IMG/VR virus record: IMGVR_UViG_3300027734_000055
Location: 1 to 64,000 of that record
Strand: one strand, 5' to 3'
Source: a virus
Length of the DNA stretch: 64,000 nt
The notes below the pieces were generated by a model. It saw only the letters and a program-made list of their open reading frames with translations, made no database searches and had not been told where the DNA came from. The first letter of the stretch is position 1. Every line of letters begins with the position of its first letter. Shown here piece by piece: positions 1 to 64,000 of the stretch. A program made the position numbers and the translations under genes.

Positions 1-96
1 CCTGTAGGTGGATCAAGAGCAAACGATGCTGGATTAACGCCTAATGATCTAGTAGGAATAGGTAACGTAGGCACAGTAACAGTATCAACAACATAA
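1..96 (+). CDS. 3' end of Zn-ribbon protein (copy of 61037-61465), partial
   Basis: Frame 1 reads PVGGSRANDAGLTPNDLVGIGNVGTVTVSTT*, matching the C-terminus of 61037..61465. Confidence 0.85.
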   Translation, partial: PVGGSRANDAGLTPNDLVGIGNVGTVTVSTT

Positions 97-107
97 GGAG
101 AAGTAAC

Positions 108-296
108 ATGGCATTCAGAAAAGCAGCTGACGGAATTACTAAACAAGGTAAAACCAAAGGTAAAAATTTAGGTGATGACGGCGCTACAGTAGCTATTCAA
201 AACGGTCCAGCTAAAAACACTGTCGGTAAATTAAATACTGACATGAAAAAAATGGGTCGTGGCATGGCTAAAGTTGCAGCACAAAAAAGGGGATAA
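108..296 (+). CDS. Small basic virion-region protein
   Basis: AGGAG RBS, Lys/Gly-rich; homologue at 61476. Confidence 0.8.
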   Translation: MAFRKAADGITKQGKTKGKNLGDDGATVAIQNGPAKNTVGKLNTDMKKMGRGMAKVAAQKRG

Positions 297-300
297 TAAA

Positions 301-642
301 ATGGCTAAAAACGACTTTCCAAAACCAACACCAGCGGAATCTTATCCATTAGGTCACGCGACTGATAATAAAGACGCTAGTGATTTAACAGGATTTAAAT
401 ATCCATCAGGCGGCGGTAACGATATTGGTATTTATAAACAACCAATGCCTAACCCAAATAGTACAGACATTCATTTCAGTCAAGATCCTAATACATTAAG
501 ATCACAAGAAATTAGTAAGCGAACAGGCGTACAACGTGTAAGCGTAGGTGATCCTACTCGCCCTGCTAAGACTGAAGGTATTACTATGCGCGGTTATGGT
601 GCAGCTACTAAAGGCATTAAGTCTAGAGGCCCGATGGCGTAA
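301..642 (+). CDS. Hypothetical protein with basic C-terminal RGxGAATKG motif
   Basis: Start adjusted to MAKNDF at 301; homologue at 61675. Confidence 0.8.
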   Translation: MAKNDFPKPTPAESYPLGHATDNKDASDLTGFKYPSGGGNDIGIYKQPMPNPNSTDIHFSQDPNTLRSQEISKRTGVQRVSVGDPTRPAKTEGITMRGYGAATKGIKSRGPMA

Positions 643-645
643 TAA

Positions 646-1290
646 ATGAATTACACCCAGTTAGTTAATGAAATACAAAGTTATACTGAGAATACGTTTC
701 AAACCGTAGATATAGATACATTTATAACTCAAGCTGAACAACGTATATACAACTCAGTACATCTTCCTGCGCTTCGTAAAAATGTAACAGGAACATTAAC
801 TGCGGGTAATAAATATTTAGCAATACCAAGTAATTGGTTAGCTACGTTTAGTTTGGCGGTTATTAATGCAGACAATGAATATTTATATTTATTAAATAAA
901 GACGTGAATTTTATTAGGCAATCGTTTCCAGACACGGATTCAGATTTTTACGGGGAGCCTGAATACTATGCGGTATTTGATAATTCAGCGTTTATAGTAG
1001 GCCCTACACCTGATGCGTCATACGATGTTGAACTACATTATTTTTATTATCCAGAGTCTATTACTACAGTAGTAGGCGGCCAAACTTGGTTAGGTGATAA
1101 CTTTAGTTCCGTTCTTTTATATGGTTCTTTATTAGAAGCTTACACTTACATGAAGGGTGAAGCAGATGTTATGGCTGAATACCAAAAACGCTACGACGAT
1201 GCTATGCAATTACTTATTCAACTTGGTGATGGTAAGAATAGACAAGATGCTTATCGTTCTGGACAAGTTAGGGTTCCGGTTAGAACATGA
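646..1290 (+). CDS. Putative head-tail adaptor / tail tubular protein
   Basis: MNYTQL...FITQAEQRI...GPTPD...LLYGSLLEAYTYMK pattern typical of podovirus adaptor proteins; position before fibres. Confidence 0.6.
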   Translation: MNYTQLVNEIQSYTENTFQTVDIDTFITQAEQRIYNSVHLPALRKNVTGTLTAGNKYLAIPSNWLATFSLAVINADNEYLYLLNKDVNFIRQSFPDTDSDFYGEPEYYAVFDNSAFIVGPTPDASYDVELHYFYYPESITTVVGGQTWLGDNFSSVLLYGSLLEAYTYMKGEADVMAEYQKRYDDAMQLLIQLGDGKNRQDAYRSGQVRVPVRT

Positions 1291-1712
1291 TTTTAGGACA
1301 AGCACAGACCACTACGTTTAAACTAAACTTATTACAAGGTTTAGTTAATTTTGATGCGGGGTCACCATATACATATAAAATAGCTTTGTATAACGCGGTA
1401 TCTACTTTAAACAGTGAAACAACTGAGTATACAACGCAAGACGAAATTACAGGTACAGGCTATACAGCTGGGGGAAAAACATTATCTCCTACAATAGGTA
1501 GTGATCCCAGTAATAACACGGCTTATGTTACGTTTGCTAATGTGACTTGGAGCCCTGCAAACTTTACCGCAGCTGGCGCTTTGATATATAATAGCACTAC
1601 AAATGCATCAGTCGCAGTACTAAATTTCGGTGGGGAAAAAACAGCCACTACAACATTTACAATAGAGTTTCCCGCAGCAACTTCGACCACTGCTGTATTA
1701 AGAATTAACTAA
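1287..1712 (+). CDS. Putative tail structural protein
   Basis: KIALY...EITGTGYTAGGKTL...GALIYN motif; Thr-rich beta protein in tail cluster. Confidence 0.6.
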   Translation: MILGQAQTTTFKLNLLQGLVNFDAGSPYTYKIALYNAVSTLNSETTEYTTQDEITGTGYTAGGKTLSPTIGSDPSNNTAYVTFANVTWSPANFTAAGALIYNSTTNASVAVLNFGGEKTATTTFTIEFPAATSTTAVLRIN

Positions 1713-1722
1713 AGGAGTTATT

Positions 1723-2343
1723 ATGAATCAAAAAGAATCAGGCGGATTTGGCGATCAAGCTACTATCAGTTTAAATGCTGGAGCAGCTGCTAATGAAACA
1801 GTAGGCATTGAAGGTTTTTACCGCGTTGAATGTCGAGACGCAGAGGGCAGTTTAAAATGGGAAGAATCGTTTCCTAATTTAGTCAATGCAGTAGGTAAAG
1901 AGTTAATGTTCAATACATTACTTCGTACTACATCTCCATCAACATACACAACTGTTGGACCATTTCTAGGTTTAATTGGTGGCGCTACACCAACATTTGG
2001 TACAGGTTCTGATACCATGACATCACATGCTGGTTGGACAGAATTTACTAACTATACAGTAGGTGCATCAGCAGTACGCGGAACAGCTACATTTAGTGCC
2101 GCAACATCAGCAGGATCAACTCCAACTAATGTAACAACATGTGCAGCTTCTGCAATCACTTACACTATTACAGGTGCAGGTGGTATAGTAAGTGGATGTT
2201 TCTTAGTTACAGGTTCTGGAGCAGTAAATACACAAAGTAATACTGGCGGTGTTTTATATTCTGCAGGCGCATTTGCAGTAGCTAAAACTACAACAGCTGG
2301 CGATACAGTAAGCGTTACATACTCAACAACTGCGACAAGCTAA
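1723..2343 (+). CDS. Putative tail structural protein
   Basis: Thr/Ala/Gly-rich; W.E.F.NL..N.G and GDT.SVTY motifs; AGGAG RBS; diverged homologue at 63087. Confidence 0.6.
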   Translation: MNQKESGGFGDQATISLNAGAAANETVGIEGFYRVECRDAEGSLKWEESFPNLVNAVGKELMFNTLLRTTSPSTYTTVGPFLGLIGGATPTFGTGSDTMTSHAGWTEFTNYTVGASAVRGTATFSAATSAGSTPTNVTTCAASAITYTITGAGGIVSGCFLVTGSGAVNTQSNTGGVLYSAGAFAVAKTTTAGDTVSVTYSTTATS

Positions 2344-2353
2344 GGAGTCTTAA

Positions 2354-5287
2354 ATGGCTCTTGTAGTCAAGGATCGGGTACAGGAAACTTCCACGACTAG
2401 TGGTACCGGCACACTCACGCTTTCTGGTGCAGTACCAGGGTTCCAAGACTTTTCTACTGCTATTGGTAACGGTAATACTACTTTTTATACCATATATGAC
2501 GGTACAGATTTTACTTGGGAAGTGGGTATTGGTACGGTTGGAGCAGGCACACTAGCTCGTACTACAGTTTTATCAAACTCTTCTGGTACTACATCTCCTA
2601 TTACTTTAGTCGGTAATACTTCTTCTGTATTTTGTACTTACCCCGCTGAAAAATCTATTAATTATGATGCTGATGGCGTCGCAACTATTGGTGAAGTACT
2701 TGGGTATTCTGATACAGGCATTATTGGTTCTTTTGCGTCTACTGTTGCAGGTTATAACCAAGTTGTTGTTCAAAATAAAAGTACTGCTACAAACGCATCC
2801 ACTAACTTCAATGTATCTAATGACGCCGGTACTTCAGGGTCTAATTATGCAGAACTAGGTATTAACTCTTCTACCTTTGTTGGTACAGGCTCATTTAATA
2901 TTGCAGGGGCATCTTACGTAGCATCCGCTTCTACTGATTTAACACTTGGTACATATGGTGCTTACAGCATTCACTTTGTAACTAATAGCAATACAACTGA
3001 TGCAATGACTATCTATAATAATGGTGGTGTTTCATTAGGCACGTTTGGAAATCCGGGTATCAAGAATATAGCAGCTAGTAAATTTGTGCCTGGTTATACA
3101 GCGGTTACCTCAGCAGCTGGTACTACAGTTTTAACAGCAGATTCTAATTATTACCAAAATCTAGTTGGGTCTACAACACAAACATTTAAATTGCCCGACG
3201 CCACAACCTTATTAGTTGGCACTACATTTATTTTTGATAATAATTCCTCAGGGGCTTTAACTGTTGTTGATAATGCATCAGGACCTATTGAGACAATACC
3301 TGGTGGTGCTGCAAGTTTTGTATATCTATATAATAATAGCACCGTTGCAGGTAGTTGGAACACGCACTCGTTTCTTCCAGCATCATACGACTTTAATCTT
3401 ACAACAGCTAATTTTGGTAATGCAGCAATTACTAATGCGGTTTGGAATGGTACTACAATAGCTACAGGTTATGGCGGTACTGGACTTACTACTTTTGCTG
3501 CAGCTAACAACGCTATTTATTCTACATCAAGTTCAGCTTTAGCAGCGGGCACATTACCTATTCAAGCTGGTGGTACAGCAGCTACTACATTCACAGCTAA
3601 TGGTGTTTTATATGGTAACGGTACATCTGCATTAGGTGCGACAGCAGCAGGTACTACAGGACAAGTTTTAATAGGTAATACAGGCGCAGCTCCATCATGG
3701 GGAACAATATCAAGTTCTTTAGTTAGTTCATTTAGTGCGGGTTCTACAGGCTTAACTCCAAATAGTGCAACTACGGGGGCTATTACTTTAGCAGGTACAT
3801 TAGGCACAGGTTATGGTGGTACTAATTTAACAAGCTTTACATCAGGCGGTGCTTTATACGCAACATCAACAAGTGCTTTAACTACAGGCACATTACCAGC
3901 AACTTCAGGTGGTACAGGACTATCTGCTTATACAACAGGCGATATTATTTACGCCTCAGCTACAAACACTTTAAATAAATTAGCAGATGTAGCAACAGGT
4001 AATGCTTTAATTTCAGGCGGTGTTACTACAGCACCGTCATGGGGTAAGATTGGTTTAACTACGCATGTATCTGGCACACTACCTACAGCTAATGGTGGTA
4101 CAAATTTAACAAGTTTTACATCAGGTGGCGCGTTATACGCGACATCAACAAGTGCTTTAACTACAGGTACATTACCAGCGGCTTCAGGCGGTACAAGCTT
4201 CAGTACTTATACAACTGGTGATATTATTTATGCCTCAGCTACGAACACATTAAGTAAATTGGGTGTAGGTAGTAACGGCCAAATACTTACGTTGGCTTCA
4301 GGCGTTCCTTCATGGGCAGCGAGTACAGCAGCAACAACAAGAACTACATCAACTTTTACAGCAACTGCTGGGCAAACAACATTCACAGTATCTTATACAG
4401 TTGGCTATATTGATGTATTTAGAAACGGCTCAAAACTTGCTGTTACAGATTACACAGCTACAAACGGAACATCTATTGTCCTTAATACAGGCGCCAATGT
4501 TGGGGATACTGTTGAAACAGTTGCGTATAGCGCATTGAGTTTAGGCACAGGGGTCACTTCATTTAGTACGGGTACAACAGGACTTACTCCAACTTCAGGA
4601 TCAGGAGCTATTACATTAGGTGGAACTTTAGCTGTAGCTAATGGTGGTACTGGTGTTACAACATCAACAGGCACAGGGAATGTTGTTCTTTCTACATCTC
4701 CTACTTTAGTAACTCCAATTTTAGGCACACCTACATCAGGAACTTTAACTAATTGTACAGGCCTTTCATTAACATCAGGCGTAACAGGCACACTTCCAGT
4801 TGCTAATGGCGGTACAGGCATTACAAGTTTAGGCACAGGTGTTGCAACCTTTTTAGGAACTCCATCTAGTTCTAATTTAGCTAGTGCTGTTACTGACGAA
4901 ACAGGTAGTGGTTCATTAGTGTTTGGAACATCACCTACACTTAATAACCCTACACTTACAAACTATACTGAAAGTGTAGTATCTATTGGAACAGTAACAA
5001 CATCTAATACATTATCACTAACAAATGGTACAGTTCAAACAGCAACACTAACAGCCTCGACTGCGTGTACATTTACTATGCCAACAGCTACTGCTGGTAA
5101 ATCATTTATATTACTATTAAAACAAGCTGCTGCAACAGGTAACGGTACAGCAACATTTACTTCTGTTAAATGGAATTCTGGTGGAGCACCAACGATTACA
5201 GCAACTGCCGGTAAAATGGATATATTATCTTTTGTATCAGATGGTACAAATTGGTATGGTTCATACACTCAAGGTTATACCCCATAA
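2354..5287 (+). CDS. Long tail fibre protein
   Basis: 977 aa Thr/Gly/Ser-rich; N-terminal DRVQETSTTSGTG anchor; repeated GTLPxxxGGT fibre motifs. Confidence 0.85.
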   Translation: MALVVKDRVQETSTTSGTGTLTLSGAVPGFQDFSTAIGNGNTTFYTIYDGTDFTWEVGIGTVGAGTLARTTVLSNSSGTTSPITLVGNTSSVFCTYPAEKSINYDADGVATIGEVLGYSDTGIIGSFASTVAGYNQVVVQNKSTATNASTNFNVSNDAGTSGSNYAELGINSSTFVGTGSFNIAGASYVASASTDLTLGTYGAYSIHFVTNSNTTDAMTIYNNGGVSLGTFGNPGIKNIAASKFVPGYTAVTSAAGTTVLTADSNYYQNLVGSTTQTFKLPDATTLLVGTTFIFDNNSSGALTVVDNASGPIETIPGGAASFVYLYNNSTVAGSWNTHSFLPASYDFNLTTANFGNAAITNAVWNGTTIATGYGGTGLTTFAAANNAIYSTSSSALAAGTLPIQAGGTAATTFTANGVLYGNGTSALGATAAGTTGQVLIGNTGAAPSWGTISSSLVSSFSAGSTGLTPNSATTGAITLAGTLGTGYGGTNLTSFTSGGALYATSTSALTTGTLPATSGGTGLSAYTTGDIIYASATNTLNKLADVATGNALISGGVTTAPSWGKIGLTTHVSGTLPTANGGTNLTSFTSGGALYATSTSALTTGTLPAASGGTSFSTYTTGDIIYASATNTLSKLGVGSNGQILTLASGVPSWAASTAATTRTTSTFTATAGQTTFTVSYTVGYIDVFRNGSKLAVTDYTATNGTSIVLNTGANVGDTVETVAYSALSLGTGVTSFSTGTTGLTPTSGSGAITLGGTLAVANGGTGVTTSTGTGNVVLSTSPTLVTPILGTPTSGTLTNCTGLSLTSGVTGTLPVANGGTGITSLGTGVATFLGTPSSSNLASAVTDETGSGSLVFGTSPTLNNPTLTNYTESVVSIGTVTTSNTLSLTNGTVQTATLTASTACTFTMPTATAGKSFILLLKQAAATGNGTATFTSVKWNSGGAPTITATAGKMDILSFVSDGTNWYGSYTQGYTP
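3815..4262 (+). repeat. Internal duplication in tail fibre (two ~56-aa copies, 279 bp apart)
   Basis: GGTNLTSFTSGGALYATSTSALTTGTLPA...YTTGDIIYASATNTL occurs at ~3815 and ~4094. Confidence 0.9.
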
Positions 5288-6147
5288 TGTTTGCAGCAAG
5301 AAACTTTTTCTTTACTGGAAGTATTCCTAAAGTTAGCGCTGTAGAATATCTTGTTGTTGCTGGTGGTGGAGGAGGTGCTATATTTTCAGGTGGTGGCGGT
5401 GCTGGAGGTTATTTAACAGCAACAGGATATGCAGTTACTCCAGGATCACCAATTACAGTTACAGTAGGTGGTGGCGGAACTGGTGGAACAGGTGCTGTAG
5501 ATAGCACAGCCACTTGGGGCGGCACAGGTAATAATTCTGTATTTGGTTCAATAACTGCTTTAGGCGGTGGTGGCGGAGCAAGCCGACAATCAGGTGCATC
5601 TGGATTAGCTGGAAATCCCGGGGGTTCAGGCGGTGGCGCTTCTCCTGCGGATACTGCTTCAAAAACAGGTGGTGCTGGCACTGCTGGACAAGGGAATAAA
5701 GGTGGTGACCAAGTTAGCATAGGCTGGGGTGGTGGCGGCGGGGGTGGTGCAAGTGCCGTAGGTGCAAATGGATCAGGAAATACTGGTGGTAACGGAGGAG
5801 CGGGTACTGCATCTTCAATTACAGGGTCATCAGTTACTTATGCTGGTGGTGGAGGCGCAAGTTCTTATGCTGGCAATACTTTTGGATTAGGTGGCGCTGG
5901 TGGCGGAGGAAACGGAACAAGTACTGATAATGCTGCAGGTGGACAAGGTACAACAAATACAGGCGGTGGCGGTGGCGGTGGAGGATATTCTACAGGTGCT
6001 GGCGGTGCTGGAGGATCTGGTATAGTAGTCATCAGATATGCAAATAGTTATTCTGATGCAGCATCTACTACAGGTTCACCTACATTTACTAATACAGGCG
6101 GATATAAAATTTATACATTTACAGGATCAGGAAGTATTACTTTTTAA
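5287..6147 (+). CDS. Glycine-rich fibre/adhesin protein
   Basis: Start adjusted to ATG 5287 overlapping upstream TAA; VEYLVVAGGGGG...GGSGIVVIRY glycine-rich domain. Confidence 0.8.
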   Translation: MFAARNFFFTGSIPKVSAVEYLVVAGGGGGAIFSGGGGAGGYLTATGYAVTPGSPITVTVGGGGTGGTGAVDSTATWGGTGNNSVFGSITALGGGGGASRQSGASGLAGNPGGSGGGASPADTASKTGGAGTAGQGNKGGDQVSIGWGGGGGGGASAVGANGSGNTGGNGGAGTASSITGSSVTYAGGGGASSYAGNTFGLGGAGGGGNGTSTDNAAGGQGTTNTGGGGGGGGYSTGAGGAGGSGIVVIRYANSYSDAASTTGSPTFTNTGGYKIYTFTGSGSITF

Positions 6148-6149
6148 TT

Positions 6150-6527
6150 ATGGCTCACTTCGCACAATTAGATAATAACAATATAGTGATACAAGTAATT
6201 GTTGTTAATAACAATGAATTACTAAATCAAGACGGTGATGAAATAGAACAAAAAGGTATAGACTTTTGTGAGTCTTTATTTGGACAAGATACAAAATGGA
6301 TACAAACATCATATAATGCTAATTTTAGAAAAAATTATGCTTGTGTTGGTGGAACTTACAGTAAAGAACTGGATGCATTTATTGCACCAAAACCATATAA
6401 TTCATGGATATTAAATGAAACAACTTATGTATGGGAAGCACCAATTTCTAAACCAGACCAAGATAAATTTTATGTGTGGAATGAATTAACAATAAGCTGG
6501 GAAGAATTTAACGGGGAACTAAAATGA
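6150..6527 (+). CDS. Fibre-associated protein (possible assembly chaperone)
   Basis: MAHFAQLD...WIQTSYN...FRKNYA...FIAPKPY.SW motif commonly following Gly-rich fibre genes. Confidence 0.6.
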   Translation: MAHFAQLDNNNIVIQVIVVNNNELLNQDGDEIEQKGIDFCESLFGQDTKWIQTSYNANFRKNYACVGGTYSKELDAFIAPKPYNSWILNETTYVWEAPISKPDQDKFYVWNELTISWEEFNGELK

Positions 6528-7429
6528 CGAATGCGGTAAACTTAGCAGCTTTTGCAACTAACACAGGATTATCTTTGCCTACATGGACAACGGCGGGAAG
6601 GCCTGCGTCTCCTATTAATGGTCAGGCTGGGTTTAATACTACTTTAAATTCAATAGAAGCTTATTCTACCTCAACTTCTTCATGGATTAGCACTTTATAT
6701 CCTGGTGCTGGTATTGCAAATTCAACAGGTTCTGCTTGGGGCACATCATATACAACTACGGGTTCTGGTACTGTAGTAGCCTTAGCTACATCTCCAGCGT
6801 TAACAACTCCAACTGTTACAACATCTATTGATGGCGGGGCTACATTCGGCGCATTTGCGAGCTCTACTGCATTAACTATTGGTTCTACAGCTACAGGTTT
6901 ATCTTCAACTACTAATATAAATACTGCCGTAACAACAACCGGTACTAAAGCAATTAATATCGGTACGGGCGGTACTACGGGATCAGTTACAACAATTAAT
7001 ATAGGATCTTCTGTTACTGGATCTACAATTGTACGTGGATCATTCTCAGTAGGTTCTGTAACTGCGAATACAACAGATGGCGCAATTTGGGCTTCTAATA
7101 ATATTACAGCTTTTGCAGCATCAGATATTAAGTTTAAAGAAAATGTTAGAGATATTCCTGATGCATTACAAAAAGTTGAACTGATTGGTGGTAAATTATT
7201 TGATTGGTCTGCTGAATATATAGAGTCAATGGGTGGTGAACATGATTACTTCTTGCGTAAATCAGATGCTGGTGTTATTGCACAAGATGTAGAAAAAGCT
7301 ATGCCAGAATTAGTTAGAACTCGTGATGATGGGTCTTTAGCTGTAGATTATCCAAAATTAGTAGCGCTAGCTTTTGCAGCTATAAAAGAATTAAAAGCGG
7401 AAGTAGAAGAGTTAAAGAAGGGTAAATAG
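6524..7429 (+). CDS. Tail fibre/spike with C-terminal intramolecular chaperone (peptidase S74) domain
   Basis: SDIKFKENVRDI...GVIAQDVE..MPELV...VDY.KL....AIKELK coiled end. Confidence 0.85.
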   Translation: MTNAVNLAAFATNTGLSLPTWTTAGRPASPINGQAGFNTTLNSIEAYSTSTSSWISTLYPGAGIANSTGSAWGTSYTTTGSGTVVALATSPALTTPTVTTSIDGGATFGAFASSTALTIGSTATGLSSTTNINTAVTTTGTKAINIGTGGTTGSVTTINIGSSVTGSTIVRGSFSVGSVTANTTDGAIWASNNITAFAASDIKFKENVRDIPDALQKVELIGGKLFDWSAEYIESMGGEHDYFLRKSDAGVIAQDVEKAMPELVRTRDDGSLAVDYPKLVALAFAAIKELKAEVEELKKGK

Positions 7430-7431
7430 CT

Positions 7432-8466
7432 ATGACAATGAACGCGTCAGGCCCAATTAGTTTGGGTGGAGCTACAACAGGACAGTCTATTAACCTTGAA
7501 GTAGGGCAATCAGCTACGGCAACCGTAAGTTTAAATGATGCTAACGTAAGACTTTTAGCAGGTGTTCCAAGCGGTACTATTATTATGCCTACAAATTTTT
7601 ATGGTACGTCTTATAGAATTTCGCTTTCTGTTACTTTAGCTTCTAATACAGCTAATTACTCATTAAATTTATCTACAATATCTAATTATAGATCAGGTGC
7701 TTCAGATATTACTATTACCGTAAATAGTGGTGTGTATATATATTCAACAACTACCGCTGGCTACGGTATGAATCTGACAGGTGGAACTACAGGTGACTCC
7801 CTTACTATAGTTAACAATGGATTTATTCTTGGCCAAGGTGGTCAAGGTGCTAGTTATCCTGCTGCAACAGGAGTAGGTAACGTTGGTGGACCCGCACTTA
7901 ATTTACCTATATCTGCTACAATTAATAATACTAATGCTGCAGCTTATATAGCTGGCGGTGGCGGTGGCGGTGGCGCTTGGAGACAAACTACTACAGTTAA
8001 CGGCGGTGGCGGTGGCGGTGCTGGTGGTGGTCAAGGTGGTTCTGGTACTGCATCTACTGGAGGCGCTGGTGGCGGCATTGGTGCTTCTGGAAGCGTTGGC
8101 GGTGCAGGAACTGGCGGCGTGCCAGGTAGCGGTGCTGGTGGTGGCGGAGGTAGAATCTTACCGGGTGTAGGTGGTTCCGGTGGTACATCTACGACCGTAC
8201 TTGCTCCTGGACAAGGTGGTGGAGCTGGTGGCGGTGGCGAAGGTGGTGGTGGTAATAGAGGTGGTGCTGGAGGATCAGGTTCTGCTGCTGGTGGTGGCCC
8301 TAGTGCTGGCATATATTCATCTGGTGGCGGTGGTGGTTGGGGCGCTACTGGTGGAGCTTCTGGACAAGCTGCGGGTGGTGCTGGTGGTAAAGCAGTTAAT
8401 CTGAACGGTAATACAGTTACTTGGACATCTGGAGACACTACAAGAGTTTATGGTACAGTATCTTAA
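7432..8466 (+). CDS. Glycine-rich adhesin-like protein
   Basis: Poly-Gly runs, NNGFILGQGG motif; follows S74 fibre; paralogue of 10803..11720. Confidence 0.75.
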   Translation: MTMNASGPISLGGATTGQSINLEVGQSATATVSLNDANVRLLAGVPSGTIIMPTNFYGTSYRISLSVTLASNTANYSLNLSTISNYRSGASDITITVNSGVYIYSTTTAGYGMNLTGGTTGDSLTIVNNGFILGQGGQGASYPAATGVGNVGGPALNLPISATINNTNAAAYIAGGGGGGGAWRQTTTVNGGGGGGAGGGQGGSGTASTGGAGGGIGASGSVGGAGTGGVPGSGAGGGGGRILPGVGGSGGTSTTVLAPGQGGGAGGGGEGGGGNRGGAGGSGSAAGGGPSAGIYSSGGGGGWGATGGASGQAAGGAGGKAVNLNGNTVTWTSGDTTRVYGTVS

Positions 8467-8488
8467 TTAACAAATAGGAAATATAATC

Positions 8489-8797
8489 ATGGAAGAAAAA
8501 TACGCAGTGCTCGATCCCTCATTAGGGACATATAAAACAGATTTAACAATCGAAGAAGCTAGACAAGCATTTGAAAGTGCTATAAAAAATATGTTTAATA
8601 GTCAACCTTTTACGGTTAATAAATGTATTACGAATGAAAATGGTGATGTAACTTGGTCAAAAATTAATTTATTTGATGTTAATATTAATGTAGAAGTTTC
8701 TGCAAATCCTACTTTAGTTCCAGTAATAGAGCCAGTAGTAGAACCTATTGTTGAACCTATTGTTGAACCAGCCGTAGAACCTACAGCAGAAGGATAA
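8489..8797 (+). CDS. Hypothetical protein with acidic (PxVE)n tail
   Basis: ORF with AGGA RBS; C-terminal EPVVEPIVEPIVEPAVEP repeat. Confidence 0.7.
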   Translation: MEEKYAVLDPSLGTYKTDLTIEEARQAFESAIKNMFNSQPFTVNKCITNENGDVTWSKINLFDVNINVEVSANPTLVPVIEPVVEPIVEPIVEPAVEPTAEG

Positions 8798-8809
8798 TAG
8801 GGACAATTA

Positions 8810-9727
8810 ATGTTTGGTAATTCTGCGTTTGCTCAAGTACCTTTTGCTTCTTTACCGTCTACAGGCGGAGCAGCGTTTTTTGCGGATGTAACTGAAAATA
8901 TTAATTTAGCCGATGCAAATACTCAGGTATGGAGTTTTACACAAAGTATTACTGAAAATGTGTTGATGGGTGATTTAAGTTCATTTGGCGGTATTTTTAT
9001 TCAGACCATTAATGAGCTTATAGGGGTAGATGACACAAACACTCAAGCATTTGATTTCTTACAAGACATTACAGAAGACCAAACGTTAGATAACGCACAA
9101 GAAATAACAGCAGGATTTGCACAAAGTGTTACTGAGAATATAGAAGTTAATGAAGACCTTGTAACATATTTTGCAGCTTTAGATTCTATTACAGAAAACG
9201 CAGATTTAAATGATGTAAGAACTATAAGTGCTCAGTTTGATACAAGTAGAACTGAAAATGTAAATTTAAATGATACACCAAGTATTACAGCGCAGTTTGC
9301 AGTGTCTAGAACTGAAAATATAGATGTAGCAGATCTAAATAGTATTACAGCTCAATTTGTGGTTAATAAGGCTGAGGCAGTAACAATAGCTGATGCAGCG
9401 ACAGCAACTAATATATTTACATTTACGATTTCTGAACCTATTACATCAGTTATTTCAAATCAATCTATATCAGCTCAGTTTGTAGTAGTAGATGTAGAAA
9501 ATGTAAACATGAATGATTTGTCTACCCAACAATCTAATTACTTACAAAGTATTACTGAGGCAATCACTTTACTAGATGTATTATGTTATAACGGTTGGTT
9601 TAGAATTGATGATAGTCAGTTTGCTGGATGGACTGCAATAACAACTCCTAGTGGCGTATGGGTAGATATAAACAATGCTCAAACACCTGGTTGGGACACA
9701 ATTGATACATCACAGCCTTGTAGTTAA
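8810..9727 (+). CDS. Repetitive virion structural protein
   Basis: ~19-aa repeats TENxxLxDxxxITAQF; MFGxxAFAQVPFA N-terminus; Trp-rich C-terminus. Confidence 0.65.
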   Translation: MFGNSAFAQVPFASLPSTGGAAFFADVTENINLADANTQVWSFTQSITENVLMGDLSSFGGIFIQTINELIGVDDTNTQAFDFLQDITEDQTLDNAQEITAGFAQSVTENIEVNEDLVTYFAALDSITENADLNDVRTISAQFDTSRTENVNLNDTPSITAQFAVSRTENIDVADLNSITAQFVVNKAEAVTIADAATATNIFTFTISEPITSVISNQSISAQFVVVDVENVNMNDLSTQQSNYLQSITEAITLLDVLCYNGWFRIDDSQFAGWTAITTPSGVWVDINNAQTPGWDTIDTSQPCS

Positions 9728-9762
9728 GGTATAATACGAATAACTAAAATAAAGGATTTATT

Positions 9763-10803
9763 ATGGCAAGCACCTATTCACCACTTAAAATAGAACTTAT
9801 TGGTACAGGCGACCAGTCGGGTACCTGGGGTACTACTACAAATACTAATTTAGGTACGGCGATTGAAGAAGCAATCACAGGTACAGCTGATGTTTCTTTC
9901 TCAAGTGCTGACGTTACTTTAACCTTTACTAATACTAATACTTCTCAAACGGCTCGTAACTTACGTTTAAATTTAATAGGTACTGTATCAGCTGTTCAAA
10001 ACTTAATTGTCCCAGCGATTGAAAAGCAATACATTGTTAATAACACTTTAGCTTATAATATTACAGTTAAGAACTCAACCGGTACCGGTGTAGCTGTGCC
10101 TGCTGGTAAATCGATGATTGTATTTAATACAGGGTCAAACGTAGTAGATGTTATTACAGCTTTAGGTGCGGGTACAGTACTTCCAGTAGTAAACGGCGGT
10201 ACAGGTGTTACAACATCAACAGGTACAGGTAATACTGTTCTTTCAACATCACCTACTTTAGTCACACCTATTTTAGGAACTCCGCAATCAGGTACACTTA
10301 CAAGTTGTACAGGTCTTCCACTAACAACAGGCGTAACAGGAACTCTTCCAGTAGCCAACGGTGGTACAGGCGTTACTTCTTCAACAGGAACAGGCAGTAC
10401 AGTTTTATCAGCATCTCCTACATTTACAGGAACTTTAAGTGCAGCAACAATAAGTGCTTCAGGGTCAATATCAGATTCTAAAGGTGATGTTAGATCAGCG
10501 CCTATTCAGTCAAAAACATCTGCATATGTACTAACTTCTACTGATGCTGGACAAACAATATCTATCACTACTGGCGGGGTAACAGTTAATGCATCAATAT
10601 TTAGTGCGGGGGATTTAGTTTCTATATTTAATAACTCAGGCTCATCACAAACAATTACACAAGGTACTAGTGTTACATTAAGACTCGGCGGCACAGCTGC
10701 AACAGGAAATAGGACATTAGCTCAATATGGTGTAGCTACTTTATTATGTATTGTAGGAGGCGCAACTCCAACTTTTGTTTGTTCAGGTGCAGGACTAACA
10801 TAA
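9763..10803 (+). CDS. Tail fibre / collar protein
   Basis: MASTYS.LKIELIGTGDQSGTWG.TTN N-terminus; shares a ~60-aa segment with the 2354 fibre. Confidence 0.75.
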   Translation: MASTYSPLKIELIGTGDQSGTWGTTTNTNLGTAIEEAITGTADVSFSSADVTLTFTNTNTSQTARNLRLNLIGTVSAVQNLIVPAIEKQYIVNNTLAYNITVKNSTGTGVAVPAGKSMIVFNTGSNVVDVITALGAGTVLPVVNGGTGVTTSTGTGNTVLSTSPTLVTPILGTPQSGTLTSCTGLPLTTGVTGTLPVANGGTGVTSSTGTGSTVLSASPTFTGTLSAATISASGSISDSKGDVRSAPIQSKTSAYVLTSTDAGQTISITTGGVTVNASIFSAGDLVSIFNNSGSSQTITQGTSVTLRLGGTAATGNRTLAQYGVATLLCIVGGATPTFVCSGAGLT

Positions 10804-11720
10804 TGTCTTTATTGCAAGCACTAATCGCATCTTCTCAAACAAGAATACCACTTTCTGTTACTTTAGCTTCTAATACAGCTAATTACTCATTAGATATATC
10901 TACTATATCCGGATATATTGCTACTATTTCAGATATTACTATTACTGTAAATAGCGGAGTGTACGTATATTCAACAACTACCGCTGGCTACGGTATGAAT
11001 TTAACTGGCGGCACAGCAGGCGACACACTTACTATAGTAAATAACGGATTTATTATAGGCCAAGGCGGTCAAGGTGCTAGTTATCCGGCTGCAACAGGAA
11101 ATGGTAACCCTGGGGGACCTGCTCTTAATATACCCATAAGTGCTACAATTAATAATACTAATGGCGGGGCTTTCATAGCTGGTGGTGGAGGTGGTGGAGC
11201 TGCTTGGATATCATCTTCAGTAGTCAATGGTGGAGGTGGAGGCGGTGCTGGTGGAGGTGCTGGCGGAGATGGCAATAATCAGGCTGGAACGACAGTAACT
11301 GGAGGTGCTGGTGGTGGACTAGGTGCATCAGGCAGTGCTGGAGCTTCAGGTACAAGTGGCCAACCTGGTGGGGGTGCTGGTGGTGGTGGTGGTAGAATAT
11401 TACCTGGTACAGGAGGTTCTGGTGGAACATCTTCATCTATTCTTGCTCCTGGACAAGGTGGTGGTGCAGGTGGTGGTGGTGAAGGTGGTGGCGGTAATAC
11501 TGGTGGTGCTGGCGGATCAGCAAATGGTGCAGGAAATCCTCCATCTAATCCTTTCTACTCATCTGCTGGCGGAGGCGGCTGGGGAGCTTCTGGCGGTTCT
11601 ACTAGTGGCGCTGGTACAGGCGGTTCTGGTGGAAGCGGGGGTAAAGCCGTTAACCTTAATGGTAATTCAGTAACTTGGGTATCAGGTGATACTTCTAGAA
11701 TATATGGCGCAGTATCATAA
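10803..11720 (+). CDS. Glycine-rich adhesin-like protein
   Basis: Start adjusted to ATG 10803 (TAATG overlap); paralogue of 7432..8466. Confidence 0.75.
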   Translation: MSLLQALIASSQTRIPLSVTLASNTANYSLDISTISGYIATISDITITVNSGVYVYSTTTAGYGMNLTGGTAGDTLTIVNNGFIIGQGGQGASYPAATGNGNPGGPALNIPISATINNTNGGAFIAGGGGGGAAWISSSVVNGGGGGGAGGGAGGDGNNQAGTTVTGGAGGGLGASGSAGASGTSGQPGGGAGGGGGRILPGTGGSGGTSSSILAPGQGGGAGGGGEGGGGNTGGAGGSANGAGNPPSNPFYSSAGGGGWGASGGSTSGAGTGGSGGSGGKAVNLNGNSVTWVSGDTSRIYGAVS

Positions 11721-11992
11721 TGAATATGGAAAAAATTACAAGCATGTTGTTCCCAGTGATAGTCTCGGCTATTGCTTGGTTACTTACTTCAATGGCGTCT
11801 ATACAAGCAGACCTCATCAGCATCAAATCTAAAATGCCTAACCTTATTACAGAACAAGGTGTGCCAACTGATAGTCCTATATCTGCTGAAGCTAGAGCTA
11901 AATTAAAAGAAGAATTAAAAGTGCAGATGGGCGAACTTAATGTACGTATTAGAATTTTAGAAGAACATGATATGCAAAGAAAGGGTAAATAA
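11720..11992 (+). CDS. Membrane-anchored lysis-region protein (possible spanin/antiholin)
   Basis: N-terminal hydrophobic helix plus coiled-coil; directly before holin. Confidence 0.45.
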   Translation: MNMEKITSMLFPVIVSAIAWLLTSMASIQADLISIKSKMPNLITEQGVPTDSPISAEARAKLKEELKVQMGELNVRIRILEEHDMQRKGK

Positions 11993-12477
11993 TGTTTAGT
12001 ATATTAAGCTCCATATTAGGTTTTGCTACTGCAGGTTTACCTAGCATATTAGGATTCTTTCAACAAAAAGGAGATCAAGCTCATGAACGTGAAATGGCAA
12101 GATTACAAAACGAGCAAGCTATGGCTATGGCTCAACAAGGTTTTCAATCACAAGAAAAAGTAGCAGCTATTGAATTGGAGGGTACTTATGCAGAAACATT
12201 CGCACAAGAAAGACAAGCACTTTATGAACATGATGCTAAATTGGTTCACGATGCAGCCCCATGGGTTAGAACTCTTAATGCAGCTGTCCGTCCTATTGTT
12301 GCTTTCACTTTTGTAGGACTACTTATATTTGTAGATGTAGCAGGTTTTATTTGGGCTGTACAAACTGTAGGGTTTAGTCGAGAGTCTATGGATGTTATAT
12401 TTTCATCAGATGAAATGGCTATTGTGGGTTCTATTATTGGCTTCTATTTTGGAGCTAGAACTTGGGAAAAGAAATAA
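11992..12477 (+). CDS. Holin (3TM, GTA-holin-like)
   Basis: Hydrophobic segments, VRP..AF motif and C-terminal IIGFYFGAR; adjacent to lysozyme. Confidence 0.7.
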   Translation: MFSILSSILGFATAGLPSILGFFQQKGDQAHEREMARLQNEQAMAMAQQGFQSQEKVAAIELEGTYAETFAQERQALYEHDAKLVHDAAPWVRTLNAAVRPIVAFTFVGLLIFVDVAGFIWAVQTVGFSRESMDVIFSSDEMAIVGSIIGFYFGARTWEKK

Positions 12478-12927
12478 GTGAATGTATCAAAAGCTGGCAT
12501 CGCTCTTATTAAACATCACGAAGGCGTGCGTAGTCGTCCCTATCGTTGCCCTGCAAACTTGTGGACTGTTGGTGTGGGTCACCTTATCGGGAATGGCAAA
12601 TTGTTGCCTGATTCTTATAACAGAACTTTTTCGGAAGAAGAAATAGATGGGCTTCTTAAATCAGACTTACGACGCTTCGAGCTTGGAATATCTAAGATGT
12701 TACCTAACGTGCCTCTTCGACAATGTGAATTTGATTGCCTTGTATCTTTTGCCTTTAATCTTGGCTTGGGTACATTTCAACGATCAACACTCCGTCAAGC
12801 GCTTCTTCGTGGGGATAAGAAAAAAGCTATGGAATCATTAATAAAATATTGTCGTGCAAGCGGTAAAATACTGAAAGGTCTGCAAACTCGCAGATTGGAT
12901 GAGAAAGCACTCTTTGAAGGTAAATAA
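12478..12927 (+). CDS. Endolysin, GH24 phage lysozyme
   Basis: HEGVRSRPYRCPANLWTVGVGH = E-x8-C-x5-T triad; FAFNLG, GLQTRR..E motifs; GTG start. Confidence 0.92.
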   Translation: MNVSKAGIALIKHHEGVRSRPYRCPANLWTVGVGHLIGNGKLLPDSYNRTFSEEEIDGLLKSDLRRFELGISKMLPNVPLRQCEFDCLVSFAFNLGLGTFQRSTLRQALLRGDKKKAMESLIKYCRASGKILKGLQTRRLDEKALFEGK

Positions 12928-14927
12928 TGGCACTAAGTAAATTAGTATTTAAACCAGGAGTTAATCGAGATCAGACTAATTACGCCTCTGAAGGTGGATG
13001 GTATGAAACTCAGCTTGTCCGATTTAGATCAGGGTTCCCAGAAAAGTTTGGCGGTTGGACTGTATCTAACATTACACCCTATACAGATTCTGCCCGTTCT
13101 ATATTTAGTTGGTCTACAACTGATGGATCTAACTTAATAGGTATTGGTACTAACTCAAGAGTATATGTAGGTTCAGGTACAACACTTTATGATATTACTC
13201 CTATCTATGCAACTTATACGCATTCAACAACACCTAGTACAGATAATTGTATAGGTACAACTAATGCTTCTAAAACTGTAACTGTTACTATTACAGGACA
13301 TGGTGCTACAACAGGAACTTATGTAACATTTAGTGGTATTGTAGGTACAGGATCTCCACAAAAAATTGGTGGTATTCCAATTACTGAAATGAATACAACA
13401 GTGCAAGTGACAGTTATAGATGCTAATGTATTTACATTTGAGGCGACTACTACTGCAACATCTACAACAACAGCACAAGGTGGTACTGCAATCACTGCGG
13501 TTGTTTATATGCCAGCAGGATATCCTATTACTACAGCAGGTTATGGTTGGGGTACTTCTACATGGGGTCGTGATACTTGGGGTTCTGGTTCTACACTTCC
13601 TGTATTCCAGCCAGCTAGACTTATTTTTATGGATAAGTTTAATAATGATTTACTATTTAATACTCAGTACGATACTGTATCAGGTGCAGGTGGCGATATT
13701 TATTACTGGGCTTTCGACCCGTCATTTGGTACACGAGCTGTATTATTAAGTTCTGTATCTGGTGCTGTAGCCGTACCTCAAAAAGTAGGTAAAATTTTAT
13801 TTGCCCCACAAGGTTTCTTATTTGCATTAGGGTGCACTAATTATGATCCGATAGCTTCTCCACCTGATTATTTAGGTACTTATGATCCATTACTTATTCG
13901 TTGGTCTAACGTTGATCCTGATATTGGTCCTGAGCCTGAAAATTGGCAACCTACTTTAACTAATACTTCTGGGTTCTTACGACTACAGTCAGGCTCACGA
14001 ATTGTTAGTGCAATTAATACCAGACAAGAAACACTAGTATTTACTAATACATCACTTACTTCTATTCAATATTTAGGTACGGCAGAAGTATTTGGATTGC
14101 AAGAGTTATCTCATAACATATCTATCATTGGAGCTAACGCCGTTGTAGGTTCTAATAATATTACTTATTGGATGGGCCGAGATAGATTCTATACTTATTC
14201 TGGTCGTGTAGATACATTACCTTGCACATTAAGACAATATATATTTACTGATATTAACTATACACAAAGTGCGCTTATATTTGCAGGAGTTAACAATAAG
14301 TTTACAGAGATTATTTGGTTCTATCCTTCAGCTGGCTCAGATGAGATTGATCGTTATGTTGTATTTAATTATCTTGAGAACATTTGGTATTATGGCAATT
14401 TAGAAAGAACTGCATGGATTGATTCTGGCGTATTTAATAACCCTATTGGATTAGCTAGTGATATTAATGGTGATGGCTGGGTATATCAACAGGAAAATGG
14501 TACAGATGATGGTCAACCTTTAGGCGCTCCTCCACTTCCTATTACTGCGTTTATTCAGTCAGCGGATATAGATATTAGTGACGGTGATAAATACATGTTA
14601 ATTCGTCGTGTAATTCCAGATATCAACTTCAGAGGGTCTGAAACTACTAATCCAGTAACAGGTGCTACTATAGTTCCCGAAGCTGATATTACTGTAGGTG
14701 TGCGTAATTTCCCCGGTGCTGCAAATTCTACAACAAATGCTGAAGGTCAAACAACAGATGCTACCATTGTAACTGCTACTGCTACAATAGATCAATATAC
14801 GAATCAAGTATTTATTAGAGCCCGTGGCCGTCAAATGAATTTTAGTATTAGTTCAGATACAGTAGGTACACAATGGCAACTAGGCCTACCTAGAGTTGAT
14901 GGACGCCCAGACGGAACGAGAAACTAA
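12927..14927 (+). CDS. Tail nozzle / packaged-DNA stabilisation protein (P22 gp10-like)
   Basis: 666 aa beta-rich; FKPGVNR..T.Y..EGGW, IRWS, EIIWFYPS, RARGRQ motifs; lies before ejection proteins. Confidence 0.65.
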   Translation: MALSKLVFKPGVNRDQTNYASEGGWYETQLVRFRSGFPEKFGGWTVSNITPYTDSARSIFSWSTTDGSNLIGIGTNSRVYVGSGTTLYDITPIYATYTHSTTPSTDNCIGTTNASKTVTVTITGHGATTGTYVTFSGIVGTGSPQKIGGIPITEMNTTVQVTVIDANVFTFEATTTATSTTTAQGGTAITAVVYMPAGYPITTAGYGWGTSTWGRDTWGSGSTLPVFQPARLIFMDKFNNDLLFNTQYDTVSGAGGDIYYWAFDPSFGTRAVLLSSVSGAVAVPQKVGKILFAPQGFLFALGCTNYDPIASPPDYLGTYDPLLIRWSNVDPDIGPEPENWQPTLTNTSGFLRLQSGSRIVSAINTRQETLVFTNTSLTSIQYLGTAEVFGLQELSHNISIIGANAVVGSNNITYWMGRDRFYTYSGRVDTLPCTLRQYIFTDINYTQSALIFAGVNNKFTEIIWFYPSAGSDEIDRYVVFNYLENIWYYGNLERTAWIDSGVFNNPIGLASDINGDGWVYQQENGTDDGQPLGAPPLPITAFIQSADIDISDGDKYMLIRRVIPDINFRGSETTNPVTGATIVPEADITVGVRNFPGAANSTTNAEGQTTDATIVTATATIDQYTNQVFIRARGRQMNFSISSDTVGTQWQLGLPRVDGRPDGTRN

Positions 14928-15223
14928 TGGCTAACATAATAAAAACAAAAGCGCCTAACTTACCTATACCTACAATTGCGTATAGCCAAACATATCAAGA
15001 ATCATTTAGTAATGCACAACGTCTTTATTTTAATACGCTTGATGCAGCTAACGGGCAAACAATTGACGCAGTAAATACTTTATCAACACCCAGTGCAGGG
15101 ATTACAGCAGCTCGTCCAAGTACAGGTTTACAAGTAGGACAGTTTTATTTTGATACTACTATAAATAGACCCATTTGGTGGACTGGAAGTAATTGGATAA
15201 ATGCTGCAGGAACCGTAGTATAA
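14927..15223 (+). CDS. Small tail-associated protein
   Basis: RLYFN motif and GQFYFDTT..PIWW.G..W short repeat domain. Confidence 0.55.
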   Translation: MANIIKTKAPNLPIPTIAYSQTYQESFSNAQRLYFNTLDAANGQTIDAVNTLSTPSAGITAARPSTGLQVGQFYFDTTINRPIWWTGSNWINAAGTVV

Positions 15224-15270
15224 GGCTTAGAAACATGATATTATTAGCACATATTTAAGGACTTTCAATT

Positions 15271-17451
15271 ATGACAACATCCCACACAGCTCAAGGTTTA
15301 GCTTCTCTAGGTCGTAACGGCGACTCAATGCTCGTTCATATGAGTCCTCACGAGGTTGCAGGACTTAATTATCTTGCAAAAAAACAAGGCACTAAACTTA
15401 CTGTTAACCCAGATACAGGCCTTCCAGAAGCGTTTAGTCTAGGCGGGTTCTTTAGTTCATTATTACCTACTTTAGTAGGTGGCGCTTTTGGATTTGGTGC
15501 AGCCCCTTTATGGGCAGGTATAGCAGCGGGAGCGGCAACAGGAGCTGTAACTAATAAAAAGAACCCATTGATGGGGGCTTTAATGGGGGGACTAGGCGGT
15601 TATGGAGGTATGGGTATCGGTGACGCCCTATCTAAAACTATGGCTATTACTAGCCCTGCTTCAATAGCTTCTCCTGCAGCACAATCAGCTGTATCGGGTA
15701 TAGGACCAGGTGCAATAGGCACTACAGGAGAAATAGGTGGTGCTAATTTAATTGGTAGTGGTATTGCTGGGGGTACAGCAGGAACTAATGCTGCTGCGTC
15801 AAATATTTTTGGGGCGATGAAGAATTCAGGTGTTAATATAGCTGATCCTATAGCACAAGACGCTGCTAAAAATGCGCTACAATCAATTCCTAAAACATCA
15901 AACTTTTCTGGTATAAATATGGATCCTACTTCTAAGTTCTTGGAGCCAACAGTATTCGACCAAGGTTATGGCGCTTCTATAGCCCAGCCTAGTGGTACTG
16001 CGGGCGGATCTACATTAATAGGTGAAGCTAGAAATTTAGGTAATAGTGCATTATCAAACCAAAGCCCTCTTATTGCAGGAGCGATGTCAAGTTCACCTAC
16101 TCCAGGATTTGGAGAAACATTCATAGATCAATTAGGTGGTAATAGTGCTGCCATGAAAAAATTAGGTCTTCCATTAGGTGGGGCTGTATTAGGCGGACTA
16201 GAACCTTCTGATATTTATGGTAATCCTATTAAGCCAAAAGAAGATAAATACGATCCATACGCTACATTAAATTTAAGTAATGATACAGGTCTTCGGTTAG
16301 TTGCTAAAGGTGGCTATATTGATGGATATGCAGTAGGTGGAGTAGTATCTAATCCTTCAGTAGGTGGAGGTATTTCCGATTTATATAACAGACCTGAAGG
16401 TCAAGCCACTGAAACAATTTCAGAAGACGGTTATGGTATTGGTAGATTAAATACTTTAGCTGGGCAAGAGGCATTAAATAATGCTAAGACTTTAGGCTAT
16501 GCAATGGGCGGTCCGGTAAGTTTTGCTGATGGTGGTGACGCTATGAAATTACAAGATGAAATTACACCTATTGATCAAAGTATGGGATTAGGTAATCTAA
16601 GTGCTACTGTGCCTCCTCCTGCAGGACAAGCAATGCAAGCTAACCAAGTTCAAAATACAGCGTCAGCGTTATCAGATACAGCAAGTTCAGAAGGTAGTAT
16701 TGTTGCCCAAGTAGCAAACAATTTAAGAAACGATCCTAACTACCAACCAAAGAATCCTATTGAAGCTGCTATCGTAAAACAAATGAAAGGTACTGAGCCT
16801 ACAGACCAAGGAAAACAAGCACAAGGTTTGGGTTCGATTGCGCCTAGCCAACCTATGGCACCAAGTTATAATCCGTCAGTTGCTATGGGCCCAACATATT
16901 ATGCTGGCATGAATGCACCTCGTGGATTTGCTGATGGTGGCGATGTAGCTAGTGGCGATTTATCTGCAGAAAGCGCGGCTGACTTAGTAGCATTCCAAAT
17001 GGCTCAAGCTAATAATCCTTCAGGTTTATATGGCGCTAATAGTCAAGGTTATGGTATTACTGCACCAACAAGAAATCCTACTGTTCCTTCATATAGTGTT
17101 TCTCCAGAAATGCAAAGATCCATGGCGATGAGAGATTTAGAGAGACAAAGATTAGAAGCTCTTGTTGCACCCTCATATAGACCAAGAGGTTATGCGCATG
17201 GCGGTTACTTAGATGGCGCTGGTGATGGTATGTCTGACTCAATACCTGCTACAATAGAAGGTAAACAGCCAGCACGTTTAGCAGACGGTGAATTCGTAGT
17301 ACCAGCAGATGTTGTAAGTCATTTAGGTAATGGTTCATCTAAGGCAGGGTCAAAGAGACTTTATGCTATGTTAGACAAAGTAAGAAAAGCTAGAACAGGT
17401 CATACTAAACAAGGTAAAGAAATTAATCCTAGTAAATACATGCCTGCATGA
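15271..17451 (+). CDS. Internal virion / ejection protein
   Basis: Gly/Ala-rich with hydrophobic segments; six [FYV]AxGG motifs; C-terminal GxGDGMSDSIPA...LADGEFV domain of tape-measure type. Confidence 0.65.
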   Translation: MTTSHTAQGLASLGRNGDSMLVHMSPHEVAGLNYLAKKQGTKLTVNPDTGLPEAFSLGGFFSSLLPTLVGGAFGFGAAPLWAGIAAGAATGAVTNKKNPLMGALMGGLGGYGGMGIGDALSKTMAITSPASIASPAAQSAVSGIGPGAIGTTGEIGGANLIGSGIAGGTAGTNAAASNIFGAMKNSGVNIADPIAQDAAKNALQSIPKTSNFSGINMDPTSKFLEPTVFDQGYGASIAQPSGTAGGSTLIGEARNLGNSALSNQSPLIAGAMSSSPTPGFGETFIDQLGGNSAAMKKLGLPLGGAVLGGLEPSDIYGNPIKPKEDKYDPYATLNLSNDTGLRLVAKGGYIDGYAVGGVVSNPSVGGGISDLYNRPEGQATETISEDGYGIGRLNTLAGQEALNNAKTLGYAMGGPVSFADGGDAMKLQDEITPIDQSMGLGNLSATVPPPAGQAMQANQVQNTASALSDTASSEGSIVAQVANNLRNDPNYQPKNPIEAAIVKQMKGTEPTDQGKQAQGLGSIAPSQPMAPSYNPSVAMGPTYYAGMNAPRGFADGGDVASGDLSAESAADLVAFQMAQANNPSGLYGANSQGYGITAPTRNPTVPSYSVSPEMQRSMAMRDLERQRLEALVAPSYRPRGYAHGGYLDGAGDGMSDSIPATIEGKQPARLADGEFVVPADVVSHLGNGSSKAGSKRLYAMLDKVRKARTGHTKQGKEINPSKYMPA

Positions 17452-17861
17452 ACATCGTACAAATCGTAGCGCCCAATAACATATATAATGTTTGGGAAGA
17501 TGTAAAAGAATATTTAAATGCTTCTATTAATGTAAGCGGCGGGGATTTTACTTTAGACCAATTAAAATTAATATTGGCTAGAGGTGAACAAACATTATTA
17601 GTATCTGTTGATGAAAAAGGCATACTTAATGGCGCGATGACTGTAGAGTTTTCTAATCGTCCTAATAACCGAGTGATGTTTATTACAGCATTAGGTGGAA
17701 ATGGTATAGTAAATAAAGACACATTCGACCAAGTAGAATCATGGGCTAGAATGCAAGGTGCAACAAAAGTAAGTGCATGGGCACAAGAAGCGCAAGCAAG
17801 GTTGTACAAAATCAAATCAAATTTTAATACTGTAAGATACGTTGTGGAGAAAGATTTATGA
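17448..17861 (+). CDS. Hypothetical protein, possible GNAT-fold internal virion protein
   Basis: Size and position among ejection genes; pattern ..ITALGG....WAR..GA..V. Confidence 0.4.
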   Translation: MNIVQIVAPNNIYNVWEDVKEYLNASINVSGGDFTLDQLKLILARGEQTLLVSVDEKGILNGAMTVEFSNRPNNRVMFITALGGNGIVNKDTFDQVESWARMQGATKVSAWAQEAQARLYKIKSNFNTVRYVVEKDL

Positions 17862-18961
17862 AATTATTTAATTTGTTTAACTGGGTTACTAATCTAGTAG
17901 AAGCATTTACATTTTATGGCGGTGGTGACTCTGGTGGTGGAGGCTCTCAAACTTCTACTTCTTATTCTACTAACTTACCTGAATATGCAAAGCCCTACTA
18001 TGAAGAGCTTTTAAAACAAACAGGTAAAAATGTTTATACGACTGATGCCTCAGGTACTGTTACAGGCGTTAAAGGTATGCCTACTTATACTGGGGAAAGA
18101 ATTGCAGGATTTACTCCAGAACAATTAAAAGTTCAATCTGATGTAGCAGGTATGACGAGACCTGGTGGTTTTGGTGCAGCTACTACAGGACTTGGTGTAG
18201 GACAAACTATGGGTTTCGGTGCTGCGGGTACTGGACTTTCTCAAGCATTTGGTTATACACCCACAACAACTTATGGGGGTACATTTACACCAGGCGCAGC
18301 TGCTGCTTATATGTCGCCTTATGCTTCTAATGTAACTGACATTGCTGTAGCCGAAGCGCGTAAACAAGCAGATTTAGATAGGTCTGCAGGTGCACTAGGT
18401 GCTATTGGTCGAGGTACATTTGGTGGCGCACGTCAAGCTTTATTACAAGCTGAACAAGGTAAAGGTGCTGCACAAAATATTGCTAATATTAGAGCTCGTG
18501 GTCAACAAGAAGCATATACAAATGCTCAACAACAATTCCAAGCTGACCAAGCTAGACGCTTACAAGCTGAACAACTTAATCAACAAGCACAACAATATCA
18601 AGCAGGACTTGGTAAAGACATCGGTCTTGCGGGTCTTACAACTGGTATTGAAGCTTCTGGTAAACAAGCAGCAGCAGCCGCAGCACAACAAACTGCTGAT
18701 CTAGAAAGATTAAAAGCACAAGCAGCTACGGGTGCTGAACAACAAGCTTACCAACAAAAAATTGACGATATTAAATATCAACAGTTCCAAGAACAAAATA
18801 ATTACCAAAAACAACAACTTGAATATCTCAGTAATATTCTTCGTGGTAATGCAGCGGCTCTTGGGTCAACTCAAGTTCAATATACACCACCACCTTCTAC
18901 TGTATCTCAAATTGGTGGTTTAGGTTTAGCTGGACTTGGTTTAATGAAAGCTTTAGGTTAA
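17858..18961 (+). CDS. Ejection / DNA pilot protein
   Basis: Gln/Ala-rich coiled-coil, YMSPY and FGGARQ motifs, hydrophobic Gly-rich C-terminus. Confidence 0.65.
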   Translation: MKLFNLFNWVTNLVEAFTFYGGGDSGGGGSQTSTSYSTNLPEYAKPYYEELLKQTGKNVYTTDASGTVTGVKGMPTYTGERIAGFTPEQLKVQSDVAGMTRPGGFGAATTGLGVGQTMGFGAAGTGLSQAFGYTPTTTYGGTFTPGAAAAYMSPYASNVTDIAVAEARKQADLDRSAGALGAIGRGTFGGARQALLQAEQGKGAAQNIANIRARGQQEAYTNAQQQFQADQARRLQAEQLNQQAQQYQAGLGKDIGLAGLTTGIEASGKQAAAAAAQQTADLERLKAQAATGAEQQAYQQKIDDIKYQQFQEQNNYQKQQLEYLSNILRGNAAALGSTQVQYTPPPSTVSQIGGLGLAGLGLMKALG

Positions 18962-18970
18962 GGATAAACT

Positions 18971-20488
18971 ATGAACATTATTAAATTACAAAATGAATTA
19001 AAAGGTGTGCCTGATGACGCACTTATTGGTTATGTTCAAAATCCTACAGGCACTGTACCTAGTTATTTAGCATTATCAGAATTACAACGCAGAAAAGAAA
19101 TGCGTGAAAAATATCAAGCCGCTCAACCAGAAAAGACAACTGTAGCTGAAGATTTAGCAGCACCACAACCACAAGGTATTGCGGCAATCCAACAACCTGC
19201 ACAAGCTCCTGTAGCAGAACCAGGTGTAGCAGGTCTTCCTGTACCTGATCAAATGTTCAGTGGCCAAGGTATGGCAGCTGGTGGTATCGTAGCGTTTGAT
19301 GATGGTGGCTATGTTAATCCTGGTTTAGTAGGAGGCCCTGTACAAGAATCATTACCTTGGTATTCAGGTATTAATGATTTTTTAAATAGAAATTTTGATT
19401 GGTCAGCTACAAATAGAGCAGCAAGAGAAAAAGGTATTGGAAATGAAGTAACTAATCCGTTTATTTCTGGTATGCCTAGAACTGATATTGCAGATGAATA
19501 CTTAATGCTTCGTCAAAAAGTTAATACAGGTAAAGGTACTTATCAAGATATTGATCGTATGAAACAAATTGAAGGTCAAGGTACTCCTGCAGCACAAGTT
19601 CCTACTGGTGGCGGTTATATACCTGGTCAAAAAACTCAAGCTGATATTCAATCTGATATTGATAAACAAAGGCAATTAGCTAAAGATAAAGAAGCTGCTA
19701 TTAAAAATGTATATGCACCTAAAGGTGGTGCAGCAAAAGAAAGTATTAAGAGCCTAGCTGATTATGCTAAAGAATTTAGAGATGTTGTAGGCGAAGATCC
19801 TATGCAAAAAGCTTTAATGAAAAGAATGGAATCTATGGATACAGCTGCAGCTAAACAAGCAGAACAAGCACCATGGATGGCATTAGCACAAGCTGGCTTC
19901 TCTATGGCCGGTGGTAAGTCTCCATATGCATTACAAAATATTGCAGCCGGTGCATTAGAAGGCGTTAAAACTTATGGTGACGCTAAAGATAAAATGGCTG
20001 CATTAGAAGATAAACGATTCAGTCTTATGGCTGATATGGCTAAATCTCAACGCGCTGAACAACTTGCTATTGCATCTAAAGGTGCTGATAGTCGTGATGC
20101 TGCGTTAGCTCGCGAACAACAAGATAGACTTAATAAAGAGAAGATGGCTAATGATATGCAAATCCATTTACTCGACAATACGTTTGACTTACGTGGTAAA
20201 GAAATTGCTGCGGCTCAAAAAGATCAACCTGATGCTACAGCAAGAGCTACTAAGATTTGGCCTTTAGTTCCTGAACAACAAGAATACAAAGATAAAATGA
20301 AGCAACTTATTAATACATTAGGTGATGAAGCTCCAACACCAGGTACTAGAAATCATAATAAATATCTTGAAGGTAGAAGAGCTATTGAAAACGAAGTCTA
20401 TAATAATTTAATTAGAAAACCTGGTATGGGCACAACTGGCGCACGATATACATTTGATGCGACTAGTGGAAAGATAATGCCACTCTAA
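18971..20488 (+). CDS. Internal virion / ejection protein
   Basis: Helical Ala/Lys/Glu-rich; MAAGGIVAFDDGG motif; in ejection cluster. Confidence 0.6.
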   Translation: MNIIKLQNELKGVPDDALIGYVQNPTGTVPSYLALSELQRRKEMREKYQAAQPEKTTVAEDLAAPQPQGIAAIQQPAQAPVAEPGVAGLPVPDQMFSGQGMAAGGIVAFDDGGYVNPGLVGGPVQESLPWYSGINDFLNRNFDWSATNRAAREKGIGNEVTNPFISGMPRTDIADEYLMLRQKVNTGKGTYQDIDRMKQIEGQGTPAAQVPTGGGYIPGQKTQADIQSDIDKQRQLAKDKEAAIKNVYAPKGGAAKESIKSLADYAKEFRDVVGEDPMQKALMKRMESMDTAAAKQAEQAPWMALAQAGFSMAGGKSPYALQNIAAGALEGVKTYGDAKDKMAALEDKRFSLMADMAKSQRAEQLAIASKGADSRDAALAREQQDRLNKEKMANDMQIHLLDNTFDLRGKEIAAAQKDQPDATARATKIWPLVPEQQEYKDKMKQLINTLGDEAPTPGTRNHNKYLEGRRAIENEVYNNLIRKPGMGTTGARYTFDATSGKIMPL

Positions 20489-20489
20489 A

Positions 20490-23400
20490 ATGCCAAGCGT
20501 AAACGTACCAGGATTTGGAGTCATTGACTTTCCGGAAGATATGTCTCCGGATCAAATTAGCGAAGCAATCAAAACACAAGTTCCTGCTTTTAGACAAAAA
20601 AGAGATGAAGAACTTAGACCTGATTTATCATTAGGTGAAGCTGCTAGACGTGCAGTGATTCGTGGCGGTAAACAAGTAAGTTCTGCATTCGGTGATATTA
20701 TCCCAGCAATTGGTGCAAGCGCATTAGGTTTTGATGACTATGCTAAACGCCAAATGGAAGAAGCTGCGGCAACCCAAGAAGAAATTCAAAATAGATTTGC
20801 TCCTGAAGTTCGATCCTATAAAGAAGTAACTGGCCCAATGTCTGCACTTAAGTATGGTGTAGAAACCGTTGGTGAACAAATTCCTAATTTAGCAACAGCG
20901 TTAATACCAGGTGGTGTAGGCGCTATGCTAGGTAGACGTGCTGCGATGGGTGCGGCTGAAGCTGCTGGACTCGGTACAAAAGAAGCTACCGAATTATTAG
21001 CAAGTCGTCAAGCACTCGGTCAAAACTTAGGTGTCTATCTAGGTTCATATGCTCAAAACGCTCCTGAAGTATTTCAAAATATATACGACACCTCTGGTCA
21101 ATTAGAACCAAGTGCAGCTTTGTTATTTAGCTCAGTCGGCGCTGCGTTAGATTCTGCGTTCCCTGCGGCAATTATGAATAAACTAACTAAGCCTGCTAAG
21201 ATGGGCTTGATAGAAAAGGTATTAGAAAAGTCTGGCATGGAGCCAAGTTTACTTCGTAAGATTACAGCAAGTGTGCCGGAGTCTATAGCACTAGAAGGTT
21301 TAACTGAGGGTGCACAAGAAGCTATTAGTTTAAAAGCAGAAAACTTTGTTAATAAGAATGCTGGACTATTTAATTCTGAAGGCTGGAATCGCATACTAGA
21401 ATCTACTATACGTGGTGGTATTGCCGGTGGTGCATTTGGTACTGCTGCAGCTATCCCTGAAAGATTAAGTGAAAGAGCTCAAGCTCAACCTACGCCAACA
21501 ACTGAACAACCTACACCTGAATCTGATATAGTAGGAATTAAAAAAGAACCTGCTGTGCAGGAGATGAGGACACAAGATGGACTTCCAATCACCGGAACTA
21601 GAGAAGTTAACACCGCAGGAATTGGAGAAACTCTTCAAGTACCTGGACGACCCAATGAGCCAGGACTTCCCACAGGAACTACAGAAGATCTCGGAGCTGG
21701 AGCTCCTGGGGTTACAACTAATGTTGAACCAACTGATGGACGAGAAGCGCAACAGCCCTCTACACTAACTCAAGACGCTCAAGATTTAATACGTTCAGTC
21801 GAGGCTGGTGGTGTACCAGCTATGATGACTAATAATCTTCGACGTATTGCAAAAGAAAACGGAATTGAGCTTACTCCACAAACAACACCTAATGACATTA
21901 TTGCAGCACTTCAAACTAAATTAACTGAAGCCAAGCCATTAGACATAACAGATACAGCACCTATTAGAGATGCAGCTGAAGTTCCTACTGACGTTAAAGA
22001 TTCTGAAATCACTCCTCAAGAAATAGTTAAAGCTCAACCTAGCCCAGAAACAGTTACATTACCTGATACAAAAGAAACAGCTCAATCTATTATTGATCAT
22101 CTTGTTAATGAATTTGGTAATAATATTAGAACTGCTCAAAATAGAGGCACTATAAAAGTTGTAAATAATGCTGAAGAGCTTTCTAAATTAGGAGTAGATG
22201 TAGCGCCTAATGCTATTGGGGCATACTCAAAAGGTACGTCTTATATTATAGCTAACCGTTTAACTAAAGATAACTCAAGACGTGCTTTGTTACATGAAGT
22301 AGGAGAGCACCACGGGTTAGAAGGCATGCTTGGTAAAAATATTTATAAACAAGTCTTACGCCAAGTTAAACAACTTAATACTATGGATAAGGTTGTTACC
22401 GAAGCTCATGACCATGTTACTCAACAATACCCAGAATTACAAATAGGTTCAGATGCACATACACGAGAAGTGCTTGCACGGATAGGCGAAGTAGCTCCAG
22501 AAAATACATTGTGGAGAAAAGTTGTTGGTGCGGTTAAAAACTTTTTAACTAAAGCTGGATTATATAATCCTAACAAAATGACTACAGCAGATCTTCATGA
22601 TTTGATTCTGCACTCTACCAGAACTGTATTAAAACGTGGTACGCCTCAACAAATAACTACCAAGCCAGAAGTTCAAATGGCTAAAGCAGGTCCTACTAAT
22701 ACAGTAGATCCACAAAATTCTAAAGGTGTTATGGACTCCGTAGGTGATACTATTAAAGCTACACCTATATATAACTCTAGATTAGCACAAGATGTAAGAA
22801 ATGTTTATTCTACAATCCCAGATAGACTTAGAGCTATTGGTCTTTCATTCTTATCATTACCTCAACAAGCAGATTTATTTGGTAAAGAACTTCCGGCGCT
22901 TAATGATCTATTAGATATTATTAATAAACGTGCTGGTGCATTACAACAATATCGACAACAAGTTGATGACAAAGTATTTAGGGGTTTTGAATTACTTAAA
23001 AATTATCCTAAACCAGTTGTAGATAAATTTAACGATGTTGCACATAAATTAACAGCGCTTCGTATTGATCCTAGAAGAGGCAAAGATGAACAAGAAAATT
23101 GGAATGACCAATTAATAGCTGCATGGAATAATATAGATAAACCTTTACGCGATCTAGCATATGAATACTCAGATGCTTTTGGCAAATCTAGAGAGACTAT
23201 GATTAAACAAGTAGAACTCTTTGCTGGTAAATCTATTGCGGATCAATTAAGAAATAGGTTTGAAAAAGAAAAGATTTCATTCTACTTACCATTAAGACGT
23301 AAAGGTAATTACAGATTAGCTTACTTTGATAAAGATGGTGAGCGTGTTGTAATTCATAAAGAAACTCCTGCTGAACTAGCTATTGCAGTTAAAGAAGCGC

Positions 23401-25394
23401 AGAAAGCTAATGGCCAAGACATAACAACTAGTTTACTCACAAGAGAATTAAACTATAAAGATACGCCTCCTTTAGGATTTGCAAAAAGTATTATTGATTT
23501 ACTAGATGAAAATATTGACGCAGATATTAATGATCCGGATTCTATCTTAGCTAAAGAGAATTTAATTAATGAAGTCTATAAAACTTATCTAGACACATTC
23601 CCTGATGAATCCTTACGTCAACAAATGCGTACTCGTGAAGGTATCGAGGGATATATTAAAGATGTTGTAGGTGGATATGCAGATGTAGGATCTAAACTAG
23701 CACATCAAGTTTCTAATCTTGAATATAAACCATTACTTGATAAAGCTATGGCAGATGTTAAAAAGAACGAAGCTGATTATAGATTATCTCATCCAGACTT
23801 AAAAGATAATGTGCCTGTAACCCAAGTCGTTCAAAACTTAATTGATCAAAGAAAATTTCTTGACAACCCTGTAGCTGACAGTATCTCTTCAAGAGCCAGC
23901 TGGTTTAGTTATATGTGGCATATTGCAGGTAATGTATCTTCTGCTGTAGTCAACTTAACTCAAGTTCCTATGGTAGTACTTCCTATGCTTGGCGGTAAAT
24001 ATGGCTGGTCACAAGCAAGTGCTATGTTAAAAGAAGCATACTCTCAATATACTAAAGGCGGCTTAGATGTCAATCGTAAGTTCTTACCTGATTTTACTTT
24101 TGGCGCTAATCTAAAACCCGGCGATAAATATTATAACTTGTACCACAATGCAGTAAGTCGTTCTGCTATTCGACGCAGTGTAGGATATGAACTTACAGAA
24201 ATGAGACGTAGAACTACTGAAGAATTTACAGGTAGAAGAGCTAAGATTGAAACTGGTCTAGGTTGGATATTCCAAAACTCTGAAAGAATGAATAGAGAAG
24301 TGACATTAATCGCTGCGTTCAATTTAGCTAGACAAAGTGGTTTATCTGAACAAGCTGCAATTGATGAAGCTATTGATATGACAACTCGTACTCATTCCCA
24401 TGCTTTATCTGAAGCGGGTCCTCGTATGTTCCAAAACGGTATTGGTAAGATTGCATTCACATTTAAATCTTTTGCTCAAGCTCAGATATATAACATGGCT
24501 CGCTTATTCTATTTAGCATTTAAAGGCGCTAGCGTAGAAGACAGGAGACTTGCACAAAAACAATTGACTGGTATTCTAGGTATGACCTATGCATTCTCTG
24601 GACTCCAAGGCTTACCAACTTATGGCGCGGCTAACATGTTTGCGTCTGCGGTTGCAGCTATGTTTGGTGATGACGATGAACCATTTGATTTTGATGAATC
24701 AGTTCGATCAGCAATCGGTGACATTGGCTACAAAGGCCCACTCAATGCGTTAACGAATATCGATATAGCATCGAGAACAGGTTTCAATGGTATGGTGTGG
24801 CACGATGACCCAAGACGTTTAGCAGAGGTTGGATTTGCTCCGTACTTTATGGAACATTTCTTTGGCCCTTCCTATCAAGCTTTATTTGTGAACCCAGGCC
24901 GGGCAATTAAACTTATGAATGAAGGCCAAGTATATAGAGGCCTTGAAACTGTTACACCATCGTTTGTGCGTAATCCTATGAAAGCATTCCGCTTTGCAAC
25001 TGAAGGCGCTAAGACAACTAACGGCGCACCTATTGTTGATGACGTAAGTGCATATAGTGCATTCATGCAAATCTTTGGATTTAATAATGCCGAGTTATCA
25101 GAAGCTTATGCACGAGCTGGATCTATGAAAAAGGCAGAACAAGCTATTATGGCAAGACGCACAGCGTTATTAGATTTACACTTCTTAGCTAAGTCTAATG
25201 GTGATGACGATATGTTAGCTGAAATTAAAGATAAGATTGCAGGATATAATGAGTCATATCCAAGTAATAAGATTTCTGCTGATACATTAGCTAGATCCTA
25301 TCGCGGTCATACAGAAAGAATTAAAAACTCTGTTGACGGTGTTTATCTTAATAAGAAACTTAAGAATCAAATCATCGAAGAATACGGCGACTAA
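20490..25394 (+). CDS. Large internal virion protein (large polyvalent protein-like) with HExxxH motif
   Basis: 1634 aa; LLHEVGEHHGL putative metallopeptidase motif; YLPLRRKG resembling the PLxRFG domain; last gene of the structural arm. Confidence 0.65.
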   Translation: MPSVNVPGFGVIDFPEDMSPDQISEAIKTQVPAFRQKRDEELRPDLSLGEAARRAVIRGGKQVSSAFGDIIPAIGASALGFDDYAKRQMEEAAATQEEIQNRFAPEVRSYKEVTGPMSALKYGVETVGEQIPNLATALIPGGVGAMLGRRAAMGAAEAAGLGTKEATELLASRQALGQNLGVYLGSYAQNAPEVFQNIYDTSGQLEPSAALLFSSVGAALDSAFPAAIMNKLTKPAKMGLIEKVLEKSGMEPSLLRKITASVPESIALEGLTEGAQEAISLKAENFVNKNAGLFNSEGWNRILESTIRGGIAGGAFGTAAAIPERLSERAQAQPTPTTEQPTPESDIVGIKKEPAVQEMRTQDGLPITGTREVNTAGIGETLQVPGRPNEPGLPTGTTEDLGAGAPGVTTNVEPTDGREAQQPSTLTQDAQDLIRSVEAGGVPAMMTNNLRRIAKENGIELTPQTTPNDIIAALQTKLTEAKPLDITDTAPIRDAAEVPTDVKDSEITPQEIVKAQPSPETVTLPDTKETAQSIIDHLVNEFGNNIRTAQNRGTIKVVNNAEELSKLGVDVAPNAIGAYSKGTSYIIANRLTKDNSRRALLHEVGEHHGLEGMLGKNIYKQVLRQVKQLNTMDKVVTEAHDHVTQQYPELQIGSDAHTREVLARIGEVAPENTLWRKVVGAVKNFLTKAGLYNPNKMTTADLHDLILHSTRTVLKRGTPQQITTKPEVQMAKAGPTNTVDPQNSKGVMDSVGDTIKATPIYNSRLAQDVRNVYSTIPDRLRAIGLSFLSLPQQADLFGKELPALNDLLDIINKRAGALQQYRQQVDDKVFRGFELLKNYPKPVVDKFNDVAHKLTALRIDPRRGKDEQENWNDQLIAAWNNIDKPLRDLAYEYSDAFGKSRETMIKQVELFAGKSIADQLRNRFEKEKISFYLPLRRKGNYRLAYFDKDGERVVIHKETPAELAIAVKEAQKANGQDITTSLLTRELNYKDTPPLGFAKSIIDLLDENIDADINDPDSILAKENLINEVYKTYLDTFPDESLRQQMRTREGIEGYIKDVVGGYADVGSKLAHQVSNLEYKPLLDKAMADVKKNEADYRLSHPDLKDNVPVTQVVQNLIDQRKFLDNPVADSISSRASWFSYMWHIAGNVSSAVVNLTQVPMVVLPMLGGKYGWSQASAMLKEAYSQYTKGGLDVNRKFLPDFTFGANLKPGDKYYNLYHNAVSRSAIRRSVGYELTEMRRRTTEEFTGRRAKIETGLGWIFQNSERMNREVTLIAAFNLARQSGLSEQAAIDEAIDMTTRTHSHALSEAGPRMFQNGIGKIAFTFKSFAQAQIYNMARLFYLAFKGASVEDRRLAQKQLTGILGMTYAFSGLQGLPTYGAANMFASAVAAMFGDDDEPFDFDESVRSAIGDIGYKGPLNALTNIDIASRTGFNGMVWHDDPRRLAEVGFAPYFMEHFFGPSYQALFVNPGRAIKLMNEGQVYRGLETVTPSFVRNPMKAFRFATEGAKTTNGAPIVDDVSAYSAFMQIFGFNNAELSEAYARAGSMKKAEQAIMARRTALLDLHFLAKSNGDDDMLAEIKDKIAGYNESYPSNKISADTLARSYRGHTERIKNSVDGVYLNKKLKNQIIEEYGD

Positions 25395-25595
25395 CTATTT
25401 AATTCGCCAAGCTCTAACACCTAAACATCCATCCTTTTCTGTAACATAAGCTTTAACAACTACCTTTGCACGTTTAGCACCTGTTTCTATTGCGTAAATA
25501 ATAGGCGAAGGCTTTAAGGTGGGGACAAAGAAACTATCCCCAACACTCATTGCTTCAAACGGAAATATCCATTCAGGTTCTTTAGTGAGACTCAC
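25395..25595 (-). CDS. Small hypothetical (possible DNA-binding) protein
   Basis: FPFEAMSVGDSFFVP...GVRAWRI motif seen in small phage proteins. Confidence 0.65.
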   Translation of the reverse strand: MSLTKEPEWIFPFEAMSVGDSFFVPTLKPSPIIYAIETGAKRAKVVVKAYVTEKDGCLGVRAWRIK

Positions 25596-28434
25596 TGTCT
25601 AATCCTTTTAATAAGGCTTCAGGAAGAGTAGCTAAATTTATCTTATAAACACTGGTAGCTGATTTACCAAAATCTTTCCATCCTGCATTCATACGTTTCT
25701 TAACATTAGATCCCGCATCTACTTCAATACCTGATTCTTTCATTTGGAATAAGAATTCCTTACGACTGACTGACATTTCACTTAAGTATTTATCAAACTC
25801 AGTTTTAGAAATCCACATCGTATGCTCGTCATTTTCTACGCGGATTACAAAAGCAGTACGTGGTTCCATCGTAATCTTATTGTCTTTGAATGCTAGAATG
25901 CCAGTTTGATTTTTATTAATATAATCTGAAAGCACTGATTCATAATCAATACTATTAACCTTAACTACATTGTCTTTAATAGTAATCATTTCAGTTACAA
26001 TCTTTTTATATATTCTATCAAGATCAAACTGTGTAATACCTGACGCATTAGTAATTTCACCTGATGTCATAGCAGCTGCAACTAAGTTTTGATAAAAGCG
26101 ATATGATGTATCATCGCCAAAGTCTTTAGAAAACTTAGCGCACCACTTATCAATCATCTTACCAATTTCTAATTCACCTGTTTTGTATACAGCTTTGATA
26201 AACTCTGGTCCTGCCCATCCATGATTAAATCTAAATGAATCAAATATCTCACGACCAAGTGTTGCGTCGTCTCTAAATACATCAGGCTTTCTTACTGATA
26301 GTTCAATAAGTCTTGCTACCTCACCATTAGGATCTTTTTTCAACGTAGTTAATTTATCGTATAAAGAATGATTTGATGTAAAGATTGCAATCAACGATGC
26401 TGACATCTCGTGTTCACGTTCTGCATTTACTGAAGCTTGCATTCTGATCTTAGATTTACCTTGTGAAATCTTATGGATCAATTGTGATAATGTCTTAGGT
26501 AATATATTACCCACCTCATCGAGGCCAAATGGAATATTATGTAGACCTAAGTATCGGCCTGTCATACCATTTTCTGTTGCATCTAACACAGATAGATCCT
26601 TTGGATTACCCCATACACTTAGTGCTGAATATAAAGCACCTGTCTTAGCTGCACCTGATTCACCTGTTAAACAGATTGTCACACCTGATGTAGATGTATA
26701 GTCCATGAGTGCTGAACCAAATCCTGCTAACATTGTAAACGCATGTAGTTCTAAACTTGGTTTATTAAGTTTATTAGCTGCTTCTTTCCATTCTTCGTAC
26801 TTACCTGCTGGGGCTAAGTGTTTAGCAATACCTCGACATAATGGTGAAGTCGGAGATGATACATCTTTAAAATCTCTTGTGTATTCAAGCGCACCAATGA
26901 CAAACGATTCTCTGTTTGGTGTCCATCCCATTTGCATCCGCATAACATCTGCAGCTGACTTGTTCATTAAGTATTGTCCCCATTTAATTATGTAGTTCAT
27001 AAGATATCCTACCTCCTTGTTTCCGGGATTAAATAAAACGCCATTACTTGCAATAGCTTCTTTAAACTTCTCAATGGCATATACATGCTTGATAGGTAAT
27101 AAGAATTCTCTTTCGGGGTCGTTTGGTAACATGGCCTTCATGAGCAGACATTCTCCATCTGCAACACTAAAGATTCGTTTCGTTGGGTAGATATCATAAA
27201 GTGAAACTATGATAGGATCTTTGGGGATCGGTACTCCATTTTCATCGTATTCATGCGGTGGTAAGTAATATATACCTCCGTTTTTACCGTAGACAAAAGG
27301 TTGTAATTCTTGTGGTAACCCATTGAGCTTGGTTGTAATTTTTGTAGTTTGGTTAACTACTTCTGTTTTAGTTTCTAGTACCGTCTCGCTGACAGGTTGT
27401 GACATCTGTAGTTCTTTACCTATGGCTAACGGATTTGTAATCTTGCCTCTAAACGGACACCCTTCGCAACCGCCCGGATTAACGTTGTTAAAAGTATCGC
27501 AAGAGTGTGGTTTATCTTGTGTAGCTTGGGCCTTTCTATTAGTAGCTTCTCGGTCATAGCCTGGATGCTCTTCTGACATCATATGGATCGCTGTGTCACG
27601 ATCAGAACAATGTTGTGCTATGGATAACCCAGAATACCAAATAGGTTCTTGTAAAGTCTTTGCATTTTCTAAGATAAACTTAATCTGATTACATCCCTTA
27701 CCTTCTAAAGACTTAACTGCGATATCGGAAAACTTAGTTTGGAAATTATCCAACTTCATCATCTTACGTTGATCTTCACTTAGTCCTGTCTTAGGTAACG
27801 CTGCAATTAAATCGTCATGCGTTTGTGCAACAGCGCCTAAGAAAGTTTTAAACTCGTCAAATGAGTACATTGGGATATCTGTGCCCAATACTTTAGTAGG
27901 ACTTGGGGGATCTGTTTTTTGATTAAACGTATTTGGACAACGTAAAATCCTAGCTAAATCTGCTGTGACCACAGGATCTATGTTAAGACCGTGTGTTAGG
28001 CAAAAGTTTTTAAACTTCTCAGCGTAGGGTTTCCATTCTGCTGCAGGTACGTCTTGGTCAAATAACCAGTATGCGTGAACCCCACCGCCTGAATCTATTC
28101 TCACTGGAGGTGGCAATTCATTATCTAAAACAAATTTATCGATAGCATCAAGGGCGTCTTCTTTAGACTCATATCCTTTGCCTTCGCCGACATCTAAATC
28201 TACAAAGAAAGATTTAACTGCTTTAGCTTCCTCTGCCTTACGACTATAACCATTGAATGAACTAAGTGCTACAAAGATATTAGTCTTCGTATTTTTCTTA
28301 GATTCAACAAATGATTCTAACTCATCTATGTTTTCTACGAATTTGTGCTTAGTGATCTTAGCTATCGGATCGATAGTAGCTACACAATATACGCCTGTAG
28401 ATGGCAATGCTTTCTTATAAAATTCTTTAATCAT
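25582..28434 (-). CDS. Primase-helicase (AEP/RepB-type primase, Cys cluster, DUF927-like and P-loop domains)
   Basis: FVDLD and SGGGVHAYW primase motifs; C..F...GGCEGCP; Walker A GESGAAKT; GLDEV Walker B. Confidence 0.85.
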   Translation of the reverse strand: MIKEFYKKALPSTGVYCVATIDPIAKITKHKFVENIDELESFVESKKNTKTNIFVALSSFNGYSRKAEEAKAVKSFFVDLDVGEGKGYESKEDALDAIDKFVLDNELPPPVRIDSGGGVHAYWLFDQDVPAAEWKPYAEKFKNFCLTHGLNIDPVVTADLARILRCPNTFNQKTDPPSPTKVLGTDIPMYSFDEFKTFLGAVAQTHDDLIAALPKTGLSEDQRKMMKLDNFQTKFSDIAVKSLEGKGCNQIKFILENAKTLQEPIWYSGLSIAQHCSDRDTAIHMMSEEHPGYDREATNRKAQATQDKPHSCDTFNNVNPGGCEGCPFRGKITNPLAIGKELQMSQPVSETVLETKTEVVNQTTKITTKLNGLPQELQPFVYGKNGGIYYLPPHEYDENGVPIPKDPIIVSLYDIYPTKRIFSVADGECLLMKAMLPNDPEREFLLPIKHVYAIEKFKEAIASNGVLFNPGNKEVGYLMNYIIKWGQYLMNKSAADVMRMQMGWTPNRESFVIGALEYTRDFKDVSSPTSPLCRGIAKHLAPAGKYEEWKEAANKLNKPSLELHAFTMLAGFGSALMDYTSTSGVTICLTGESGAAKTGALYSALSVWGNPKDLSVLDATENGMTGRYLGLHNIPFGLDEVGNILPKTLSQLIHKISQGKSKIRMQASVNAEREHEMSASLIAIFTSNHSLYDKLTTLKKDPNGEVARLIELSVRKPDVFRDDATLGREIFDSFRFNHGWAGPEFIKAVYKTGELEIGKMIDKWCAKFSKDFGDDTSYRFYQNLVAAAMTSGEITNASGITQFDLDRIYKKIVTEMITIKDNVVKVNSIDYESVLSDYINKNQTGILAFKDNKITMEPRTAFVIRVENDEHTMWISKTEFDKYLSEMSVSRKEFLFQMKESGIEVDAGSNVKKRMNAGWKDFGKSATSVYKINLATLPEALLKGLDSESH

Positions 28435-28530
28435 ATGCAGTGACTTTCTATTTTTTTAGTCAACAGTACTCCTCCGCAATAAATTGCGTTTTTTCAAATA
28501 CCACGGAGGAATCTCTATTCTACTACGTTT

Positions 28531-28842
28531 TTATATCTTATCGATAACTTTAGAACTAATAAAATCTTTAGCATCGGTCGACGTTACAGCAGGCAACATA
28601 CCCTTGTCAAGACCTTTGTTTACTAACTCTATAAATTTAGTTATCCTTTCATAATTTTTTTCTCTTACATATTGACCCCTGAACCAACTATGTATAGACA
28701 TTCTTGATACATTGAAGGCCTCAGCTACATAGGTGGTAGGTAGATTTGCTTTTACACAAACCTTACCTAGTTGTACTCCTATTCTTGTTGGGTCAGCTTT
28801 CTGTAAGGTAATTAAAAATTGTTCACTATAAGGACGTGCCAT
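28531..28842 (-). CDS. HTH DNA-binding protein
   Basis: TYVAEAFNVSRMSIHSWFRG helix-turn-helix. Confidence 0.7.
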   Translation of the reverse strand: MARPYSEQFLITLQKADPTRIGVQLGKVCVKANLPTTYVAEAFNVSRMSIHSWFRGQYVREKNYERITKFIELVNKGLDKGMLPAVTSTDAKDFISSKVIDKI

Positions 28843-28851
28843 GTTATCTCC

Positions 28852-29733
28852 TTATGATTTAGCAGACCATTTGTTGATGATACTACTTACATCAGCTTTA
28901 GGTGCCTGCGGTTGTTGAACAGATGATTCTCTTAATACAGGTTCTGATACATCAGCTTGTGGCGCAGCCTGTGTAGGTGCCGGTTGTGCTGGCGCTACAT
29001 TAGGAACTACTGGTGTAGCTAACATATCTTCTTCTTCCTTCTCTTGATAGATAGAAAGTTTGACATAGTTCTGAGCTTCTTCTGAATTAGCTAATTCGTT
29101 TAATGCAGGAATTACTTCAAGAGGCACAGGTGCGCTTGGTGCAAATAATAACTTCTGATACGTTGCCGCAGGATCAAAATACATCTTAGTCACAGCAGCG
29201 TTGTTATTAATACCACTTGCAGCTAGGTATCTAATATACGTTTGGAACGGACGACCACCATTAACTTCGTCACCAAAACATGACTTAGGTGAAAGAATTA
29301 ACTGGATCAATTCCTTAGGTTTAGCAGGAGTTACTACAGCAGTTCTCCATGTAAGCTTACATTGTTGTGCAGCACCTTTGATACTATGCGGACATTGATT
29401 ACATGCCGGAGCTTGTTTATTCTTAACATCAGCATCAGGTGTTCTAGCATCACTTGCCCAGCAAATAATCTTAGCTTTTTTACCAGGAGTATAAGTACTA
29501 TCATATAAAGTTCTGCATGGTGTATGCGCCATCTTTACAAAGATAATATCCATTTCCCCGTTTACAGGTGATGATGCTACCTCGTTGCCATTCACAAGCA
29601 TCGTGAACTTACGACCTTCTGTTGAAATCTTTCTACTATTAGCACGACCCGCAACTGCCAATGTATCTTGATTAAGACCATTAGGTGATGCTAATGAATT
29701 TTGTTGCAACTGACTAATTAAATCCATACTCAT
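28852..29733 (-). CDS. Putative ssDNA-binding / recombination protein
   Basis: CWAS.....D....QA..C..CP motif, low-complexity C-terminal tail; lies in replication cluster. Confidence 0.5.
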   Translation of the reverse strand: MSMDLISQLQQNSLASPNGLNQDTLAVAGRANSRKISTEGRKFTMLVNGNEVASSPVNGEMDIIFVKMAHTPCRTLYDSTYTPGKKAKIICWASDARTPDADVKNKQAPACNQCPHSIKGAAQQCKLTWRTAVVTPAKPKELIQLILSPKSCFGDEVNGGRPFQTYIRYLAASGINNNAAVTKMYFDPAATYQKLLFAPSAPVPLEVIPALNELANSEEAQNYVKLSIYQEKEEEDMLATPVVPNVAPAQPAPTQAAPQADVSEPVLRESSVQQPQAPKADVSSIINKWSAKS

Positions 29734-29743
29734 ATACTTCTCC

Positions 29744-30175
29744 TTATTTACTTGTTGGTTTTCTTACAACTACACTAAACTCTCTTACTGAATTAATACC
29801 TGGTGGTAAACCTTCACCTTCATGGTTTGCCATATGCTCTGCAAAATTAGTATTGTGAATACGTTGTTGCAGTAACTCTAAAGCACCGTGCTCTAAAATA
29901 TAAGTTTTAAACTCATCCCAATTAATACATGAGAATTGTTCTTTGACTGTTCTAGTAATCGTGCCATTATTAGTACGAACACTTTCTACATTCATTGCAT
30001 TGCATTCTGCTAACATGGCTTGTTCTAACTGTGTTAATTCATCTGATAGCTCGCCATCTTTTGTTTTGTATTGCCTATACAAGTTTTCTCTAGCTGTTCT
30101 AATGGCAATATATGCTTTAACCATTTCGTCTAGCTTTGGACTTTCATGTACCGGTTGTTCTAATTCTTCAGTCAT
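29744..30175 (-). CDS. Conserved phage replication-region protein
   Basis: Coiled-coil N-terminus; SVRT..GT...W..F...LLQQRI...PPG motif. Confidence 0.6.
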   Translation of the reverse strand: MTEELEQPVHESPKLDEMVKAYIAIRTARENLYRQYKTKDGELSDELTQLEQAMLAECNAMNVESVRTNNGTITRTVKEQFSCINWDEFKTYILEHGALELLQQRIHNTNFAEHMANHEGEGLPPGINSVREFSVVVRKPTSK

Positions 30176-30449
30176 TTGTTAAAATCTCCTCTAAATGGTC
30201 GTTAAGATACTTATTAATAAACTTCTTTCCTGCATCTGTAATTCTCCAATAAACGCCTGACGGTCGAGTATTAGCTTCTAAATATCTATTTGGTTTTTTC
30301 CTAATTACCGCTGAAAATATTCGTACGTACCCGTGACCCCAAGACTCACAGAATTCATGCACTGTTTCATGGTGTACTTTTCTATCTTTAAAATTTGTCC
30401 ACCAATTTAACATCCAGACATATTCTCTAGCTTCTTTATTTAATCTCAT
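30168..30449 (-). CDS. Hypothetical protein
   Basis: ORF overlapping neighbours' start and stop in operon fashion. Confidence 0.6.
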   Translation of the reverse strand: MRLNKEAREYVWMLNWWTNFKDRKVHHETVHEFCESWGHGYVRIFSAVIRKKPNRYLEANTRPSGVYWRITDAGKKFINKYLNDHLEEILTND

Positions 30450-32011
30450 GTTCCTAATTCCTCTCTATAAAGATCAACTAATTTTGTATGTAAATCTACT
30501 TTGCCTTGTAACATGGCATACATCTTTCGCTCTACTTCTGAACCTTGTAAATGTACTACGGTCATTTTGTTTACTTGTCCTACGCGATCCATACGAGCAA
30601 TACATTGTAAATACGTTTCAACTGACATCACTGGAGACCAAAATACGACTGTGTTAGCTGCAGTTAAAGTTACACCATGAGATGCAGATTGTGGCTGAAT
30701 CACTAATACTCTTGGCTCTTCCATTGTTTGAAATTGGTTTATTATGGTAGCACGTTGTGTAGCTGATACGTCGCCTTGAATAATCTTATTAGTAATGCCT
30801 TTGTCTTCTAGATGCCTAGCCACTAATTCAATGGTGTGTCGATAAGGAACGAAGATAATAACTTTATGTTCTGTCTCGTCTATAACTTCCATTAACGCAT
30901 TAAGACGTGGTTGAACATCGAACTCTAATACTTCTTTAGTATCTGTATATACAGCACCACCTGATATTTGTAATAGTTTATTTAAACCCGCCGCAGCATT
31001 AACTGCACTAATCTGTGCGCCGGCAGCTTCAATCATCATTTGTTCTTTAAGCATTTTGTAATACTTCTGAACTTGTGGTGTGAGCGGAATCTCACGTGTT
31101 GTATAAAGTACGTCAGGTAAATCTAAACAATCTGCCTTAGCAAAACGAATAGCAGGTTGTAACGCTTTGAATACTTCGTTCTTAGCATTAGGTTTAGGAA
31201 CCCATTTAAATCGTGTAACTTGATACATAACTTTATCGCGCCATGCCATAGAGAATTTAGGTACGTTCTGTGGACAAACAAGTCTTGCTAATCCATACGC
31301 ATCAACAGGCGATTGAGACGCAGGTGTACCTGTCATCATCCATAGTCTTGTCTCAGGTTTAAGTAATTTAGCTAGGGTCTTCCAACGCGTAGTAGACGGA
31401 CTCTTATATGCATTAGCTTCGTCGATAACAATTAAATCAAATCCACCTTTTATAATATCGTCTTTAACAATTGCCACACCGTCGTAATTAATAATTACAA
31501 ATTCGTATGGGCCTTCTATAACTTTAGTTCTTTTAGCTGCGGGGCCATGAGCCACTGCAACGGATCTATGCATAGCCGTATTTAAAATATCAGCTTGCCA
31601 AGCAGAATACATAATCGATAAAGGGCATATTACTAAAACTCTTTTAATAATCTTTTGGGTCATCAAATAATCTGCAGCCCAGATGACAGAAGAAGTTTTA
31701 CCTGTACCTGCTTCGTTAAAACAGAATGCACGATGATTAATACTTAAGAATTCAGAAGTTACACGTTGATGATCAAAAGGTTTATAAAGACCTGGATAGT
31801 TATAATCACGTTTGATTGGTGAAGGTAAATTGTTTCGGAAAGAAACAATCTGGTTGAGTCTAGTCATCTCTGGAACATCCCAGAATATAACCATCTCAGC
31901 TAAGTTACCATTGCGCTCTACAACCTCAGACTTAGCAATGTTATCTGTAATATGCGGAACGATGTGTTCCGGTACTGTAATTTTTAATGCGGTGTTTTGT
32001 ATGATTTCCAT
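30446..32011 (-). CDS. SNF2-family helicase
   Basis: EAGTGKT Walker A, IDEA Walker B, TGTP motif III, QCIARMDRVGQ motif VI; start adjusted to MEIIQ at 32011. Confidence 0.92.
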   Translation of the reverse strand: MEIIQNTALKITVPEHIVPHITDNIAKSEVVERNGNLAEMVIFWDVPEMTRLNQIVSFRNNLPSPIKRDYNYPGLYKPFDHQRVTSEFLSINHRAFCFNEAGTGKTSSVIWAADYLMTQKIIKRVLVICPLSIMYSAWQADILNTAMHRSVAVAHGPAAKRTKVIEGPYEFVIINYDGVAIVKDDIIKGGFDLIVIDEANAYKSPSTTRWKTLAKLLKPETRLWMMTGTPASQSPVDAYGLARLVCPQNVPKFSMAWRDKVMYQVTRFKWVPKPNAKNEVFKALQPAIRFAKADCLDLPDVLYTTREIPLTPQVQKYYKMLKEQMMIEAAGAQISAVNAAAGLNKLLQISGGAVYTDTKEVLEFDVQPRLNALMEVIDETEHKVIIFVPYRHTIELVARHLEDKGITNKIIQGDVSATQRATIINQFQTMEEPRVLVIQPQSASHGVTLTAANTVVFWSPVMSVETYLQCIARMDRVGQVNKMTVVHLQGSEVERKMYAMLQGKVDLHTKLVDLYREELGT

Positions 32012-32017
32012 TCTAGT

Positions 32018-32045
32018 ATAGTAACACAACTAGATATCATGTCAA
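32018..32045 (-). promoter_or_regulatory. Sigma70 promoter TTGACA-16-TGnTACTAT (helicase, probably leaderless)
   Basis: Reverse strand TTGACA (32045-32040), extended -10 ending 32018, ATG at 32011. Confidence 0.7.
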
Positions 32046-32059
32046 GTATTAATTTACTA

Positions 32060-32647
32060 TTATTTAATTATAAAATTAAATCCAATACTTATTCTATCTT
32101 CTTCTGAATTATTATTATCTACTCCATGAGGTATCCAAGCAGGGAACAATATTATTTTATTTGCTTTAGGTTTATATCTTATGTTTTGGTACGTATTTCT
32201 ATTATTGTTATCTAAGAACATACCATACAGCGCCTCTAATTTAGCGTCGTTATAAAATATAATATCCCCACTATGTTCATTAACATTAACATAATATACT
32301 CCAGATAATACTGCTTGGGGGTGTGTATGAGTTTGGTTGGAACTGTTTTTAGGGTTTATGTTTATCCATGCATTTGCTAATTTTAAGTTTTGAATTACAC
32401 CAAAATCTTCTACTACCATAGAAACTACCGACTTTATTTCTTTTAATAAATTAGATATATAGGGTCTTTTTTTATCTATAAATATATCGTCACTTTGCCA
32501 TCCATTTATATTAGATTTTATGCATCCTTCGCTATTTAATTGTTCTTTATAGCATTCTTCTTTTATTAAATTTGGGTTGATTTGTGTTTCAGGAAAATCA
32601 AAAAACCAAATAGGCGTGGCCCACCAATCTTCTCTTTTAATTTGCAT
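32060..32647 (-). CDS. 2OG-Fe(II) oxygenase (TIGR02466-like)
   Basis: WININ...HTH...LSGVYY...LFPAW..H.V...RISI.FN. Confidence 0.88.
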   Translation of the reverse strand: MQIKREDWWATPIWFFDFPETQINPNLIKEECYKEQLNSEGCIKSNINGWQSDDIFIDKKRPYISNLLKEIKSVVSMVVEDFGVIQNLKLANAWININPKNSSNQTHTHPQAVLSGVYYVNVNEHSGDIIFYNDAKLEALYGMFLDNNNRNTYQNIRYKPKANKIILFPAWIPHGVDNNNSEEDRISIGFNFIIK

Positions 32648-32952
32648 TACTTTTTCTTGCGTTCTCTTTTACTTGCTTCGGACACTAAATTGTGTTTGGA
32701 ATCTCTTTTAAATGATCGGTTCTTTTTAGCATCTTGGACGAAATATCCATCCTTGTTTGAACCACCCTTGTCAAGAGCTTTTTTGTGGGATACATCTTTA
32801 CCTTCTCTAATTTCTGCTGTATGGTCTTTGTCTTTAGGACTATCAAAATATTTCTTATCGATTGCACGACGTGCACGTTGACGCTCCATCCGTTTTTTAT
32901 GTTCTAACGGGGAGTCTTTATAGATAGGTCTTGGTTTATTAACGAAAGGCAT
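32647..32952 (-). CDS. HNH-like small basic protein
   Basis: GKDVSHKKAL.KGGSN......KNRS, degenerate HNH pattern. Confidence 0.6.
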   Translation of the reverse strand: MPFVNKPRPIYKDSPLEHKKRMERQRARRAIDKKYFDSPKDKDHTAEIREGKDVSHKKALDKGGSNKDGYFVQDAKKNRSFKRDSKHNLVSEASKRERKKK

Positions 32953-32958
32953 AGCGCT

Positions 32959-32986
32959 ATTATATCATCCTTGGTTAAAGTCACAA
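32959..32986 (-). promoter_or_regulatory. Sigma70 promoter TTGTGA-16-TGnTATAAT (probably leaderless)
   Basis: Perfect extended -10 six nt upstream of ATG 32952. Confidence 0.7.
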
Positions 32987-33621
32987 GACTTAACAGGGCA
33001 GAACCTGCATAAAGGCGTATAGTTAGGCGGCCAACTGTTTGTTTCGTATGAATTATTTAATCTTTCTAGTGGACCCTTAAACTTTTCCCAAGATTTGTCA
33101 ATATCTTTTCTATCATATTCTTCTGTAATAAATGAATTGTGCATCACAAATAATAAACCTGCTTTAATTTTATTTACTTGTGGGAAGTGGGCAAATGTCA
33201 TAAGAGACATCAGTCTTAATTGTTTAGGATCGGGATACTTATTACTACCAGTTTTATAATCGACAATAAAAGCATAGTCTCCATCCACAATAAGCAAGTC
33301 AACAATACCGCGTACCCAACGCTTTGGATCTCCAAAATCACATACGGTTTTATCTTCGTATAGCGCCATTTCATACTCTGCATACTTTGTGCCAGGGATT
33401 GCAATAAGGCTATCAGCTGCAGCTTTAAATCTAAGGTAATTGGTTGCAAGTTCTTTACCATCTTTAACGTAGTCTTCCAAAGCTTTATGAACTTCTGTTC
33501 CATATTTCATTTGCTCCGAAGGAATGATTTCATAATTCTGTACAACTTTAATTTCATAATATTGCTTAGGACAATTTTGATATTGTTTAAGCGACGAGAA
33601 AGACCATGTAAAGTCAGCCAT
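32965..33621 (-). CDS. PD-(D/E)XK exonuclease (Cas4/RecB-like)
   Basis: SFSSL..Y..CP, G..VH, RGIVD, VDYKTG, QL..., C-terminal C.FCP...C Fe-S ligands. Confidence 0.9.
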   Translation of the reverse strand: MADFTWSFSSLKQYQNCPKQYYEIKVVQNYEIIPSEQMKYGTEVHKALEDYVKDGKELATNYLRFKAAADSLIAIPGTKYAEYEMALYEDKTVCDFGDPKRWVRGIVDLLIVDGDYAFIVDYKTGSNKYPDPKQLRLMSLMTFAHFPQVNKIKAGLLFVMHNSFITEEYDRKDIDKSWEKFKGPLERLNNSYETNSWPPNYTPLCRFCPVKSCDFNQG

Positions 33622-33788
33622 TAGTCTTCTTTCTTTTGAACTTCGCCAGTTGATTTATTTAATTCATATTCAGTTTCTTCGGGTTTCTTTTTACGGAAAA
33701 TCAAATCAAAGTTTTTTTCAAACATTTCATTGTTTGGTTTACTATGCAACCAATCCCCTGTTGATTCATTTCTTGCTGTCTTTTTCAT
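33621..33788 (-). CDS. Small hypothetical protein (55 aa, not in ORF track)
   Basis: GGAGG RBS; MKKTARNESTGDWLHSKPNNEMFEKNFDLIF...QKKED*. Confidence 0.7.
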   Translation of the reverse strand: MKKTARNESTGDWLHSKPNNEMFEKNFDLIFRKKKPEETEYELNKSTGEVQKKED

Positions 33789-34191
33789 ATATACCTCCGT
33801 ATGTTTTTAATATCCAATTTGCAAATTTAATAAGTTCTTCTGGTGATGCATTACCTTTCATTGTATTAGCTTGATGACTAATAACTTGAATATTTCCTTT
33901 TGTGTACCCTTTAGTATTGTCTATCCTATCTATGGAAGGAGAATTATTATGTGGTCCTGATCGTACATCTACGCACTTATGTCTAATAATCTCTATATCT
34001 AATATAGGACACGTAGTAGGGATCTCAACATCTATAGCTTCTATATTAAATTCTAACCCCCGTTTAATTGCTCTTTGTCTAGCGCCATTCATCAATACTC
34101 TATGAGGGTACTTTAGCCTCCATGCTTTAACTCTTGCATAGATTTTGTCTTTATTCTTTTCTCTATATAGCTTTTTACTAGGGTGCTCCAT
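33766..34191 (-). CDS. HNH homing endonuclease
   Basis: CPIL...SPSIDRIDNTKGYTKGNIQVISHQANTMK. Confidence 0.88.
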   Translation of the reverse strand: MEHPSKKLYREKNKDKIYARVKAWRLKYPHRVLMNGARQRAIKRGLEFNIEAIDVEIPTTCPILDIEIIRHKCVDVRSGPHNNSPSIDRIDNTKGYTKGNIQVISHQANTMKGNASPEELIKFANWILKTYGGIYEKDSKK

Positions 34192-34193
34192 AA

Positions 34194-34805
34194 TTATCCA
34201 AAGAACCTTTCTATTACTACATTACTTTTCCGTAGATTCCAATTTGCAGGAACTACTTGTATATTATTAGGTACATGTAATCCTGAAATAATTGTACCTC
34301 TTAATGGGATAATATGATCTACATGCCAATCAAATCCAAACATATTACTCCTAATATGAGCTAACTCGTATGCATTTTCTAGTATCCATAGATCATCTTT
34401 AGATAACCATTTAGGTGTTCGATTACATTTATCTGCCCTACGTTTACCCCAACGAGCCCTAAATTTTTCTTTATTTTCTTTTCTATATTCTTTATCACGC
34501 GCTAATTTTTTATCTTTATGTTTTATATACTGCTCTTTGCTTCTGGCTAATATTTTTTCTTTATTTTCTTTGTATTGTTTTTTCCTTCTAGCTAATATTT
34601 TTTCTTTATTTTCGTCATACCATTCTTTATTTTTCCGGCAAAGTTCTTCTCTATTATTTTGATAAAGCACTTTGTTTTTTGCTGATATTATTTCTTTATA
34701 CTTTTCATTATACTTTTCTCTATACGCTTTTATTTTTTCAGGATTATTTATACGCCATTTTTTCTTATACCCTTTTATTTTTTCCTTTTTACTAGCACTC
34801 TCCAT
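34194..34805 (-). CDS. HNH homing endonuclease with Lys-rich repeats
   Basis: WHVDHIIPL.G...SGLHVP.N.QVV....N..K; repeated Y.ENKEKI units; start adjusted to MESASKK. Confidence 0.88.
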   Translation of the reverse strand: MESASKKEKIKGYKKKWRINNPEKIKAYREKYNEKYKEIISAKNKVLYQNNREELCRKNKEWYDENKEKILARRKKQYKENKEKILARSKEQYIKHKDKKLARDKEYRKENKEKFRARWGKRRADKCNRTPKWLSKDDLWILENAYELAHIRSNMFGFDWHVDHIIPLRGTIISGLHVPNNIQVVPANWNLRKSNVVIERFFG

Positions 34806-36657
34806 AACTCGCTCCATGATTAGCTTCGCACGCTACGGGTAGCCCTGTTGCCCAACTAGGAGGTGTAGACATAGTGGACGTTATGAAGGAGAGGGCTTCT
34901 TCCACTTCTGTCTCAGGAACAACATTGACTACCGCATCGTGAACAGTAAGCACAGGTCGATACTTCTTATTAATTTCTATCATCTGTTCTCCTACAATAA
35001 TACGAGCTAGCGCTTGTACCACATTCTCAACTACAGATCCACCCCAAATTGATATCATGCCCCGTCTTGACTTATATACAAATTTAGACTTAGCTTCTGA
35101 TACATCCCATGTAAGGCCAGGATAGTATATGTACAATCCGTTTGGTAATCTTATGCCTTTTGGTGTTACGAGTAAAGCATTATGTGCATCCAAATAATAA
35201 GGCTTTTTATCTTTAGGCCACGCAGCCATAGTCTGCAATGCTTCATCGCAAGTTTTCCATAAGTCAATCACCTTGTTATTAACTTCCCGATAAACCCCTA
35301 CAAGGCGCTTACATTCTTGCTCATCCATAACAACACCGGCTGATATCTTTAATGTCTGTTGTAATTTGGCTGCCCCTGTACCGTAGCCTAGGCCTAGAAT
35401 ACAAGTCTTACCTACTGCACGTTCAGTCTTATTCTCTTTTGTAATTTGTTTGTTGTAAACTTTAGAAGCAAACTCACTATAAACATCTCGGCCTTCTTCA
35501 TACCATTTAACAATATCGTTCTGCCCAGCTAACCAAACTAAGACTCTAGCCTCGATCTGAGAGGAGTCACAGTTAATGACTTGATGTCCTTCAGGGGCTA
35601 CGATTGCATTCTTTAATGCTTTCTTTTTCTTGTCTCGTGCAGGTAAGTTTTGGAAGTTAACTTTATCTGATCCTGCCCATCGCCCTGTATGAGCGCCATA
35701 GTATTTCAATGGGATAGGTAGTTTGCCTTTGTTACGAGCACCAATACCTAAGAATCTTTCAATACGGGATTCTTCTATAGTTGATTTAGTACCCAACCTA
35801 ACTCGGCAAAGTTCTTGAATATAGGGATCTTCGTGTTCACATAAATCTAAAAAGCCTTGGTCCCCTTTAGCTAAAGCAAACGTATCCTTGCCTGTCGCAG
35901 GACTTACCTTAAGTGGCACAGTAACACCTAGTTCTTGAAGGATCTCGGCAAACTGTTTATTACTAGCGAGCTTGCCTCTCACACATTCTTCTGTATCACA
36001 TTCTAATCTTGTCATCAGGCCTTTTAATAGTTCTGACTTTTCTGCCTGTACTTCTTCTAACCTAGCTTGTAATAAGGCGTCGTCGACTTCTAGGACTGGC
36101 TCTGTATACATGCGTAATGTTAAATCAATTAACTTAATTTCATTCTCTGGAAACTCAGGGGCTAAGATTTGAAATAGCTTATACGTAAGTTCTACGTCGT
36201 TCTTACAGTATTCGCCATACTGGGAAAGGTCTTGGATAGAAAAGTTTTCTAGTCGTTTACCCTTGGCATCAATAACTTCTGTACCCTTACGGCCTAGATT
36301 GTATTTCTCCACAAGAAAAGCGAGACTTCCGCCCACGTCCACGCCATGCACAGCTCGTGCCATAGATAGCGTATCCAAATAGATAGCAGGAATGATATTA
36401 AAAATGAATGAAAGAATACCTCCGTCGAACTGCGTGTTGTGGCATAAGAGGACAGACTCTTTCCAATTGATTTGATCAAGTTCTTGTTTGATTGCATTGT
36501 GAGTTCCTGTAATCCATCGTGACTCCCCATCATCAATCTTAATACCTACGCCGATGACTTGGAATCTTGGATCTCTAATATATTCTTCCGTGGTTAAACC
36601 TGAAAGAGAAAAACCTACATCGTAGTAGGTCTCAAAATCTAGTGTAATTAATTGCAT
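34792..36657 (-). CDS. DNA polymerase family A with 3'-5' exonuclease
   Basis: DFET exo I, HN.QFD exo II, HTGRW, NFQNLP, DSSQIEAR (A), KTCILGLGYG (B), VHDA (C). Confidence 0.95.
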   Translation of the reverse strand: MQLITLDFETYYDVGFSLSGLTTEEYIRDPRFQVIGVGIKIDDGESRWITGTHNAIKQELDQINWKESVLLCHNTQFDGGILSFIFNIIPAIYLDTLSMARAVHGVDVGGSLAFLVEKYNLGRKGTEVIDAKGKRLENFSIQDLSQYGEYCKNDVELTYKLFQILAPEFPENEIKLIDLTLRMYTEPVLEVDDALLQARLEEVQAEKSELLKGLMTRLECDTEECVRGKLASNKQFAEILQELGVTVPLKVSPATGKDTFALAKGDQGFLDLCEHEDPYIQELCRVRLGTKSTIEESRIERFLGIGARNKGKLPIPLKYYGAHTGRWAGSDKVNFQNLPARDKKKKALKNAIVAPEGHQVINCDSSQIEARVLVWLAGQNDIVKWYEEGRDVYSEFASKVYNKQITKENKTERAVGKTCILGLGYGTGAAKLQQTLKISAGVVMDEQECKRLVGVYREVNNKVIDLWKTCDEALQTMAAWPKDKKPYYLDAHNALLVTPKGIRLPNGLYIYYPGLTWDVSEAKSKFVYKSRRGMISIWGGSVVENVVQALARIIVGEQMIEINKKYRPVLTVHDAVVNVVPETEVEEALSFITSTMSTPPSWATGLPVACEANHGASYGEC

Positions 36658-37277
36658 TTAAAGTGGTAATTTCCTGAAACTGATATTCTGTATTTGTCTG
36701 AGGTATAAAATGGATAAACTGTATGATTCATTGCGGCAGGAAATACTAATACTTTATTTCTATAGGTTTTATCCGCGGGTATTTGTTCACCTATTATTTT
36801 TCCCATAGAATTAATATATGTAAATGCAAAATGTCCGGGGACTGGGCTAACGGCATTAATAACAGCTTCTCTAGCCATTTCATCTTCCATGGAGTATGGA
36901 ATTTCTAACCAAATGACAAAACTATATATCCCTGTATGTGAATGCATCGGATTAAACTCATACTTTTTTTGAAAGTTTATCCACACTTTATCTAGTCCGA
37001 TAGGTACATCCTTAGATAGCATTTCAAAACTGTTTGTATAATTAAAATAAGAATCGTATTGAGTAATTAACGGCGCTATTAAATTATGCACGTGGTCTAC
37101 AGATTTTTCTAATAAATATTCTTTTTCTATATTTCCTACTAAGTATTTATTATGAGGTTTTGCTTTACTAAAATTAGACATAATCTCATCAGCTTCATCT
37201 CGAACAGGTTTTAATTCTTCGTCAGTAAATTGAGATGTTAAATACCCAATATTATTAAATGTCATTAATGTGGTCAT
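36648..37277 (-). CDS. 2OG-Fe(II) oxygenase
   Basis: VWINFQ...FNPMHSH.G.YSFVIW...FPA...H.VYPF....RISVSGN. Confidence 0.85.
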   Translation of the reverse strand: MTTLMTFNNIGYLTSQFTDEELKPVRDEADEIMSNFSKAKPHNKYLVGNIEKEYLLEKSVDHVHNLIAPLITQYDSYFNYTNSFEMLSKDVPIGLDKVWINFQKKYEFNPMHSHTGIYSFVIWLEIPYSMEDEMAREAVINAVSPVPGHFAFTYINSMGKIIGEQIPADKTYRNKVLVFPAAMNHTVYPFYTSDKYRISVSGNYHFKCN

Positions 37278-37282
37278 ATAAT

Positions 37283-37360
37283 TGGTGGGCTACTTGCGGT
37301 TTATAATAGCAAAAATACCGTCTAAGAACTTTAACATATATAAAAAGTGCGTTCGCCCAG
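37283..37360 (-). ncRNA. Candidate structured RNA with bulged-G (GAA/AGUA) module
   Basis: UGGGC-GAA-CGC ... GCA-AGUA-GCCCA closing stem enclosing two hairpins (ACUUU/AAAGU, CGGU/ACCG); fills the whole intergenic gap. Confidence 0.5.
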
Positions 37361-37365
37361 TAACT

Positions 37366-37659
37366 TTATAGTATCGACAACACTACCACGAACACGAAGA
37401 ATAATCCAAGCATAATTCTGTTGGTCAGCTTCTCATCTTTTTCTATTTGGTCTTCGCTTTGATATATCCCGCCCCATGCTTCTCGTGCTGAACGAGGTGT
37501 AGGTTTACTTACTGTATCGGGTCTAAAAAAGTGAATTCCTTTTCTAGCGTTCTTGCGAAATACTTTTAGCTGTTCATGGTTAAACACTTCATAGTCTGCT
37601 GTTACCATAACTTTCCTCCTATTATGTTTAATTTTACTTCTTGTATCTTTGGTATTCAT
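37366..37659 (-). CDS. Hypothetical membrane-anchored protein
   Basis: PRSAREAWG motif and C-terminal hydrophobic helix; true start may be MVTAD at ~37608. Confidence 0.6.
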   Translation of the reverse strand: MNTKDTRSKIKHNRRKVMVTADYEVFNHEQLKVFRKNARKGIHFFRPDTVSKPTPRSAREAWGGIYQSEDQIEKDEKLTNRIMLGLFFVFVVVLSIL

Positions 37660-37828
37660 CTCTACACTCTATTGAGCACCAACGCTTTTGATCTTTAACT
37701 TTATCACCACACCATATACATTGTCCAGTACTATTTACAATCTTATGGGCTTCGGCTGACGCATTGTGGATTGCCACGTCTGTCGCGTGTTGCATACAGT
37801 CATTGGCGCGGTCTATGTCATCGTCCAT
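37634..37828 (-). CDS. TraR/DksA-like C4 zinc-finger protein
   Basis: N-terminal DDIDRA (DxxDxA) and CIWC...CSIEC; start adjusted to MDDDIDRA. Confidence 0.65.
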   Translation of the reverse strand: MDDDIDRANDCMQHATDVAIHNASAEAHKIVNSTGQCIWCGDKVKDQKRWCSIECRDEYQRYKK

Positions 37829-38463
37829 GGTAATACTCTTTATTTCTCTCGCCACGTGGGGTAGGTGGCGGTAAGGTTATAAGCCCCTGTAACTCTAAAT
37901 ACTTTAGTCTATGGGGGTTTGTTATGCAACCCTGTATAATAAGTTTTCTTGTTGCATTCGGATTGGCTTTGATGTATGCATTTATCTTTTTGGCCTGTCT
38001 CGCATCGTCTAACTTGGTATACATTAAAATAAACACTCACCTACTAATGCCATCAAGTCTTCCTTAACTTCAATTGGTTTATCTAGTTTGACTACGTTCT
38101 TACCTTGATCTTTGTGCCACTTAGCTTCGCGAACAGACCAACGATATTGGCGTATAACTTCGCCATCACTATCTACTACTGCGTAACTAAAAGGAATCAT
38201 GCGTCCCACCTTGTTTTAAAATGCCACCACATTTTTCTAAACTTTGTCATTTCATTATCGAATCGTTTTCGTTTATCAGAGCCTCTCATTTTAAACCACC
38301 GTCTTAATAATAACTTACCACCTACTCTTTTAGCGCCGAATACAATCATTTCTTTTCTACTTGTTGCGTTTGTTCTTTAGGTTGTTCTTTATTAAAATCA
38401 GGTGCATATGTTGCTACCCAACACGCGACCCATATAGCAGTTAACCATCCGATTACGTCCATC
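37818..38463 (-). other. Cluster of small hypothetical ORFs (37818-38036, 38024-38199 and two <60-aa ORFs to 38463)
   Basis: Tightly overlapping start/stop codons on the - strand. Confidence 0.55.
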
Positions 38464-38473
38464 ACCTATCTCC

Positions 38474-38965
38474 TTAAAAGTAGTTTATGTTTATATTTAC
38501 TCTTGTTTTTTTGTCTGTGCAATAATAAGAATTATGCATTTTATGTGATTCAAATAATAATATTCTATTTTCTACCGACTCTATCTCTGTACCGTCATCA
38601 AGAGTGGTAGGTCCGTTATTTGTATTAATATAATATATGGCACCTTTATGTTCGTAAGGATAATCCGTGTGCTCAATATCTTGTATATGATGTCCTATGT
38701 TTGGATATAAGTTGCTTTTTATTTTTATCAAAGCCTTTATATCTAATTTTGAAATTAATGGATCTAATACCGATAAAAATGCGCTATTAGGGGCGTTGTT
38801 TTTATAAAATATGTGACAAAAATAGAATACTTTTTCTAACTCTACATTTAGATAAGTAACATCAGGGTGATAAAACCATGGAAAATCTTTATTGTGCATT
38901 AACATGTCTCTGATGGATTCAAAATCCTTCTTCGGTAAAAAATTATCTATTACTTTATATTTCAT
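38474..38965 (-). CDS. 2OG-Fe(II) oxygenase (cyanophage-type)
   Basis: KVIDNFL, FPW, HTD, AIYYINTNNG.T, ENRILLF....H, R..ININY. Confidence 0.85.
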   Translation of the reverse strand: MKYKVIDNFLPKKDFESIRDMLMHNKDFPWFYHPDVTYLNVELEKVFYFCHIFYKNNAPNSAFLSVLDPLISKLDIKALIKIKSNLYPNIGHHIQDIEHTDYPYEHKGAIYYINTNNGPTTLDDGTEIESVENRILLFESHKMHNSYYCTDKKTRVNININYF

Positions 38966-38974
38966 ACATATCCT

Positions 38975-39184
38975 TTAAAAACTTCTTTGTTCAAAACATT
39001 CTAGGTGTGACTTAACATAGAAGTTAGGTCTAATCTCTTCGTAGAGTTCCCCTTCCACGCATTTGAGATTCATGCTGTATTTCTTTTGAGTGTGTGCGTA
39101 TTGCATCACTGCCCATGTTAAACAACATCCAATAATAAATCCTACGACTGCAAACCCTGTGCCTTCATATTTATTAGAGTCCAT
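38975..39184 (-). CDS. Small membrane protein
   Basis: Hydrophobic helix then C-x-x-G-E-L-Y segment. Confidence 0.6.
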   Translation of the reverse strand: MDSNKYEGTGFAVVGFIIGCCLTWAVMQYAHTQKKYSMNLKCVEGELYEEIRPNFYVKSHLECFEQRSF

Positions 39185-39425
39185 TGTATGCCTCCATCAT
39201 TTTTTGTGTTGATTCTTTATAACTCTTAACGCCTGTAATCTTCTCTGCTTTCGATTCATCTTTGTAGAGAGGGGTTAGAACGATGTTATGTTTCTTGGTT
39301 GGCAAATCGCGAATCCAAGATAACTCTGTCGGCCTAAATTGTGAGATCGATGACCATACTAAGTCACCGTCATTATTAAATTCTTCTATCGACCATGCGT
39401 ATGGTTGTTTAAGGGTTTCTTGCAT
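39174..39425 (-). CDS. Hypothetical protein
   Basis: P.AW...PLY pattern; overlaps neighbours. Confidence 0.6.
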   Translation of the reverse strand: MQETLKQPYAWSIEEFNNDGDLVWSSISQFRPTELSWIRDLPTKKHNIVLTPLYKDESKAEKITGVKSYKESTQKMMEAYNGL

Positions 39426-39795
39426 ATTTACCTTCCCCCTGCTTATAAAATATTAAGTGTGACCACTTAACTACTGGTTTTAAATTGTACCACGACTTTG
39501 GTTTTCGTATAGTGGTATCATGAAAATGTGTTGCTCCGTAACTATAATCTACTTCTAATCTATGTAATACTCTGTATGCTATGTTTTTATATTCTTGTCG
39601 GATCACCGAAGGTGGCTTGGTTAAACCATACCAACTAAACTGTGCTGGACGTTTCATTTCATAACATACGTTCTTGTGTTCAAACTCAGCTCTACGCATC
39701 AAAACGTAACCTACTGCGATTTGAGCTTCACGTGGTTCATGCGCCGACTCCATGTAAATGGTTGTGGCGAGGCATAACAATGCTTGATCTAGCAT
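39409..39795 (-). CDS. Cell wall hydrolase (SleB / Hydrolase_2 family)
   Basis: CLA..IY.E...E...Q.AV..V...R...C......QFSW...GATHFH...H..FY. Confidence 0.85.
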   Translation of the reverse strand: MLDQALLCLATTIYMESAHEPREAQIAVGYVLMRRAEFEHKNVCYEMKRPAQFSWYGLTKPPSVIRQEYKNIAYRVLHRLEVDYSYGATHFHDTTIRKPKSWYNLKPVVKWSHLIFYKQGEGKYARNP

Positions 39796-39823
39796 ATGTA
39801 CTCCTTTTCTTTAAGAACAGGTA

Positions 39824-40174
39824 TCAGTTCTTTCTTTTGGATTGTTCTTCGATATCGTCAGAAATAAGTTTGGTGTACCCAATAATATCTAGCCAATGAT
39901 CAGGCTCATTTGGGTTACCGTGTAAGATACGACCAACTTTGGTCATGATCATATCAAGCGATTCTTGTTGGGCAAAAGATAAATCCCTCCACCTTTCAGT
40001 GCCACGCATGATATTCTTTAATACTTGAATGGTTGTTGCTTTAGGTGCAAATGCCCCATGTGTTGCTTCTCTTTGTTTTAAAACGTCTACGATAGATATA
40101 GGATTACCCGCGCCCTCGTTTAAAACTGTTTTACTTCCTGTATAACTATTAAGAATTTTCTTCATTCTAGTCAT
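39824..40174 (-). CDS. Conserved phage protein (DUF6378-like)
   Basis: L..R...HG.F...LDMI..K..RI..G....DHW.DI.GY. Confidence 0.7.
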   Translation of the reverse strand: MTRMKKILNSYTGSKTVLNEGAGNPISIVDVLKQREATHGAFAPKATTIQVLKNIMRGTERWRDLSFAQQESLDMIMTKVGRILHGNPNEPDHWLDIIGYTKLISDDIEEQSKRKN

Positions 40175-40458
40175 TCTAACTCCTTTAGCATAGCTAATAG
40201 TTCCTGTATATTACCCTCATTTACCACGATTGCCAAGCCTTTCTGGGCAATGATCTGCTTGATGTTGTGTTTTTGCAACAACGTAGGTTCATTGTTTCCG
40301 GCCTTACATTCGATGCCAATGAAGCGTCCTTTGTAACACGCGATGATGTCAGGCACACCACTCCTACCAAATCCCGCAGTCATAGGGGAAAAGTGGTATG
40401 CACCTAGATCATCTAATATTTTCTTGACATGCTTCTTTACTTTACCTTCCGGTGTCAT
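40171..40458 (-). CDS. VRR-NUC nuclease
   Basis: MTPEGKVK...GVPDIIAC..G.F..IECKA....T.LQ; start adjusted. Confidence 0.88.
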   Translation of the reverse strand: MTPEGKVKKHVKKILDDLGAYHFSPMTAGFGRSGVPDIIACYKGRFIGIECKAGNNEPTLLQKHNIKQIIAQKGLAIVVNEGNIQELLAMLKELE

Positions 40459-43400
40459 TTCAATATACCCCAACAGATTTGTAATTTATTCCAAAAAGAT
40501 AATTTCTTTGTGTTTGCTACCATATAATCTGATAATGCTTTTTGAATACCCGCTTGCAATATAACTTCTCTACCCGCTTGGTTCATGTCTAATGTTAATT
40601 TGCAATCGCCTTCGTTTGTATCTTTAATGCTCACTACTTTTATGTAAGGCTTAGCCATTTGTTTCTCCTAGATTGTAGGTATCACGTTGATTTCAGATTG
40701 GCTTGATGTCCATACGCTACCCGCTTCATTACCCTCGTCATCAGACATCGCAATGATCCAATGGCCATCAGTAAACTCAATGACAAGACCTGACTTAATC
40801 CAACCGATGTCTTCTGTTTCTCTATCGTTTAAATATCTGACACGTCGTATGGTTTTACCTACCAAGAAATTACTTGCAAGGTTTCCCCAATGTTCTCTTA
40901 GTTCTGCATTAGTATGTTCAATCACGCTTATCTGTTCCATCTTGTTTCTCCTTTAGTTTAAATCGTTCTGATCCTTTGTTTATCAAACGTGCGTATGCAC
41001 TTGCGTCTTCTAACGCGCTGTCTTCGAACAGTGATTGCTCTTGTATTACGTCTTCTAATGTTCTATCCATATTAATCCTCACATACTCCACCTACGCAGG
41101 CACGAGCGATGATCTCATTTTCTAAATCATTGTATGCGTCTGCTTGGATTAAGTGATCTCTATATTTAACGAGACGTTCATAGAGTGTGTGGTCAGACTC
41201 TAGTACCGATGCCTTGACAACTAGACCCTTCTCGCGTGCGGTCTCGGATAATATGGTAGCTACATGGTCACTTGGTTCTACGCCCCATGTCTCTACTTGG
41301 TTTAAATATGTATCGTCCATGGATACTTCTACTACTACGCTAAACTTGGCCATGCTTTTCTCCTAATGAATTGTTTGTTCTTCTTCGTCACGCTTTTTCA
41401 TTTCTTGTGCATCGATCCACGCGATTGCTTCTGTCTTACATTGTTCTATTTCGTCATCACTAAGTCGCTCTGATATCTCTTGTGCAATTAGTACTACTTT
41501 GTTATGTGCCTCGTCTGTAGGGGCAGTGATCGCCAAGATCAGTGCGTGGGTTAGTGCTTCTCTGTCATTGTTAATGATAGCCATGATTTACCTCATCTCA
41601 ACAAAGTAATAAGCAAAAGAAATACACTGATACCCCAACCTACTATCTCACTTACAATCAATCGTCTGTATCTAGATTTTGGTATCGTCACATATTCACT
41701 CATATATATTTCCCTTTCATAGTTTCTATAACTTGCTGATGGCGGTGTTTTAAATATCGGTTTTGTTTTCATTCTTCTTCTCCTCAAAGTTTTTTAATGA
41801 TTGCATATACTGATTTGTTGCAAAGTTAATACCTCTTATTACACCGAGTCGCATAGCATCGTAGAACATCTTTGCATCTTTTTCTTTTCGTTCTCTTTTG
41901 TGTTCGTCAGCATATGCGTAATACTCGGCCACTGCTACCTCGATAATATCCTCTTCAAACTTGCGTTTCTTTTCTTCGTTGACTTGATGTTGTGTCATCA
42001 TGCCCCCCAATACTTACTATTAATTTCAGTAAACATATCTTGAATCGTTTCATCATCGAACACTTCGTTGTCAAAGTGTGACTTCGGATATCTACTCTTT
42101 AAATACTCATCTATACAAGTTCTCATCTCGTTAATACTTGGTACTCTCATATCAATACTCATTGAAAAATCCTCCTTATACCATCAAAAATACCTAGTAA
42201 ATCATTAGGTTTTAAATCGTTCTTGTTAAATGAAAATGGCGTCTTCCTACCATTACCATGCACCACATACCCTGTCACTACTACTTGCTCTACTATGTAT
42301 TGCTTTTCTTTTTTAGTAGTCATAACTCTTGTGTTCCTCTTCTCTTTCTTTGTTTAATAAGTATTGCTCTGTGTCACTCATAGGTGGGTCATATACTTTA
42401 CCTGAACCCCTTACCATTTGTCTATCAATTTCGTCTAGTTCTTTTTCTCTATCCATGAGGTCTTGCCCTGTTAAGAAATGGTTCTCATGGCAACAACTTA
42501 ACTTGTCATTCTGTTCTGCGTAGCAATAAACACAGTAATAAACATCTTTTTCAAAGTCATCACTCATCGTCGTCCTCCTCGTATAAAGTTTTTAAGATAA
42601 ACTTTGCCCATGATTCTGCTTTTTCCCCATCAATCAAGGATACAATGTCTATCCCCATATCATCGGCAACCTCGTTAGCCTCTTGTAAGTCTTTGCACTT
42701 ACCTACACAATACATATCGCCCTCGTTGCTTATTCCATACCATTTACTCATCTTGTCCTCCTAGTTTAGATTTAATTCTTTTCTTACTTCTAATTCTTTT
42801 TCCCACTTTTCTTCTTGGTGTCTTTCTTCCTCAAGTTCTGTTAAGTAGTCATCTACATATTGTGCTAGGTGTTCGGGGAAATTTATCTCTTCTTTTTTAC
42901 CATCTTCCCATTCGATATCCATAACTAACTTCCATGATGTTATTCTTTTTATATCACTCATACATTTACCTCCATGTTGTCAGCACAATTATTAAATCGT
43001 TTTGTTGCCTCGTGTCTTATGTCGTCCATGAGTTTAAGATATTCTTGTGGGTCTTCTACTCCCTCAATCTCATCGGCGTCTTGCATTGCGTTTAAGACAT
43101 TCTTATATATCTCGTTGGCTCTACTCATCATCAATCACCTCGTCTATGTCATCTACCTCAAAATTAGCCGAGTCAATTACATCTTCCTCATTAGCCGTTT
43201 CAACAAAGGTGTTGTATGCCTCGTCCTCGTTCTCTGCCTCTACTATCTTTTCATAGAATATTGTTTCTGTTGCCGTCACTAGATATTTCTTTTTCATGTT
43301 CCCTCCCTTTCAAAGTAATTCATACATTGTTCATAGATACCATTGAATAAGTCTTGTCCTAACTCTGTGTTGCATGAGTTTCCGTCTTCGTCCTCTGTAA

Positions 43401-45019
43401 TACATTTGCCTTCCAAGTCCAACAAAAATACTACATCATCATAGATTGCCTCTGCCAACTCCCCTGCTTTTTCATTTGGTGAATTGTCTATTACTTCTGT
43501 GCCGTCAATGAGTTTCATGTTATGCCTCGTATGCTCTTAAATAATCGTCAACTGCGTCTTCTACCTTTTCACCTATATATGAACCTTTGATGAGTTCGAT
43601 GCAATCCTCGTCTGAAAATGTATAACCTCGCTTTAATGCCTCTACTTTGATTTCATCATGGGTCATATCGCTCTTACCTAGTTTGCTTCTGTATATCTCG
43701 TTTGTGACTCGTTCTATTTCGTTAAATAGGTTCATGCTTGTGCCTCCAATGGTTTAACTTCTTCTGCCTCTGTTCCATAAATTTCCATGGTTTCGTAGTC
43801 TTCTTGGTTCTCAAACTCACCTATCTCGTTTGATTCGTGGACTTGGTTAATCGCTTCGTCCTCGGACTCGGCTTCTACATAGAACACTTCGCACTCGGTA
43901 AACGAAACTCTTCTTGGTATGCTGACTTTAAATGTTTTCATAGTGTTTCCTCCTTAAAAGATACATCACAAGTTAACTTCCAATTATCAAAATACCCTTT
44001 TCTTTCTATACCAAACTCCATCAACTTATCTTCAAACATCTTTAGTATTTCCTCATACATATCCTCACTGATGTCCGATAGGTCTGCTTGTAGTCCGTTG
44101 TTCTCTACGAATACTTCTGCCTTTGCTTGCATTACTTCGTCTTCGATGTTGATAGTCATACTATCCTCCCTATTGACTCCATGAATAACTCTCTTAACTG
44201 AATGTCTATGTTCTCACCTCGTCGGTGTTTCTCGTATAGCGTGGTAAAAGGTAGCCTTTCCATGACAACATAGTCCCTTTCTCGTGCTTCCTCTGCTATG
44301 TCTTCGTCATCAACTAAACCTAGATCGATTGACATATACTCGGTGTTAATTTCACCCTCGTTGCGTTTGATATCTACTATCATAGTATTTTCCCTTTTAA
44401 TAAGTCGTTAATTAAAGCTATATAGCTACTTGCCATGACTGATTTAAACTTTGGGTCAGTAAGCCCTCCTAAAAATTGCTCGGCATCACTCGGTGTTAAA
44501 AATGCCTTTGTTAATTGTTTATTAGTATAAGAATTGTATCCACTTGCTAAAAAGACCTTAACCATGTTATTCCCCTAGTTTGCGTTGTTGAAGTTTGATG
44601 ATGTGATACCCTGTGACACTTTCATATCCGAGTGTTTCTAATACTTCGTGAGGGTTTGGGTAATACCCTTCCTCTTCTTCAAACTTTTTAGCTTCTTCGT
44701 CATACTCGGTTTCCAAATCTTTATGATCTCTAAAATCTATGCTCTCGTTTACATCTGATGCGTCATAGGTGCAACTATCCCCTACAATTACATACAACAA
44801 GTCCTCGTCTTCTTTAGGGTTCATAGAAAAACTAGCGATATCTACCCATTTAAAGTCTTCATGTTGTTGAAGGGGAACGAGGGTATAGTCCCCTATTATC
44901 TGAATATCTGCCCACTTCTGTTCACCGAATGCAAAGACTCGCTTTCCGTCTTTTTCCCATATCTCACAATCCCACGATGACCATTTATAAGGTCTTAACA
45001 TTTTTCTCTGCTTTTCCAT
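40455..45019 (-). other. Array of ~20 small early ORFs, mostly acidic, function unknown (40455-40658, 40668-40940, 41072-41353, 41363-41584, 41593-41772, 41750-42001, 42159-42323, 42313-42567, 42560-42751, 42761-42961, 42958-43131, 43121-43297, 43294-43518, 43520-43735, 43732-43941, 43938-44159, 44156-44383, 44380-44565, 44567-45019)
   Basis: Contiguous - strand ORFs with GGAG RBSs and ATGA/TAATG overlaps downstream of a TTGACA promoter; several <60-aa ORFs translated by hand. Confidence 0.75.
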
Positions 45020-45057
45020 ATTGCCTCCTAGTTAATAAAATATACTGCCTGTCACTA

Positions 45058-45085
45058 ATCATACCTATCCTATACTATATGTCAA
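45058..45085 (-). promoter_or_regulatory. Early sigma70 promoter TTGACA-16-TATGAT
   Basis: Consensus hexamers upstream of the GGAGG RBS of 44567..45019. Confidence 0.8.
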
Positions 45086-45222
45086 GTAGTATTTACTAAT
45101 TATATTTATAGGGGTTTTGTAGGTCGGCTTGTTTAATACTTGAGTGATCTACTAGGGTTTTACTGCCTATATACTTGACTCTTTTACTAGGTTATCTCTG
45201 CCAAAACTATGTTTACCTTTTA

Positions 45223-45637
45223 AAACAATGACTTACCTAGTTTTACTTGGTTTTGAGTCCCTCGTAAGTGCTTGATTATAAACATGTTCTCAATGTTCTA
45301 CTTTGTTAACTTTACGAATAGCTACATGGAACATGGAAATAGAGAGGAAATGAAAATGGTAAGTCCTTGTTATATATAAATAAATATTTTTATTATTATT
45401 ATTATAATGCTTATTTTTTGTGCAATGTTCCATGTTCTTGCTCTTCGACGATAGTGATAGGGGTTTTGCTTTTCACTGCGCAAAGAGCCTTCTTTGTCAC
45501 CAAGTCTTTCCAAGTTTTACCCTCCGTCCCCTATGTTAACCGAGTAGGAACATGGGAACAAACCTTGTAAATCAAAGACTTACCTAAAAAAAGTAGGAAC
45601 ACAGAGTGGAACAAAGTAGGAACAAAGTGGAACATGG
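45223..45637. promoter_or_regulatory. Non-coding region with IHF consensus sites and GGAACA iterons (candidate origin or packaging region)
   Basis: WATCAANNNNTTR matches at 45265-45277 (-) and 45570-45582 (+), one-mismatch copy at 45223-45235; clustered GGAACA/TGTTC repeats. Confidence 0.55.
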
Positions 45638-45765
45638 CTTTTCCGAGGTTAAACTTGGTCATGACTAGGGAATTCCCCGTGAGCAATTGGCTTTGATACC
45701 TGTTCCCTCCCCCGTCTCGTACGATCCCCCCTAAATTAAATACTTGAGTAAAACAGTCAACTACT

Positions 45766-45798
45766 AAAAAAGAAAAAGCCCTACTTTGAATAGGGCTT
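45766..45798 (-). terminator. Rho-independent terminator of the first early unit
   Basis: Reverse strand AAGCCCTA-TTCAAAG-TAGGGCTT followed by TTTCTTTTTT. Confidence 0.75.
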
Positions 45799-45927
45799 AG
45801 TCTCACTGAGTTAACTAGGTTTAACTCAGTTATCACGCGGGTTGACCTTGCTGACAGCGTTCACTTTGTTTAACTTGGTTAAACCGCATGAGCTGATATG
45901 TGGCCTTGAATATTAAGTAATGCATGG

Positions 45928-46095
45928 TTATGCCTCGGGGTGATTGTGTGTGAATGCTTCTTGGCCTAGTCTAATTAGTTTAACGGCCTCCATGATAGTT
46001 AACCCGTGATGCTCGGCATACTTTTCATAGGTTAAGTAATTATTACGCCAGTCTAAATAGATATTGATTAACGTGGTTCTGTTTTCTGTAAACAT
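45928..46095 (-). CDS. Small early hypothetical protein
   Basis: GGGGG RBS before MFTENRTT; Y.DW.NNYLT.EKYAEH.G motif. Confidence 0.7.
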   Translation of the reverse strand: MFTENRTTLINIYLDWRNNYLTYEKYAEHHGLTIMEAVKLIRLGQEAFTHNHPEA

Positions 46096-46105
46096 GGTGA
46101 CCCCC

Positions 46106-46426
46106 TTAGAATTGCTGAAATATAAAATGGTTAACGCCGTCAACCTCATGAGAACCTAGCAACCAAGTGTTATCTTGTAAAAAGTCCTCGACCTCCTCGC
46201 TATCTCCGACCATATCGCCGTAAGTATCTCTGACTTCTTTTTCTGATAGCTCACTAAAGCCACAGCATAGGGCGATAACATCAAGTTCCATATCTTCACC
46301 CGCGTCAACCTCGTACTGTTCAAGGGCATTGAATAGAATCTCTAAGCCCTCATAGCTAAACTGCTCACCTCTTCCCATATCTTTAAATGCTTTTCTAAAA
46401 TCATAATCGTTGATTGTCTGATACAT
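46106..46426 (-). CDS. Highly acidic early protein (possible DNA mimic / anti-restriction)
   Basis: 26 D/E vs 6 K/R in 106 aa; first gene after a TTGACA promoter; GGGAG RBS. Confidence 0.6.
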   Translation of the reverse strand: MYQTINDYDFRKAFKDMGRGEQFSYEGLEILFNALEQYEVDAGEDMELDVIALCCGFSELSEKEVRDTYGDMVGDSEEVEDFLQDNTWLLGSHEVDGVNHFIFQQF

Positions 46427-46465
46427 AATTAAACTCCCTAGTTATTAATTAAATACTACGATTCA

Positions 46466-46493
46466 AGGATACATTAATTAAAATAAATGTCAA
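46466..46493 (-). promoter_or_regulatory. Early sigma70 promoter TTGACA-16-TATCCT
   Basis: Consensus -35; upstream context shared with promoters at 45085 and 32045. Confidence 0.7.
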
Positions 46494-46529
46494 CTAATAT
46501 TTTACAATTATAAGCAAATAGATAAAAGG

Positions 46530-46565
46530 CCCCCACCTCGGACCCCTACCCACCCCCCACCCCCC
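46530..46565 (-). other. G-run tract (potential G-quadruplex)
   Basis: Reverse strand GGGGGGTGGGGGGTGGGTAGGGGTCCGAGGTGGGGG in an AT-rich genome. Confidence 0.65.
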
Positions 46566-46844
46566 AAAAATTTTAAAAGGAATTATTTTTTATCTTCTAC
46601 ACTTAGACTTACACGAACGATGTAATAAAAAGTGAAATACCCCCATACCAAATAAAAAGGGTAAACAAAAAAATATTTTGCAAAAAAAGTTGAAAGTTTA
46701 GTTAGTAAAGTTTCATTCAAAAGAAAGGAAAAGGTAAAACGAATGAAAACAAAAGGAGGGCGCAGATTTAATAGTTAGTGCATACTAAGTAGAAAGCCAA
46801 AAAATACTTAGCTTACTATGTCCTCTGATGTTGGCTTGACCGCC

Positions 46845-47186
46845 CTAGATTGCTTTTGGATCGAGGTTATAAAGCTCGCAGTAGGTATTAGACAAAGCCT
46901 TAAAAGATCTACCATGTTTATCCCAGGCCGGGTCTTTAGAAACATAGAGGGCAAGATGTGCCATCTCGTGAAGCAAAGTTGATTGAATAGTATAGAAGTG
47001 ACCACATACTTCGGAGCTTATTTCGATAGCCATGTCAACTTCGTCAAAACAACCGTATATATCTATACTTTTAATAACACGGAATTTAAGTTTACTTGCG
47101 GGAGGGAGTTTAAATTTATCGAATGGAGGCAGCTTAGCAAACGCCGTGTACAAAATAGCTAGGTATTGTGGCTTTAAAACTGTCAA
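46845..47186 (-). CDS. SprT-like zinc metalloprotease
   Basis: TLLHEMAHL (HExxH) and downstream HGRSFK; probable TTG start at 47186 overlapping the upstream TGA. Confidence 0.75.
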   Translation of the reverse strand: MTVLKPQYLAILYTAFAKLPPFDKFKLPPASKLKFRVIKSIDIYGCFDEVDMAIEISSEVCGHFYTIQSTLLHEMAHLALYVSKDPAWDKHGRSFKALSNTYCELYNLDPKAI

Positions 47187-47305
47187 AATGAAAAAACCTG
47201 AAAGAAATACCAAGCAGTATTACCAGTAAAAACAAGTTCAGCCTCAGCGGTATGAATCCACCAAAGCAAAATCCCTGCAATAGTAATTAGAATTAAGTCT
47301 TTCAT
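47183..47305 (-). CDS. Small hydrophobic peptide (40 aa, not in ORF track)
   Basis: MKDLILITIAGILLWWIHTAEAELVFTGNTAWYFFQVFSF*; TAAAAT -10 six nt upstream. Confidence 0.5.
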   Translation of the reverse strand: MKDLILITIAGILLWWIHTAEAELVFTGNTAWYFFQVFSF

Positions 47306-47337
47306 AAGAGTATTTTACCTCTTTTTAATATAAACTA

Positions 47338-47346
47338 TGTTACAAT
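47338..47346 (+). promoter_or_regulatory. Extended -10 promoter (TGnTACAAT) for the packaging operon
   Basis: TGTTACAAT ~47 nt upstream of ATG 47393, at the strand switch. Confidence 0.55.
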
Positions 47347-47392
47347 CGGCAATAAAGCTGCAAATAATTTCACAAGGTGTAATCAGCGACAC

Positions 47393-48046
47393 ATGACAGA
47401 CCCGAATACTCAACAAAATCAACAAGATAAACCCAATAACGACGTGGTTATTGTGCCTTTTATCGAAGAAAATATACCTATACCCAAGAATGCTAGGGAT
47501 GCCCTACCAAGTATGACGTCGGAAGACGAAGTTATGCTCAGGGCGCAAACTATTAAAGAAGTAAGTGACATTATGGGTGAAGAAATTGTGCCAAATGCAA
47601 AAAATATTAAAGAAGCTGAAGATTTAGCACGCAAAATGGTAGAAAACCCAGGCCTAAAACAAGAATACGGTATATATGCTAACGAAACTGTGGCTTACTT
47701 AGGTGGGTTAGTAGGAACTTACAACCACATGATCGTAAAAGACCTAGCAGATTTGAAGTTATTCGTAGTAAATAAGTTGGTCGAAATTGTGCATCACCAA
47801 GATAGTAATATAAAAGAACAAATTACAGCATTAAGATCTATTGGTGAGGTCGATGGCATAGATGCATTTAAGAAGAAGACAGAAGTCATCCACAAAATGG
47901 AGACAATGGAAGAAGTTGAAACTGAGTTACTATCCATGTTGAAAGAATTAAAAGCGAAAGCATTATTAAAGCCTAAATCAGAAACGATAGACGCAGAAAT
48001 TGTAGAAGATGACAGAGACGACACCGAAACCAAAACTGACAAGTGA
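47393..48046 (+). CDS. Putative terminase small subunit
   Basis: Immediately upstream of and overlapping TerL; helical, ALR.IG....DAF motif. Confidence 0.65.
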   Translation: MTDPNTQQNQQDKPNNDVVIVPFIEENIPIPKNARDALPSMTSEDEVMLRAQTIKEVSDIMGEEIVPNAKNIKEAEDLARKMVENPGLKQEYGIYANETVAYLGGLVGTYNHMIVKDLADLKLFVVNKLVEIVHHQDSNIKEQITALRSIGEVDGIDAFKKKTEVIHKMETMEEVETELLSMLKELKAKALLKPKSETIDAEIVEDDRDDTETKTDK

Positions 48047-49556
48047 GAATATTGAGGAACTAGAGTCCCTATTCCAAGTAGCAGACCCAGCGGACAAAGT
48101 TAAACTTCAAAAACTTCTTAAAACTTATAAGAGCAAGGTTGTCGAAAAATCGGGTAAAGATAATTTTTTAGATTTTATACAACATGTATACCCAGGTTAC
48201 ATTATAGGAGAGCACCATAGAAAACTTGCGCAAATATTTGAAGACATTGCCAATGGAATCAAGAGAAGAGTTATTGTTAATATTGCGCCACGACATGGGA
48301 AGTCTGAGCTTATCTCATATCTTGCGCCTGCTTGGTTTCTTGGAAAGTATCCTCATAAGAAAGTTATTATGGCGTCTCATACCGCTGATCTTGCTGTTAA
48401 CTTTGGTCGTCGCGTTAGAAACTTGGTGGGTGCTGATGCATACAAAGATATTTTTCCACAGGTAGAACTACAAGCTGACAGTAAATCGGCATCACGATGG
48501 GGGACAAACTTTAATGGAGAATATTTTGCAATTGGTGTGGGTGGTGCCCTCGCTGGTCGCGGGGCTGATTTGTTTATCATTGATGACCCACACTCTGAAC
48601 AGGATGCTAAGCTTGGACGAGCTGATGTATTTAAGCCTGCTTGGGAGTGGTTTCAGTCTGGCCCTCTTCAACGTCTTATGCCGGGTGGCGCGATTATTGT
48701 AGTAATGACTCGGTGGTCTAAGTTAGACTTGACTGGTGAGATTGTGAACCAGATGGTGAAGCAAGAAGGTGTAGACGAGTGGGAAGTAGTAGAGTTCCCG
48801 GCTATTATTGAGAATAAACAAGGTGAAGAAGAATCACTCTGGCCTGAATTCTGGCCACTCAAAGAACTCTTAGCAAAGAAGGCAGCGCTAGATGTTCGGT
48901 ACTGGAATGCTCAGTATTTACAAAACCCGGTATCAGAAGAAGGTGCGCTAATTAAAAGAGAGTGGTGGAAGATATGGGAAGGTGAAGATCCGCCTCAATG
49001 TGAATTCACCATTATGTCACTGGATGCCGCACAGGAAGCGACAAACAGGGCAGACTATAATGCATTAACAACTTGGGGTGTCTTTTTTAACGAAGAAACC
49101 AATAATTATAATATAATACTATTAAATAGTATTAAACAACGACTAGAGTTTCCTGAGCTTAAAGAGCTTTGTATACAAGAGTATAAGGAATGGGAACCTG
49201 ATGCGTTTTTAGTTGAAAAGAAATCTAACGGCGCTGCACTCTATCAAGAGTTTAGACGGATGGGTATTCCTGTCGGTGAATTTACACCTGGTAAAGGTCA
49301 AGATAAAATCAGTCGAGTAAATGCCGTGTCAGATCTATTTAGAAGTGGTATAGTGTGGGCTCCAGATAGACGATGGGCACATGAGGTTATAGAAGAGTGT
49401 AATGATTTCCCAAGTGGTGCTAATGACGACCTTGTAGATAGTACAACACTTGCATTAATGAGATTTAGACAAGGCGGATTTATTAGATTACCAAGTGATG
49501 AACCCGATGAAGTTTATGGATTCAGAAGCAACAGTAAAAAATTATATGCATTATAA
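48009..49556 (+). CDS. terL: Terminase large subunit
   Basis: APRHGKS Walker A, IIDDP Walker B, MTRW, nuclease SLD...DY....DDLVDS. Confidence 0.95.
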   Translation: MTETTPKPKLTSENIEELESLFQVADPADKVKLQKLLKTYKSKVVEKSGKDNFLDFIQHVYPGYIIGEHHRKLAQIFEDIANGIKRRVIVNIAPRHGKSELISYLAPAWFLGKYPHKKVIMASHTADLAVNFGRRVRNLVGADAYKDIFPQVELQADSKSASRWGTNFNGEYFAIGVGGALAGRGADLFIIDDPHSEQDAKLGRADVFKPAWEWFQSGPLQRLMPGGAIIVVMTRWSKLDLTGEIVNQMVKQEGVDEWEVVEFPAIIENKQGEEESLWPEFWPLKELLAKKAALDVRYWNAQYLQNPVSEEGALIKREWWKIWEGEDPPQCEFTIMSLDAAQEATNRADYNALTTWGVFFNEETNNYNIILLNSIKQRLEFPELKELCIQEYKEWEPDAFLVEKKSNGAALYQEFRRMGIPVGEFTPGKGQDKISRVNAVSDLFRSGIVWAPDRRWAHEVIEECNDFPSGANDDLVDSTTLALMRFRQGGFIRLPSDEPDEVYGFRSNSKKLYAL

Positions 49557-49565
49557 GGATTAATT

Positions 49566-52070
49566 ATGGCAGACATAGATAAAAGTTTAGCACAAGCACC
49601 TCAAGGCCTAGAAGAATTAGCAGCGGCACAACCTTCATTAGAAATTGATATCGAGAATCCAGAATCAGTCACACTTGATGACGGTAGTATGGAAGTTACA
49701 ATCATTCCAGGTAAAGACGTTGCTGGCGATGAATTCAATGCTAACTTAGCTGACGATTTAGATGAAGGACAACTTACAGAATTATCAGGTGATCTTATTG
49801 GTGAATACGATGCCGATATTTCGTCTCGCAAAGATTGGCTAACTACTTACGTAGATGGCTTAGAGTTACTAGGTCTTAAAGTAGAAGACCGTACAGAACC
49901 ATGGCCTGGGGCATGCAATGTGTACCACCCCTTGATGACAGAAGCGCTTGTTAAATTCCAAGCTGAAACTATGATGGAGACATTTCCAGCATCGGGCCCA
50001 GTAAAAACACAAATCGTTGGTAAGATCACACCGGAAAAAGAACACGCTGCAGAACGCGTTCAAGAAGACATGAACTATCAGCTCATGGATAAAATGCCTG
50101 AGTATAGACCTGAACATGAACGCATGTTATGGGGACTAGGTTTAGCTGGTAACGCATTTAAAAAAGTTTACTATGATCCAAACTTAGAACGCCAAGTTTC
50201 TATGTATGTTCCTGCGGAAGATATTGTTGTTCCATACGGCGCATCTAATTTAGAAACATGTGAACGTGTGACACACGTCATGAGAAAAACTAAGAATGAA
50301 TTACGTAAACTACAAGTAGCAGGATTTTATCGCGATGTAGATTTAGGTGAACCGTTCTTAGATATTGATGAAGCAGAGAAAAAAATTGCAGAGAAGTTAG
50401 GATTTAATCCTACAGAGGATGACAGATATAAGATCCTCGAAATGCATGTCAATTTAGATTTAGAAAACGGTGATAGTGAAGATGGTATTGGTGTACCTTA
50501 TGTAGTTACAATTGAAAAAGGCACAGGCACTATTTTAGCCATACGTCGTAACTGGAACCCAGACGACAAATTAAAATTAAAACGTCAACACTTCGTTCAT
50601 TACGGTTACATACCAGGCTTTGGTTTCTATTGCTTTGGTTTAATTCATTTGATAGGTGCTTTCGCCAAATCAGGTACTATGATCTTACGTCAACTTGTTG
50701 ACGCAGGTACTCTATCAAACCTTCCAGGTGGACTAAAATCACGCGGTCTACGTATTAAAGGCGATGACACACCGATTGCTCCAGGTGAATGGCGTGATGT
50801 AGATGTACCTAGTGGTGCAGTGCGTGACAACATCTTACCGCTTCCATACAAAGAGCCTTCACAAGTATTAAACCAATTGATGAATCAAATCATCGAAGAA
50901 GGTCGTGCGTTTGCTAATGCTGATGGATTAAAAGTTTCAGATATGTCTGCCAATGCTCCAGTCGGTACTACATTAGCTATTCTTGAAAGAACATTGAAAG
51001 TAATGAGTGCTGTACAAGCGCGTATTTACTATGCAATGAAACAAGAGTTTAAACTTCTTAAAGTTATCATTCGTGATTACACCCCACAAGAATATTCATA
51101 CGAGCCTGAAGTAGGTGATAGAAGAGCTAAACAAGCTGACTATGATAATGTTGATGTGATTCCAGTATCAGATCCAAATGCTGCAACGATGTCACAAAAA
51201 GTTGTGCAGTATCAAGCTGTTATGCAAATGGCTCAACAATATCCACAGATCTATGACTTACCAGAACTTAATAAACAAATGCTTGAAGTATTAGGCATTA
51301 AAAATATTGCCAAGCTTATTCCTAGTACAGAACAAATCACAGCAAAAGATCCTGTGACAGAAAATATGGCGATCATTAATGGTAAACCAGTTAAAGCGTT
51401 TATCTACCAAGATCATCAAGCACATATTCAAGTACATATGGCGGCTATGCAAGATCCTAAGATTCAGGAAATGGTTGGACAAAATCCGATGGCACAAACG
51501 ATTCAAGCTGCAGCTATGGCACATATTAATGAACACGTTGCATTCGAGTATAGAAAACAACTTGAAGAACAATTAGGTGTACCGTTACCAGCTCCAGATG
51601 AAGTATTACCAGAAGATGTTGAATATGAAATTTCTAAACTTATGGCTCAAGCAGCAGGTAAATTATTAGCTAAAGATCAAGCAGAAGTTCAACAACAACA
51701 AGCTCAACAACAGCAACAAGATCCAATCATTCAAATGCAACAACAAGAGTTGGCTCTCAAAGCACAAGACTTACAACTTAAGGCACAAAAAACTCAAGCA
51801 GATATTGAGATTGAACATATGAGAGTTGGCATTGAGAAGATGCGTGTTGAGTCACAAGAAAGAATTGCTGGAGCTACCTTAGGTGCACAATCAGTTAAAT
51901 CAGAAAAAGATTCAGAGATTAAACAATTTGTAGAAGGCACCAAAATAGGTATTCAAGCAGTTAAAGATAATGCTGAACAAGAACTTCGCAGAGAACAAGC
52001 TCAACTACAACACCACGCTCAAATGGAACAAGTTAAAGTACAGCAAAGGAATCAACAACCTAAGGAGTAA
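49566..52070 (+). CDS. Portal protein
   Basis: 834 aa directly after TerL; FKKVYYD, GFG.Y.FGL, Gln-rich C-terminal barrel. Confidence 0.88.
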   Translation: MADIDKSLAQAPQGLEELAAAQPSLEIDIENPESVTLDDGSMEVTIIPGKDVAGDEFNANLADDLDEGQLTELSGDLIGEYDADISSRKDWLTTYVDGLELLGLKVEDRTEPWPGACNVYHPLMTEALVKFQAETMMETFPASGPVKTQIVGKITPEKEHAAERVQEDMNYQLMDKMPEYRPEHERMLWGLGLAGNAFKKVYYDPNLERQVSMYVPAEDIVVPYGASNLETCERVTHVMRKTKNELRKLQVAGFYRDVDLGEPFLDIDEAEKKIAEKLGFNPTEDDRYKILEMHVNLDLENGDSEDGIGVPYVVTIEKGTGTILAIRRNWNPDDKLKLKRQHFVHYGYIPGFGFYCFGLIHLIGAFAKSGTMILRQLVDAGTLSNLPGGLKSRGLRIKGDDTPIAPGEWRDVDVPSGAVRDNILPLPYKEPSQVLNQLMNQIIEEGRAFANADGLKVSDMSANAPVGTTLAILERTLKVMSAVQARIYYAMKQEFKLLKVIIRDYTPQEYSYEPEVGDRRAKQADYDNVDVIPVSDPNAATMSQKVVQYQAVMQMAQQYPQIYDLPELNKQMLEVLGIKNIAKLIPSTEQITAKDPVTENMAIINGKPVKAFIYQDHQAHIQVHMAAMQDPKIQEMVGQNPMAQTIQAAAMAHINEHVAFEYRKQLEEQLGVPLPAPDEVLPEDVEYEISKLMAQAAGKLLAKDQAEVQQQQAQQQQQDPIIQMQQQELALKAQDLQLKAQKTQADIEIEHMRVGIEKMRVESQERIAGATLGAQSVKSEKDSEIKQFVEGTKIGIQAVKDNAEQELRREQAQLQHHAQMEQVKVQQRNQQPKE

Positions 52071-52074
52071 CTAA

Positions 52075-52269
52075 ATGGACCAAACGCTAGAGCTATTATT
52101 GTCTCGAATAGATGATCAGCGCAAAACAGTTTTAAATAATTTAGGAGACGGAGCAGCAAAAGATTTTGCTTCGTACCAAAATATGGCAGGATATATACGA
52201 GGTCTATCCGTCGCAGAAAGTATGATTAAAGACCTTGCACAAAGAATGGAGACATTTGAAGATGAGTGA
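52075..52269 (+). CDS. Small conserved head-region protein
   Basis: L..G.A.DF..Y....G.I.GL motif between portal and GroES. Confidence 0.7.
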   Translation: MDQTLELLLSRIDDQRKTVLNNLGDGAAKDFASYQNMAGYIRGLSVAESMIKDLAQRMETFEDE

Positions 52270-52714
52270 TAACGGGCAAATACTCACGATGAATAAAAAT
52301 CTATTAGACGCAAGTGGTCGACCGATTGTTATTCCATCGTTAGATGCAGTAGATGCAGAAGACATACCGATTGAAGAACGTGGTTTACAGTTACCTGAAC
52401 CTAAAGGATACAAGATACTTTGTGCAATTCCTGACGCTTCAGAAACATACAAAGGTGGTATTGTAAAAGCAGATTCAACTAGAACTGTAGAAGAACATTC
52501 AACTGTAGTTTTATTTGTAGTAAAAGTAGGTGACCTAGCTTATAAAGATGAGACTAGATTTCCTACAGGTCCATGGTGTAAAGAGGGTGATTTTGTTTTG
52601 ACACGTGCATACGCAGGTACAAGATTTAAAATCCACGGAAGAGAATTCCGCATTATTAACGACGATACAGTTGAGGGGGTTGTTCAAGATCCTCGCGGCT
52701 ATACTCGCGCATAA
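52262..52714 (+). CDS. groES: Co-chaperonin GroES-like protein
   Basis: P.GYKIL...GGI....VVKVG...GDFV....YAGT......FRIINDD.V.GVV; start adjusted to MSDNG. Confidence 0.88.
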   Translation: MSDNGQILTMNKNLLDASGRPIVIPSLDAVDAEDIPIEERGLQLPEPKGYKILCAIPDASETYKGGIVKADSTRTVEEHSTVVLFVVKVGDLAYKDETRFPTGPWCKEGDFVLTRAYAGTRFKIHGREFRIINDDTVEGVVQDPRGYTRA

Positions 52715-52724
52715 GGAGAGCTAA

Positions 52725-53780
52725 ATGGCTACCGAAACAAAAGATGGTATTGTATATGAATACCCAGATGATATGGATATACCAGGTACGACAGGTAATA
52801 AAGTAAGTGACGAAACAGAAGTTGATCTAAGTCCCAAAGAAGCTGAACCTAAAGCAGAAAAAAAGGTTGAGGCTAAACAAGAGGATTTTGATCTTGAGAT
52901 AGAAGATGATACTCCGCCACAAGATAAAGGTCGTGAACCTTTACCAAAAGATGTGGTAGAAGAATTAGAAAAAGATACGCTTGATGATTACTCTGAACGA
53001 GTTAAACAACGTATGGCGCAGCTTAAAAAAGTTTGGCATGACGAAAGACGTGCTAAAGAATCAGCTGACCGAGAAAGACAAGAAGCTATTAAATTTGCTC
53101 AACAAATTGCGGATGAGAATAAAAAGTTAAAGTCAACTTTAAGTTCTGGCGAAGCAACTTATATTGAGACATTAAAAAATTCTTTAGACTCACAGTTACA
53201 TTTAGCCAAGCGAGACTATCGTGAAGCTTATGATTCTGGTGATACTGAGAAAATTATTGATGCTCAACAACGCATGAATGATGCACAACTTAGGTTGTCT
53301 CAAGCTAATAGTTATATATCCCAATATCAAAGACCTTTACAAGAGGACAAAAATGAGGTATATATACCACAATTACAACAACAGCCTCAAACACAGGCAT
53401 TTAAACCTGATTCTAAAGCACTTGCTTGGCAGGATAAAAATGATTGGTTTGGATCTGATGAAGAAATGACAAGCCTTGCATTAGGCTTACATGAAAAATT
53501 AGTTAGGAGTGGCATAGATCCCACCTCTGACGAATATTATCGTCGTATCGATGGTACGATGCAGAAACGATTCCCAGAATACTTTGGGGATGCAACGCTA
53601 GACGAGGAAACACCCGCCCAGCGCACAAAACCTTCGAATGTAGTTGCCCCGGCAACGCGTAGCACCGCGCCTAAAAAAGTGCGTCTGACGAAGACACAAG
53701 TAGCGTTAGCCAAGAAATTTGGTCTAACACCGGAGCAATATGCAAGAGAAACTTTAAAATTGGAGAACGCAAATGGATAA
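52725..53780 (+). CDS. Capsid scaffolding protein
   Basis: Acidic N-terminus, long coiled-coil, W...N.WFG, C-terminal LT..QVALAKKFGLT.EQYA. Confidence 0.75.
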   Translation: MATETKDGIVYEYPDDMDIPGTTGNKVSDETEVDLSPKEAEPKAEKKVEAKQEDFDLEIEDDTPPQDKGREPLPKDVVEELEKDTLDDYSERVKQRMAQLKKVWHDERRAKESADRERQEAIKFAQQIADENKKLKSTLSSGEATYIETLKNSLDSQLHLAKRDYREAYDSGDTEKIIDAQQRMNDAQLRLSQANSYISQYQRPLQEDKNEVYIPQLQQQPQTQAFKPDSKALAWQDKNDWFGSDEEMTSLALGLHEKLVRSGIDPTSDEYYRRIDGTMQKRFPEYFGDATLDEETPAQRTKPSNVVAPATRSTAPKKVRLTKTQVALAKKFGLTPEQYARETLKLENANG

Positions 53781-54222
53781 CAACAGACAAGATCGTGAAT
53801 TACAAACAAGAGAAGAATTTCAAAGACCTGATAGCTGGAAACCTGCATCATTACTACCTGAGTTTAAAAAGGTACCTGGTTGGGCTTACAGATGGATTCG
53901 TACAAGTGTCATGAACGAGGCTGATAATCTAAATGTTTCTTCAAAAATGCGTGAAGGATGGGAGCCCGTTAAATTAGCGGACCACCCTGAAATGAAGTTA
54001 ATGGTTGACCAAAACTCTCGCTTCAAAGAAGGCGTTGAAATTGGTGGATTATTACTTTGCAAGATCCCAGAGGAGTTTGTTGCACAACGTAAGGCTCATT
54101 ATGCTAATCAAGCAAAACAACAAGCCGATGCAGTTGACAACAGCTTCTTAAAACAAAGTGATGCTCGTATGCCTCTGTTCGCAGAGTCAAAATCTACGAC
54201 ATCCTTTGGTAAAGGTAAATAA
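53773..54222 (+). CDS. Conserved head-region protein
   Basis: YRWIR...REGWEPV...GGLLLCKIP motif between scaffold and capsid. Confidence 0.7.
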   Translation: MDNNRQDRELQTREEFQRPDSWKPASLLPEFKKVPGWAYRWIRTSVMNEADNLNVSSKMREGWEPVKLADHPEMKLMVDQNSRFKEGVEIGGLLLCKIPEEFVAQRKAHYANQAKQQADAVDNSFLKQSDARMPLFAESKSTTSFGKGK

Positions 54223-54243
54223 TATAAATATAAGGAGATTACT

Positions 54244-54843
54244 ATGTCATATCCAACAGTAACCGCTCCATACGGATTAAGACCTATTAATCGTTTTGAC
54301 GGCATGCCATATGCTGGTGCTACTAATCAGTACCCAGTAACAAGTGGTCAAGCAGTTTATAACGGTCAAGTGGTTGCATTCGTAAATGGCGGTACAGTAT
54401 CACCAGTAGCATCCCACACAGCTAGTACTTACGCTGTAGGTGTTGTAATGGGTGTTCAATACACAAACTCAACAGGTCAAACAGTGCAAGCTCAATATGC
54501 ACCAGCATCTGGCGTAACTAACGTTATTGCTTATGTTGTAAATGATCCAGCTGCAGAGTTTAAAGTAGCAGTTACAGGTAATAATCAAACGATTACTCCA
54601 GTAGCAGGCACTGTTTTAAACACAAACGTTTTATTAGTAGTAGGTACAGGAGATACAGCAACAGGTAATATTAATTCATCTATTGATGGTTCTTCTGCTA
54701 ACAGTACTGCTACATCACTATTTAGAGTTACTGCTCTTATTCCAGAAACTATCGATCCAACAACTGGTTACTATTCAGAAGTTGTCGTTAAGTTCAACGG
54801 AACATGGCATCAACAATTATCAACAACCGGTACTACAACTTAA
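54244..54843 (+). CDS. Putative capsid decoration/cement protein
   Basis: APYGLRP N-terminus, beta-rich, just upstream of major capsid. Confidence 0.6.
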   Translation: MSYPTVTAPYGLRPINRFDGMPYAGATNQYPVTSGQAVYNGQVVAFVNGGTVSPVASHTASTYAVGVVMGVQYTNSTGQTVQAQYAPASGVTNVIAYVVNDPAAEFKVAVTGNNQTITPVAGTVLNTNVLLVVGTGDTATGNINSSIDGSSANSTATSLFRVTALIPETIDPTTGYYSEVVVKFNGTWHQQLSTTGTTT

Positions 54844-54855
54844 GGAGAATAAAAC

Positions 54856-55770
54856 ATGGCTATTTCACGCGCACAGCTCCTTAAGGAGCTCTTACCAGGA
54901 CTAAATGCACTATTTGGTCTAGAATACAAACGTTACGGTGAAGAATCTAAAGAAATTTACGAAACTGAAACATCAGAACGTTCATTCGAAGAAGAAACAA
55001 AACTTTCAGGTTTCTCAGCAGCACCAGTCAAAAACGAAGGCACTGCAATCGCTTATGACAATGCTCAAGAAGCTTGGACAGCTCGATACAATCATCAAAC
55101 TATCGCTCTTGGCTTTTCTTTAACAGAAGAAGCTGTAGAAGATAACTTGTATGATACATTATCAGCACGTTACACAAAGGCTTTAGCTCGCGCTATGGCT
55201 TACACAAAACAAGTTAAGGCTGCTTCAGTTCTTAATAATGGTTTCAATAACTCCGGCTCTTATGACGGTGGTGACGGCGTATCATTATTTAACACAGCTC
55301 ATCCTCTTGTTTCAGGTGGCACAAACAGCAACACTCAATCAACTCCTACAGACTTGAACGAAACAGCATTGGAAAATGCAGTTATTCAAATCGCTGCTTG
55401 GACTGATGAACGTGGTCTTTTGATCGCTGCTCAACCACGTAAGTTAGTAGTTCCACCAGGTAATCAATTCGTTGCAACTCGTTTGCTCGAAACTGAACTT
55501 CGTGTTTCTACAGCTGACAATGACATCAATGCTATTAAGAATAATGGTTCAATTCCAGAAGGTTACACAATTAACCACTTCTTAACAGATCCTGATGCTT
55601 ACTTCTTAACAACTGATGTACCTAACGGCATGAAACACTTTGTGCGTACTCCGTTATCTACTTCAATGGATGGCGATTTTGACACAGGCAATGTTAGATA
55701 CAAAGCTCGTGAGCGTTATTCATTCGGTTGGTCAGATCCTCTCGGTATGTGGGGTTCACCAGGCGCTTAA
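54856..55770 (+). CDS. Major capsid protein (Mu gpT-like)
   Basis: MAISRAQLLKELLPGLNALFG...GGDGVSLF...HPL...RYKARERYSFGWSD; strong RBS; downstream terminator. Confidence 0.92.
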   Translation: MAISRAQLLKELLPGLNALFGLEYKRYGEESKEIYETETSERSFEEETKLSGFSAAPVKNEGTAIAYDNAQEAWTARYNHQTIALGFSLTEEAVEDNLYDTLSARYTKALARAMAYTKQVKAASVLNNGFNNSGSYDGGDGVSLFNTAHPLVSGGTNSNTQSTPTDLNETALENAVIQIAAWTDERGLLIAAQPRKLVVPPGNQFVATRLLETELRVSTADNDINAIKNNGSIPEGYTINHFLTDPDAYFLTTDVPNGMKHFVRTPLSTSMDGDFDTGNVRYKARERYSFGWSDPLGMWGSPGA

Positions 55771-55794
55771 TAGCAACTGGCTACGTACTACTAA

Positions 55795-55826
55795 AAGGGC
55801 TCACTTAAAATGTGGGCTCTTTTTTT
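55795..55826 (+). terminator. Rho-independent terminator after capsid gene
   Basis: AAGGGCTCAC-TTAAAAT-GTGGGCTCTT then T-run. Confidence 0.8.
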
Positions 55827-55921
55827 ACCTGTAATTCATGGTTTTCTTGATGTTTGTTTTCATTCAATTTGAAATAATGCAGTTGTAGAGTGAAAACTTT
55901 ATATAACTTTAGGAGATTATT

Positions 55922-55999
55922 ATGAAAACATGGACTAAACCAGCAGCAACTGAAATGAGATTTGGCTTTGAAGTAACTATGTACGTAATGAATAAGTAA
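55922..55999 (+). CDS. pqqA: Pyrroloquinoline quinone precursor peptide PqqA
   Basis: MKTWTKPAATEMRFGFEVTMYVMNK*; W-x-K-P...R-x-G-F-E-V-T-x-Y PqqA signature with the E-x3-Y core; AGGAGA RBS at 55911-55916. Confidence 0.97.
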   Translation: MKTWTKPAATEMRFGFEVTMYVMNK

Positions 56000-56020
56000 T
56001 AGTTCTTTGCTTTAAATTAA

Positions 56021-56040
56021 GGGGCTTCGGCCCCTTTTTT
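56021..56040 (+). terminator. Rho-independent terminator after pqqA
   Basis: GGGGC-TTCG-GCCCC-TTTTTT. Confidence 0.92.
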
Positions 56041-56042
56041 AC

Positions 56043-56070
56043 TTGCTTTATATATAAAATGTAGTATTAT
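56043..56070 (+). promoter_or_regulatory. Sigma70 promoter TTGCTT-16-TATTAT
   Basis: Directly after the terminator and just upstream of the structured leader. Confidence 0.6.
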
Positions 56071-56076
56071 TCTCCT

Positions 56077-56150
56077 ATCCGGGTATATCCGGTTTATTAG
56101 ACTGTCCCGGCAGACGCATATAAGACTAATAGACTTAACTCTATATGGAG
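56077..56150 (+). ncRNA. Candidate pseudoknotted RNA downstream of gpT-like capsid (possibly Mu-gpT-DE motif)
   Basis: Pairings 56092-100/56126-134, 56102-104/56111-113, 56079-83/56106-110, 56117-122/56142-147; family name inferred from context only. Confidence 0.55.
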
Positions 56151-56158
56151 AAAATCAA

Positions 56159-56584
56159 ATGGCTTATACAACCTTTAGCGGCCCAGTCCGTTCATTAGCA
56201 GGCTTTGCAGAACCAGTAACATACATCAAAGCTACAGACGTAGTAGCAGGTGAAGTTATTATTGAAGCAGGCGCTAACGTAGTTATTCTTTCACCAGCAG
56301 ATGGTGGTCCAGCAACTGAAGCTGCTTTAGTACTTCCAGAAGTAGTTAGTGGTGCATTTACTTTAGCTGATCAACCAGCAGATGCTCAATACAATGGTAT
56401 TAAAGGCTCAGTATTGAACTACGGTGCAGTTGCTCACGTATTAAAAGGCTACGGCACACAAAAAGTTAACGGTTCAACAACAGGCGTTGTTATTCCAGCT
56501 GGCTATGTTACTCAATGGGGTGGCAACGGTAACCAAGCTGCGCCTTGGGCTGCTGCTAACTCAGTTCTTTCAACAGCTAAATAA
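56159..56584 (+). CDS. Virion protein (MAxTTFSGPV type)
   Basis: Typical N-terminus of the post-capsid gene in this phage group; GGAG RBS. Confidence 0.7.
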   Translation: MAYTTFSGPVRSLAGFAEPVTYIKATDVVAGEVIIEAGANVVILSPADGGPATEAALVLPEVVSGAFTLADQPADAQYNGIKGSVLNYGAVAHVLKGYGTQKVNGSTTGVVIPAGYVTQWGGNGNQAAPWAAANSVLSTAK

Positions 56585-56593
56585 TTAAACTCT

Positions 56594-56616
56594 GGGGGCG
56601 CTTAGCCCCCTTAATT
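56594..56616 (+). terminator. GC hairpin, possible weak terminator
   Basis: GGGGGC-GCTTA-GCCCCC-TTAATT. Confidence 0.55.
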
Positions 56617-56635
56617 AAACTTAAGGAGATTAATT

Positions 56636-57148
56636 ATGAGTATGCAATATGATGTAAAACAAGCACACTTAAATTCTAGTGGGTATTTTGTAAAATTTGC
56701 TACACGCGTTAAAGGGCTATCATTTGCAGGTACTGCTTCTGCCGGGACTATAGTTTTATTTGATACCGCAGCAACCCCTGTATCAGCAGGCGTAACTTAT
56801 GCACAAGCAGCTAATACTGTAACAGTAACCAAAACAAACCATGGATTAAATACAGGCGATGTTATTGGTATTCACTTTTTATCAAATGCCGGTGTTTCAG
56901 CTACTGATGGTACATATGCTATTACTAAAACAGGCGCAGATACTTTTACAGTTACAGATATTAATTCACGTACAATAACAAGCACTGCTGCTGTATATAC
57001 TGTTGGTAAATGGCTTATGACTTATGAAGTTACTGCCGCAGATACCTATACTAACGTGCCTTTTATTCCAGGTGAAGGTATAAGAGCAAATACAGGTATA
57101 TATGCGTATATGACTAACTTAGAATCAGCACAAATAATTTATGGCTAA
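56636..57148 (+). CDS. Virion structural protein
   Basis: MQYDVK...RVKG...IPGEGI...YG frame with inserted TVTVT..NHGL.TGD beta-domain. Confidence 0.65.
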   Translation: MSMQYDVKQAHLNSSGYFVKFATRVKGLSFAGTASAGTIVLFDTAATPVSAGVTYAQAANTVTVTKTNHGLNTGDVIGIHFLSNAGVSATDGTYAITKTGADTFTVTDINSRTITSTAAVYTVGKWLMTYEVTAADTYTNVPFIPGEGIRANTGIYAYMTNLESAQIIYG

Positions 57149-57401
57149 GAAACAAGGTCCTTCTCTAGCAGTTGGACGTGGTGAGAAACTTCCTGTATCA
57201 AAAGGTGCAGGGCTCACGGCTAAGGGTCGTGCAAAATATAATGCAGCTACTGGGTCTAACCTAAAGGCTCCTCAACCACAAGGTGGACCTCGTAAGAAGT
57301 CATTTTGTGCTAGGATGTCAGGCATGCCTGGTCCGATGAAAGACGAAAAAGGTAGACCTACTAGGAAAGCCGCGTCACTTAAAAGGTGGAATTGTAAATG
57401 A
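57141..57401 (+). CDS. Small basic protein
   Basis: GLTAKGRAKYN..TGSNLK.P...RKKSFCARM...SLKRWNC motif. Confidence 0.75.
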   Translation: MAKKQGPSLAVGRGEKLPVSKGAGLTAKGRAKYNAATGSNLKAPQPQGGPRKKSFCARMSGMPGPMKDEKGRPTRKAASLKRWNCK

Positions 57402-57619
57402 GTGCAGAACGCGAAGTTATAGAACACGGTGTTGAAATTAAACATATTCAATCAGATGTGGATAGTATTATGGAAGACATGGAACAATTAAAAGCTCGTC
57501 TTGATAGTATTGAAAAGACATTAGAAGAAATCAAAGGCGGTTGGAAAGTTTTTATTGCTATTGCTACTATTATTTCAGGAGTTATAAGCTGGATGGTAAC
57601 GCATTGGTTAGGTAAGTAA
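57398..57619 (+). CDS. Coiled-coil plus C-terminal TM protein (XhlA/holin-like)
   Basis: Heptad N-terminus then KGGW and a hydrophobic helix. Confidence 0.6.
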   Translation: MSAEREVIEHGVEIKHIQSDVDSIMEDMEQLKARLDSIEKTLEEIKGGWKVFIAIATIISGVISWMVTHWLGK

Positions 57620-57622
57620 AGT

Positions 57623-57796
57623 ATGTTAAGTAAAATTTTAAATATTTTTAATAAGGAAAAAACTATGGAAGACTCAAAAGTAGATCAAGCCACTGAAGCT
57701 GCAGTAGAAGCTATTGTAGAAGAAGTAAAAAAAGAAGTTAAAAAAGAAGTTAAAAATCAAGGTGTTTCTTGGTTCACTAATACAGATGCCAAGTAA
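57623..57796 (+). CDS. Small hypothetical protein (not in ORF track)
   Basis: MLSKILNIFNKEKTMEDSKVDQATEAAVEAIVEEVKKEVKKEVKNQGVSWFTNTDAK*; alternative start at 57665 with AAGGA RBS. Confidence 0.55.
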   Translation: MLSKILNIFNKEKTMEDSKVDQATEAAVEAIVEEVKKEVKKEVKNQGVSWFTNTDAK

Positions 57797-58316
57797 ATCT
57801 AAAGCACAAAGAAATCTTATGGCTGCCGCAGCTCACAATCCTGCGTTTGCTAAAAAGGTAGGGATTCCTGTATCAGTAGCTCAGGAATTTAACAAAGCTG
57901 ACAAAGGTAAAAAATTTAAGGAGGGTGGTATGATGGATAAGAAAGATTTAATGCAGGATAAAATGCTTATTAAAAAAGCAATGAAACAACATGACGCACA
58001 AGAACATAAGGGTGGCAAAGGTACTAAGCTAGCTCTTAAAAAAGGTGGCGTTGCTAAAACTGTTACTAAGGAGATGGAATATGATTATAAAACAGGTAAA
58101 AAATCTTTTACTGGTACAACTGCCCAAAAAGATGCTCACGCTGAAAAAGAAGGTAAAATCGTTGCTAAACATTTAGCTTATGATAAAGATATGGACAAAA
58201 TGTGTGGTGGTGGTATGGCTAAATCTAAAAAATATGCTAGCGGCGGTAAAGTATCTCAACTAGCTAAAGCTAATGGTATTGCTGTTAAAGGCAAATCAAG
58301 AGGCACACTTATTTAA
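57786..58316 (+). CDS. Basic protein with xxxGG repeats
   Basis: Start adjusted to MPSKSKAQ; FKEGG, LKKGG, MCGGG, YASGG; C-terminus shared with 58326. Confidence 0.75.
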   Translation: MPSKSKAQRNLMAAAAHNPAFAKKVGIPVSVAQEFNKADKGKKFKEGGMMDKKDLMQDKMLIKKAMKQHDAQEHKGGKGTKLALKKGGVAKTVTKEMEYDYKTGKKSFTGTTAQKDAHAEKEGKIVAKHLAYDKDMDKMCGGGMAKSKKYASGGKVSQLAKANGIAVKGKSRGTLI

Positions 58317-58325
58317 GGATATATC

Positions 58326-58742
58326 ATGGCAGAAAAAAGAAAAATGATGGACGAGTTTAAAGCAATAAAAGATGCTCAAGTTTTAAGAGAAATGTCTGAT
58401 GATCCAATAGCAGCACAACGCGCATTAAATGCAACAGCACAAACTGCTAAAGCTTTAAGAGGTATGCAAATGGGTAAAATAGAAGCCCCTATGAGCGACG
58501 ATATGGGTCCATCTTCTAAAGTACCTCCTGTTAAAATGCCTGACTTAAAAACTAAAGATACAGGCGATAAAAATGAATTTGATGTTAAAGGTGAAAAAAT
58601 GCCTGGATATGAAAATTCAAAACCTATGAAAAAAGGTGGCAAAGTAAAAGCTAAATGTATGGCTTCAGGTGGCAAAGTGTCCCAATTAGCAAAAGCTAAT
58701 GGTATCGCTGTTCGCGGCAAGTCTAGAGGACGTATTATTTAA
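58326..58742 (+). CDS. Basic protein with xxxGG repeats
   Basis: MKKGGKV, MASGGKVSQLAKANGIAVRGKSRG. Confidence 0.75.
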   Translation: MAEKRKMMDEFKAIKDAQVLREMSDDPIAAQRALNATAQTAKALRGMQMGKIEAPMSDDMGPSSKVPPVKMPDLKTKDTGDKNEFDVKGEKMPGYENSKPMKKGGKVKAKCMASGGKVSQLAKANGIAVRGKSRGRII

Positions 58743-58751
58743 GGAGCCCAT

Positions 58752-59831
58752 ATGGGTGGTGTAGTTAGTGCTATAGGAAATGCGGTAGGCAGTGTAGGTA
58801 ATATAGCTTCTGGCGTTGCTGGGGCTATTCCAGGCATTGGTCCAATTGCGGGTCCAATTGTAGGGGGTCTTACAGGCGGTCCTATAGGATTTGCTTCGTC
58901 TCTTGCAAGTCAAGCGCTACAAGGTAATTATGGTGGTGGCGGAGGCGGCGGTGGAGGTTCTAGTGGTGGGATTCCTACTTATGGAACTACTGATGCCGCG
59001 GGGAATTTAGTTGCACCCCCTCCTGGTTTTAACTATGGTGCTAACACCTATACTTACGGCGATAAACCGTATGATGCTTCTAAGTACTTTGTATCAGGTA
59101 ATAAAGGGGTATACAATATTCTTCCCGAGTTAGGTAATATGTATAGCCCAGAAGCTCAAGGTGCTCAAGGGACATCAAGTTTCAATGCATATCAAAATAT
59201 ATACGGCAAAATGGCGGGTGATGAATTAGCTCAAGCTAACTTACAAAAATCATTTAATCCTGGCATGTTATCAGTAGCACCAGTTAATAATACTTATACA
59301 CCTATTAGCGATTTTAACCCAGCTACTACTCCATACGCAGGAGCTCAGGCAAATTTACCTGATTATTTAAAACAAGATATTCAATCTGCATATAGCGAAT
59401 ATCAACCACAAGCGCAAACAAGTGGATCAAGCTACTTACCTATTCAGTATGCGGACTTTGGTTTTGGTAGTGGGGACCAAGCTTATAAATTAGCTCAATA
59501 CGCAGCTCAAAATAAGAACCCTTTCTTCCAAGCTTATGCAGAGCCAACAAATACAGCAGCACCGCAGATGGCTAACCCATTTGCTTTTGCTAGACCGCCA
59601 GAGGCACCCGCGCCTGCACCAAGTCCTTACCAACCTGTAGAAGGTGGAGCACGAAGAGGACCTGCTGAACGAGGTATGGTACCAGCAACCACTGCATCTA
59701 TGGGAACATTTAGACCTGTAGAAGCAAGTACAGCAACACCAACATCAACAGCTACAATGGGTAGACCTGAAGATTATAAACCTGTTAATATTAGAACTGG
59801 CGGATTAGCTAGTTTAAGGAGAAAAGCATGA
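58752..59831 (+). CDS. Low-complexity Gly/Pro/Ala-rich protein (possible internal virion protein)
   Basis: Hydrophobic Gly-rich N-terminus; C-terminal IRTGGLASL; AGGAG RBS. Confidence 0.65.
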   Translation: MGGVVSAIGNAVGSVGNIASGVAGAIPGIGPIAGPIVGGLTGGPIGFASSLASQALQGNYGGGGGGGGGSSGGIPTYGTTDAAGNLVAPPPGFNYGANTYTYGDKPYDASKYFVSGNKGVYNILPELGNMYSPEAQGAQGTSSFNAYQNIYGKMAGDELAQANLQKSFNPGMLSVAPVNNTYTPISDFNPATTPYAGAQANLPDYLKQDIQSAYSEYQPQAQTSGSSYLPIQYADFGFGSGDQAYKLAQYAAQNKNPFFQAYAEPTNTAAPQMANPFAFARPPEAPAPAPSPYQPVEGGARRGPAERGMVPATTASMGTFRPVEASTATPTSTATMGRPEDYKPVNIRTGGLASLRRKA

Positions 59832-60088
59832 GACCTTCAAGAGGCATGGGCGCTATAAAGAAAACTAAATTACCTAGTGCTGTAGAAAATAAAATGCCTA
59901 AAGGCGTAGTTAAAGCTAGACGAGATAACACAGACTTTACTCAGTTTAAAGAAGGCGGTCCTATAGGACTTTATGCAAACATGAATGCTAGAAAGAAAAA
60001 AGGTATTTCAAGACCTAAATCAAAATCTACAATTGCACCTAAAGCTTATGCAAACATGAAAGCGGGATTTCCTAAAGGGAAAAAATAA
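59828..60088 (+). CDS. Small basic protein
   Basis: MRPSRGMGAI...FKEGG..GLYAN. Confidence 0.7.
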   Translation: MRPSRGMGAIKKTKLPSAVENKMPKGVVKARRDNTDFTQFKEGGPIGLYANMNARKKKGISRPKSKSTIAPKAYANMKAGFPKGKK

Positions 60089-61032
60089 TGGCAGACTTAA
60101 CCACAGGACAGACAAGTTTTAATTTAGATTTAAATAATCTTGTTGAAGATGCATTTGAACGTTGCGGACAAGAGTTACGTACTGGATACGATTTAAGAAC
60201 TGCAAGACGTTCACTAAATATTATGACAGCTGAATGGGCAAATCGTGGTCTTAATTTATGGACCATAGAACCTGGTCAAATTACAATGAATCAAAATCAA
60301 ATTATGTATGCATTACCAGTAGATACAGTTGACTTGCTTGACATGGTGACACGTACTGGAACAGGACAGAACCAACAAGACATTAATATTAACCGTATTT
60401 CTGAATCAACATATATTACAATACCTACTAAGAATGCAACGGGTAGACCTATTCAGGTTTGGATTAATAGACAAAGTGGTCAAATAAATCCTACTACAAT
60501 ACTTTTGGATGAAACATTAACTGCTACAGCTTCTACTGCAGCAAACCCACAAACTATTACTTTAACTTCAACTGTAGGTTTAGCACAGTTTGGTTTTGTA
60601 AATATTGGTAATGAAACTATTCAATATGGTGGTATAGACGGTAATGATATAACAGGTTGTATAAGAGCTGTTAATAATTCTACATTAGAACCTCATGCTA
60701 TTGGTGCTAAGATTTATGTAAATAATTTACCTACTGTTAATGTATGGCCCACACCTGAGCAAAGTAATTTTTACCAATTTGTATATTATAGATTAAGACG
60801 CATTCAAGACGCAGGTAACGGTGTTAACGTAGAAGATATTCCGTTTAGATTTATTCCTGCTATGGTTGCAGGAGTAGCATATTATATGAGTATGAAATTA
60901 CCGGGTGTTGACCCTACTAGAATTCAAATGTTAAAAGCTGATTATGAACAACAGTTTCAATTAGCAGCTGACGAGGATAGAGAAAAGGCAAGCGTTAGGT
61001 TTGTACCTCGTGAAATGTTTTACCACGGGTAA
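60088..61032 (+). CDS. Putative head-tail adaptor/connector protein
   Basis: EDAFERCG...ARRSLN...EWANRG.NLW...WPTP...IPFRF.P.MVAG.AYY. Confidence 0.65.
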   Translation: MADLTTGQTSFNLDLNNLVEDAFERCGQELRTGYDLRTARRSLNIMTAEWANRGLNLWTIEPGQITMNQNQIMYALPVDTVDLLDMVTRTGTGQNQQDININRISESTYITIPTKNATGRPIQVWINRQSGQINPTTILLDETLTATASTAANPQTITLTSTVGLAQFGFVNIGNETIQYGGIDGNDITGCIRAVNNSTLEPHAIGAKIYVNNLPTVNVWPTPEQSNFYQFVYYRLRRIQDAGNGVNVEDIPFRFIPAMVAGVAYYMSMKLPGVDPTRIQMLKADYEQQFQLAADEDREKASVRFVPREMFYHG

Positions 61033-61036
61033 TTAA

Positions 61037-61465
61037 ATGCCAAGTAAATACGCAAGCGCCAAGAATTCCATTGCCCAGTGTGATCGCTGTGGTTTTAGAT
61101 ATAAGTTAAAACAACTTAAAAGATTGGTTATAAAGACCAAAAATGTTAATATACTGGTATGTCCTGAATGTTGGGAGCCGGATCAGCCACAATTAAGTTT
61201 AGGCTTATATCCAGTTAACGATCCGCAGGCGGTTAGAAATCCAAGACCCGACTTAGGATATTACCAATCTGGTCTAAATGGATTGCAAACTATTGCTCAA
61301 ACAGGTCCGTTACAAAGAGAAACAGGTGTGCCTTTATTAGGTAGCCGAGTTATTCAATGGGGATGGAATCCTGTGGGGGGTTCAAGATTAAACGATGCTG
61401 GATTAACGCCTAATGATCTAGTAGGAATAGGTAATGTAGGCACAGTAACAGTATCAACAACATAA
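61037..61465 (+). CDS. Zn-ribbon protein
   Basis: CDRCGF...VCPECWE...PQL...DPQA...PRPD. Confidence 0.75.
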   Translation: MPSKYASAKNSIAQCDRCGFRYKLKQLKRLVIKTKNVNILVCPECWEPDQPQLSLGLYPVNDPQAVRNPRPDLGYYQSGLNGLQTIAQTGPLQRETGVPLLGSRVIQWGWNPVGGSRLNDAGLTPNDLVGIGNVGTVTVSTT

Positions 61466-61475
61466 GGAGAAGTAT

Positions 61476-61670
61476 ATGGGATTCAGATCAGCAGCAGATG
61501 GTATTACTAAACAAGGTAAAACTAAAGGTCGTAACTTAGGTGACGACGGCGCTAAAGTAGCTATTCAAAATGGTCCAAAAGAATCAGGTAGCAAAGGTGG
61601 TAAAACTAATGCTGACATGAAAAAAATGGGTCGTGGTATGGCTAAAGTTGCAGCACAAAAAAAGGGGTAA
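61476..61670 (+). CDS. Small basic protein (homologue of 108..296)
   Basis: Sequence similarity to copy A. Confidence 0.8.
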   Translation: MGFRSAADGITKQGKTKGRNLGDDGAKVAIQNGPKESGSKGGKTNADMKKMGRGMAKVAAQKKG

Positions 61671-61674
61671 TAAA

Positions 61675-62019
61675 ATGGCTAAAAATGACTTTCCAAAACC
61701 AACACCAGCGGAATCATTTCCACTAGGTCACGCTAAAGAAAACAAAGATGCAAGTGCCTATACAGGATTTAAATATCCATCAGGCGGTACTGGCAGCGAT
61801 ATTGGCATATATAAACAACCAATGCCTAACCCAAATAGTACTGATATACATTTCAGTCAAGATCCTAATAAATTAAGATCACAGCAAATTAGTAAGCAAA
61901 CAGGCGTCCAACGTGTAAGCGTGGGTGATCCTACTCGCCCTGCTAAGACTGAAGGTATTACTATTCGTGGTTGCGGCGCAGCTACTAAAGGTACTAAAGC
62001 TAGAGGTCCGATGGCGTAA
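61675..62019 (+). CDS. Hypothetical protein (homologue of 301..642)
   Basis: Sequence similarity to copy A. Confidence 0.8.
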   Translation: MAKNDFPKPTPAESFPLGHAKENKDASAYTGFKYPSGGTGSDIGIYKQPMPNPNSTDIHFSQDPNKLRSQQISKQTGVQRVSVGDPTRPAKTEGITIRGCGAATKGTKARGPMA

Positions 62020-62654
62020 TGAACTACACGCAGCTAGTTGATGAAATACAAAGTTATGTAGAAAATACGTTTCAGACAACGGATATAGACACGTTTATAA
62101 CCCAAGCCGAACAACGTATTTATAACTCAGTGCAACTTCCTGCGCTTAGAAAGAACGTAACAGGCTCTCTTACTACAGGTAATAAATATTTAGCTATGCC
62201 TAGTGATTGGCTTGCTACATTTAGTTTGGCAGTGATTAATGCAAATAATGAATACTTATATCTTTTAAACAAAGATGTAAACTTTATTAGGCAGTCTTAC
62301 CCAGATACAGATTCTGATTATTATGGTGAACCTGCATATTATGCGGTATTTGATAGTACTACATTTATTGTAGGACCTACTCCAGATGCTTCGTATGCTG
62401 CGGAACTTCATTATTTTTATTATCCAGAGTCCATTACTACTGCTGGAACCTCTTGGTTAGGCGATAACTTTAGTTCTACATTGTTATATGGCTCATTATT
62501 AGAAGCTTATACCTACATGAAGGGCGAACAAGACATTATTAATCAATACCAAAAACGATATGATGAAGCTATGATTCTATTGAAACAATTAGCTGATGGC
62601 AAAGATAGACAAGATGCTTATCGTTCAGGTCAAGTAAGGTACCCAGTTAGATGA
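62019..62654 (+). CDS. Putative adaptor protein (homologue of 646..1290)
   Basis: Sequence similarity to copy A. Confidence 0.65.
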   Translation: MNYTQLVDEIQSYVENTFQTTDIDTFITQAEQRIYNSVQLPALRKNVTGSLTTGNKYLAMPSDWLATFSLAVINANNEYLYLLNKDVNFIRQSYPDTDSDYYGEPAYYAVFDSTTFIVGPTPDASYAAELHYFYYPESITTAGTSWLGDNFSSTLLYGSLLEAYTYMKGEQDIINQYQKRYDEAMILLKQLADGKDRQDAYRSGQVRYPVR

Positions 62655-63076
62655 TCTTAGGACAAGCACTGACCACAACCTTTAAGGTAAACTTATTAAA
62701 AGGTTTAGAGAATTTTTACACGGGGTCACCTTATACATATAAAATAGCCTTGTATAATGCGGTAGCTACTTTAAATAGCGAAACAACTGCATATACAACG
62801 CAAGACGAAATTACAGGTACTGGCTATATAGCGGGGGGTAAAGTTTTAGCTCCTACCGTAGGTAGTGATCCTAGTAATAACACGGCTTATGTTACGTTTG
62901 CTAATGTAACTTGGAGCCCTGCAAGCTTTACGACTGCTGGCGCTTTAATATATAATAGCACTACAAATGCATCAGTCGCAGTACTAAATTTTGGTGGTCA
63001 AAAAACAGCCACTACAACATTTACAATAGAATTCCCTTCAGCAACTTCAACCACTGCTGTAATACGAATTAACTAA
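62651..63076 (+). CDS. Putative tail protein (homologue of 1287..1712)
   Basis: 124/141 aa identical to copy A by manual count. Confidence 0.65.
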   Translation: MILGQALTTTFKVNLLKGLENFYTGSPYTYKIALYNAVATLNSETTAYTTQDEITGTGYIAGGKVLAPTVGSDPSNNTAYVTFANVTWSPASFTTAGALIYNSTTNASVAVLNFGGQKTATTTFTIEFPSATSTTAVIRIN

Positions 63077-63086
63077 AGGAGTAATT

Positions 63087-63683
63087 ATGAGCAACATAGA
63101 CAAATTTGGAATGGGCGACTCAGTTGATGCGTCTGTGACAAGAAATGCTGGATCAAATGATGAGTTTGGTCTAAACGGCGTCTATACATTTACATGCTAC
63201 GATCAAGACGGCAATGTTAAATGGGAAGACGCATTTGAAAATTTAACAACAAACGTAGGTCGTCAAAGCTTACTAAATTCTTATTTTGCTAACACAGGTG
63301 GCGGCGCAGTTGTTATGGGTCTTATGACTAATAATGCTGTACCAGCATCTATTCCAGCTTATACAGATACACAAGCATCTCATGCTGGTTGGTTTGAAGC
63401 AGGTTCTGCAAATGCACCTACATATTCTGGTACAAGAAAAACACCAGCATTTAGTACTGCAACAAATGCTAACCCATCAGTACTTTCTACATCAGCAGCG
63501 GTAGTATTCTCAATGACTGGTTCTGGTACTGTAACAGGTGCATTTATTAATATTGGTGGTACATCAGCGATTGATAATACGACAGGTACATTGTTCTCTG
63601 CAGGTAACTTTACAGCAGGTTCTAAAACTGTAACATCAGGCGACACAATTAACGTAACATATACTTTATCAGCTTCGGGCTAA
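63087..63683 (+). CDS. Putative tail protein (distant homologue of 1723..2343)
   Basis: Shared KWE..F.NL..N.G, SHAGW.E, LFSAG.F, GDT..VTY motifs but otherwise divergent. Confidence 0.65.
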   Translation: MSNIDKFGMGDSVDASVTRNAGSNDEFGLNGVYTFTCYDQDGNVKWEDAFENLTTNVGRQSLLNSYFANTGGGAVVMGLMTNNAVPASIPAYTDTQASHAGWFEAGSANAPTYSGTRKTPAFSTATNANPSVLSTSAAVVFSMTGSGTVTGAFINIGGTSAIDNTTGTLFSAGNFTAGSKTVTSGDTINVTYTLSASG

Positions 63684-63693
63684 GGAGTCTTAA

Positions 63694-64000
63694 ATGGCTC
63701 TAGTGGTCTATGATCGAGTCCAGGAAACGACGACTACATCAGGTACGGGTTCTGTAACCTTACTTGGTGCAGTCAGCGGATTCCAATCGTTTGCTGTTGT
63801 TGGAAATAGCAATACTACCTATTACACTATTACAGATGGTGCTCAATGGGAAGTAGGTATTGGTACATATTCTACATCGGGTCCTACGTTAGCACGTACT
63901 ACAGTATTATCTAATTCAAATGGTAATACATCGCCTATTACTTTATCAGGCGGAACAGCTCAAGTCTTTGTTACTTATACTGCTGAAAAATCAGTCAATC
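63694..64000 (+). CDS. Tail fibre N-terminus, partial (homologue of 2354)
   Basis: MALVVYDRVQETTTTSGTG..., truncated by the window end. Confidence 0.85.
   Translation, partial: MALVVYDRVQETTTTSGTGSVTLLGAVSGFQSFAVVGNSNTTYYTITDGAQWEVGIGTYSTSGPTLARTTVLSNSNGNTSPITLSGGTAQVFVTYTAEKSVN

Follow-up and report, generated by a model that had tools for sequence, protein, structure and literature searches.

Can a phage support the metabolism of its host by supplying a substrate instead of an enzyme? This question is raised by a locus in a virus contig from freshwater, where a 25-codon reading frame directly behind the major capsid gene had been described, from the DNA letters alone, as pqqA, the gene for the precursor peptide of the cofactor PQQ. 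The answer we favour, with a probability of about three in four, is that the phage would supply the consumable substrate of the PQQ pathway of its host and thereby sustain methanol dehydrogenase during infection. In the following, we consider the identity of the gene, the authenticity of the contig, the origin of the cassette and its fate in related phages, and weigh this reading against its alternatives where the evidence bears on them.

A pqqA gene among phage structural genes

The stretch of DNA analysed (the window, 64,000 nt) is part of a 74,775-bp virus contig in IMG/VR; CheckV classes this contig as complete, and its GC content is about 38-39%. The record encodes a large terminase, a DUF927-domain protein of 950 aa, a family-A DNA polymerase (Pol A), an SNF2 helicase and a cell-wall hydrolase. 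The pqqA reading frame has viral flanks, with the capsid gene on its 5' side and genes of the structural module on its 3' side, and is the only recognisable metabolic gene at the capsid locus. The capsid gene codes for a major head protein of the Mu gpT type (PF10124, E 1.3e-9; phrog_371, E 5.4e-21) that is 73% identical to its counterparts in MinM2 and Pag-Yong1 and 64-65% identical to those in DSL-LC04 and Pelagibacter phage HTVC023P. The features needed here are the following:

48009-49556, large terminase gene, in the same record
54856-55770, plus strand, major capsid gene (Mu gpT-like major head protein), directly 5' of the pqqA cassette
55793-55826, plus strand, upstream hairpin terminator: 12-bp stem at 55793-55823 with A-tract/U-tract arms, followed by U residues
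55909-56042, plus strand, host-like cassette of ribosome-binding site (RBS), reading frame and terminator, delimited by DNA matches to the host family and by alignment
55911-55916, plus strand, Shine-Dalgarno motif AGGAGA, 5 nt 5' of the ATG, read from the sequence
55922-55999, plus strand, pqqA: 25 codons and stop, ATG at 55922, TAA at 55997-55999
55925-55930, plus strand, 6-nt in-frame insertion AAAACA (Lys-Thr), from alignment with host and phage copies
56019-56042, plus strand, intrinsic terminator: GGGGC-UUCG-GCCCC stem-loop with T-run, from terminator scan and fold
56159-56584, plus strand, variable 141-aa reading frame 3' of the cassette, with no homologue at 80 capsid-related loci

The reading frame is present with every element that had been described for it. 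Its translation, MKTWTKPAATEMRFGFEVTMYVMNK, comprises 25 residues, within the roughly 20-40 codons expected of a small family member with its own RBS, and an in-frame TAG follows directly upon the TAA stop. Both available PqqA models match over their full length with about twice the curated cutoff, the Pfam model PF08042 with 42.1 bits (cutoff 21.1) and the NCBIfam equivalog TIGR02107 with 40 bits (cutoff 20). The E-x3-Y pair is intact and corresponds to Glu17 (55970-55972) and Tyr21 (55982-55984) in the sequence Glu17-Val-Thr-Met-Tyr21. PqqE, assisted by PqqD, cross-links this Glu-Tyr pair, after which a protease, PqqB and PqqC complete PQQ, so that PqqA is the substrate of the pathway (PMC10906245). 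Neither strand holds another reading frame of at least 20 aa that overlaps pqqA, no Rfam family comes near its threshold at the site, all matches staying below half the gathering score, and PHROGs has no family for the 25-aa peptide. By the measure of both models, the reading frame is a genuine pqqA gene, and the family membership first read from the letters is confirmed.

The peptide departs from the common form at its N-terminus, where the AAAACA insertion between Met and Trp leads to an MKT-W instead of the usual M-W start. Extra residues at this position also occur elsewhere: the related contig L266 has an MKAW start, and cellular PqqA sequences begin with MIMW, MTMW, MKW, MKMW or longer forms. 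The leader WTKPAAT that follows, a candidate binding region for the chaperone PqqD, is the same as in cellular copies, one of which lies directly 5' of a putative pqqB reading frame.

The initial annotation had recognised no pqqB, pqqC, pqqD, pqqE or dehydrogenase gene in the genome, and this holds for the whole 74,775-bp record, in which searches returned none of pqqB, pqqC, pqqD, pqqE and PQQ_2 dehydrogenase. The phage carries an intact pqqA, equal to the host substrate except for the two-residue N-terminal insertion, and none of these enzymes. The record also holds no tRNA genes and no match to the tyrosine integrase family PF00589 at E <= 0.1. It is the genome of a tailed phage, lytic by its looks, with a unit of about 61.4 kb.

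The pqqA locus is not an assembly product

A short host-like segment in a viral contig can result from host DNA that was mis-joined during assembly, as had been raised from the outset as a possible refutation, and the record does show assembly trouble elsewhere, in that the identity between its overlapping ends is only 84-87%. As the ends overlap, the real unit is about 61.4 kb; the terminal overlap represents a second strain or a chimeric join, and pqqA is located in the unique part of the record. Against a mis-join at pqqA itself stand the phage genes on both flanks and five further IMG/VR contigs, all obtained from other samples (L002, L006, L038, L055 and L056), with capsid proteins 84-96% identical to that of the phage, which hold pqqA in the same slot after the capsid gene. 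Parts of the locus are moreover present in public data: run X1 contains an exact unitig over 55765-55909, and 55948-56104 is spanned by a contig of another study, from a different year, that joins pqqA to phage-specific downstream DNA. Finally, the insert measures only about 135 nt, and the DNA upstream of it is specific to the phage lineage (93% identity to the viral contig L225). We consider a mis-join barely credible in view of these observations. All holders of the sequence are freshwater or lake metagenomes, distributed over 13 studies.

In a self-comparison, the record extends over about 1.2 genome lengths, with 1-1726 matching 61370-63090 at 84% and 11720-12540 matching 73955-74775 at 87%. 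The end overlap exists only in blocks, and its diverged middle contains large tail-fibre-like genes.

Host family and origin of the cassette

The peptide had been assigned to a type characteristic of Methylophilaceae, and the distribution of its core bears this out. In a scan of one genome per prokaryotic species, at least 120 stretches held the exact core EMRFGFEVTMY; among 80 listed titles, 63 are from the Methylophilaceae family (Methylotenera, Methylophilus, Methylobacillus, Methylovorus, Candidatus Methylopumilus and others), 16 have higher-rank labels only, and one is an Acidovorax MAG. A DNA search with pqqA within the family matched 295 of 301 genomes. From the Trp onward (residues 4-25), the phage peptide is the same as 26 cellular and 21 viral copies among the matches listed. 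At the DNA level, the best cellular match listed, from a Methylotenera-labelled MAG, agrees at 63 of 69 nt, with the differences at synonymous sites, and the viral copies listed agree at up to 67 of 69 nt. A genus call from these identities (63 for Methylotenera-labelled, 56 for Candidatus Methylopumilus sequences) was rejected, as 69 nt are too little sequence for it. Of the host first proposed, a methylotroph resembling Methylopumilus, Methylotenera or OM43, the family therefore stands as Methylophilaceae, but a marine OM43 host is unlikely, because the runs holding the sequence are freshwater and lake metagenomes.

Two contigs binned with bacterial genomes point in the same direction. G200:C13 (L327-L329), a contig of 54,979 bp binned with a MAG of the Methylophilaceae family, represents a nearly complete relative of the phage, with 42 reading frames in common and a capsid protein of 87% identity, and G002:C147 (L324), a short contig in a Methylotenera MAG, contains the 3' end of a capsid gene together with pqqA. 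We regard both as phage contigs that were co-binned with their likely hosts; since they have no bacterial flanks, they constitute only weak host evidence.

How does the phage gene relate to the copies of these bacteria? In one Methylotenera MAG (L110), a pqqA identical from the Trp onward is located directly 5' of a 305-aa reading frame (beginning MHIHVLG...GGGFPQWNCNC) that we take to be pqqB, and the same MAG contains a pqqE that scores above cutoff and lies, on one contig and strand with a pqqA, about 2 kb away from it. Such linkage is found in the minority of cases: among the matches listed, 55 cellular copies are orphans that no large reading frame follows, compared to 17 with one, and all five Methylophilaceae genomes inspected have a pqqE above cutoff along with three to seven pqqA hits each, mostly far from pqqE. 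This agrees with the 3-12 pqqA copies described for Methylophilaceae next to single pqqBCDEFG genes (PMC4109929). As most pqqA copies of the family are unlinked to pqqB-E, linkage does not define the peptide family, and the isolated position of the phage gene does not set it apart from most of its cellular counterparts.

The similarity to host DNA extends beyond the reading frame. Many Methylophilaceae-family DNA matches span about 55898-56046 with 77-81% identity, and an alignment with two host orphan copies (G218 and G134) reveals the same AGGAGA region and a near-identical GGGGCTTCGGCC(C/T)C hairpin with T-run. The 86 nt 5' of the RBS, on the other hand, match only other viral contigs, L225 at 93% being an example, and in the close phage relative L002 the terminator differs from the host-type hairpin. 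The phage copy accordingly has in common with the orphan copies the peptide from Trp, the AGGAGA motif, the UUCG-loop terminator and the lack of adjacent pqqB-E, whereas it differs from them by its location between structural genes, the two-codon insertion and its purely viral upstream DNA. We infer from this pattern that the cassette was probably taken from, or exchanged with, host orphan pqqA copies.

Host-like DNA of this kind could also be the remnant of an attachment site, with a host pqqA as the homology target for integration, given that hosts carry this short and conserved gene in several copies, much as they do tRNA targets. However, the record has no tyrosine integrase, the reading frame was kept complete with RBS and start codon, and the agreement with the best cellular copy listed is limited to 63 of 69 nt, with synonymous differences. 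Among the carriers of pqqA there are also T4-like phages, which are known as strictly lytic. We therefore give this explanation hardly any credit.

Presence and absence of pqqA in one capsid clade

If the cassette came from the host, it is of interest what became of it in the phage lineage. Between the phage and its closest relative, L002/L239, the capsid gene is 92%, the neighbouring genes about 83-92% and pqqA 97% identical; the intergenic DNA flanking pqqA, in contrast, does not align. As sets selected by pattern are conditioned on 11 core residues, owing to the exact back-translated core used in the search, we estimated selection on six genomes picked by capsid and not by pqqA. These gave pS = 0.42 and pN = 0.045, a ratio of 0.11. 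The replacements affect residues 2 and 5 after the Trp, in the leader, and one is a conservative Val-to-Ile exchange right after the cross-linked Tyr. The ratio argues that the pqqA reading frame is translated and indicates that the gene is retained under purifying selection in the viral lineage.

Presence and absence at this locus in related phages, which the initial annotation had named as a check, was mapped on a tree of capsid DNA from 66 genomes, each of which extends for 400 nt or more beyond the capsid gene; this is a quick tree in which several rows have odd base composition, so that its finer branching calls for caution. All six pqqA carriers are found in a single 11-member capsid clade (SH-aLRT 97), and none of the 55 relatives outside this clade has pqqA in the same slot. 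Two state changes are enough to account for the distribution on the tree, and in none of 500 label shuffles did the carriers cluster as well. The remaining five of the 11 clade members, whose contigs are 7-43% complete, have pqqA neither behind the capsid gene nor elsewhere on these contigs, and the near-complete G200:C13 has no pqqA at all. Joints that connect 55742 to 56019 and 56040 to 56623, hint at variants without pqqA and without the 141-aa gene, respectively, but were left out of account because their sides measure just 21-22 nt. Given its absence from the slot in five of 11 clade members and from G200:C13 entirely, pqqA is, as far as genome comparison can tell, dispensable to the phage.

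Such a distribution would also be expected of a neutral passenger, that is, of a host orphan cassette recently picked up by illegitimate recombination in a permissive slot and of no benefit to the phage. Apart from the pqqA-less clade members and the co-binned G200:C13, the slot itself speaks for this possibility: in 80 relatives, there is no homologue of the next gene, the 141-aa reading frame, and its alignment with L002 is confined to the first 12 or so codons and the region upstream of it. It has the look of a gene that lies next to the capsid gene and is hypervariable except for a conserved N-terminus. The cassette has also retained its host-type terminator. Yet the reading frame stayed intact across capsid lineages that are 8-23% apart in their DNA, with a pN/pS of 0.11 amid flanks that cannot be aligned, and unrelated phages have acquired pqqA at many different positions. 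We therefore find a passenger distinctly unlikely, and continue to favour a phage that benefits from providing PqqA.

Signals for expression

The initial annotation had noted an AGGAGA ribosome-binding site and a terminator on each side of pqqA, all of which we found. The context of the ribosome-binding site, AACTTTAGGAGATTA, resembles those that precede the capsid gene (54835) and the gene at 56636, and the host orphan pqqA copies have a similar one. A common motif, AACTT(T/A)AGGAGA(T/A)T, can be written for the capsid gene, pqqA and the gene at 56636 (sites 54835, 55905 and 56617). The upstream hairpin starts 23 nt after the capsid stop (55770); the fold of 55771-55835 has -18.3 kcal/mol with z = -3.28, and a simple terminator scan did not list the hairpin at 55793-55823. 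Downstream of pqqA, a G+C-rich stem of 7 bp with a UUCG loop (56019-56036) precedes the T-run.

Neither in the 94-nt spacer nor anywhere between the two hairpins did a scan for sigma-70 promoters find one; the best -35-like candidate by eye is TTGAAA at 55869, with a poor -10. The 14-mers of the upstream spacer recur in the genome only as the common RBS context, and a repeated promoter motif is not among them. Its place directly after the capsid gene and the capsid-like RBS context suggest that pqqA may be expressed late and strongly; the strong 5' hairpin and the negative scan for sigma-70 promoters speak against this. Both read-through and an unrecognised promoter are candidate routes of its transcription. 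Two metatranscriptome runs hold words of both capsid gene and pqqA in their Logan contigs, where the pqqA bin sums host and phage copies. The phage-specific AAAACA tag of 6 nt would separate phage from host transcripts.

The two strong hairpins that bracket the unit could also be taken to indicate a role outside PQQ synthesis, in which the peptide or its RNA would titrate PqqD/PqqE, serve as a regulator, or act as a hairpin unit that insulates capsid transcription. The phage peptide, however, is identical to the host substrate and not an enzyme-blocking variant. Such roles are also at odds with selection that acts on the amino acids and leaves synonymous sites free to change, with the lack of a match to any known RNA family, and with L002, which keeps the reading frame with a different terminator. 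Such roles are in our view highly improbable.

A proposed supply of consumable substrate to the host pathway

Our preferred reading, provision of PqqA as a substrate, builds on a peculiarity of the pathway. The host enzymes PqqD and PqqE, the protease, PqqB and PqqC act catalytically, whereas PqqA is destroyed, with one peptide spent per PQQ. As host gene expression declines, phage-made PqqA, probably produced with the late structural genes, may secure the supply of the one input that PQQ synthesis consumes. The phage peptide is a putative substrate of host PqqE, PqqD, PqqB and PqqC, and its conversion to PQQ would then sustain the PQQ-dependent periplasmic methanol dehydrogenase, and hence the energy supply, until lysis. 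Because PqqA is consumed while the enzymes turn over, a phage copy of this gene alone would keep PQQ synthesis running. The viral flanks, the selection on the reading frame and the presence of pqqE in all five Methylophilaceae genomes inspected are as expected of an auxiliary metabolic gene, for which pqqA is a candidate.

An analogous case is the psbA gene of cyanophages, which encodes D1 and thereby a rapidly consumed part of the host energy system. D1 is the component with the fastest turnover, other parts of that system being stable, and expression and function of cyanophage psbA in infection are experimentally established. Proteins and pathways are unrelated in the two cases, and for phage pqqA the role is a proposed one. 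A working phage copy would rank among the smallest known auxiliary metabolic genes and would be unusual in kind, since the virus would provide a consumable peptide substrate and not an enzyme. Viral infection would in this case be tied to methanol oxidation in lakes.

pqqA in other phages

The initial annotation had cautioned that phage pqqA may have been noted before, a doubt that proved justified. PqqA, together with a methanol dehydrogenase, was published in 2020 for VP_266, a T4-like virus from Lake Baikal with a predicted Methylophilaceae host, and the same role was proposed for it (PMC7678222; Coutinho et al. 2020, Microbiome 8:163). Both are phages of freshwater lakes with predicted Methylophilaceae hosts, and in both the gene would be an auxiliary metabolic gene for methanol oxidation. 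They differ in that the present phage is related to HTVC023P and MinM2, has a unit of about 61 kb and a Mu gpT-like capsid, and encodes no dehydrogenase.

The gene is, moreover, common in phages. At least 120 IMG/VR contigs contain the exact core, and in 12 of the 119 that were analysed, pqqA comes immediately after a homologous capsid gene; in about 18, it follows a homologue of the cell-wall hydrolase of the phage. In the rest, 188 different neighbour clusters occur, including SSB, YqaJ exonuclease, ERF, Peptidase_M15 endolysin, T4 RegA, T4 Gp23 capsid and Hsp20, indicating that phage pqqA exists in many lineages and at many insertion sites.

The search by tblastn that had been proposed covered deposited phage genomes. 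Among these, a PqqA-like reading frame is found in 11 of 11 cultured Methylophilales/Methylophilaceae phage records, among them Venkman, P19250A, MEP301, MEP401, MEP402 and four Melnitz records, and also in the Manatee Spring podovirus. These cultured methylophages (Venkman, P19250A, MEP301, MEP401/402, Melnitz) have PqqA-like reading frames 77-95% identical over residues 4-25, likewise with no other pqq genes nearby, but they are other phage types with the gene at other positions: in Venkman it lies in the early region and antisense to all neighbours, and in Melnitz beside tRNA genes. Their hosts are mostly marine OM43 bacteria, whereas the present phage is from lakes. Gene callers miss pqqA, for which every deposited methylophage record inspected has either no annotation or an antisense reading frame across the site. 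Venkman, P19250A, MEP301 and MEP401/402 have no annotation at the site, and the inspected Melnitz record and the Manatee Spring record have a 'hypothetical protein' annotated on the opposite strand across pqqA. The deposited records concerned are MW202481 (L330), MZ577097 (L331), MT375522 (L321) and KX815270 (L322). In a full-text literature search, no paper turned up in which pqqA and OM43 phages are mentioned together; in the Melnitz paper, PQQ appears only as a supplement of the medium. A published medium for OM43 includes 1 nM PQQ (PMC9004378), which could mask an effect of deleting pqqA from a cultured phage.

Phage pqqA is thus already published once and widespread, and the present copy is one more example, not a discovery. 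Specific to it are the phage lineage, the restriction to one clade, the host-derived cassette and the two-codon insertion, and its local value lies in placing pqqA within an HTVC023P/MinM2-like lineage, in a single capsid clade and in a host-derived cassette. More generally, pqqA may serve as a cheap marker to predict Methylophilaceae hosts of uncultured phages. It is tempting to go further and to see the unit of RBS, pqqA and UUCG hairpin as a tiny mobile cassette that moves both ways between chromosomes and phages, and that has become a near-universal marker of Methylophilaceae phages, gained independently at dozens of sites. We put this forward as a speculation that is rather unlikely to hold in full; if true, phage traffic would help to explain the 3-12 scattered orphan copies in Methylophilaceae.

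Further observations

Outside the methylophages, two records of Acinetobacter phage MD-2021a (CAKLQF020000010 and CAKLQH020000055) gave weak PqqA-like tblastn matches, with 78% over 18 residues and E 0.01. They hint that pqqA might extend to phages of non-methylotrophic bacteria that use PQQ.

Within the record itself, the two reading frames at 57762-58316 (184 aa) and 58326-58742 (138 aa) end in near-identical C-termini of about 26 residues, GGKVSQLAKANGIAV-K/R-GKSRG..., which suggests a duplicated or common module. The large reading frames of the tail module contain direct repeats of 78-87% identity, at 7615-8278/10842-11520, 3806-3981/4085-4260 and 4634-4824/10186-10376.
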